59,106 nucleotides of DNA from Candidatus Hydrogenedentales bacterium (GTDB lineage Bacteria; Hydrogenedentota; Hydrogenedentia; Hydrogenedentales; SLHB01): assembly GCA_041859045.1 (NCBI GenBank), contig JBHELB010000051.1:1-59106 (forward strand). The letters run 5' to 3'. Below are positions 1 through 59,106 of the stretch, in pieces. The notes under the pieces are model-generated. The model had not been told where the DNA came from and ran no database searches. It saw nothing but the letters and a program-made list of their open reading frames with translations. How positions within the stretch are numbered: position 1 is the first letter of the stretch; each line of letters starts with the position of its first letter. The translations under genes were made by a program, and so were the position numbers.

Positions 1-140
1 GTAAGTAACCGCTGAACGCTCCCCGCAGGTCGCGGAGAGCACAGCAAACTGACCGGAGACGTTGATGGAACTGTTCGCCACAGACCTGGAAAGGCTGGCG
101 TTTCTACTGGAGGCCGATGCGGCGCTGACTCTCGATCCCG

Positions 141-809
141 ATGGGCGCAGGTATCCAACACTATGATCTGCCCTTGGGAAGAAATGTGCTCTGGGCTGGA
201 ACAATGAATCAGGACGAGACAACCAAATCCCTCTCAGACAAGGTCCTTGATCGAGGGATTGTAATCAACTTCCCCCGGCCGACCACCCTTGAAAGACGCC
301 GTCAGCTGAAACCGTTGGGCGATCAAGCTCCTCTGCTGTCTCGTAAACTGTGGGAGAGTTGGTGGTGCAGAGAAAGCAAATTCAACGACGATCAGATTTT
401 GCCGTTCAAGGGTTTCATCGAAGACATGAACACCTCGCTGTCCAAGGTTGGCAGAGCTCTGGGGCACAGGGTGTGGCAATCCATCGAATACTACATGTCC
501 AATTATCCTGATGTGCTGGAAGCTCAGAGAAACAACGATGACGCAAGCTTGGTCAAAGCGATGAAAGTCGCATTTGAAGACCAGCTTGTTCAGAAGGTTA
601 TGCCTAAGCTGCGTGGTATTGAAACCCGAGGCAAATCCAAATCGGACTGCCTTGATAAAATTCGAACTCAGCTGGTGAATGACAACTATACAATAATCGA
701 TGACTTTGATCTGGCTTGTGAGTTTGGTTACGGTCAGTTCATCTGGAACAGTGCCAATTACTTAAAAGATGATGAGGCTGTGAACGGTCAGGAAAATGCG
801 GAGAACTGA
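141..809 (+). CDS. AAA+ ATPase C-terminal region (McrB/MoxR-like sensor-1 and arginine-finger segment); likely 5'-truncated or frameshifted copy
   Basis: 222-aa ORF. The motif 'NVLWAGTMNQDETTKSLSDKVLDRGIVINF' resembles the McrB 'IIGTMN...D.AL.RRF' sensor-1/Arg-finger segment. All three forward frames in nt 1-140 contain stops, so no Walker A/B is encoded in-frame upstream. The stop TGA at 807-809 lies 3 nt before the ATG of the next gene. Confidence 0.5.
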   Translation: MGAGIQHYDLPLGRNVLWAGTMNQDETTKSLSDKVLDRGIVINFPRPTTLERRRQLKPLGDQAPLLSRKLWESWWCRESKFNDDQILPFKGFIEDMNTSLSKVGRALGHRVWQSIEYYMSNYPDVLEAQRNNDDASLVKAMKVAFEDQLVQKVMPKLRGIETRGKSKSDCLDKIRTQLVNDNYTIIDDFDLACEFGYGQFIWNSANYLKDDEAVNGQENAEN

Positions 810-812
810 TAG

Positions 813-3800
813 ATGGCGGAACCGCAGAAATATAAGCTAACAGCCAGACAGAAACGCATGCTGTCCGATTACCATCAACGTCAGCATGCAACTGCCCAGA
901 CTGTTGAACCATCCATCGGAGCTATTGATTCTGTCGAGTCTATTTACAAGGCATTAAACGGCAGGGATGAGATAAAGGCCAAGGCGCTTTTGATGCTGAT
1001 GCTGCGCAGCTGGCTGACGGAAGTATCGAGCTTCGACCCTGTTTCCGGGCATGCCCTACATACCGGCATTGTCGATTTCTTGGATGATGTGGCGAAATCG
1101 TTGCAGGATGCGTCACCTGAGGGTGAGATAAAAGACCGTATCTATCGAATTGTATCGCACACGAAGGAAGCTGTTCTGGCAATTATGGAGCATACTCGGG
1201 ATAAGATATTACGAGAGCATGCCATGCTGCCAATACATGCGGCAAGAGAGGTTGACAGCAACAGTGTTCAATGGCTCAGCCGTCAGCCGGGAAGAACACT
1301 CCGCGAGAAGCTTTCCGGTAAACCTTATATGAAGGCTGTCAGGCGGAGACCCAGTGTTGATACGGCAGAAAACCGACTATTAAGAGCTTTTCTATTCCGG
1401 CTGGAGCAGATTCTGATTGAAAGACAGAATGTTTTGTCTGCAGCGACAGAAGAGACCTGTGAGGAACTGCTTGTTTCCCTCCAACGCTGGCTTAGAACTG
1501 AAGATGCCGCTGAAATTGGCAATTGGGGCAATCTTCCGCCCAACAACACGCTTCTTCAGGATAAGCGTTATCGAAAAGTCTGGGATGGTTGGCTCTGGCT
1601 CCAAGCTATCGATGAGCAGATCACATGGGATAGCAAAAGAGTCCATAGGGATATCCTCAGTGTTATTTATTGGAATACGCTTTCCTTGCTCAACCATAGT
1701 GGTCGCTTTCGGACAGTTCAGCAACCGGTCGGTCTCGACTATGATAATTTTTCTATAGCCCCAGAATTACCCGTCCGAGGATATTTGTTTCCTGCGTGCG
1801 ACGCAAAGATCAGGGGGAAGATTAAGTTCATAAAACCCGATAAGTCATTCGGGTTTATCACTTCTGATGATGGAAGAGACCTGTATTTCAATCCATACAA
1901 TCTATCCCAAAAATTAGACATTAATTCACTATCGGCTGGAGATGAAGTTTCTTTTGTTATCGGCAGCAACCGACAGGGCGAATGTGCTGACGACATAACC
2001 CTTCCAGCAGGAATCATCCCTGTCGATTTCAATTTGACGGGGGATAAATGGAAGATACAAGTCGGTGAGGATAAGTATTTATTACAAATCGTTTCCGGGA
2101 AACTTGTTATTGAGCAAGCTCAGGGCGCAAAAAAGAAATTAAAAATAGAGCCAACAACTCTCAAAGAGATACCGAAGGCGATACTGTCATTAGTCACGGA
2201 TGCTCCGTTTGAATACTCTGCGCCAACAAATAATCAAAGTGGTCCAATACGGATGGATAGCTCTGTTGTTGACCTGTGTTCTATCCGTCCGACCTTCACG
2301 AATAATACAGGCTCTCAGGCGCACCTGCCGTTCAGGTTGCTTCAGCAGCACTGGCCTTTAAATATTAATGGAGGGGTGGTAATAGACTGCGGTTACGCAA
2401 AATCAATCGCCCTGCATTCCGATATTGAAACGGTCAGCATGAGGAGCCTCTTTTCACATAGCTCAACACTACCAGATGCCACCAAAAGCAGTGCATCGAT
2501 GTTTTTTACTAAAAAGTTGAGTGACTATATCAAGGCAGACAAGCTGACCTATCTTGTCCCTGATTGGGGCAATGACTTCGATCTGGAGGGAATAAGAAAA
2601 AGCGTCAATTTTTATTTTGATGAATCGACACCGCTTCCCAAAAGCATAGCTGCTATCTTTGCATGGCAATCATCGAAGAAATTTGTACAGGACAGAGTCC
2701 GAGAGAATGATTTTGTGCTGGTGGTTGATTCATTTGACGGCGGCATTTCAATAACCCCAGTTCAGGCAATATACCAAAAAGAGCTGGACGAAATATTGCC
2801 TGAGACACAAGGAATGAGCTGGGAAAGACATCCTACGGTTATTGTGCCAAACAGAGGCATTCATGCTGCCATGGCCCGCAATCTTGACCGTAATGGCTGC
2901 CAGACATCTGAAGAACTCCTCCATTTGTTCGGCTTCGATGGTTTAGCCAGTGATTCCGGTGAGGTGTCCTTTGTGAAGGAGGATCACTGGTATCACTTAC
3001 CAGGTTCTATTCGGGAGGCTCTGACTCAGGATTTAGATCTCAACATATTATCAAACTACGCTATCTGTGACTGCCTGAACTCTACAAACAGGGATTGTCG
3101 TGGAGTTGGTGTCTTTATCCTGCCTCTTGAGGATACAATCAGGAAACCTGATGATGTGCGAAAGGATTACAAGTGGCTGGGGTCTGCATGGTCACCAATA
3201 AAAGGCTGCCAGACTTTAAACAGATGGCAGGAGGAAGTTGGTGACATTGCCCTTTGGCGTGATCATCTGCCTGAGCTGTCGATCAGAATTGTACGTGATG
3301 GGCACTTTGAAAATTTCTATCTGGTAAAAGATGCGACAGTAACACCGAAACGTGGCAGAACTGTGAATATACCAGTAGAAGAGTCATTTACTCTTCCAGC
3401 CGGACAAACGTATTACAGTTTTCCTCTGCAGCAGGGAGAAGGCAATAAAGAACTGCAGTTTGTTGCATACCTGAAGTCGCCAGCCTTCCCTTTAAAAAAG
3501 GCCACGGATTGCAAGCTGAAGATGACCTATACCTATGGAGCTGACGATCCATACGAACTGAAATTCATTCCGTTGGATTCTGCGGAAGCAGGTTTCAAAT
3601 CTATTCGGGTTGAATGGCGCTCTGCATCAGATAGCGAAGCTGCTGATCTTGAAAACTTGCCGGTTCCAGATTTCCCTGCCCGTAAAAGCTGGTCCGATTT
3701 TCAAAAATTTCCGAAAGAAGACGGCAAGAGCTTCTCTGACCTTCTGGACTGGGTTGAACGGGACATGAAAAAGATTTCTGATATTGCACATTATGGCCGT

Positions 3801-4850
3801 GTCTCGGGAACTATCCCCAAGTGGATTGATAAAGGAAACAGCAATGTATTCTGTTTCATTGACGACGTGTTTATACACAAGTCATCGTTACGTTTAAGTT
3901 CTGAGCAGGAGTTACCTCGACCCGGAGACAGCCTTTCGTTCTATAAAACAGAAGGTGATCACGGAAAATTTTCCGCAGAGGATGTTGTAATTGGAAACTC
4001 TCAGCCGACTCGTTGTTTTTTGGCTAGTAGCCTCCGATTTCCTGCATTAACCATCTGGAATCATGGCCACTCCCTTTCAGAGTCAGATGTGCCTGACCAT
4101 TTTAGAAACGCGATATTCGAAGGTACACAAAAGATCATTTCAATAATTGAGTCAGAAAATATGCCGGACACCCTTAAAGAGGAGCTTTTCTTCTTTCTGT
4201 GCTGTCTACATAAGGATGCCCCGGGGATTGTTGGTTCCAGGCTCCTTTATGCCGTGAAGGATAAAAAGCTTTTGCTGAGATACTACAAGAATATTGCTTT
4301 CGCCATCGGTAATGCCGAACTGCCATACCAACAAGAGCTGTTGGAGAATGTCATCGACCCCATTGATAATGAGGGCCTAACCAGATCCATTACTATGGAG
4401 GTTTTGTCGATAGCCCTTTGGCGTTCCAAAACACTGATCAACAAATTGACTAAAGAGGAGCTCGGAGCTTTATCCAGGAACTTATATGGCTGCCTTGAGT
4501 TCGACCTCCAGAAGGTTGTCAATGATGGGAAAGGATATCAGATAGCAACTCTCTGTAAGCACTTGGAGCTTCTTCTTGCTTTGCTGAGAAGCCGAGGGAT
4601 TGAGGGCGAAGAGTTCAAAATGATTTTCGCCCCGGATAATGATCTGACCAAAAAATATGTGACCTTGGTAGATGATGTTTCCAGAATAGTGATCGATAGT
4701 GACATCGAGCTGAAGTCCCGAATCAGCCTTCAAATTGAAAAGCCGGAAATGTTCCACAACACACCTGACCTGCTATACGCATTGCGGATGTACCTAACGG
4801 GTGACTCTGGAGCTAATGCAATCTCGATTTCAGGGGTAAGTGATGAATAA
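813..4850 (+). CDS. 1345-aa multidomain protein with two cold-shock (CSD/OB-fold) nucleic-acid-binding domains; partner of the AAA+ gene (McrC position); function unknown
   Basis: Long uninterrupted ORF in an AT-richer region. CSD 1 is 'GKIKFIKPDKSFGFITSDDGRDLYF...GDEVSFVIGSNRQGECADDI', a CspA-like RNP1 'KSFGFI'. CSD 2 is 'GTIPKWIDKGNSNVFCFIDDVFIHKSSL...GDSLSFYKTEGDHGKFSAEDVVI'. I could not assign the remaining ~1200 aa to any family. Confidence 0.8.
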   Translation: MAEPQKYKLTARQKRMLSDYHQRQHATAQTVEPSIGAIDSVESIYKALNGRDEIKAKALLMLMLRSWLTEVSSFDPVSGHALHTGIVDFLDDVAKSLQDASPEGEIKDRIYRIVSHTKEAVLAIMEHTRDKILREHAMLPIHAAREVDSNSVQWLSRQPGRTLREKLSGKPYMKAVRRRPSVDTAENRLLRAFLFRLEQILIERQNVLSAATEETCEELLVSLQRWLRTEDAAEIGNWGNLPPNNTLLQDKRYRKVWDGWLWLQAIDEQITWDSKRVHRDILSVIYWNTLSLLNHSGRFRTVQQPVGLDYDNFSIAPELPVRGYLFPACDAKIRGKIKFIKPDKSFGFITSDDGRDLYFNPYNLSQKLDINSLSAGDEVSFVIGSNRQGECADDITLPAGIIPVDFNLTGDKWKIQVGEDKYLLQIVSGKLVIEQAQGAKKKLKIEPTTLKEIPKAILSLVTDAPFEYSAPTNNQSGPIRMDSSVVDLCSIRPTFTNNTGSQAHLPFRLLQQHWPLNINGGVVIDCGYAKSIALHSDIETVSMRSLFSHSSTLPDATKSSASMFFTKKLSDYIKADKLTYLVPDWGNDFDLEGIRKSVNFYFDESTPLPKSIAAIFAWQSSKKFVQDRVRENDFVLVVDSFDGGISITPVQAIYQKELDEILPETQGMSWERHPTVIVPNRGIHAAMARNLDRNGCQTSEELLHLFGFDGLASDSGEVSFVKEDHWYHLPGSIREALTQDLDLNILSNYAICDCLNSTNRDCRGVGVFILPLEDTIRKPDDVRKDYKWLGSAWSPIKGCQTLNRWQEEVGDIALWRDHLPELSIRIVRDGHFENFYLVKDATVTPKRGRTVNIPVEESFTLPAGQTYYSFPLQQGEGNKELQFVAYLKSPAFPLKKATDCKLKMTYTYGADDPYELKFIPLDSAEAGFKSIRVEWRSASDSEAADLENLPVPDFPARKSWSDFQKFPKEDGKSFSDLLDWVERDMKKISDIAHYGRVSGTIPKWIDKGNSNVFCFIDDVFIHKSSLRLSSEQELPRPGDSLSFYKTEGDHGKFSAEDVVIGNSQPTRCFLASSLRFPALTIWNHGHSLSESDVPDHFRNAIFEGTQKIISIIESENMPDTLKEELFFFLCCLHKDAPGIVGSRLLYAVKDKKLLLRYYKNIAFAIGNAELPYQQELLENVIDPIDNEGLTRSITMEVLSIALWRSKTLINKLTKEELGALSRNLYGCLEFDLQKVVNDGKGYQIATLCKHLELLLALLRSRGIEGEEFKMIFAPDNDLTKKYVTLVDDVSRIVIDSDIELKSRISLQIEKPEMFHNTPDLLYALRMYLTGDSGANAISISGVSDE

Positions 4851-5100
4851 TCGGGAACCGAACCGGCGTCCGAAAACCGGATTCGAAGTTGTTGCGGCTG
4901 GACGCCGGGTATCCGGTTTTACTGCAAACCTGTCACCCTCGTCCGGTGCCGGGAAATCAGGGGAGAAATTCGTTTCTCTGGTCGGGTTGGCGGGAAGTGG
5001 TTGTGTGAGATGATTTCGGCGTTTATTATCAATGAGTTACGAGGAGCGCGGGCTCTGAGACTGATTTGCGGTAGGTCGTCGTTCCCTCCACCATTTCTCT

Positions 5101-5295
5101 TTTTCGTCAGGGAATTTTTCCCGGGCTGCCGATACGTCGTGAAACTCGATGGTAACTGGGGCCCAGTTTTCTGTTGAGCAATTCGAAGATGTCAAAAAGC
5201 GACTTTCACTCTTTCAGGTCGATCCTGATGGGATTCTCCGTAATGGGCTTGTACGCCTTCTCCTCTTCGGTCAGTTCTCTTTTTTCAGGCACCAT
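5101..5295 (-). pseudogene. Degraded third copy of the barstar-like immunity gene (premature TGA plus internal 66-nt deletion plus 3' truncation)
   Basis: The reverse complement reads 'MVPEKRELTEEEKAYKPITENPIRIDLKE*', where TGA replaces the TGG (Trp) of 'KEWKSLF' in the intact copies. The region 5201-5330 is near-identical to 6061-6154. The segment encoding the 'GENW.AIWD.AWGF' helix is missing (66 nt, in-frame) relative to copy 2. Confidence 0.6.
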
Positions 5296-5394
5296 GGACT
5301 CCTTTCAAACGAACTGGTTGCCATGCGATTTCCGTAAACATCCGGTAATGACGGCTCATGAAGAGGGATAAACCGGCGTTCGGGAACAGGAGCT

Positions 5395-5724
5395 TCAGTC
5401 GATCACCACATGCTCAATGCGGGGGCACTCTTTCTGGAGGCGTTCAAATACCTCCAACATGATTTTCACGTCCCTGGGGAATCTCTCCCGGGCTGCCAAT
5501 ACGCCATGAAACTCGATGGTAACTGGATTTTCGGAGAATCCCCAAGCCATGTCCCAGATCGCGTCCCAGTTCTCACCGCAGTCACCGGGGAGTCCCAGTT
5601 TTCTCTTGATCAATTCGAAGATATCAAAGCGCGATTGCCATTCTTTCAGATCGATCTCAATAGGATTCTCCGTGATTGGTTTGTAGGGCATCATTTCGTC
5701 GCTGAACTCGCTGTCCTCAGTCAT
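5395..5724 (-). CDS. Barstar-like ribonuclease inhibitor (immunity protein), copy 2
   Basis: 109 aa. 'LGLPGDCGENWDAIWDMAWGF' matches barstar '[21 protein letters not shown]', the barnase-binding helix with the conserved Asp. It is a paralog of copy 1. Confidence 0.85.
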   Translation of the reverse strand: MTEDSEFSDEMMPYKPITENPIEIDLKEWQSRFDIFELIKRKLGLPGDCGENWDAIWDMAWGFSENPVTIEFHGVLAARERFPRDVKIMLEVFERLQKECPRIEHVVID

Positions 5725-5821
5725 GGCGTCTCTCTCCCGCTCACTTATGGTCCGATTTCCGTGAACATCCGATAATGACGGCTCATGAAGAGCAACAAAC
5801 CGGCGTTTGGGAACGGGGGTG

Positions 5822-6154
5822 TCAGTCGATCACCACATGCTCAATCCAGGGGCACTCTCTCTGGAGGCGCCCAAATACCTTCAACATGATCTCCACATCC
5901 TCGGGAAATTTCTCCCGGGCTACCGATACGCCATAGAACTCAATTAGAACAGGGTCGGGACTGAATCCCCAGGCCAGGTCCCAAATCGCGTTCCAGTTCT
6001 CACCACAGAAATCGGGTAAACCCAACTTCCTCTTGAGCAACCCGAAGATGTCAAAAAGCGACTTCCACTCTTTCAGGTCGATCCTGATGGGATTCTCCGC
6101 AATGGGCTTGTACGCCTTCTCCTCTTCGGTCAGTTCTCTTTTTTCAGGCATCAT
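5822..6154 (-). CDS. Barstar-like ribonuclease inhibitor (immunity protein), copy 1, immediately downstream of the toxin
   Basis: 110 aa containing 'CGENWNAIWDLAWGF'. It lies 22 nt downstream of the barnase-like toxin gene on the same strand. Confidence 0.85.
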   Translation of the reverse strand: MMPEKRELTEEEKAYKPIAENPIRIDLKEWKSLFDIFGLLKRKLGLPDFCGENWNAIWDLAWGFSPDPVLIEFYGVSVAREKFPEDVEIMLKVFGRLQRECPWIEHVVID

Positions 6155-6176
6155 GGACTCCTTTTAAACGAACTGG

Positions 6177-6809
6177 TTATAGCCCGATTTCTGTAAATGT
6201 CAGGTAATGGTCATCCGTGAAGAAGACCAACCCATCGTTTGAAAACAGAATCCTCTTCTCGTTTCGATAGCCATCAGTATAATCGACATCCGCCTCATAC
6301 CACACTCGTCCAGGCGCATCAGGCAGTTTTCCTTTATCGTTATCGAAGACATCCCCGCCAATCATACGCGCGGGCAGAACCTCAGCCAGATTCCCTTTTT
6401 TTGAATCCCAGCCCAATCTCCTGGCTTCTTCCTTCGAGATGTAGTACTCGGGGAGTTCGCCATGGACCAGCAGCCAGTAGTCCGCGCCCTCTTCGCCTTT
6501 GTCGGTAGCATGTCCCGCCTGAATAAACGACAACGCCTCGAGTGTGCAACGGCAATTCGGGTGCAATGGCGGCCCGTCCGGTGGGTTCTCGTTCACGGCG
6601 TATATCGTGCCGTGACGCTCCCGGCACGCGGCGCAAGTTGCAGGCCCTAACCTGGCGCACCAGTTCTTCCAGCGCGTACTTTCTCGGGTGGGGCCGCCCG
6701 TTTTTGCACTTCGATCATAGGCTAGAACGATTTGTATCGCTCTCCCCAGACGAATGAGACTGACTCTTCCAGCCGTATCGACTCCACCACTTCCCGTCAA
6801 TTGCGCCAT
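6177..6809 (-). CDS. Polymorphic toxin: N-terminal phage MuF-like region (HPNCRC motif) fused to a barnase-family ribonuclease domain
   Basis: The C-terminal ~110 aa align to barnase. 'YISKEEARRLGWDSKKGNLAEVLPARMIGGDVFDNDKGKLP' matches 'YITKSEAQALGWVASKGNLADVAPGKSIGGDIFSNREGKLP'. 'YEADVDYTDGYRNEKRILFSNDGLVFFTDDHYLTFTEI' matches 'READINYTSGFRNSDRILYSSDWLIYKTTDHYQTFTKI'. Equivalents of the catalytic K27, E73, R83, R87 and H102 are present. The N-terminal part has 'CAACRERHG...PPLHPNCRC'. Confidence 0.85.
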   Translation of the reverse strand: MAQLTGSGGVDTAGRVSLIRLGRAIQIVLAYDRSAKTGGPTRESTRWKNWCARLGPATCAACRERHGTIYAVNENPPDGPPLHPNCRCTLEALSFIQAGHATDKGEEGADYWLLVHGELPEYYISKEEARRLGWDSKKGNLAEVLPARMIGGDVFDNDKGKLPDAPGRVWYEADVDYTDGYRNEKRILFSNDGLVFFTDDHYLTFTEIGL

Positions 6810-7336
6810 CTGCCGGCCTTCTCCTTCTGTGCAACCTGCGCGCCACGACCGCGACGCCGTTGCATTTGTCAGGGGTATCCAATGCGCCCCTATAGACTGT
6901 GTTACCGCGTTTCACTCTCAGGGGTGTGCACTGCGAAAACCACTGCCTCAAAGGGAAGAGGGAATCCACGTCAATTTTGCTTCCTCTCATGCTGAGGGTG
7001 AGAAGCTTGTGGCGTGTTTGTAAGTGCCTAATTTTCAATATGTTACTCTGATACCAGAGCAAAGATAGCCGCCCGCGTGAGAAATTCGGGCTCTCCACCA
7101 GTCGTAGTTCGATTGCGTGCAACGCAGAAGAGGCAGGAGGGCTTCAGATCGGCATGTGTTCTATGCTCATTTCCCAAACGCAAGCGCATACATCCAAGAT
7201 TGCGTCGGGACACACTGTGACCGCGATTCGTTTTGACGAAGATCAACGCGCGTCCGTTTTTGAGTGCTTCCTACAATCCGAATCCGGCCGCGCTTTTGTA
7301 GACAGGCATTTCCGAATGCGTCGATCATGAAGTGCG

Positions 7337-7885
7337 CTAGATCGGCGCTTCTTCGATCTCGGCAAACCGCGGGCGAAGGGCGCCTGCTTCGATGGTCGTA
7401 TGCCGCTCGTGAGGAAGCACGTTGCGTGACCCGAGCAAGACCTCATGGTGGTTCACTTCGCGCAGAAACACCCACACGCAGCGGCCGTCGCTCTTGCTGG
7501 TCACCACGGGACGCAAATGGCGGCGCATATGCTGTCGGCCCGCGTGCGGGGTCACATGAAATTGGTGCTCCGTGCTGTTCACGAATCCCACAATCCCATA
7601 CGGCCGCTTGGGAGTGTAATCCACCGCCGCCCCGGGAAAGGTCTGACATAATTTGTAGAGTTCCGCGGAGAGATTTCGCGTCGAGCAGACCGTGCTGCGA
7701 TAACGCCCGTGCGCGGGGTCGCACACCACTATCTCGACTATTGCGTCGGGAAAATCTTGGTACAACCCTTCGGCCAGATAGGAGGCTGCCCGGTGGATGT
7801 CTTCGAATTCGGCATGCATGGCTCTGTCCTCGTGGCCATCCGCATCCGTGACGCGTCTCTCTTGCTCGCCGCTAAATTCTACCAC
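7337..7885 (-). CDS. Hypothetical protein (182 aa), same strand and upstream of the toxin gene
   Basis: ORF in a GC-rich region with no recognisable motif. It is retained only because it sits in an otherwise gene-free stretch, co-oriented with the toxin. Confidence 0.3.
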   Translation of the reverse strand: MVEFSGEQERRVTDADGHEDRAMHAEFEDIHRAASYLAEGLYQDFPDAIVEIVVCDPAHGRYRSTVCSTRNLSAELYKLCQTFPGAAVDYTPKRPYGIVGFVNSTEHQFHVTPHAGRQHMRRHLRPVVTSKSDGRCVWVFLREVNHHEVLLGSRNVLPHERHTTIEAGALRPRFAEIEEAPI

Positions 7886-8043
7886 CCTATCGCGAAAACA
7901 CGCAAGACAATAATTTGTGGAAATAATGGCAAAACAGGGGTTGCAATTTTATGCCCTGTGTGCTATGGTCTCTATGACATCTAGGTGTTGGATGTAACTC
8001 ATACAACCGGATTTCACAGTGGCGCGCTGAAAGAAAGCGCTAA

Positions 8044-25251: not shown

Positions 25252-26324
25252 TCGACGATCTCCAGTTCCTCCGATTCGCGCCGCACGACCCATTCCCCTT
25301 CGCACTGCGCGTTCTGATTCGGCATAAACCCGCGCGCATAGAATCGAAACGCCGCGGAAGTCACCCCGAGCTCGATCCCCGTCAGCGTGATGTGTTCGAC
25401 GACCGCCGCCGGAATGCTTTCGGCGATCGCGGCATCGCTGACGAACGGCGTGTCGTCGTCTGTACCCTCCACGCGATCAGGTCCGCGGCGACGACCGACC
25501 AACTCGGCCGCGAGTCTCTCCGCTTCACCCGCTTCAGGCATCGCGATGCTTATGACCATACGCAGCACCGCTTCCGGAGCGGTGTTCACATTAAGCGTGC
25601 CGTCGCCGTACACCGTCAGAAGGTCGATCAGTCCCAACTGCAAACGCCCATCCGCGTTGTCCACAGGCGGAAACGCATCGCCGTCGTCCTCATTCGCATC
25701 GAGAACTCCGTTATGATTGGCGTCCTCCCCAAAGAAAAGTTGCGGACTCACTCCTTCCACGAACAGAAGCTCCTCGATCTGCGTCAAGTCGTCGTTCGCG
25801 GGTTGGCAGGCGGGCGTCTTGCGCGAATACCAATCGCTTTCATACGCGCCGACATCGTCGGCATCGCGCCAATCACAGATGGCGGAAGCTATTTCCGCGG
25901 CGTTGCCGGTGACGCCCGCCTCAAGGAGCGCTTCCGTGAACAGTGCGGCTGACGCCGTGTTTACGTTGATTTTCCCGCCCTCGTCGCGCGCAAGCAGGGA
26001 CAGTTCGAAGGGATGTTTGAACGTAACCGCGCCGGCGTCTGCTTCCAATAAGGCGGCGCTATTGACGACAAGTGTCCTTCCCCACGCGCCGGAATAGCTC
26101 GCTACGGAATCGTCTCCCTCGTCGCGCAGGAGACGCATGCTTCGCTGGATTCCGGCCGACAGCAGTTCACGCTGCTCAAGCTCGATCCGCGCCCATTCCT
26201 CATGTCGCGTCCCCAGCCGGACGCGAGAGGTAAGCGAGAGCGCCAGCAGCGAGAGAATGGCGACGCTCCAAAGCGTAACAACCAGGATTGTCCCGTCCGT
26301 GTTTGTTGTCGTGCGGGTCCTCAT
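25230..26324 (-). CDS. gspK: T2SS minor pseudopilin GspK
   Basis: N-terminal 'ILVVTLWSVAILSLLALSL' typical of GspK. The start overlaps the gspJ stop (ATGA). Confidence 0.7.
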   Translation of the reverse strand: MRTRTTTNTDGTILVVTLWSVAILSLLALSLTSRVRLGTRHEEWARIELEQRELLSAGIQRSMRLLRDEGDDSVASYSGAWGRTLVVNSAALLEADAGAVTFKHPFELSLLARDEGGKINVNTASAALFTEALLEAGVTGNAAEIASAICDWRDADDVGAYESDWYSRKTPACQPANDDLTQIEELLFVEGVSPQLFFGEDANHNGVLDANEDDGDAFPPVDNADGRLQLGLIDLLTVYGDGTLNVNTAPEAVLRMVISIAMPEAGEAERLAAELVGRRRGPDRVEGTDDDTPFVSDAAIAESIPAAVVEHITLTGIELGVTSAAFRFYARGFMPNQNAQCEGEWVVRRESEELEIVEWHDSQL

Positions 26325-26947
26325 CGCGCCGCCTCTCCGCAGGGCGCGAACAGACAACGCTGAATAATTGGAGAATCGCCCGGCGCGAGCGTTACGACAA
26401 TCGCGACGGGTAGACGCGTGTTGTCGTCCCATGTGGGCACGCTATTTCCATTGGCGTCGAGATAGTCAAAACGCAGTTCATGCACATTCTCCAGCAGGAC
26501 GGTTTCGCGCGTCTCGTCCGCGAGAGGCGTTTTCGCAACATAGGGCTGTTCTCTACGGACGAGTCTTTGTCCCGAGTTCTCCTGATCCTCCTGAAGCGCA
26601 TACGTTACCTCGCACCACACGCTTCCGATCCCCGCGCGCTGCGTAGCGCGACCACACAGCGTGGTTAGCGTTAGCATTTCGTCACCGGCATCGCGCAGGA
26701 CTTCTTTGAGCGGCGGCTTGTCCTTTTGAACTCTGCTCATTCCTCGCACATCCCGGGAGAGCGTCGCCAGCGCCCACTCTCGCTGCGCCAATGCCGCCTG
26801 GTGACGGCACACGCTCCGCCAGGAGTTTGCCCCTGTCCGCAGTCCCACCACGAGAACCGACATCACGAGCCCAAACAGCGCGAACGTGACCATCATCTCG
26901 ATCAGCGTGAACCCTCGCATCCCCACGCGGCCCCTACGTTCCTGCAT
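26321..26947 (-). CDS. gspJ: T2SS minor pseudopilin GspJ
   Basis: Prepilin-type N-terminus 'MRGFTLIEMMVTFALFGLV'. Confidence 0.65.
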   Translation of the reverse strand: MQERRGRVGMRGFTLIEMMVTFALFGLVMSVLVVGLRTGANSWRSVCRHQAALAQREWALATLSRDVRGMSRVQKDKPPLKEVLRDAGDEMLTLTTLCGRATQRAGIGSVWCEVTYALQEDQENSGQRLVRREQPYVAKTPLADETRETVLLENVHELRFDYLDANGNSVPTWDDNTRLPVAIVVTLAPGDSPIIQRCLFAPCGEAAR

Positions 26948-27344
26948 GAAAAATGGTCCGCAACGCATACAGCGGCACGCTACCGGCCGCTGTCTTGCGC
27001 GTCACCGTCAGCCCGAACACGGCAAAGGGCGTTCCATCCGCCGCAGACTCCAGGCGAGCACTCCACGCGTACCCCTCATACGGCGTCCCGAATTCTCCGC
27101 TCAGTTCCCCCTCCTGGCCATCAAGGTCCTGCCGCCGCAAAACCAACGCTTGCCGCTCAGCAAGGAGTCGTCCAATTTCACGCTGAGCCAAGCCGCTTTG
27201 GGCGCGGGTGGAGTTCGCGATGCACCAAAGCAGCGCGCCGAAACTTGCCGACAAAATCGACACGGACACGAGCACTTCCGCAAGGGCAATGCCGCGTCGG
27301 GCCGCAAGAGGGAAGTGAGCGCCAAGCATAAGCGGAGCGCTCAT
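26934..27344 (-). CDS. gspI: T2SS minor pseudopilin GspI
   Basis: Prepilin-like 'RRGIALAEVLVSVSIL'. The 136-aa size fits GspI. Confidence 0.65.
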   Translation of the reverse strand: MSAPLMLGAHFPLAARRGIALAEVLVSVSILSASFGALLWCIANSTRAQSGLAQREIGRLLAERQALVLRRQDLDGQEGELSGEFGTPYEGYAWSARLESAADGTPFAVFGLTVTRKTAAGSVPLYALRTIFHAGT

Positions 27345-27907
27345 GACGCGCCCTCATGCGCCGCCAGGCGCTCATCGTCTCCGTACACCAACCGAACGTC
27401 ATCCACCCAAAATCCCAGCGCAATACGCGCGCTTCGTCCATCGCCGTCCACAAGACGTATCACCGTCGGAACCATCACGCCGCTGGGTTCAAGCAGCAAA
27501 ATTGGCGGCCTCAACGCGCGTCCATCCTGCTCGATCCTGTCCAACGTCACCCCGGCGGGAAAATGTCGCCGCTCATCCCAGTAGGGGTCTTGAAAGGGAA
27601 CAAAGCTGACCTCCAGGCCCGGCTCGCGCTGCTGGCACAGAAACCCATACCCGCCGCTGTCCGGATGCACCTCGAACCGAACCTTGAGTTGACGCCGCAA
27701 TGCCTCGAGGCGTGCAGCACGAATCTCCTCACTCAAGCGCGCAGCGCTGTCCTTCAGTCCCAAAGCGCGGACACCTCCGCTGAAGCGCGGCGCCCCAATG
27801 GCCGCCAGCACGGCGATCAACACGGCCACCAAAAGCAGCTCGACCAAGGTAAACCCATTACCCCGCCCCTGCGGCCGTGTCTTGATCTTTCCGACGTACG
27901 TTCGCAA
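27341..27907 (-). CDS. gspH: T2SS minor pseudopilin GspH
   Basis: 'GNGFTLVELLLVAVLIAVLAAIGAP' prepilin cleavage/methylation motif. Confidence 0.7.
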   Translation of the reverse strand: MRTYVGKIKTRPQGRGNGFTLVELLLVAVLIAVLAAIGAPRFSGGVRALGLKDSAARLSEEIRAARLEALRRQLKVRFEVHPDSGGYGFLCQQREPGLEVSFVPFQDPYWDERRHFPAGVTLDRIEQDGRALRPPILLLEPSGVMVPTVIRLVDGDGRSARIALGFWVDDVRLVYGDDERLAAHEGAS

Positions 27908-28448
27908 TGTCGTCTTCCGTTCCCAGTTGCCCGTCCATCCCGTTCGAGATCACGTCATAGTCCACGCTAAGTTCGCCCGGACAGCGATACGTTAACGCCC
28001 GTCCCCAAGGGTCCAACGGCAATTCCCGGAGATACGGCCCATTCCACGCGTCCTCCTGAACCACTGCGGGCGGCTTGGTCACAAGCGCCTCCAGCCCCTC
28101 CTCCATCGTGGGGAAGCGCCCCGCATCCAGCTCAAAGTTGTCCAGCGCCGCCGCAACGGATTGGATCGTGGCCTTGGCGGCGGCCCGCTTTGCGCGTTCG
28201 GTTCGCCCCGCCATGCGCGGCAGCGCAATCGCCGCAATGACGCCAATAATGATGACCACCAACATGAGCTCGATCAGCGTGAACCCCCGACGCCATCGCG
28301 CGGCGCGGTCTGCCGAATCCTTCACCCGACACCCCCTCTCAACACCGGATCCCACAACCCAAAGACCATGCGTGCTATCTGTACTATTGTAGATATAACA
28401 CAAGGAGGCGCGAATTTCAACCCCCGCGCAACAGCAAGCGGATTGCAC
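27858..28448 (-). CDS. gspG: T2SS major pseudopilin GspG (true start probably downstream of 28448)
   Basis: 'RRGFTLIELMLVVIIIGVIAAIALPR', a canonical GspG N-terminus. The ORF track start gives an implausibly long leader, so a non-ATG start nearer 28330 is likely. Confidence 0.7.
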   Translation of the reverse strand: MQSACCCAGVEIRASLCYIYNSTDSTHGLWVVGSGVERGCRVKDSADRAARWRRGFTLIELMLVVIIIGVIAAIALPRMAGRTERAKRAAAKATIQSVAAALDNFELDAGRFPTMEEGLEALVTKPPAVVQEDAWNGPYLRELPLDPWGRALTYRCPGELSVDYDVISNGMDGQLGTEDDIANVRRKDQDTAAGAG

Positions 28449-28586
28449 AAGGCAGTTTTTCTTCGCTCAGCTCGAGTGTCTTGAATAAACGCGTAGGGGC
28501 CTGGCGGTACGCATCTTCAAGTACGGCGTGGGTCGGCCCAAAAGAACAGGCCACGTCATTTTTGAAAATGCGGTAGGTAATCGACG

Positions 28587-31070
28587 CTAGTCTCGGGTGG
28601 CGTCCTGGAGGGCCTGCGCCAGGGCCTTCATTTGGTAGGGTTTCTGGATAAAGCCGCGCAGCCCTTTGCTGATAAAGCGCCCGGTGATGTCCTGCTCATT
28701 GTAGCCGCTGCAAAGCACCACCCGCACGTCCGCGCGAATCCGGCGCAACTCGCGGAAAGTCTCCTCGCCGTCCATGTGTGGCATCGTGAGATCCAACAGC
28801 ACGCAAGCGATCTCATGCACCCGTTCCTGGAACACCGCCAGCGCTTCACGTCCGTTTGCGGCGGTGAGCACGCGGTATCCCAAACGCTCGAGCATCGCCG
28901 TGGCGACCTTGCGAATCGCGGGCTCGTCGTCCACGAGCAGAATCAGGCCATTTCGATCGGATTGGGGTTCGGGTTCCTGCGCCGCCAGACCATGCGAAGC
29001 GGAGTTGGCCGCAGGGAAGAGGAGCTTGAACGTCGTTCCCGCGCCGGGCTCGGAGTAAACCTTGATCGCGCCATGGTGGCCACGCACAATCCCGAGCACG
29101 GCGGCCAATCCCAGGCCGCGCCCCGTGAATTTCGTGGTAAAGAACGGCTCGAAAATCCGCGCGACGGTGTTCTTGTCCATTCCGCCGCCCGTGTCCGACA
29201 CCTCGATGAACGCATAGAGCCCTTCCGCCAGCTTGCCGTCCAGGTACACTTCCGAAAGATACGCATCATCGCAAATCATCTGCCCCGTCGAGATCGTGAT
29301 CAGCCCGCTGCAATCGCCGATCGCCTCCGAAGCGTTCACCACCAAATTCATAATGATTTGCCGCAGTTGGGTCGGGTCGCCCTCAACTGTCGGCGTCGGC
29401 TTCGCCAGATTAAGCTTGAGCACCGCCTTCTTGGAGATCGACACCTGCAACATATGCAGCATTTCTTCGATCAGCTCGCGCAAGTGGATCGGCTGCACCT
29501 GGAACTTGCCCTTGCCGGAATAGGCCAGCATCTGGCGACACAGATCGGCGGCGCGGCGCGCGGCGCGCTCCACCTCCACAAGACTCTCCCGGTAAGGCGC
29601 AACCGGCGAGGCCTCGGCGAGCACAAGGTCGACATGCCCAAGAATCGCCATCAAAATGTTGTTGAAATCGTGGGCAATGCCCCCGGCCAACACCCCAAGA
29701 CTCTCGAGCTTCTGCGTCTGCAACATCTTCGCTTCAAGACGCTGCTGCTCTTCTTCGAGACGCTTGCGGCGCACGAGCTGGGCCATTTCGGTCATCAGCA
29801 AGGTCACTTGGCGTGCGTCGCTGCTCGAGTAGTCCGTGGCTTTGTTCGCCACCCCCGCCACCAACACAATGCGGCCGTCATCAAGCACCGGAACCGCTAA
29901 GTAACGATGGAGCGGCACGTGGCCGTCCGGCGTGCCCTTCTTGGCGGGATGGGGATCTTCATAACGATTGACGATCACGGGGCGCCGTTGACGAACCGGC
30001 TCGCCGAGCAAGCCCGCTGTCTCCACATCATAAACCATGCGCTGTTTGTCGAGGGCGCATTGATTCATCACGGTCTTGGACCACGCATGCATGGTCAACA
30101 CCGCCTCGTCGGAACTCAGGAATGCGACGAAACCGATCTCGCTCTGTGTGAGGCGAACGGTCTCTTCCAACGCAAAATTACAGACCTCGTCGCTTGTGCG
30201 AAACTGCGCCTGGCTCAGCCGAAGCAGCGCCTCAAGCCGTTCCTCGTCCTCGCGATGCCGTTCCTCGTTCCGCTTGCGATCGCTGATAATTTGGAACAAA
30301 ACCGACACGCCGTTGGGATCAGGGTACGCGCGCACTTCATACCAGTTGGTGTAAGGCGCGACATCGAAATACGTCTCGAAGGAAACAGGCACTCTCTCCT
30401 GAACGACGCGTCGAAAGTGCTCTTCAAAAATAGAACCCTTCGTCTCGGGAAACGCGTCGAAGAAACGGCGTCCAACGACCTGCTCGCGAGAAATCCCCAA
30501 ACTCCGTTCGGCCGCGGCGTTAAAATAACGCACCGTCAAATCATGCGTCATCGAAAAGAAGGCGTCGCTCATCCCCTCCAGAATGCCGACCAATTCCGTG
30601 GCGGTGGTGCGCAGGGCTTCCTCCGCATGTCGGCGCGCCGTTACTTCCGCCATCGCGCCGACGACGCCCGCCACGCGTCCCGCCGCATCACGCAACGGGA
30701 AATAACTGCATAAGTAGTCGCGCGCCGTATCCGCCGCGTCGCGCGGCGCAACGCGTAGATCGATCCCGGTCACCGGCTCCGCGCGCTCAATCACCGGACT
30801 TAGAATACCGCGCAGGCCAGAAGCGAGCAGCGGAAGCGCATGATCCAGTTCCCTGCCCACCAATTCCTGCACGGGCAGCCCCGTAATGTCCGACATGGAC
30901 TGATTGACCTGGGTAAAACGGTACTGAAGATCGAGCGCGAACAGCCCCACCGGTGCGTTATGGTAAACCTGCTCGAGGTGGAGCGGCCCAAGCGCAGGGC
31001 TGTGGCCGCGCACATCGTCAAAAAGATTCTGCTCTCCCTCAGAGCTGGTCATGGCATCTCCTGGGCCCAT
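28587..31070 (-). CDS. Hybrid sensor histidine kinase (PAS/GAF sensor domains, HisKA, HATPase_c, C-terminal receiver)
   Basis: H-box 'GIAHDFNNILMAILGHVDL', N/G boxes 'LVVNASEAI...DTGGGMD...GRGLGLAAV', and receiver 'LILLVDDEPAIRKVATAMLERLGYRVLTAANG'. It lies directly upstream of, and co-oriented with, the T2SS operon. Confidence 0.85.
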   Translation of the reverse strand: MGPGDAMTSSEGEQNLFDDVRGHSPALGPLHLEQVYHNAPVGLFALDLQYRFTQVNQSMSDITGLPVQELVGRELDHALPLLASGLRGILSPVIERAEPVTGIDLRVAPRDAADTARDYLCSYFPLRDAAGRVAGVVGAMAEVTARRHAEEALRTTATELVGILEGMSDAFFSMTHDLTVRYFNAAAERSLGISREQVVGRRFFDAFPETKGSIFEEHFRRVVQERVPVSFETYFDVAPYTNWYEVRAYPDPNGVSVLFQIISDRKRNEERHREDEERLEALLRLSQAQFRTSDEVCNFALEETVRLTQSEIGFVAFLSSDEAVLTMHAWSKTVMNQCALDKQRMVYDVETAGLLGEPVRQRRPVIVNRYEDPHPAKKGTPDGHVPLHRYLAVPVLDDGRIVLVAGVANKATDYSSSDARQVTLLMTEMAQLVRRKRLEEEQQRLEAKMLQTQKLESLGVLAGGIAHDFNNILMAILGHVDLVLAEASPVAPYRESLVEVERAARRAADLCRQMLAYSGKGKFQVQPIHLRELIEEMLHMLQVSISKKAVLKLNLAKPTPTVEGDPTQLRQIIMNLVVNASEAIGDCSGLITISTGQMICDDAYLSEVYLDGKLAEGLYAFIEVSDTGGGMDKNTVARIFEPFFTTKFTGRGLGLAAVLGIVRGHHGAIKVYSEPGAGTTFKLLFPAANSASHGLAAQEPEPQSDRNGLILLVDDEPAIRKVATAMLERLGYRVLTAANGREALAVFQERVHEIACVLLDLTMPHMDGEETFRELRRIRADVRVVLCSGYNEQDITGRFISKGLRGFIQKPYQMKALAQALQDATRD

Positions 31071-31418
31071 GGTTGGACCTTGGCTCGATGCCCGTGCCCA
31101 AGATCACGGACGATCACCTTACTCCACGCGGCGTCTTGCTTAACTACGCCCTGACATATGCAGCCCACGACGGAATCTTATTACGCCCAGACTGCAAAAG
31201 TAAAGTTTTTCGTAAAACCCGCACAGATGACCATCTTAGCCTATTGCTAGATAGGCATATGCGCGAATTCTAATTCTATCCCGTCTTTCGTAGAATTATC
31301 TGGCGTGCGCAAAAGAAACCCCGCCCGCAGTCATTCTCCCAAAGCGCCCCGACCGCCTCCCTCCACTTCCAGCCCCTGCTAACGAAACAACGGCGCTTAC
31401 TCGTCTCTAGAGTGACTC

Positions 31419-31525
31419 TAATGCGTTTTCAAAAACCGCGTAGCCGCCGCTTTTCCCCAAGGACCCCACTGTTTTTGAAAACGCATAGCGCCAAGCGGCT
31501 ACGGTATTACTTGAAACGCTCTAGG
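31419..31525 (+). repeat. Structured intergenic repeat, copy B (perfect 16-bp stem 31421-31436 / 31471-31486, then conserved tail)
   Basis: 'atgcgttttcaaaaac' and 'gtttttgaaaacgcat' are exact reverse complements. The downstream 'atagcgccaagcggctacgg...cttgaaacgctctagg' aligns with copy A at 8104-8145. Confidence 0.5.
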
Positions 31526-31569
31526 GGAACGAGAAGCCACATGCTTCAACAACCAAAGAAGGGACTGTC

Positions 31570-32100
31570 ATGCACTCCATCGCCGTACGCGCCGATCAAC
31601 CCTTGCTGCCGTCATTCCTATCACGGGCAAACAAAGCCCAGCACGAGTATATTTTTCATGCGGCGCGCGCGAACGAGCTTCCCCGGGTGTACTTTCATCC
31701 CCGACCGGGCCCAAACCTCTTTGACGTCCAGCCCGGCTCCGGAGTGGCGATCTCGCTGTGTCAACATAAGGAGATCGCGCGCTACGCCCGTATCTCGGCG
31801 GCGACTTACCTGCTCACCGCCGCCTTGCTCGGCATAACGCAATACGCGGTCTTGGAGCAGAATCCGATCCTCGTGCCGGAAGATTTCCGCCATGACGCCC
31901 CGACGCGCTGTTTATTCGGATGGAGCGAGGCCAAGCAGGATCATTCGCTGCGCTTTGATGAGCCCTTTATTTGCCCGGGATGCGTCCAGTTCTATCACTG
32001 CATGGGCGCTGATAGACCCCTTAGCGCATTGTACGAGCTGCTTCGCCCCTCCGTGTGGCGGGAAGACTACGTTGAGGACGAACGGGTATTGCTGCGGTAG
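31570..32100 (+). CDS. Hypothetical protein with C-terminal Cys/His cluster (CPGC...HC)
   Basis: 176-aa ORF ~45 nt downstream of repeat copy B. It carries 'FICPGCVQFYHCMG', a possible zinc-binding motif. Confidence 0.5.
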   Translation: MHSIAVRADQPLLPSFLSRANKAQHEYIFHAARANELPRVYFHPRPGPNLFDVQPGSGVAISLCQHKEIARYARISAATYLLTAALLGITQYAVLEQNPILVPEDFRHDAPTRCLFGWSEAKQDHSLRFDEPFICPGCVQFYHCMGADRPLSALYELLRPSVWREDYVEDERVLLR

Positions 32101-32511
32101 TTACTCGTCGCCCATCAGATCGTGCCAGGCGTTCTCCTGCGCAACGACGTTGAGCGACCGCTCATACCGCGCGACAGCGTCGGGACCTTGGTAGATCGTG
32201 AAGATCTTGTTGAGATTCGTGATCTCGAACACCTTGGTGATATCTGAATTGAGACCGCACAAGCGGAAGGTTCCCCCAACCGCCTTGACCCCCTCGTTGA
32301 TTCGAAGCAGTTCGGTCAACACCGCGCTCGACAGATAATCCACTTGCTCGAAATCGAGCAGAAGATGCAGGCCCGGCTTGGCCTTGACGCACGCCATCAC
32401 GTCCTGACCGAACCGAGCCACATTCATCGCGTCCAGCACGCTGGCCGCCTGAATGCGCCCCACTGTAATCCGCGCCTTCTGTTCAAACGCCACTAGCGCC
32501 CCGTCAGACAT
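32101..32511 (-). CDS. STAS-domain anti-sigma-factor antagonist (SpoIIAA/RsbV-like)
   Basis: 136-aa STAS-fold pattern 'LLLDFEQVDYLSSAVLTELLRI'. Confidence 0.8.
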   Translation of the reverse strand: MSDGALVAFEQKARITVGRIQAASVLDAMNVARFGQDVMACVKAKPGLHLLLDFEQVDYLSSAVLTELLRINEGVKAVGGTFRLCGLNSDITKVFEITNLNKIFTIYQGPDAVARYERSLNVVAQENAWHDLMGDE

Positions 32512-32977
32512 GGGTCGCTCCTCCCTTGCACAACGCCTTGCGCTTCATCCGCATCTCCAGACAACGCTCAGCCGTATTATACGTCACCGAATCCATACAA
32601 TGCCGGATCAATACAATCCCACGCCCGCCCCCATTGCAACAATCGGGAGTCTCCACCTGCTCCGGAGAAAAACCGCCGCCTTCGTCATACACTCGAATAC
32701 AACAGCGCTCTTCTCCCTCATCGATCAACTCCACCGAAACCCCCAACGTCGCGTCGCCATGGTTTCCATGCACCACCGCGTTGACCAGCGCCTCCTCCAG
32801 ACACAACCGGGCATAGAACACTTGCGAGGGCTCAATCCATCCTCCCTCCTGAAGTGCCTGCAACGCTTCCGGCAGCACCTTCCCCACTTCGTTGAGGGTG
32901 CTGGCAAAACTGCGTGCAAAAAACGCCTGATCCGCCAACGCCGAATGCTCCTTCGCGCGAAGCAATCCGCTTCGCAT
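32504..32977 (-). CDS. Anti-sigma regulatory factor (Ser/Thr kinase, HATPase_c_2; RsbW/SpoIIAB-like)
   Basis: 'LEEALVNAVVHGN' and 'VYDEGGGF' are GHKL ATPase motifs. It overlaps the STAS gene, which indicates translational coupling. Confidence 0.75.
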   Translation of the reverse strand: MRSGLLRAKEHSALADQAFFARSFASTLNEVGKVLPEALQALQEGGWIEPSQVFYARLCLEEALVNAVVHGNHGDATLGVSVELIDEGEERCCIRVYDEGGGFSPEQVETPDCCNGGGRGIVLIRHCMDSVTYNTAERCLEMRMKRKALCKGGATHV

Positions 32978-33188
32978 CGTCTGCCCGTGCCGACGTACCT
33001 CTGACCGGCACCAGCCACGCTAGAGAATACCACACTCCCGCGAGCGAAGAAACTACTCCGCAAGCATGCGGAATGCTCCTCCTATTAGGCGATCCCCTGC
33101 GCACGATCTTGAAGCAGCCGACAGCCCCTCTCGCGCTTGCAGCGAAAAGGGACGCGCGCTAATCTATACACAGAGGCAGCGCTCGAAT

Positions 33189-34547
33189 ATGAAACAAACA
33201 AAAGAAACTCCTTCCGTCCTCGTGGCGGTTTCCGACGTGGCCTACGGCGGTTCGTTGGCGCGCCAGTTGACTCAGGACGGTTGCCACACCGATCGCGCCC
33301 ACGACGCGCAAGGCGTGCTTCGCATGGTCGCCCGGCGAAACTACGATGCCGCCGTGCTGGACCTTGACCTGGGCAAGGAAGGCACCGTCGAGTTGGTGTC
33401 GTATGTGCGCCGCAAGAGCCCGAACACAAAACTTGTCCTTCTTTTCGAATTGACGCAAGTAGACCGCGCGCTCGAAGGCATCCGGAGAGGGGCCTTCTTC
33501 TATCTGCCGAAACAGTGCCTGCCGTCGGATGTCGCACTGGTGGTCGGCAAAGCCCTGCGGGCCCGCCAAACGGAATCGGCGGCGCAGCGTTACGAACGAG
33601 ACATGTTCGCGGAGACCATTGGCGCGTCGAAAGCCATGCATCGCGTAGTATCGCTGATCGCAAAAGTGGCCCCAACGGATAGCACCGTACTCTTGCTGGG
33701 CGAAAGCGGCACAGGTAAGGAGGTGTTGGCCAATGCGATTCACCGCCTCAGCCAGCGGCGCGAGATGCCCTTCATCGCGATCAACTGCGCGGCATTGCCC
33801 GAACCGCTGCTGGAAAGCGAAATGTTCGGCCATGTGAAGGGGGCGTTCACAGGGGCCGACGCCGACAAACGCGGACTGTTCGAGGAAGCCTCCAGCGGCA
33901 CGATCTTCCTCGACGAAGTGGGCGACATGGCCCTGATCACGCAAGCGAAACTACTGCGCGTCCTGCAAGACGGGGAGATCCGCCGCGTCGGCGCATCCAC
34001 GTCGCAACGTGTGGACGTGCGCGTCATCGCCGCCACAAACCGCGACCTCGAGCAAGCGGTGGCGCGCCGGGAGTTTCGCGAGGATCTTTACTTCCGCCTC
34101 AACGTCATTCAGATCCGCATACCGCCATTGCGCGACCGCATGGACGCCCTGCCCAAACTGGTGGGCCATTTTGTCGAACGCTTCGCGGCGCAGTACGACA
34201 AGCCGATCTTGCAGATCGACGACCATGCGTTGGCGCTGCTACGCGACTATCGCTACCCGGGCAACGTGCGTGAACTCCAAAGCATCCTCGAGCATGCGGT
34301 GATTCTGGCGGACGACGGTGTGATCCGCGCGCATGACCTTCCCGAGCAGGTTCGGCGTGAAGGTACGCGCCTGGCGCTCCCGGACTACGCATCGGACGAC
34401 GTGCTGCCCTTGACGGACAGAGAGGCCCAAGCAATCCGGGCAGCGTTGGCAAGGCTGAATGGCAATCAGACAGAGGTGGCGCGCCGTCTCGGCATCTCGC
34501 GCTCGACACTATGGCGCAAGATGAAGGAATACGGCATTTCGGGATAG
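33189..34547 (+). CDS. Sigma-54-dependent response regulator (NtrC family: receiver, AAA+ sigma-54 activator, Fis-type HTH)
   Basis: 'LLGESGTGKEVLANAIH' Walker A, 'GAFTGA' loop, 'LDEVGDM' Walker B, and C-terminal 'VARRLGISRSTLWRKMKEYGI'. Confidence 0.9.
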   Translation: MKQTKETPSVLVAVSDVAYGGSLARQLTQDGCHTDRAHDAQGVLRMVARRNYDAAVLDLDLGKEGTVELVSYVRRKSPNTKLVLLFELTQVDRALEGIRRGAFFYLPKQCLPSDVALVVGKALRARQTESAAQRYERDMFAETIGASKAMHRVVSLIAKVAPTDSTVLLLGESGTGKEVLANAIHRLSQRREMPFIAINCAALPEPLLESEMFGHVKGAFTGADADKRGLFEEASSGTIFLDEVGDMALITQAKLLRVLQDGEIRRVGASTSQRVDVRVIAATNRDLEQAVARREFREDLYFRLNVIQIRIPPLRDRMDALPKLVGHFVERFAAQYDKPILQIDDHALALLRDYRYPGNVRELQSILEHAVILADDGVIRAHDLPEQVRREGTRLALPDYASDDVLPLTDREAQAIRAALARLNGNQTEVARRLGISRSTLWRKMKEYGISG

Positions 34548-34570
34548 CGCCCGCCCAATAAACGAAAAAC

Positions 34571-34599
34571 GCCGGGACGAAAACGCTTCTCGTCCCGGC
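34571..34599 (-). terminator. Rho-independent terminator hairpin between convergent genes (10-bp perfect stem 'gccgggacga'/'tcgtcccggc')
   Basis: Perfect inverted repeat with a 9-nt loop. On the - strand it is followed by 'gtttttcgttt'. It lies just downstream of the - strand M4 peptidase stop (34610) and 24 nt after the + strand NtrC-like stop. Confidence 0.55.
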
Positions 34600-34609
34600 G
34601 CACTTCAGC

Positions 34610-37600
34610 CTAGCGAATATACCGTTTCTTCAGATTCAGCAGCGCGTTGATCACAATCTGGGCATCCCGGACGTCGATTCGGTTGTCGTTGTTGATATCG
34701 ACCATCTCCGCGCTCTTCTCCGTCGACAGCCCCAACACCGCATTGATGATCAACTGAACGTCCTGCACGTTGATCGCGCCGTCCCGATTGACGTCCGACC
34801 CCTTCGTACCGGCGCCGATGGTGACCGTTGAAGACGTCACCGCCTCTCCGGAAGGATTGCTCACCGCCGTCGGCTTAACGATGCAATACCAGCGATCTCC
34901 AGGACGCGTCGCGTCCGGCGATACGTCGCGGCGATTCGTCAACGCGGGAATAAGCGAGTTATTTCGCACCCAGTAAATCGTCGTTTGATCCACGTTCAGA
35001 CTGCCGTCCGGATACGAAATATCGAAGGAAACGCGAAGCCGATCGTCATCGATCGGATGTGCCGGCGTAATCTGCACCGTCTCGACCACCGGCGGCCGCT
35101 GGAGATCGTCGACATTGAAGTACACGTCCTGCGTCGTCGTGGCCGTCCCGAGCTTGGCCTTCACCTGCATCGTGTACGCCCCGCCGCTCGACGCGGTGGT
35201 CTGCCACACAAACCGTGCCTGGCCATTCCCCATCGGCGTATACGCCGATCCCGGAGGCAAGGAAGTCATCGTGATCTCCGGGGCGCCCCCAATACCATGC
35301 GCCGTGACCACAAACTCGATGCGTTCGCCCTCAACAGCGGTCTGCATGGGAATCGGATCGATGCTCAGCGCGCTCGGCGCAGGCATGCTCGTGAAATCGC
35401 TCACCAGCCGCAGTTGAGACACCGGATCCTTCGGAACGCCTCGACCATCCGAAAGCCCACAGATGCCTTCAGTCAGAGCCAAATCTTTGTACGACATCCG
35501 GATATGTCCGCTGAAGAACAGCTCAAGCTCGATCGTGCTCCCCAGCGAGGCTCCCAACTCCGGAACTTGGTTAAACACCACCACCAAGCGATCGTCCATC
35601 AGCTTCCACAAAACCTGTCCGCCGCTGTCCGGCGAAAGCCAGCCCCACAACAACGCAATCCGTGGAAGATCGAAATAGTTGGAGTACGTGGGAACCGCGT
35701 TAAGCGCGTCAAACTGTCCCACATTCTTTTGCGCAATCCCTTCCTCGGGCGCAAGGTAGCCCGCCGCCGAAATCACCCAATTCTTGTGGAATTTTCCGAA
35801 GAACGGCACCGGTTGCGGCAGTTCGATCTGCACCATCCCAAAATCGGGCACGTTCAGCGGCGAACACTGCTCCGGCGCCACCGGCAGGTTTCCGCCCGGC
35901 AACGCCGTCACGCTCACCGAATACGTGGAGTGATTGACATACCCTTCGGCGTTGCCCGAGGCCTGCGCCAGCAACATATCCGCGGTCGGGCTAAACATGA
36001 TCTGCGTGTCGTCCAGATCGGGCGGCGACGTCGAAGAAAACGGTTCCGACAAATGATTCGATGTCGCCGCGCCCGAGCGGGCACGCGCATAGACGATCTC
36101 CGTGTACCCCAGCAAACTGGAGCGGGACATCGCGGTGTAATAATACTCGCTTCCCTCGGACGCAGTGGTGTCCAGGAAACGCTGGCCCGTGCCCTCGTAC
36201 AGGACCGTCGCAAACGGGTCCGCTTCCGATTCGGCGAAGCTTCCCATCTTGCGCAGTATCTTGACTGGGCCCGCGCCGCCACCGATACCTGGAGTCTTCC
36301 AAGTAAGCACGATGACGTTTGACCCCGTTCGCGGCAGGGCACGCAAATCCTCGACCGGCGCCGACACGATGGGAGTGTAGACGTGCACCGCGGACGCCGC
36401 CAACACGACGTTGACGATTTCCTCTTCCGAAAGGGTTGCGTCCTGGGAAGCCGCCTGAACCAAGGCATTGCCCAGATCGCGGTACTTCGAACTCATCGTC
36501 AAAAACTGCGTCTGAACGGTATAAAAGACCTGTGCCGACTTGATCAACCCCATGCCAGGCACCGCGTACCCGTTGTGTATGTCCCCGTCGGCCATGAGGT
36601 AAAACAGCTTGTTGCCCACACCGGAATTATGATGAACACCGCCGTTATCCTCCGACCCGCGATACCATCCCCTGCCGAGGTAGGTGTCAGGCATCGGAAT
36701 ATACCCAGTGTCGTAAAACCAATTCTCCATCGACGGCGGATCGGCCATATCGCGTATCGCGCCGCCCGCAATATCCTCGCCCATCAACCACCGCACACCG
36801 GACGAATCGTTTCCACTGCCGTTCACCAGATCAACCGCCTCGCCCCAGATATCGGACAGCGACTCGTTGATTGCGCCCGATTCCCGGTAGTACTCGAGGT
36901 CTGACGTGGTATAAGTCACGCCATGCGTCAACTCGTGGGCAATCACATCGTCGGCGGTAAACCCCTCGCCAAAGAACATTCGGTTGTAGTAGCTGCTTTC
37001 CTCGAGCGAACCGTTGGCGTTCTTGAATCCGCTCCTCCAAAACGCATTTTGATACGGACACGAACTGTACCAGGGGCAGTACCGCACGGTGGCACTCATC
37101 GCGAGACCGAAGTTGTCGATACTGTCGCGATTGTGGTTCTCGAAATAGAAGTCGTAGGTGTCTCCGTAGTAATCGTACGCCTCGTCCGCGTCCTGAAGGC
37201 CCGAGTTCGGGCTGTTCTCGATGCGCACCAAGGTTCCCGGAATCATATCTTCGTTGCCCGCGTCATAAATCTTCCGGTTTCGCGCTTCGTAACGTAGCGA
37301 ATAGTGAACCATGTTCTCGCCGGTCCGGGCATCGAGCAGCACGCGTTCCTGCACCGGCGAAGAATCGGTGGCCCCTTGCACGATCAGGCTCCACGCCAAA
37401 CGAATCGTGCCGGTCCGGTCTTGCAGCGTGGGATCGTAAATGACGAGTTCCGGCGTGGTCGCCTCTAGCGCGCCCGCATTGCGGTACAACCCCGTCATCA
37501 GCTCGATCGCGCGCTTCTTCGCCGTCGCGGCCGACAACACCGGCGTCGTCGAAAAGCCGGAGGTGTCGAGCTTGGATGTTCCGCACGCGAGCACACTGGA

Positions 37601-38044
37601 CAACGAAACAACCGCGCCGTCCGCGTCGAGGTTCACCTTCGCCGACGCGCCGTGCACCGGAATCCCCGCATACGTCTGCCCAAGACGAACCGTGGTGATC
37701 GTGCCCGCACTGCGCGTGTCTTCGACCGTCAACGCCGTCCGCGGACTATCCAGCCCAAATGCCGTCGCGTGATCCATGATGAACCCTTGCGCGATCGACT
37801 GCGGCGTGGGCAAACTCTTCGCCGCCCCGGCCGGAGACGTAAACACGGCCCCGCGCGGCGCGCCCAGGAAACGCAGATTGCCCGCCTTGTCCTGCTGGAC
37901 GTTTGCTGGCTCCGTCGCTTCCACCCCGCGCATCGTCATGAGCACCTGCCCCACATCCGCGCGCCCGCCCGCGGGAAGGCTCTGAGCCATCGCCGTTACG
38001 GCCACTGCCAGTAGGACTGTCGAGACAATCACGGCACCACGCAT
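34610..38044 (-). CDS. Secreted M4 (thermolysin-family) zinc metalloprotease with C-terminal dockerin-type repeats
   Basis: Signal peptide 'MRGAVIVSTVLLAVAVTAMA'. 'VIAHELTHGVTYTTSDLEYYRESGAINESLSDIWGE' contains HExxH plus the downstream Glu. The C-terminal 'DVNRDGAINVQDVQLIINAVLG...DINNDNRIDVRDAQIVINALL' is a duplicated Ca-binding dockerin motif. Confidence 0.85.
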   Translation of the reverse strand: MRGAVIVSTVLLAVAVTAMAQSLPAGGRADVGQVLMTMRGVEATEPANVQQDKAGNLRFLGAPRGAVFTSPAGAAKSLPTPQSIAQGFIMDHATAFGLDSPRTALTVEDTRSAGTITTVRLGQTYAGIPVHGASAKVNLDADGAVVSLSSVLACGTSKLDTSGFSTTPVLSAATAKKRAIELMTGLYRNAGALEATTPELVIYDPTLQDRTGTIRLAWSLIVQGATDSSPVQERVLLDARTGENMVHYSLRYEARNRKIYDAGNEDMIPGTLVRIENSPNSGLQDADEAYDYYGDTYDFYFENHNRDSIDNFGLAMSATVRYCPWYSSCPYQNAFWRSGFKNANGSLEESSYYNRMFFGEGFTADDVIAHELTHGVTYTTSDLEYYRESGAINESLSDIWGEAVDLVNGSGNDSSGVRWLMGEDIAGGAIRDMADPPSMENWFYDTGYIPMPDTYLGRGWYRGSEDNGGVHHNSGVGNKLFYLMADGDIHNGYAVPGMGLIKSAQVFYTVQTQFLTMSSKYRDLGNALVQAASQDATLSEEEIVNVVLAASAVHVYTPIVSAPVEDLRALPRTGSNVIVLTWKTPGIGGGAGPVKILRKMGSFAESEADPFATVLYEGTGQRFLDTTASEGSEYYYTAMSRSSLLGYTEIVYARARSGAATSNHLSEPFSSTSPPDLDDTQIMFSPTADMLLAQASGNAEGYVNHSTYSVSVTALPGGNLPVAPEQCSPLNVPDFGMVQIELPQPVPFFGKFHKNWVISAAGYLAPEEGIAQKNVGQFDALNAVPTYSNYFDLPRIALLWGWLSPDSGGQVLWKLMDDRLVVVFNQVPELGASLGSTIELELFFSGHIRMSYKDLALTEGICGLSDGRGVPKDPVSQLRLVSDFTSMPAPSALSIDPIPMQTAVEGERIEFVVTAHGIGGAPEITMTSLPPGSAYTPMGNGQARFVWQTTASSGGAYTMQVKAKLGTATTTQDVYFNVDDLQRPPVVETVQITPAHPIDDDRLRVSFDISYPDGSLNVDQTTIYWVRNNSLIPALTNRRDVSPDATRPGDRWYCIVKPTAVSNPSGEAVTSSTVTIGAGTKGSDVNRDGAINVQDVQLIINAVLGLSTEKSAEMVDINNDNRIDVRDAQIVINALLNLKKRYIR

Positions 38045-38438
38045 TACGCTGTTCTCCTGACAAAGCTGTACGCCCACGCACCGGCCCTAGAGGCCAGTCC
38101 ATTCACCTTACCCGATCGTGCCGTCATCCCGCTCGGAATTCCGCCCAAAAGCGTGCCGAAACGTCCCTCAATTCCGAACACAAATGGGGACAACACCACA
38201 TGTAATCTTGTACACCACGCCCGGATTTAAGTCAAGAATTTTCTTCCACTTAAGCACAATGCGCCTCCGTCGCTCATCCCCTCGACCCTCATCGATTCCG
38301 CTACCGAATGGCAATGCGACAAGACAGCCGACTCTCAGAGGTGGCGTCTACAACGCCTCGAAAGTGCGAATTCTGGCACACGCCCGCTTCGCGCAGCGCA
38401 ACCCAGCCCACGAACTAACCTCCTAAGGCCTTATTGGG

Positions 38439-39650
38439 CTAGCGTTTTCGCGGCGAACTTCCCTTTAGCGCGGTCGATACCGCCTGCTCGAAAGCCTCCG
38501 CCATGGCCGCGATGCTAAACGGCCGGATGCTTTCGCGCGCGGCGGATCGCATGGCCTCGCGGTCGGTTGTCGCGGAAAAGTACCGTCCCAGCGCCTTGGC
38601 AAGCGACTCCGGCGCGCGGCTGGGCACCACGTAGCCATTTTCTCCGTCCCGCACGAGGTCGGCGGAAGCGCCTGCGGCATCGGAGGCCACCACGGGCAGC
38701 CCCGCCGCGAGCGCCTCGTTGATCACGAGCCCCCAGATTTCGCTGCGCGAGGGCAACACTAGCAGGTCCGCGATCCCGTAGTACCGGGCAACTTCGTGGG
38801 CAGGGATGAACCCTGCAAAAACGACGCGATCCTCGATCCCCAGTGCAACGCAACGGGCACGGTACGCAGCCTCATTCCCGCCGCTGCCAACAAGGAGCAG
38901 TTGGGTATCGCCGCGCTCGCGCGCAAACAGCCCGAATGCCTCGATAAGGTCGCCGACACCCTTCAGGTCCAGTAGGTTCCCGCAATAGAGGACGATATTG
39001 GGCGCGGTCAGCCCATGGCGCGTACGAAGACCGACCTTTTCTTCCTCGGTCAGACGGCTCTCCCGGGCAAACCGGTCCGTTTCGACCGTATTGAACGCAC
39101 GGAACGTGCGTGCCGGGTCCGCGCCCAGCGAAGCGAGGTACTCCTTGGCGCGAGTTCCGTAGGCAAGCCACGCATTTGCGCGGCGAACCAGTCCCTTGAC
39201 CCACGGTTTCGTGAGCCGCCGGAGCAGGGTGTCTTCCACAGGCGTGCTGCCGCTCCACAAGATGAACGGCGTGCGGGTGAAGCGGGCGTGCCACGACGCA
39301 TAGAACACCGCGGGCGTATCCCAGGCGCAACAGAGGATCACGTCGTGCCGGTGGCGGGCGAGTTCCCAAGGCAGTGTCGGATTCAGCAAGATGACGTTGT
39401 AGCGACTGCCCAGAGGAATCGTGACGTGGGGCAGCACCCGGCACCGGAAAGCGTCGCGGGGAAGCTCCGAAGGCCAGTCTCGAATGGATTTCACGTCGCC
39501 AAGAATCCACACGTCGAGGTCGAACCGTTGAGCCAATTCAGCAAACAACGGCACGCGATAGGGCGTGAGAAAATTGTGGAACAGCAACACGCGGGGCCGC
39601 GCCGGGCCGTGTCTATCTTCTACGCTGGAATCGGCCACCCCGTCCTCCAT
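38439..39650 (-). CDS. Glycosyltransferase family 4
   Basis: 'EIWGLVINEALAAGLPVVASDAAGASADLVRDGENGYVV' is the GT4 EX7E-region pattern. Confidence 0.8.
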   Translation of the reverse strand: MEDGVADSSVEDRHGPARPRVLLFHNFLTPYRVPLFAELAQRFDLDVWILGDVKSIRDWPSELPRDAFRCRVLPHVTIPLGSRYNVILLNPTLPWELARHRHDVILCCAWDTPAVFYASWHARFTRTPFILWSGSTPVEDTLLRRLTKPWVKGLVRRANAWLAYGTRAKEYLASLGADPARTFRAFNTVETDRFARESRLTEEEKVGLRTRHGLTAPNIVLYCGNLLDLKGVGDLIEAFGLFARERGDTQLLLVGSGGNEAAYRARCVALGIEDRVVFAGFIPAHEVARYYGIADLLVLPSRSEIWGLVINEALAAGLPVVASDAAGASADLVRDGENGYVVPSRAPESLAKALGRYFSATTDREAMRSAARESIRPFSIAAMAEAFEQAVSTALKGSSPRKR

Positions 39651-39694
39651 GCGGCTCTGCTAAGCTCCTGCGGGGCGTCCGCGCAAGGCCCCCG

Positions 39695-40198
39695 TCACGT
39701 CCCTTCCTGCGAATTTCCCCGTTCCCCGGAGCGTTCCGACCAACGCCGTCGGACCCATTTCTCCGCCCCGCTTGCCAGGAAAAAGACTAAAAAGGGCAAC
39801 GCCAGAAACAGCAACAAAGAAGGGAAAAGTAGAAGATAGAGTGGATTTCCATCCGACTCTGGCTCGCCCTCTAGCGTGGACAGGAGCGAACTCAGTCCAG
39901 CGACGGAGAGCAGCGCCGCATAGATTATGGACTGGATAGCGCAGTAGCGGACTACGGACTCGCGTTTCGATTTCAGTCCGACAAGCGCATTGACCAACGG
40001 GATTGCCATCCACAGACAATACAAAAGGAACAGAAAGAGCGCATAGTTCCGGAAATCGTTTCCACCCGAATTCGCCGCCGATTCAAATCCAAGCCACAAA
40101 AAATGCTCCGTGATAAATACCGCCGTAATGCCTGTGGATGCGACGATGATGCGACGACTATTGACCGCGGCAAGAATCAATGCTTTCCCTTTTCTCAT
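39695..40198 (-). CDS. Small polytopic membrane protein, unknown function
   Basis: 167-aa ORF with 4-5 hydrophobic helices. Confidence 0.5.
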   Translation of the reverse strand: MRKGKALILAAVNSRRIIVASTGITAVFITEHFLWLGFESAANSGGNDFRNYALFLFLLYCLWMAIPLVNALVGLKSKRESVVRYCAIQSIIYAALLSVAGLSSLLSTLEGEPESDGNPLYLLLFPSLLLFLALPFLVFFLASGAEKWVRRRWSERSGERGNSQEGT

Positions 40199-40422
40199 TT
40201 TACCGCTCGCTGAGCGCTCCCAATACGCTCAACCCTTCATTCTGTGGGCAGTCTATGTCGACGGCCACGTCTCTACCTTGAAACGTTAGCCATCACTCTA
40301 TAAAGGATTGTTCCAAGAATCCGTGTTTTCCGCAACATCGATTAGGCTGTTATCTATAGCGACTGACCGACGATCTCCAAACCCGGCTCAAGCCTTTGCC
40401 TTGATCGCAAACCCAGTACAGT

Positions 40423-41334
40423 CTACAGAAACGCCAATAGGTTCTCCACCGCTGTATCGACCGCCCGATCCACACTCTCTTCTGTAAAACCGCCGATATG
40501 AGGCGTCGCGATCACGCGCGGGTGCGAAGCCAAGGGATCGCACCCCGGCGGCTCTTTGGCATACACGTCAATCGCCGCTCCAGCGACGGTCCCACGCTCG
40601 AGCGCCGCAAGCAGCGCGTCGGCGTCGATCAGTTCATGCCGCGCGGTGTTTACTATTAGCACACCGGGCTTCATCCGGCCCAGCGCGTCGGCGTCGATCA
40701 ATGGCCGCCCCAACGGCGGACAGTGCAACGTGAGCACGTCCGCCTGCGCGAGCACCTCGTCGAGCGAAGCATAGCGAAATCCCGGCGGCATAAGCGATGG
40801 CGGCGGACATACGTCGTATGCAACGACCTCCATTCCCAGGGCCAATCCAAATTCCGCCACGGTTCGGCCGATTCGTCCGCACCCGACGACCCCCAGCCGC
40901 CGTCCGATCAACTCAATGCCCTTTCTTCGTTCCCAGCCGCCTTTCTTGAGGGCCGCATCGCTAAACGGAATGGATCGCGCCAACGCGAGGATAAGTCCCA
41001 GCGTGAGTTCGGCCACGCCACGGGCGTTCGCCCCTTCCGCGCGGCACACCGAAATGCCCAGGCGTTCGGCAGCGGCCAAATCGATGTTGTCGATCCCCGT
41101 GCCGTTGCGCGAAACCACGCGCAATCCCGCCGCCGCTTCGAGCACACGCGCTGTGATCGGCTCGACCCCGGCAAGATACCCTTCGCAGCCCGGAAGCAAG
41201 CGCAGCAATTCGGCCTCATCCGGTTGTTGGCCCGGCGTGCAGAAGACCACCTCGTGGCCCGCGGCCTCGATGCGCGCGAGCGCGGGATGCCCGCCCTTGG
41301 TAACCGATCGCGGCGTCACCAGTACGCGCGCCAT
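40423..41334 (-). CDS. D-isomer-specific 2-hydroxyacid dehydrogenase (phosphoglycerate/glycerate dehydrogenase-like)
   Basis: NAD-binding 'LGVVGCGRIGRTVAEFGLALGMEVVAYD' and catalytic 'RHELID...HIGGFT'. Confidence 0.85.
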   Translation of the reverse strand: MARVLVTPRSVTKGGHPALARIEAAGHEVVFCTPGQQPDEAELLRLLPGCEGYLAGVEPITARVLEAAAGLRVVSRNGTGIDNIDLAAAERLGISVCRAEGANARGVAELTLGLILALARSIPFSDAALKKGGWERRKGIELIGRRLGVVGCGRIGRTVAEFGLALGMEVVAYDVCPPPSLMPPGFRYASLDEVLAQADVLTLHCPPLGRPLIDADALGRMKPGVLIVNTARHELIDADALLAALERGTVAGAAIDVYAKEPPGCDPLASHPRVIATPHIGGFTEESVDRAVDTAVENLLAFL

Positions 41335-41921
41335 TACTCCATAACCTCCTGCCCGTTGCGCAGGAACACTCGCTTGGGAAAGCCCTCAATCTCGATGTCG
41401 CCGTAGTTGTGTCCGGCCTCAGCCGGGTAAACACAAAACGAGATCAGCGGCTCGTTCCCGGTGTTGATGGATCGGTGTGCCCAGTACGGCGGCACATAGA
41501 CCATACGGTTTCGGCGCATCGGTTCGGGTGCGCATGCGCCTTCGGGCGTCTTCATCATCATGTAGCCCTGTCCGCGAATGCACAGATAGAGTTCGGCCGT
41601 TTCGGCGACGGTGTGGTAATGCCCCTTGGTCATGAAGCATTCGTCACCGACGGTTCCGGGGTAGAGTTTGCTGATGCAGAACATCAATTGGCCGTATTCG
41701 AGGGGGACCTCTTTTTCGAAGACTTCGTAATGTACAGGATCGCCGGTCGCGATGAGGGCCTCGAGGGCGTCGGCGTCCCGGTAGTGTCCGCGCATGTCCG
41801 AGGCGCGCCGCGTCAGCACGCGATCCGGCTCGGCCATCACGCCGTCAAGCAAATCGATGTCCACGCCCCAGGGCTGCATATAGTTCCTCGCGCTCACCTT
41901 GCCGTCTCCTTGCGCTTTCAC
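41334..41921 (-). CDS. Cupin-type glucose-6-phosphate isomerase
   Basis: 195 aa with the cupin 'TKGHYH...E' metal motif. Its size and pattern fit archaeal-type cPGI. Confidence 0.7.
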   Translation of the reverse strand: MKAQGDGKVSARNYMQPWGVDIDLLDGVMAEPDRVLTRRASDMRGHYRDADALEALIATGDPVHYEVFEKEVPLEYGQLMFCISKLYPGTVGDECFMTKGHYHTVAETAELYLCIRGQGYMMMKTPEGACAPEPMRRNRMVYVPPYWAHRSINTGNEPLISFCVYPAEAGHNYGDIEIEGFPKRVFLRNGQEVME

Positions 41922-41927
41922 GCGTGT

Positions 41928-42998
41928 TTATCGGGCGTCCGCGGCGATTTGTGATAGTTCATCGAACCCCGGCCCTGACGTCGGGATATCGAGATGAAAC
42001 ACCTCCGCAATCACCTGCGTCCACCCATGAATAAAGTAAATCCATCCATCCTCAACATGCAGCCGCCGGCCTTCGGCCTGTCGGCGCGCCTGCTCGAGAA
42101 AGACCAAGTCGCCGCGATAGTTGAAGTCCCACGCATACCCATCCATCGGGAAACGCGCCGAATTGGTCAACGGCGAGCCCGGCGCATCTTTGCCCAAACC
42201 GGTGGCGTTGATCACCAAAGAGCCGGGCTTGAGCGCATTCACCAGCGCATCGTTGTTTTCAGGAATCGGGCAGTGGTGGTACTCAACCGGAATGCCAGGG
42301 TTGACCTTCGCGTGGATGTGTTTCATCTCCTCGAGACGGGGCAGGCTGCGGTTCGACACGACGATGCGCGACGGCCGGTTTTCAGGCGCGCATTTTTCCA
42401 TGAGATGAACCGTCAGTGCGATGGACGAACCGCCCGCGCCAATCGAGAAAACCTCCGCGCCGGTCTTTGCCCAGTGGTCCGATGGCAAGAACGCATCCAG
42501 ACTCAGTCCACTGGTAATAGGGTCCTTCGCGTGCCCCGCCAAAGCGGTCCCGCGCTTCGAGATCGAACTAATTTCGCCCGTCAGCTCCGCATAATGATCG
42601 AGTTCGTCGAACAGGTCGCGGCACGCGTTGAGCAGGTCTATCTTGTGCGTGGTCACGAGCGCGCCCAAAGACAACGGATCAGACTTGATGAACCGGACGA
42701 CGTTGCGGTAAACCTCAGGAGCGTCGTGCCACTTGCAGTCGATCCCGGCGATCCGTGGACTGATGCCCAAGTGTGCGGCCCAACGGGGAAACACCTTCAT
42801 GATCGACGACTTCCCCGTCGTCACACCAATGAAATACATCGTCGGTTCTGTTGCGGGCGGGAAGACCGTGTCCGCCGCTGCCTGAATCGCCTCCGCCATT
42901 TCTGTTCCTTTCACTAGAGTGTTGTACGTTCTTATACTTGCGGTCGCCGACAGTAGAGCATTTTCACCTCGCAGCTTTGGCAGCCGCATCGCAGGCAT
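41928..42998 (-). CDS. Shikimate/quinate dehydrogenase-like NAD(P)-dependent oxidoreductase
   Basis: 'FIGVTTGKSSIMKVFPRWA' substrate-domain pattern and 'FSIGAGGSSIALTVHL...VVSNRS' NAD(P)-binding/NRT-like motif. The start is uncertain. Confidence 0.5.
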   Translation of the reverse strand: MPAMRLPKLRGENALLSATASIRTYNTLVKGTEMAEAIQAAADTVFPPATEPTMYFIGVTTGKSSIMKVFPRWAAHLGISPRIAGIDCKWHDAPEVYRNVVRFIKSDPLSLGALVTTHKIDLLNACRDLFDELDHYAELTGEISSISKRGTALAGHAKDPITSGLSLDAFLPSDHWAKTGAEVFSIGAGGSSIALTVHLMEKCAPENRPSRIVVSNRSLPRLEEMKHIHAKVNPGIPVEYHHCPIPENNDALVNALKPGSLVINATGLGKDAPGSPLTNSARFPMDGYAWDFNYRGDLVFLEQARRQAEGRRLHVEDGWIYFIHGWTQVIAEVFHLDIPTSGPGFDELSQIAADAR

Positions 42999-43013
42999 CC
43001 TGGTGGAAATGCT

Positions 43014-44522
43014 CTAGAGTGCCAATGTATTGAGCAAGGCTTCATACCGCTGCTGCCGCCGCGCATAGTATTTCGCCACAGCTTTACGCGGACGGACCAG
43101 TTCGCCCGCATGAACCCATCCCTTGGCCGCTGCAGAAAGACTCTTGAACGCACCCACGCCATACCCCGCGACGAGGGCCGCGCCCATCGGCGCGCCTTCG
43201 CCTCGGGCGATGCGCCGTACGGGCGTTTGCAGTACGTCGGCCTTGAGCGCATTCCAAAAAGCGCTTTTCTCGCCGCCGCCCGTGATGCGCAACTCGCTCA
43301 GCCTCAGCTTTGGATAAAGCTCGAGCAGCACGCGCTTGTACACGCCGTACTCCAGCGCCACGCCCTCAAGCACCGCCCGGTACAGCTCGGCCAACGAGTG
43401 AGACCAATCGAGCCCGATCCACGCCCCGCGCAGTCCGGGTGTACTCGGACAGACCCGCCCCCCCAGATGCGGCACGAACAAGGGAAGTTCCTCAGACTCC
43501 GGAAGATGCGCGGCCATCGCATTCAGTTGTTCGAGCGTTACGAGGCTCGATTTTGCGCGATTGCCTTTGTTGGCGATCTCGTTGCGGAACCAGTCGAGAT
43601 TCATGCCGCCGCCGTTGATATAGGCGTACGGATGCCACAACCCCGGCACCGCCGATTGCCCGCATCCCAACATGCGGTGTCGCTGATCGGCGCGAAACTC
43701 CGTGGTGGTGCTGGCAAACACCGACGCGGTGCCGGCCACATCGACGCTGACGCCTGCGCGGGCCGCGCCGCACGCGAGAAAACTGGCCGCAGTGTCGCCG
43801 CACCCGGCCACGACGGGCGTCCCTGCAAGAAGACCCGTCGCGCGCGCCGACGCCGCGGTCAGTTCTCCGACGATTGTCTCGGGCCGAACGATGCGCGGCA
43901 GCTTCCTCGGGTCAAGCCCGAAACGTTGGCAGAGGTCTTCATCCCACCGCGCCGCGGCGTTGTCGGCGAACCCCGAGAAGTGCAGATACGTGACGTCGAT
44001 AAAAGCCTCGGCCGCACTCAACCCGCATAGGCGCATGGCGGCATATGCCCCCGGCTGCACAAAAGCCGCGATGCGCCGGTATACGCTGGGCCGCTCGTGT
44101 TTCCACCATAGTTTCTTGGGACCGTGATTAATACTGGGGTAGCAGCCGGTCTTTTCCAAGACGTCTTCGCCAGCCTTTCGGCCCATTTTGAGGGTATACG
44201 GCGTGCATCGGGTATCGAGCCACGAATCGTAGGGCGTAATATGACGTCCATCGCGGCCGACACCAATAATTCCGGCCATCTGACCGTCGATCCCAACGCC
44301 CGCCACGCGCTCGGGCCGCGCGTTCGCGACCTTCAAGCAGCGTTTGATCGTTCGGACAACGGCCGCGAACTGATCCTCGGGGTTTTCTTCGACCACCCCG
44401 GGTTTCGGTTGGTGGAGGTTGGACGGACACGAAGCCTGCGCGAGGCAACGCCCGGCAAGGGTAAACAAGGCCGCACGAGTGCCCTGCGTCCCGATGTCGA
44501 CTCCAATGAGCGTTTGCGGCAC
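43014..44522 (-). CDS. FGGY-family carbohydrate kinase (xylulokinase/glycerol-kinase-like)
   Basis: N-terminal 'LIGVDIGTQGTRAALF' plus the C-terminal FGGY domain. Confidence 0.85.
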   Translation of the reverse strand: MPQTLIGVDIGTQGTRAALFTLAGRCLAQASCPSNLHQPKPGVVEENPEDQFAAVVRTIKRCLKVANARPERVAGVGIDGQMAGIIGVGRDGRHITPYDSWLDTRCTPYTLKMGRKAGEDVLEKTGCYPSINHGPKKLWWKHERPSVYRRIAAFVQPGAYAAMRLCGLSAAEAFIDVTYLHFSGFADNAAARWDEDLCQRFGLDPRKLPRIVRPETIVGELTAASARATGLLAGTPVVAGCGDTAASFLACGAARAGVSVDVAGTASVFASTTTEFRADQRHRMLGCGQSAVPGLWHPYAYINGGGMNLDWFRNEIANKGNRAKSSLVTLEQLNAMAAHLPESEELPLFVPHLGGRVCPSTPGLRGAWIGLDWSHSLAELYRAVLEGVALEYGVYKRVLLELYPKLRLSELRITGGGEKSAFWNALKADVLQTPVRRIARGEGAPMGAALVAGYGVGAFKSLSAAAKGWVHAGELVRPRKAVAKYYARRQQRYEALLNTLAL

Positions 44523-44569
44523 GATTCCCCCTTCTTCTCCCCAGAACGACGTGCGGGAGGCCGGCTTCG

Positions 44570-45610
44570 CTATGCGCCCCGACGAATGACGACTTTCATC
44601 GCCGGGCGGTTCAACGCGGTGTCAAAGGCTTCCGCCATCGCGTCCTGCGCGAACGTATGCGAGATCACACACGTCACGTCGATGCGCCCCGAAGCCACCA
44701 GACTCATCGCCAACCGGTAATCTCGTGGGGCTCCGCCGGTCATGCCGGTCACCACAAGATTCTTGTAATGGATAAGGTTCGTATCGAGCAAGACCTTCGA
44801 TCGATCTTTGGGTAAACCGCCGAAGAAGCAAACCCGGCCGTAGGGCGCCAGCAGTTCGAGGGCCTGTGCCTGCACCTCGGGGACGCTGCACGCCGTGATG
44901 ACCGCGTCTAGCCCCCAGCCGCCGGTTTCACGCATGGCGATCTCACGCAGGTCCTCCTGCGCGGAGTTCACGATGAGATCCGGACCAAACGCGCGCGCTT
45001 GTTCAAGGCGCTCGGGTTGCACATCCGCGATGATGACGTTGGCCGCGCCGGACAACCGCGCCAAGGCGATATGCAACAGGCCGATCGGCCCCGCGCCGAC
45101 AATCAACACCGTGTCGCCCATCGCGATCTGCGCGGCGCGATTTCCGCTCACCGCGCACGACAACGGTTCCACAAGCGACGCCGCCTCGAAACTGACTGTC
45201 TCCGGCAGAAACGTCACGCTGCCCTGGGCCAGCGCCTCGCGCGGCACGCGCACGTACTCCGCGTGGGCGCCGTCGATGTTAATGCCAAAGGCCGTGTAGT
45301 CTGGGCACATGTTCGGCAGACCGCGCACGCACATGGCGCACTGACCGCAGCCGATGTTCGGCGCAATTCCCACGCGATCGCCTTCACGAAAACGGCCCGC
45401 CCCGCGTTCGACAACGCCCGCAAACTCGTGCCCCAGAATCACGCGCTCGCCGTCGCGCAGTTTGCGTTGGCCATTGCGAATGATACGAACATCCGTGCCG
45501 CAGATGGACGACGCCATCACACGCACGAGCAGCTCGCCATCCTCCACGGAAGGCACGGGGGCGTCAGCGAACGAAAGCCCCTGTCCCTGTGTGTACGCCG
45601 CAGCCTTCAT
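44570..45610 (-). CDS. Zinc-dependent medium-chain alcohol/polyol dehydrogenase
   Basis: 'SSICGTDVRI', 'GHEFAGVV' and 'GAGPIGL'. Confidence 0.85.
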   Translation of the reverse strand: MKAAAYTQGQGLSFADAPVPSVEDGELLVRVMASSICGTDVRIIRNGQRKLRDGERVILGHEFAGVVERGAGRFREGDRVGIAPNIGCGQCAMCVRGLPNMCPDYTAFGINIDGAHAEYVRVPREALAQGSVTFLPETVSFEAASLVEPLSCAVSGNRAAQIAMGDTVLIVGAGPIGLLHIALARLSGAANVIIADVQPERLEQARAFGPDLIVNSAQEDLREIAMRETGGWGLDAVITACSVPEVQAQALELLAPYGRVCFFGGLPKDRSKVLLDTNLIHYKNLVVTGMTGGAPRDYRLAMSLVASGRIDVTCVISHTFAQDAMAEAFDTALNRPAMKVVIRRGA

Positions 45611-46647
45611 ACCGCGCTTCCTCGAAGCACCTCGACCGGCGCGCCGGATTTCAACGACTGATTGGCGGCGACCACCGCCTCAACTGCGCGCAAGCCGTCC
45701 TCGCCCGTAACGCGCGGCTCGCGGCCCTCGTGCACGCACTCGATGAAATGCTCCATCTCGGCGAGGTAAGCGTCTTTGAATAGGTTGCGCCAACTTTTGA
45801 CGGCTTGGCCGAAAACCTGCCCGTCCACATTCACCTTGGTCACGCCCTGCTGGGCATAGCTGCCAATGAACAGCACGCCCTTCTCGCAAAGCACTTCGAC
45901 GCGGGCGTCATAGCCGTAGTGCGCGGGGCAAACACCGTCCACCGACCCGAGCGTGCCGTCGGCAAAGCGCAGGTTCACGACCGCATGGTCGTAAAACTCC
46001 GGGTAGCTCTCCCGTGCGTCGTCACACTTGAAGTTCGCGCCTTCCGCATAGACCCGGCAGATGTCGCTGCCCACAAGCCAGCGAATCGAGTCAAAATCGT
46101 GACTGTTCACCTCAGCCAGGATGCCGTTGCTTTTGTCGATCGCGTAGATCCACGGCGGCGGCAAGCCCGGGCCGCGTCCCGTCGAGCGGATCATGGTGAC
46201 ACGCCCCAACTCGCCCAAATCGAGCAGTTCTTTGGCGCGCATGAAGCCCTCGTCAAAACGCCGCATGAACCCGATCTGCAGTCGCACCCCCGCCTTCGCC
46301 ACCGCGGCGTTGATCGCGCGGCACTCGTCCGGGGTGATCGCCATGGGTTTTTCCAGAAAAATGTGTTTGCCGTGCTCGGCCGCGGCACAGGCGATTTCGC
46401 GGTGGAGAAAGGTCGGGGTCACAATGATGACCGCATCGACCTCGGGGTCCGCCACAGCATCCTCGTAGCGCGCGTGCAAGCGCGTTATCCCGTATTCGCG
46501 CCCCGTGGACGCCAAAGTCGCGGGGTTCGCGTCGCACAACGCCGTCATCCGCGCGTTGAGAATGCGATTAACCACATTGTTCAGATGCACCAGACCGGCC
46601 CGGCCAGTGCCCACCAAGCAAAAACGCAACGGATTCCCGAAAGACAT
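45607..46647 (-). CDS. Gfo/Idh/MocA-family oxidoreductase
   Basis: 'LRFCLVGTGRAGLVH' Rossmann motif. The start was set at the internal Met 'MSFGNPLRF'; the upstream part of the ORF looks non-coding. Confidence 0.8.
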   Translation of the reverse strand: MSFGNPLRFCLVGTGRAGLVHLNNVVNRILNARMTALCDANPATLASTGREYGITRLHARYEDAVADPEVDAVIIVTPTFLHREIACAAAEHGKHIFLEKPMAITPDECRAINAAVAKAGVRLQIGFMRRFDEGFMRAKELLDLGELGRVTMIRSTGRGPGLPPPWIYAIDKSNGILAEVNSHDFDSIRWLVGSDICRVYAEGANFKCDDARESYPEFYDHAVVNLRFADGTLGSVDGVCPAHYGYDARVEVLCEKGVLFIGSYAQQGVTKVNVDGQVFGQAVKSWRNLFKDAYLAEMEHFIECVHEGREPRVTGEDGLRAVEAVVAANQSLKSGAPVEVLRGSAV

Positions 46648-46834
46648 CAAAGCACCCCCTCTTGCGCTTGGCCAGACTGCAACGCGCACTAGGCGCGCAT
46701 TGTAGGTCCGCCCGCGACGGGATTCAAAAGCGGCTTCCGGGAAGAGTTCGCCCTTTGAAGGAGTTTCCTCGGGGTGTATGATGAACGGACCGGACCGGTT
46801 CGTTGTGGCGGCAACCGCCAGGGAGGACTTCCGC

Positions 46835-47983
46835 ATGCGAGACGTGTACATCGTATCCGCAGTACGAACCGCAGTAGGCAAGGCCATTCGCGGAACCCTG
46901 GCGCAAGTGCACCCGGCCGATTTGGCCGGGCCGGTGTTGCGCGAGGCCACTACCCAGGCGGGCGTCGCCCCGGAGGACATTCAGGACGTAGTGCTGGGCT
47001 GCGCCTTTCCCGAAGCGGCCCAGGGGATGAACGTCGCGCGCATTGCGGTCCCCGCTGCGGGCTTGCCCGACACCGTCAGCGCGATGACCGTCAACCGCCT
47101 GTGTTCGTCGGGACTCGAAGCCATCGCCATCGCCGCAAGCAAAATTCACGCGGGCCTTTACGACGTGGCGTTGGCGGGCGGGGTTGAGTCCATGAGCATG
47201 ATCCCGCTGGGCGGCTACAAATTTGCCCCGAACCCTCGCCTGTCCGCCGAACGCCCGGAGGTCTACATCGCCATGGGCCACTGCGGCGACAACATGGCGC
47301 GCGATTTCGGCATCGCCCGCGCCGAGATGGACGCCTGGGCGTTGCGCAGTCATCAGCGGGCGATCGCCGCCCAGGATGATGGACTCTTCAAGGCACAAAT
47401 CGTTCCTCTCGACCTCGGGAACGGCAAAATGTTCGACGTTGATGAAGGTCCGCGCCGCGACAGTACGATCGAGGCCTTAGCAAAACTGAAGCCTGCGTTC
47501 GCCCTGCCGGATCGCGGTTCCTGCACCGCCGGGAACTCCAGCCAGACCAGCGATGGCGCGGCCGCCGTTTGTTTGATGAGCGAGCCCGCCTTGCACCGCA
47601 CCGGGGCAAAGCCGCTCGCGCGCCTGCTCAGCTTTGCCATCGCGGCGGACGCTCCGCAATACCTCGGCCCGGCGCAAATCCCAGCGATCGACAAGGCCTG
47701 CGCATTGGCCGGAATCCAAAAGAAGGACTTGGCGCTCATCGAAAACAACGAGGCCTTTGCATCGCAATGTCTGTACGTCATCCGCGAAGCGGGCTTCGAC
47801 CCGGAGAAAGTGAATGTCAACGGCGGTGCCATCGCACTCGGCCATCCGCTGGGCTGCACTGGGGCCAAACTCTCCGTGCAGTTGATTCACGAGTTGCGCC
47901 GACGCGGCGATCGCTATGGCCTCGTCACGATGTGCATTGGCGGCGGCATGGGCGGCGCCGGCGTCTTCGAAGTCTGCAAGTAA
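46835..47983 (+). CDS. Acetyl-CoA C-acetyltransferase (thiolase)
   Basis: 'MRDVYIVSAVRTAVGK', active-site 'NRLCSSGLEAI', and C-terminal 'GHPLGCTGA'. Confidence 0.9.
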   Translation: MRDVYIVSAVRTAVGKAIRGTLAQVHPADLAGPVLREATTQAGVAPEDIQDVVLGCAFPEAAQGMNVARIAVPAAGLPDTVSAMTVNRLCSSGLEAIAIAASKIHAGLYDVALAGGVESMSMIPLGGYKFAPNPRLSAERPEVYIAMGHCGDNMARDFGIARAEMDAWALRSHQRAIAAQDDGLFKAQIVPLDLGNGKMFDVDEGPRRDSTIEALAKLKPAFALPDRGSCTAGNSSQTSDGAAAVCLMSEPALHRTGAKPLARLLSFAIAADAPQYLGPAQIPAIDKACALAGIQKKDLALIENNEAFASQCLYVIREAGFDPEKVNVNGGAIALGHPLGCTGAKLSVQLIHELRRRGDRYGLVTMCIGGGMGGAGVFEVCK

Positions 47984-48118
47984 AGACGCGGATTCCTAGT
48001 CCCGTATGGACACCCTCAAGCACCTGATAGACCAGCCGACGCTGGATGTTAATGCAGCGCGAGTATGCGCCGAAGATATCGCTCACCATCCACTCGAATG
48101 GCGGTGGCGAGAAGGCAG

Positions 48119-48496
48119 CTATGGGCGGAATACCTTTAGCTCTAGTTCTTCAATCGCCCGGTAGTCCTTGGCGTTTCCCGTGCAGAGAATCAACTCGTTC
48201 TCCGCAGCAGTGGCGGCTATCAAGGCATCGGGAACGCCCAGATTCGATTTCAGGGCGTACTCCTCCAGATAGATCGCCGCGCGGTGTCCAATGTTTTCCG
48301 AGAGCGACACAATGGCAAATCCCAGGTCGGTCAAGAAAGCCTTTGTGAGCCGCAGGTCCGTCTTGTCCCGAGCGCCCTGAAGCAACTCCATGTAGCTCAC
48401 CACCGACAGTTTCAGGGTATCCGCCTGGTCGATCACCGTTGTCGCGCGCTTGTTTCCGCGCAGCGCCCAGATGATGACGTCGGTGTCAACGAGCAT
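48119..48496 (-). CDS. vapC: PIN-domain toxin VapC
   Basis: 'MLVDTDVIIWALRG...' carries the PIN acidic residues. It overlaps the antitoxin gene by 11 nt. Confidence 0.85.
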   Translation of the reverse strand: MLVDTDVIIWALRGNKRATTVIDQADTLKLSVVSYMELLQGARDKTDLRLTKAFLTDLGFAIVSLSENIGHRAAIYLEEYALKSNLGVPDALIAATAAENELILCTGNAKDYRAIEELELKVFRP

Positions 48497-48731
48497 CGAA
48501 GCGTCCTTTTCGAAGCGCCCGAATATATGCCGACGGATCGCCCATCTCAGAGCGGTCGGCCCACATGCCGAACGCCTCGTGCTCGGCGGCGCGGATACGC
48601 CCGGCGTCGCGAATGGGCTCTATCCGGGCCACACGCTTTCCGCGATTGGTCAACGTAACGGTCTCGTTTCGTGCAATCGCGTCGAGAATCTTTTTGGGAT
48701 TGCGCCGCATATCCAAGACAGTCGCTTCCAT
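48486..48731 (-). CDS. Phd/YefM-family antitoxin (partner of VapC)
   Basis: 'MEATVLDMRRNPKKILDAIARNETVTLTNRGKRVARIEP'. GGAGG lies 8 nt upstream of the ATG at 48731. The longer ORF-track start (49109) was rejected. Confidence 0.75.
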   Translation of the reverse strand: MEATVLDMRRNPKKILDAIARNETVTLTNRGKRVARIEPIRDAGRIRAAEHEAFGMWADRSEMGDPSAYIRALRKGRFDAR

Positions 48732-48783
48732 TCTTTTGCCTCCAAGTAAACTGCACACTTGTAGTGTGCATGATTTCGGAAAG

Positions 48784-48821
48784 CGTGTCAAGGCGCCCAA
48801 CCGAGGCGGGGCCTTGACACG
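48784..48821. promoter_or_regulatory. Perfect 11-bp inverted repeat (cgtgtcaaggc ... gccttgacacg) in the divergent vapB/SPFH promoter region; right arm overlaps a TTGACA-N17-TATCAT promoter-like element
   Basis: The arms are at 48784-48794 and 48811-48821. TTGACA is at 48814-48819 with TATCAT 17 nt downstream. The repeat is 53 nt upstream of the vapB ATG on the opposite strand. Confidence 0.4.
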
Positions 48822-48900
48822 TTGATATATACATGATATCATAAAGATATTATGGCGTTGGTTGAGGTTTGTGGCGAAGGCCGATGAAAAGGAGGAGAGC

Positions 48901-49866
48901 ATGTCATCTGAGAGGCAGAAGTACGCCCTAAACGGCTGGCCGATGCTGGCGCTCGCGATCTTGATGTGGTTGGCGGTTCCGTCGCTCGTCGCGTGGGCGG
49001 CCATAGCCCATATAGGGAGCGTTGGCTTCACCGTAGTGATCATACTTGATGTCTTGCTTGTTTTTGGGGCGATTCTCGTGTCCGCAGGGCTGTTCACTGT
49101 CCAGCCCAACGAAGCGCGTGTATTGGTACTCTTTGGTAAGTATGTAGGGACGGTAAAACAGGAGGGGTTTCACTGGGCGAATCCGTTCTGTGTGCCTCGC
49201 GGCGAGCCGATAGCGCTCCCAAAACCAGGCAAGGAAAACGCCTACCAGTTGGGGCGGCGTCCGAACAAATATCGCGTGTCGTTACGGGCGCGCAATTTTG
49301 AAACGCAGACGCTCAAAGTGAACGATCTTAGGGGAAATCCTATCGAAATTGGGGCGGTGGTTGTATGGTCAGTGCGCGACACGGCGCAAGCGCTGTTTGA
49401 TGTGGATGATTACGAGAACTATGTCCGGGTACAGAGCGAGACGGCAGTGCGCCATCTCGCGAACTGCTATCCCTACGATCACGGCGGCGATGCCAGCGAC
49501 AGCACGACCACACTGCGTGACGGCACAGACGTCATCAGTGATGCGCTGCGTAGAGAGTTACAGGTCCGGCTCGACAAGGCAGGCGTGGTGGTCGCCGAAA
49601 CGCGTCTGACGCATCTGGCCTACTCGCCAGAAATCGCGGGTGCTATGCTGCGGCGTCAACAGGCAGAAGCGATTATCGCAGCGCGCCAGAAAATTGTCCA
49701 GGGCGCGGTAAGTATGGTTGAGATGGCCTTGACCGAGTTGTCCAGCCGCAAGGTGCTCAACCTGGACGAGGAGCGCCGGGCGGCAATGGTGAGCAACCTG
49801 CTTGTGGTACTCTGTGGTGAACGCCAGGCAGACCCCGTGATCAACACGGGTACATTGTATCAATAA
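48901..49866 (+). CDS. SPFH/band-7 domain protein (stomatin/HflK-like)
   Basis: '[24 protein letters not shown]' SPFH core. The start ATG 48901 is preceded by AAAGGAGGAG. Confidence 0.85.
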
Positions 49867-49895
49867 GCGCTTGAGGCAATAATGGGCTGGGTAGC

Positions 49896-50075
49896 ATGGC
49901 AAGCAAGAAGGAATATCTACTGCGTATCGACGCAGCCCTCTGGACCGAGTTGCAGGCATGGGCCGCGGACGAATTGCGCAGTGTGAACGGGCAGATCGAA
50001 TTTCTGTTGCGGCGAGCCGTGTCGCAACGACGCAAGGAAATTGCGTCCGACACAGACGAGAGGGCCGAAAGCTAA
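49896..50075 (+). CDS. Arc/MetJ-type ribbon-helix-helix DNA-binding protein (59 aa)
   Basis: Not in the ORF track because it is under 60 aa. 'KKEYLLRIDAALWTELQAWAADELRSVNGQIEFLLRRAV' fits the Arc-like RHH pattern. Confidence 0.5.
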   Translation: MASKKEYLLRIDAALWTELQAWAADELRSVNGQIEFLLRRAVSQRRKEIASDTDERAES

Positions 50076-50201
50076 ATCCGTCTCTCCCTCCGATCGCAAC
50101 CTGTGTTGCTCTTGCTCAAACGATCCCCCGTAAGAGATTCACGCAGGACGCCCGCGACGCCCTATAGAGGACTCCCACGCCTTCCGCTTTCCCCTTGCGC
50201 G

Positions 50202-50230
50202 TTGACCCGGCCGGCCCACGGCCCTATACT
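50202..50230 (+). promoter_or_regulatory. Sigma-70-type promoter TTGACC-N17-TATACT flanked by inverted repeat gttgacc (50201-50207) / ggtcaac (50240-50246)
   Basis: The -35 is at 50202-50207, the spacer is 17 nt, and the -10 TATACT is at 50225-50230. It is 36 nt upstream of the ATG at 50266, which has a GGGGAG RBS. Confidence 0.45.
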
Positions 50231-50265
50231 CGCCCCGCTGGTCAACCGCAGGGGAGAAAACGATC

Positions 50266-51258
50266 ATGCAGACATCGACGGCGGAGCCTGGGCGCATCCC
50301 TACTTTGCATGTGGTGGGTGACTCGATTCCTCAAGCGTATTTTCGCGCCATCAAAGCAGTGTGGGAACATGGACTTGCCATTCGCACGGAATACGACCGC
50401 AAGAATGCGCAGGGCGAATTCATCGATCCGCCCAGCCGCGACGCGCGCGTGCTCATTGAAGTGAAGGACCCCTTCGCCCAACCGCGCTTCCCTCCCATTT
50501 CATTCTGCGAAATTGGCGTGTATATCGCGGAGATTATGGGACTAAAGGACTACCGCGTCGTCCCGTTCGACAAACTCCAGGCGGCCAAGGGCGGCGAACT
50601 CACGGCGCAGGAATGGCCGTACACATACCATCAGCGCCTGTTCGCGCACCCCGCGCCGGACGGCTCGACCCTGGATCAAATCGCGATGGCGATTGAACGC
50701 CTCGTTCGCACGCCCTACTCGCGGCGCGCCGTGGCCACCACGGCCGTCCCTACGGTGGACCCGTTCCTCACCGAGGACATTCCCTGCCTGCGGGAAGTAC
50801 AACTGCGCTGCCCCGAAGACGCGAGCGGTCATCTGTGCCTCAACATGAATACGATGTGGCGCTCGCGCGATCTGTACAAGGCCTGGGGAGACAACGTCAT
50901 CGCGCTGACCTTCATGCAGGGCGTGTTGGCGAAACGCATCGGCGCGCAGGCCGGAAAGACCGCGCAGGTGGGCAGTTACGCCGACTATGCGGGGTCGTTG
51001 CACATCTACGGACAGGATTTCGGCGCGGTCGGTGGCGACGCGGAGCGCGGACTGCAAAGTTTCTTCGACACGTTCGATGAAGAGACGTTTATCGCGCGTT
51101 CGCTGTCAAGTGAAATCGCGCTCGACATGCTGGTTCTGCCGCAATTGCGCAACCTCCTGTCGGAACGGCAGATCGAGCAGTGGAAGTTCCCGAAGGAAAG
51201 CATCGACCTCGTTGAGCAACTTATCCACGACCTCGAAAACGGGGTGTACTCGGTATAA
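50266..51258 (+). CDS. Divergent thymidylate-synthase-fold (ThyA/dCMP-hydroxymethylase superfamily) enzyme
   Basis: 'DQIAMAIERLVRTPYSRRAVATTAV...DIPCLREVQLRC...GHLCLNMNTMWRSRDLYKAWGDNVIALTFMQGVLAKRIG...SLHIYGQD' aligns to ThyA 'DQI..PDSRRIIVSAWN...PCHAFFQFYV...[26 protein letters not shown]...DTHLYSNH'. It has an extra C-terminal ~80 aa. Confidence 0.7.
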   Translation: MQTSTAEPGRIPTLHVVGDSIPQAYFRAIKAVWEHGLAIRTEYDRKNAQGEFIDPPSRDARVLIEVKDPFAQPRFPPISFCEIGVYIAEIMGLKDYRVVPFDKLQAAKGGELTAQEWPYTYHQRLFAHPAPDGSTLDQIAMAIERLVRTPYSRRAVATTAVPTVDPFLTEDIPCLREVQLRCPEDASGHLCLNMNTMWRSRDLYKAWGDNVIALTFMQGVLAKRIGAQAGKTAQVGSYADYAGSLHIYGQDFGAVGGDAERGLQSFFDTFDEETFIARSLSSEIALDMLVLPQLRNLLSERQIEQWKFPKESIDLVEQLIHDLENGVYSV

Positions 51259-51284
51259 CTGGGAAAGAAGGAACGCGCTGCGTC

Positions 51285-52112
51285 ATGCCTGTGGGACGTC
51301 TGTACGTGGTGGCAACGCCGATCGGCAATATGGAGGATATCTCCGCGCGCGCACTGCGCGTGTTGGCCGAGGTCGATCTTGTCGCCGCCGAAGACACGCG
51401 CCATGCCCGGCGTCTGCTCGACCATTACGCGATCCGCGCGTCCCTCACGAGCTACCACGAGCACAATGAGCAGGGAAAAGCACCGGAACTTGTTGCACGC
51501 ATGTTGGATGGGGCCCGCGTTGCGCTGGTCACGGACGCGGGAACGCCATGCATCTCCGATCCCGGTTACCGCGTGGTGCGCGCGGCGCAAGAAGCCGGCA
51601 TCCCGGTCAGCCCGATACCCGGTCCTTCGGCGGCCGTTGCGGCGCTGTCGGCCAGTGGCCTGCCCAGCGATTGCTTCACCTTTCACGGGTTCTTCCCGCG
51701 CAAAGGCAAGGACCGCGAGTCTCTGTTTGCCCGCGCCAAGACCTGGGGCGGCACGCACATATTCTACGAGTCGCCGCGGCGTCTGCACGACGCCCTCGCG
51801 GCATTGGTGGAGGCGTTTCCCCATGCGCAAACCTGCGTCGCGAGAGAGATAACGAAGCTGTTCGAGGAGATCGCCGTGGGAACGCCCGCCGAACTGGCGG
51901 AACGCTTCCAGGACGACGTGAAGGGCGAATGCGTGTTGCTGTTTCACGCCGAGCCCGAAACCGAAATCCCTACGCCCGAGCAAATCCGCGTCTGGGTCGA
52001 GGAATGCATGCAGGCCGAGGGCGTCTCGCGTCGCGATGCCGTGCGCCGCGTGGCACAGGCGCGCGGGCTGTCGCGCAATACCGTGTACGACGCCGCGGGG
52101 ACCGCGCCATGA
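51285..52112 (+). CDS. rsmI: 16S rRNA (cytidine1402-2'-O)-methyltransferase RsmI
   Basis: 'GRLYVVATPIGNMEDISARALRVLAEVDLVAAEDTRHARRLL' is the tetrapyrrole-methylase-fold RsmI N-terminus. Confidence 0.85.
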   Translation: MPVGRLYVVATPIGNMEDISARALRVLAEVDLVAAEDTRHARRLLDHYAIRASLTSYHEHNEQGKAPELVARMLDGARVALVTDAGTPCISDPGYRVVRAAQEAGIPVSPIPGPSAAVAALSASGLPSDCFTFHGFFPRKGKDRESLFARAKTWGGTHIFYESPRRLHDALAALVEAFPHAQTCVAREITKLFEEIAVGTPAELAERFQDDVKGECVLLFHAEPETEIPTPEQIRVWVEECMQAEGVSRRDAVRRVAQARGLSRNTVYDAAGTAP

Positions 52113-53320
52113 TGCCGGTCACTCTCGAGGAATCACGGCTCGCGCTGGTGCTCAAAATTGAGCGCCTCGCCTTGATTGCGCGCTATCTGATCTACTTTCT
52201 GGCGGCCTTTTTGTGCGCGCTGGGACAAATCGACGCCACTCCCCTCAGCATTGTCATCGTGACCGCCGCTATCCTGCTCCATAATCTATTTTCGCACTGG
52301 GTCTTCGTTTCGCGTCGCTATGACCTCTTTCTGCGTTGGTACAACTTCCTGCTCTACTTCGTTGAAACCAATGTCATCATCGCCTTCAGCGGGGTGGACA
52401 ACAGCGATGCCTTCGCGCTGTACTACCTGTTTGTGATCGGCTACGGCGCGTATTGCGGCGACCTAAGACGTACATTGGGCGCCGCGTTCTTGTGCGTGCT
52501 GTCGTTCATCGGACTTCTCGGGATTCAGGCCTATCAAAGCGAACTCTCCAATTCGCCCGGCGTGCTCGCCATCCGCCTCGGTTTCTTCATGATCGGCGCA
52601 TGGCTCGCCGGGGCGTTCACCCAACAACTCAAGCGTTCCGAGGCGGCGTCCGTCGATCGCTCACAGGCATTGGCGGCGTCAGAAGCCACGTTACGCGCCA
52701 TTCTCGACGCCGCGGCGAATCCGATCTTTGTCTTCGATCGTATGGAAACCGTGGTTGAGGCCAACCACCGGGCCTGCGAATATCTCGGCCTACCCCGTGA
52801 GGAACTCTTGGGCCAACGCATCCGGCGCTTTGTGTTCGACGACGGCACGTTGCCTGCGAAAATCGCGACGAGTGCCGAGCGTGGAGAGTTTCGCGGCGAG
52901 CTGATCCTGCTCAAGGCCGATGGCGAGGAACGCACGGTCGATTTCCTGGTTCGGGCGTTCCTGCGGGATGGCGAGTATTTCTACGTCGCGTTGGCCCACG
53001 ACATCACCGAGGAGAAGGAACTGCGCGAAGCCACGCGCCGCGCCAATGCCGATCTCGAACGCCTGAATCACGAACTGCGCCAGGTCGACGCGCTCAAAAC
53101 CACTTTCCTGGCCACGCTTTCCGAACGCATCCGTTCGCCGCTGTGCGCGGTGCTCGGTTACGTCGAAATGATGCTCGGCGAGGAACTGGGCGAGCTTGCT
53201 CCAGACCAACGCAAGGCCCTGCAAACCTGTCGCCGCTGTGCCCTGCGCATCTTTCGCTTTCTCGACGAAGCGCTCGATTTGCGCCATTTTGACAAACCGG
53301 CCAAGACGCCGAAAGCGTAG
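52109..53320 (+). CDS. Membrane PAS-DHp protein: degenerate histidine kinase lacking the phospho-acceptor His and the whole ATPase domain
   Basis: Multiple N-terminal TM helices, a PAS-like region, then the HisKA-like helix 'FLATLSERIRSPLCAVLGYVEMM'. The canonical 'SHELRTPL' is replaced by 'SERIRSPL'. The ORF stops ~70 aa later with no N/G boxes. The start ATG 52109 overlaps the rsmI stop. Confidence 0.7.
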   Translation: MMPVTLEESRLALVLKIERLALIARYLIYFLAAFLCALGQIDATPLSIVIVTAAILLHNLFSHWVFVSRRYDLFLRWYNFLLYFVETNVIIAFSGVDNSDAFALYYLFVIGYGAYCGDLRRTLGAAFLCVLSFIGLLGIQAYQSELSNSPGVLAIRLGFFMIGAWLAGAFTQQLKRSEAASVDRSQALAASEATLRAILDAAANPIFVFDRMETVVEANHRACEYLGLPREELLGQRIRRFVFDDGTLPAKIATSAERGEFRGELILLKADGEERTVDFLVRAFLRDGEYFYVALAHDITEEKELREATRRANADLERLNHELRQVDALKTTFLATLSERIRSPLCAVLGYVEMMLGEELGELAPDQRKALQTCRRCALRIFRFLDEALDLRHFDKPAKTPKA

Positions 53321-53389
53321 TGACGATTCCGACCGCAAAGTTGACAGGCTGACGCCGTCCGCTTCAGAATCTGCCGGGGAGACGGAAAG

Positions 53390-59106: not shown

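What the first reader, a model, noticed from the sequence alone, without database searches (positions are those of the whole stretch)
5101..6809. Barnase/barstar polymorphic-toxin locus with a tandem immunity array and orphan toxin-tail remnants
The - strand toxin (6177-6809) ends in a catalytically complete barnase domain. It is followed by three barstar-like genes in tandem. Each repeat unit (~430 bp) begins with a remnant of the toxin 3' end. Upstream of barstar copy 2, the reverse complement of 5758-5799 reads 'MSRHYRMFTEIGP*'. Upstream of the copy-3 remnant there is a similar tail at 5340-5375. The true toxin ends '...DDHYLTFTEIGL*'. A conserved 'aaccggcgtYYgRgaac' motif marks the downstream edge of each unit at ~5371, ~5797 and, in a more divergent form, at 4867 just after the giant gene. 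This is the signature of recombinational C-terminal toxin-cassette displacement with accumulation of orphan immunity genes. Barnase-type toxins with barstar arrays appear only rarely in annotations outside Bacillus-like contexts.
Basis: partly seen in the sequence, partly recalled or inferred. Interest (0 to 1): 0.7.

Follow-up and report, generated by a model that had tools for sequence, protein, structure and literature searches.

The report
Barnase toxin with recombining barstar array
This is a small RNA-cutting toxin gene (barnase type) followed by two working copies and one dead copy of its antidote gene (barstar) in an uncultured Hydrogenedentota bacterium; it is a real but fairly ordinary example of a known kind of bacterial toxin/immunity locus, and it shows clearly how such antidote arrays grow and reshuffle.

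Summary
On the minus strand, 6177-6809 encodes a 210-aa protein with a complete barnase domain. Two intact barstar genes follow (5822-6154, 5395-5724), then a dead third copy (5097-5295).

Each downstream unit of about 430 bp starts with a 22-codon remnant of the toxin's 3' end. The "conserved motif" is simply the 5' part of that remnant. A fourth, badly decayed junction probably lies at 4806-4890.

No alternative toxin domain has been displaced. The units look like tandem segmental duplications of [toxin tail + barstar], later reshuffled by unequal crossover and gene conversion. Hydrogenedentota relatives carry the same arrangement.

The short MuF-barnase/barstar module is common: at least 566 loci across species genomes, mostly Clostridia. 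Seven of 78 surveyed loci carry diverged barstar arrays, so it is not rare.

Across 80 loci, the toxin residue at barnase position R59 and the adjacent barstar residue at E76 swap charge together. This marks cognate pairs. Later array copies are often of the opposite class, which supports extra immunity at the family level. How the toxin is delivered is unknown.

The parts
6177..6809 (-). Toxin gene (210 aa). It has three parts: a clade-specific N-terminal helix (aa 1-44), a mini-MuF zinc ribbon (aa about 45-97), and a barnase RNase domain (aa about 105-210).
   Evidence: Pfam Ribonuclease and Phage_Mu_F. PDB barnase E about 1e-33. AF2 pLDDT above 93 for aa 42-210 and a barnase superposition at 1.1-1.7 A. 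The N-terminal extension is conserved in frame in the Hydrogenedentota relatives. dN/dS is 0.12-0.4 against relatives.
6540..6665 (-). Fragment of the MuF (SPP1 gp7 / Mu F) head-morphogenesis domain, with the CxxC...HPNCRC zinc-ribbon motif (aa 49-90).
   Evidence: It matches Pfam PF04233 profile positions 68-111 of 112 (30.9 bits, cutoff 29.6). It matches TIGR01641 positions 63-106 of 109 (37.4 bits, below the 39.65 cutoff). PHROG head-morphogenesis families match only at their positions about 250-297. C59, C62 and C88 are invariant, and H83 and C86 are at least 90% conserved, in 69 homologues.
6186..6485 (-). Barnase catalytic domain (aa 109-208). The loop equivalent to barnase residues 57-60 reads D-N-D-K, where barnase has S-N-R-E.
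   Evidence: K27, E73, R83, R87 and H102 are retained. R59 is replaced by D and E60 by K.
6177..6245 (-). Authentic toxin tail (FSNDGLVFFTDDHYLTFTEIGL*). This is the segment that is repeated in front of each downstream barstar unit.
   Evidence: Alignment of the three units; tblastn.
5822..6154 (-). Barstar 1 (110 aa), the immunity gene directly after the toxin. At the barstar positions it has W38/D39 retained, N35 and R76.
   Evidence: Pfam Barstar E 7e-13. PDB barstar E 4e-8. Interface residues. It is a mosaic: the N-terminal half is 93% identical to L001 barstar 1, and the C-terminal half is 92% identical to L001 barstar 2.
5745..5813 (-). Toxin-tail remnant 2: 22 codons plus a stop, FPNAGLLLFMSRHYRMFTEIGP*.
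   Evidence: Orthologous remnants occur in L001/L002/L010 and L092.
5395..5724 (-). Barstar 2 (109 aa), intact. At the barstar positions it has W38/D39, D35 and R76.
   Evidence: Pfam Barstar E 1.7e-14. PDB barstar E 2.6e-7. dN/dS against barstar 1 is 0.19 with dS about 0.95, so this is an old duplicate kept under purifying selection.
5321..5386 (-). Toxin-tail remnant 3 (FPNAGLSLFMSRHYRMFTEIA...). Its stop codon is lost. It runs into a copy of the toxin-barstar 1 junction.
5097..5295 (-). Barstar pseudogene 3. Its 5' part is about 97% identical to barstar 1 and its 3' part resembles barstar 2. It has TGA at codon 30 (5208-5206), a 65-nt deletion of the barnase-binding helix, and a replaced 3' end.
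   Evidence: The collinear relative L092 also starts a third unit with the same N-terminus.
4806..4890 (-). Probable fourth barstar-flank/toxin-tail junction, heavily decayed. It overlaps the 3' end of the convergent 1345-aa gene.
   Evidence: The pattern match at 4861-4877 is expected 0.07 times per window. The gapped local alignment to remnant 3 scores 17.5 against shuffles of 9.4 +/- 1.8 (1 of 1000), and 0 of 1000 control segments reach it. It is not significant under stringent gap costs.

Best explanation
The locus is a stand-alone toxin/immunity module of the 'short MuF-barnase + barstar' family. It sits in a low-GC, strain-variable island of a Candidatus Hydrogenedentota chromosome.

The 210-aa protein is an active-type barnase RNase. 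It is preceded by only the last third of the phage MuF domain, a zinc ribbon.

The barstar gene directly downstream is its cognate inhibitor. It blocks the active site through the conserved W38/D39 helix. It also matches the toxin at a charge-swapped secondary contact: the toxin has D at barnase position 59 and the barstar has R at position 76.

The array arose by tandem duplication of a unit made of the last 66 nt of the toxin gene, the intergenic junction and barstar. This probably happened at a short microhomology between the toxin codons ILFSN and the barstar 3' flank. Unequal crossover and gene conversion between units have remodelled the array ever since.

The outcome is two diverged, selected barstar genes, mosaic alleles, one dead chimeric copy and a decayed fourth junction.

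Extra barstars most likely widen protection against variant barnases made by competitors. Shown: domain identities, catalytic and interface residues, repeat anatomy, shared ancestry with relatives, purifying selection and interface covariation. Inferred: RNase toxicity, neutralisation, the duplication mechanism, the ecological role and, above all, how the toxin leaves the cell or is delivered.
For: - Domains and fold.
- Repeat anatomy.
- The same toxin-barstar-remnant-barstar layout occurs in Hydrogenedentota MAGs at 74% toxin identity (L001/L002/L010). A collinear three-unit relative, L092, aligns at 81% DNA identity. The array is therefore ancestral and not a one-off.
- Barstars are N-/C-module mosaics among paralogues and orthologues.
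- dN/dS is 0.12-0.4 for the toxin and for both barstars.
- Family survey: at least 566 loci, typically toxin + 1 barstar. Seven of 78 have arrays of 2-6 barstars that are 47-100% identical.
- Interface covariation (toxin position 59 / first barstar position 76): basic/acidic 49, basic/basic 0, acidic/basic 18, acidic/acidic 2. Fisher p = 1e-14, not corrected for phylogeny.
- This covariation lies on the native Arg59-Glu76 salt bridge of barnase-barstar (PMC4207830 Table 1).
- Later array copies are often of the opposite charge class (L001, L012, L014, L075).
- TI gene order and barnase-barstar pairs as simple polymorphic-type systems: Zhang et al. 2012.
- Recombination among tandem immunity paralogues has a described precedent in esaG/tipC (PMC9484751).
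Against: - Nothing here has been tested experimentally.
- The protein has no signal peptide. No secretion or phage-packaging genes are linked to it. An exported competition toxin is therefore unproven.
- In this window both intact barstars are of the same charge class as the resident toxin (R76 with D59). The second copy could simply be redundant or a dosage copy.
- Some close relatives have lost the catalytic His (L005/P0005, and probably P0004), and L092 has a 5' frameshift. The module decays in some lineages.
- The microhomology junction rests on about 15 nt.
- The covariation test is not corrected for phylogeny.
Confidence: 0.62

Rival explanations
1. A new toxin C-terminus/immunity cassette recombined into the toxin gene and pushed the former C-terminus and its immunity gene downstream. 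This happened repeatedly. The remnants would be what is left of the earlier toxin ends, and the downstream barstars would be true orphans.
For: - Tail remnants precede each downstream barstar.
- Single-copy Hydrogenedentota loci L004 and L005 carry the B-type barstar N-terminus found in barstar 2; L090 and L091 do not (they are A-type). A B-type ancestor would therefore make the barstar next to the toxin here the newcomer.
- In L001 the downstream barstar is of the opposite charge class to the resident toxin.
- The toxin loop 57-60 differs sharply between close relatives.
Against: - Only 22 codons are repeated, and they derive from the same barnase lineage. The L001 remnant reads FMDSHYLTFTEVGL* against the toxin's FFTDDHYLTFTEIGL*.
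- There is no displaced toxin body and no alternative toxin type.
- The specificity loop (positions 57-60) lies outside the repeated segment.
- The junction carries the barstar 3' flank seen at single-copy loci.
- Arrays in Clostridia have 10-45 nt spacers and no tails at all.
Confidence: 0.15
2. It is an intracellular toxin-antitoxin or abortive-infection type module of a defence island. Barnase would be held in check by barstar and released on phage attack or stress. The extra barstars would be dosage or back-up copies. The toxin is never exported.
For: - It lies next to a McrBC-like system (an AAA fragment at 141-809 and a DUF2357 + cold-shock-domain giant at 813-4850) in a low-GC island.
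- The toxin has no signal peptide.
- No secretion or phage genes are linked to it, either here or in 124 flanking ORFs of relatives.
Against: - Neither the toxin nor the barstars match anything in PADLOC.
- The gene order is toxin then immunity, which is typical of bacteriocin/polymorphic systems rather than type II TA (Zhang 2012).
- Adjacency to the McrBC-like genes is specific to this genome; relatives have other neighbours.
- Charge-class switching and arrays holding non-cognate classes are easier to explain by conflict with foreign toxins.
Confidence: 0.15
3. It is a decaying leftover of a prophage MuF-toxin gene. The N-terminal two thirds of MuF and the phage were lost. What remains is drifting and has no present function.
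For: - Only the C-terminal third of the MuF core is present.
- Relatives have a phage-type AAA_24 fragment or an integrase nearby.
- One barstar copy is dead.
- Relatives show a lost catalytic His or a frameshift.
Against: - The short architecture is the norm in hundreds of species, with intact ORFs of 165-210 aa that start just before the zinc ribbon.
- The catalytic residues are intact here.
- The toxin and both barstars are under purifying selection.
- The mini-domain and barnase are modelled together with high confidence.
Confidence: 0.08

Closest known systems
Barnase-barstar of Bacillus amyloliquefaciens (PDB 1BRS, 1A2P; Pfam PF00545/PF01337)
   Same: - The RNase domain is about 55% identical to barnase and has the same fold.
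- K27, E73, R83, R87 and H102 are all conserved.
- The inhibitor has the GENxxAxWD helix with W38/D39.
- The gene order is toxin then inhibitor.
   Different: - There is no Sec signal peptide.
- A MuF zinc ribbon and an extra helix precede the RNase domain.
- The R59-E76 salt bridge is charge-reversed (D59/R76).
- The guanine-recognition loop is changed (SNRE to DNDK).
- The inhibitor is present as a tandem array.
MuF polymorphic toxins of temperate phages (Jamet et al. 2017, PMC5576092; Zhang et al. 2012, PMC3482391)
   Same: - MuF-derived sequence is fused to a C-terminal toxin of at least 100 aa.
- A small immunity ORF follows the toxin gene.
- Zhang et al. list MuF among the contexts of Tox-Barnase with Imm-Barstar.
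   Different: - Only profile positions 68-111 of 112 of the MuF core are present.
- The protein is 210 aa, not several hundred.
- No portal, terminase or capsid genes occur in the 59-kb contig or next to relatives.
- Barnase is not mentioned in the main text of Jamet et al. (0 occurrences).
Tandem paralogous immunity arrays remodelled by homologous recombination (esaG and tipC of T7SS systems; Garrett et al. 2022, PMC9484751)
   Same: - A string of non-identical immunity genes lies downstream of a nuclease toxin.
- Conserved blocks mediate recombination.
- Chimeric, lost and expanded copies occur.
   Different: - The toxin and immunity families are different.
- No T7SS is present.
- The array is much shorter.
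- One homology block here is a copied piece of the toxin gene itself.
Orphan CdiA-CT/CdiI and Rhs-CT/RhsI cassettes (Poole et al. 2011, PMC3150448)
   Same: - Fragments of the toxin gene's 3' end, followed by immunity genes, lie downstream of the main toxin.
   Different: - From my own knowledge of that literature (the paper was listed but not opened here), orphan cassettes there carry whole alternative toxin domains with their own cognate immunity.
- Here only 22 codons of the same toxin are repeated, so the result is not a reservoir of alternative toxins.

Membership tests
Barnase / microbial guanyl-specific RNase (PF00545) | Sequence and fold match to barnase | tested here: met
   Pfam E 1.5e-12. 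PDB barnase E about 1e-33. The AF2 model superposes at rmsd 1.1-1.7 A with TM 0.87 to barnase/binase.
Barnase / microbial guanyl-specific RNase (PF00545) | Catalytic set: E73 (general base), H102 (general acid), R83, R87, K27 | tested here: met
   All five are present in the alignment to barnase. The base-recognition loop 57-60 differs (DNDK against SNRE), so base preference may differ.
Barnase / microbial guanyl-specific RNase (PF00545) | RNase activity and toxicity | not testable with these tools
   This needs expression and an enzyme assay.
Barstar (PF01337) | Sequence match, with the barnase-binding helix carrying W38 and D39 | tested here: met
   Pfam E 7e-13 and 1.7e-14. PDB barstar E 4e-8 and 2.6e-7. 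W38/D39 are present in both intact copies. The third copy has this helix deleted.
Barstar (PF01337) | Cognate pairing with the adjacent RNase | tested here: met
   The evidence is indirect. Across 80 loci, toxin position 59 and adjacent barstar position 76 co-vary in charge (counts 49/0/2/18, Fisher p 1e-14). These positions form the known R59-E76 contact. Binding itself was not tested.
MuF polymorphic toxins (Jamet 2017) | Complete MuF head-morphogenesis domain at the N-terminus | tested here: not met
   Only Pfam profile positions 68-111 of 112 and TIGR01641 positions 63-106 of 109 match, the latter below its cutoff. PHROG MuF families match only around their positions 250-297.
MuF polymorphic toxins (Jamet 2017) | Gene located in a (pro)phage head/packaging module beside portal and terminase genes | tested here: not met
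   No phage structural genes occur in the 59-kb contig. None appear among 124 flanking ORFs of relatives or in the contexts seen.
MuF polymorphic toxins (Jamet 2017) | C-terminal extension of at least 100 aa with a toxin domain, followed by a small immunity ORF | tested here: met
   A barnase domain of about 105 aa is followed by 110-aa and 109-aa barstars.
Polymorphic toxin systems sensu Zhang/Aravind 2012 | The same N-terminal module joined to different C-terminal toxin domains | tested here: inconclusive
   The mini-MuF search found 264 hits, nearly all the same barnase family. A few distant proteins have mini-MuF at the N-terminus with glucosaminidase, phage-tail lysozyme or unknown C-termini (P0245, P0246, P0231, P0237). 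None is close to this clade.
Polymorphic toxin systems sensu Zhang/Aravind 2012 | Stand-alone cassettes of alternative toxin C-termini with their own immunity genes downstream | tested here: not met
   Only 22-codon tails of the same toxin are present. tblastn finds no other toxin fragment in the window.
Polymorphic toxin systems sensu Zhang/Aravind 2012 | Toxin-then-immunity gene order, with extra immunity genes | tested here: met
Tandem immunity-paralogue arrays evolving by homologous recombination (EsaG type) | Non-identical tandem immunity paralogues with shared homology blocks and chimeric copies | tested here: met
   Barstars 1 and 2 are 71% identical. N-/C-module swaps occur between paralogues and orthologues. 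There is a chimeric pseudogene. The first-unit type differs in L092.
Type II toxin-antitoxin module | Antitoxin upstream of the toxin, with a labile DNA-binding antitoxin | tested here: not met
   The order is toxin first. Barstar has no DNA-binding domain. Stability and regulation cannot be tested here.

The most novel reading that the evidence does not exclude
The 45-residue MuF zinc ribbon, without the rest of MuF and without a linked phage, may be a self-sufficient 'hitch-hiking' tag. It would load a chromosomally encoded barnase (and, in distant relatives, cell-wall hydrolases) into capsids of unrelated resident phages or gene-transfer-agent-like particles. In that case the barstar arrays, with their two charge classes at the 59/76 contact, would be an immunity library against toxins delivered by particles. 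This would be a trans-acting delivery route for polymorphic toxins that has not been described.
Probability: 0.12. Interest if true: 0.7.

Novelty: new member of a known kind. Interest (0 to 1): 0.35.

Why it matters
- Barnase-barstar is the textbook tight protein-protein complex. Here natural homologues show a repeated charge reversal of the R59-E76 salt bridge. Immunity arrays mix the two classes. This gives a simple, testable specificity code for a widespread toxin/immunity family.
- The locus is a clean small-scale example of how an immunity array is born and then reshuffled. A copied piece of the toxin gene remains at every junction.
- The finding places this toxin/immunity module in the uncultured phylum Hydrogenedentota.
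- It raises a question: what does a MuF fragment do in a toxin that is not in a phage?
- None of this changes the current understanding of such systems.

Tried and rejected
- Exact-product look-ups of the toxin and of barstar 2 found nothing on record.
- The metagenome scan with the single toxin found no relatives.
- A word-indexed search with the mini-MuF segment alone found no candidates. It was replaced by the full HMMER search.
- PADLOC has no model matching the toxin or the barstars.
- Rfam at E <= 1 over 4500-8500 gave only a chance snoRNA-like hit, and there are no tRNAs in the window. There is therefore no RNA element and no tRNA integration site.
- Promoter and terminator scans were at background levels.
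- I looked for MuF N-terminal remnants upstream of the toxin. The in-frame upstream sequence has stops, and the 182-aa ORF at 7337-7885 has no family match.
- I considered the 4861 motif as a terminator or recombination site. It has only a 4-bp stem and was not pursued.
- I considered that the tail remnant 'MSRHYRMFTEIGP' is a translated micro-ORF. There is no evidence for this: it drifts like non-coding sequence and its stop is lost in unit 3.
- No other barnase or barstar copy exists in the window.
Full report
**What is there**

All features below are on the minus strand. The ORF at 6177-6809 encodes 210 aa. Pfam finds a Ribonuclease (barnase) domain at aa 118-208 (E 1.5e-12). It also finds a partial Phage_Mu_F match at aa 49-90 that covers only profile positions 68-111 of 112.

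Against solved structures, aa 109-208 match barnase and binase at E about 1e-33. An AlphaFold2 model built on 69 homologues has mean pLDDT 87.5, with more than 93 from residue 42 onward. Its C-terminal half superposes on barnase/binase at 1.1-1.7 A with TM 0.87.

Alignment to barnase shows K27, E73, R83, R87 and H102 all present. The 57-60 loop reads DNDK instead of SNRE.

The MuF piece is a CxxC...HPNCRC zinc-ribbon motif:
- C59, C62 and C88 are invariant in the family, and H83 and C86 are at least 90% conserved.
- TIGR01641 matches below its cutoff, at positions 63-106 of 109.
- PHROG head-morphogenesis families match only around their residues 250-297.

So only the last third of the MuF core is present.

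**The immunity genes**

The ORFs at 5822-6154 (110 aa) and 5395-5724 (109 aa) are Pfam Barstar (E 7e-13 and 1.7e-14). They match solved barstar at E 4e-8 and 2.6e-7. Both keep the binding helix GENWxAIWD with W38 and D39.

A third copy at 5295-5097 is dead:
- TGG has become TGA at codon 30.
- A 65-nt deletion removes exactly the barnase-binding helix.
- The 3' end is replaced by unrelated sequence.

**Repeat anatomy**

The units repeat every 427 and 432 nt. Each downstream unit begins with a copy of the toxin's last 22 codons.
- Toxin: FSNDGLVFFTDDHYLTFTEIGL*
- Unit 2: FPNAGLLLFMSRHYRMFTEIGP* (5813-5745)
- Unit 3: FPNAGLSLFMSRHYRMFTEIA..., with the stop lost (5386-5321)

tblastn gives E 0.003 and 0.007 for the two remnants.

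It is not an independent signal.

The more divergent copy at 4861-4877 is unlikely by pattern statistics (0.07 expected per window). With permissive gaps, 4806-4890 aligns to the flank plus remnant 3 better than 999 of 1000 shuffles and better than all 1000 control segments. It fails a stringent local alignment. I treat it as a probable fourth, decayed junction. It overlaps the end of the convergent 1345-aa gene.

**Source and setting**

A 100% identical GspE-like protein is recorded on a 59,106-bp contig, so the window is a whole contig. Its named relatives are Candidatus Hydrogenedentes/Hydrogenedentota.

The rest of the contig is ordinary chromosome:
- a radical-SAM/PqqD RiPP-like cluster;
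- a type II secretion/pilus cluster;
- regulators and sugar metabolism genes.

It holds no phage structural genes.

The first 7 kb have 42-52% GC, against 55-62% further on. Contigs from sister samples that are 100% identical stop at 8105 or 8192. The toxin locus and the neighbouring McrBC-like genes therefore lie in a strain-variable island.

**Relatives**

The closest toxins are also in Hydrogenedentota MAGs.
- L001/L002/L010 (74% identity) have the same toxin-barstar-tail remnant-barstar layout, with a 98-nt spacer.
- L092 is collinear with window 6968-5265 at 81% DNA identity. It has toxin, barstar, remnant, barstar, remnant and the start of a third barstar whose N-terminus matches the window's dead copy.
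- L090, L004, L005 and L091 have one barstar.

The array, tails included, is therefore inherited and not a private accident of this genome.

**How the array formed**

The barstars are mosaics. Window barstar 1 has the N-terminal half of L001 barstar 1 (93% identity) and the C-terminal half of L001 barstar 2 (92%). L092 has a B-type barstar directly after the toxin, where the window has an A-type. The window's dead copy is A-type at its 5' end and B-type at its 3' end.

The 15 nt after each barstar stop (ctcctgttcc.ga.c) are also found after single-copy barstars (L090, L005). They resemble the toxin codons for ILFSN (attctgttttcaaac), which is where the tail copy begins.

This pattern is what a tandem duplication of [tail + barstar] at a microhomology would produce, followed by unequal crossover and gene conversion.

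It is not what displacement of toxin cassettes predicts. No toxin body or alternative toxin is left behind. The repeated piece also excludes the specificity loop.

Both intact barstars and the toxin are under purifying selection (dN/dS 0.12-0.4). The two barstars are old duplicates, with dS about 0.95.

**The wider family**

Proteins of 165-210 aa with mini-MuF plus barnase are numerous. At least 566 loci were confirmed in one-genome-per-species contigs, mostly Oscillospiraceae and other Clostridia.

In 78 surveyed non-Hydrogenedentota loci:
- the rule is toxin plus one barstar;
- seven have 2-6 tandem barstars that are 47-100% identical, including six copies in L075;
- three have a double-length barstar ORF;
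- spacers are 10-45 nt, with no tail remnants.

Flanking genes are unrelated housekeeping or regulatory genes. No phage head, portal or terminase families appear among 124 flanking ORFs.

A full HMMER search with the mini-MuF alone found mostly this same family. It also found a few distant proteins in which the mini-MuF precedes a glucosaminidase, a phage-tail lysozyme or unknown domains.

**Specificity**

In the barnase-barstar complex, Arg59 makes native contacts with Glu76 and Asp35 of barstar, while His102, Arg83 and Arg87 contact Asp39 (PMC4207830 Table 1).

Across 80 dereplicated toxin/first-barstar pairs:
- a basic residue at toxin position 59 goes with an acidic residue at barstar 76 in 49 cases, and never with a basic one;
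- an acidic residue at 59 goes with a basic residue at 76 in 18 cases, and with an acidic one in 2.

Fisher's test gives p = 1e-14, not corrected for phylogeny, but the swap recurs in distant lineages.

Within the Hydrogenedentota clade the seven loci behave as follows.

| Locus | Toxin position 59 | First barstar position 76 |
|---|---|---|
| Window | D | R |
| L004 | D | R |
| L001 | R | D |
| L005 | R | D |
| L090 | G | D |
| L091 | G | D |
| L092 | S | R |

The four loci with a charged residue at position 59 all fit the rule. The other three have no charge there, so the rule cannot be applied to them.

Later array members are often of the opposite class:
- L001: R toxin, second barstar R76;
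- L012 and L014: D toxins, later barstars D/E76;
- L075: a mixture.

This supports the idea that arrays store immunity to non-self variants. In the window itself both intact barstars carry R76, which is compatible with the resident D59 toxin. They differ at position 35 (N against D).

**Mechanism and what remains open**

The most likely reading is a toxin/immunity conflict module. Its RNase is neutralised in the producer by the adjacent barstar, and its extra barstars broaden protection.

The delivery route is unknown:
- there is no signal peptide;
- there is no linked secretion system or phage;
- PADLOC has no matching model.

Zhang et al. 2012 list Tox-Barnase with Imm-Barstar in many phyla, with MuF among the associated contexts. 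They describe simple barnase-barstar pairs as an incipient toxin-immunity arrangement. Jamet et al. 2017 define MuF toxins by a full MuF domain in prophage head modules. This locus fails that definition on both counts. The nearest described analogue for the array dynamics is recombination between tandem esaG/tipC immunity paralogues (PMC9484751).

**Verdict**

The sequence observation is sound apart from details. The 'cassette displacement' mechanism and the rarity claim are not supported.

The locus is a new member of a known kind. Two modestly interesting by-products emerged. One is the copied toxin tail that marks every duplication junction. The other is the natural charge-swap code at the barnase 59 / barstar 76 contact.

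Noticed in passing
window 141-4850 (+): A McrBC-like pair converges on the barstar array. The first gene is a 222-aa AAA fragment with a weak PADLOC PDC-M26A match. The second is a 1345-aa protein with a DUF2357 (McrC-like) domain and an embedded cold-shock domain, which also matches the retron Se72 effector CSD model weakly. GC is 42-50%, against 55-62% for the contig beyond 7 kb.
   Followed up: partly
window 9503-17721 (+): A RiPP-like cluster. It holds a 73-aa small ORF (9503-9724), a PqqD-like 116-aa ORF (9910-10260), a B12-binding radical SAM, a radical SAM with PqqD and Fer4_12 domains, an FtsX-like permease, a CAAX protease and an ABC exporter.
   Followed up: no
window 8105-8192; loci L093-L095: Three contigs from sister sequencing runs are 100% identical to the window. 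All of them end at 8105 or 8192, just inside the toxin side of the 365-aa gene. This suggests an assembly break at the edge of a strain-variable island.
   Followed up: partly
loci L012-L089 (family-wide): Barnase position 59 and barstar position 76 reverse charge together across the family (49/0/2/18). This is a natural charge swap of the classic R59-E76 salt bridge. Barstar D35 is often S or N when the toxin has D59.
   Followed up: yes
L075:6524-8224; L037:1252-1866, L072:5222-5833, L089:6498-7175: One Clostridia MAG has six tandem 91-aa barstars with 10-nt spacers, 70-100% identical to each other. Three other loci encode a double-length (203-225 aa) barstar ORF, possibly a fused tandem pair.
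   Followed up: partly
L005:10001-10420 (P0005); P0004; L092:1-252: Close relatives show decay of the toxin. L005 has G in place of the catalytic H102. P0004 has a scrambled C-terminal tail. L092 has a frameshift in the N-terminal extension. Their barstars stay intact.
   Followed up: partly
L001:6979-7176, L090:1770-2078, L004:6138-7640: Fragments of a phage-type AAA_24 gene lie directly after the barstar(s) in two Hydrogenedentota relatives. An integrase and an HTH regulator lie upstream in another. These hint at an old mobile-element origin.
   Followed up: no
P0245, P0246, P0231, P0237, P0253: In these short proteins the same MuF zinc ribbon sits at the extreme N-terminus. It is followed by a Ser/Thr-rich linker and then a glucosaminidase, a phage-tail lysozyme or an unknown domain.
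   Followed up: partly
window 34610-38077 (-): A 1155-aa M4 (thermolysin-type) metallopeptidase has a C-terminal dockerin domain. This is unexpected outside cellulosome-producing Firmicutes.
   Followed up: no
window 6810-7336: About 530 nt upstream of the toxin have no convincing gene. The 135-aa ORF at 6715-7122 overlaps the toxin start and has no family match. The DNA is conserved in L092.
   Followed up: no
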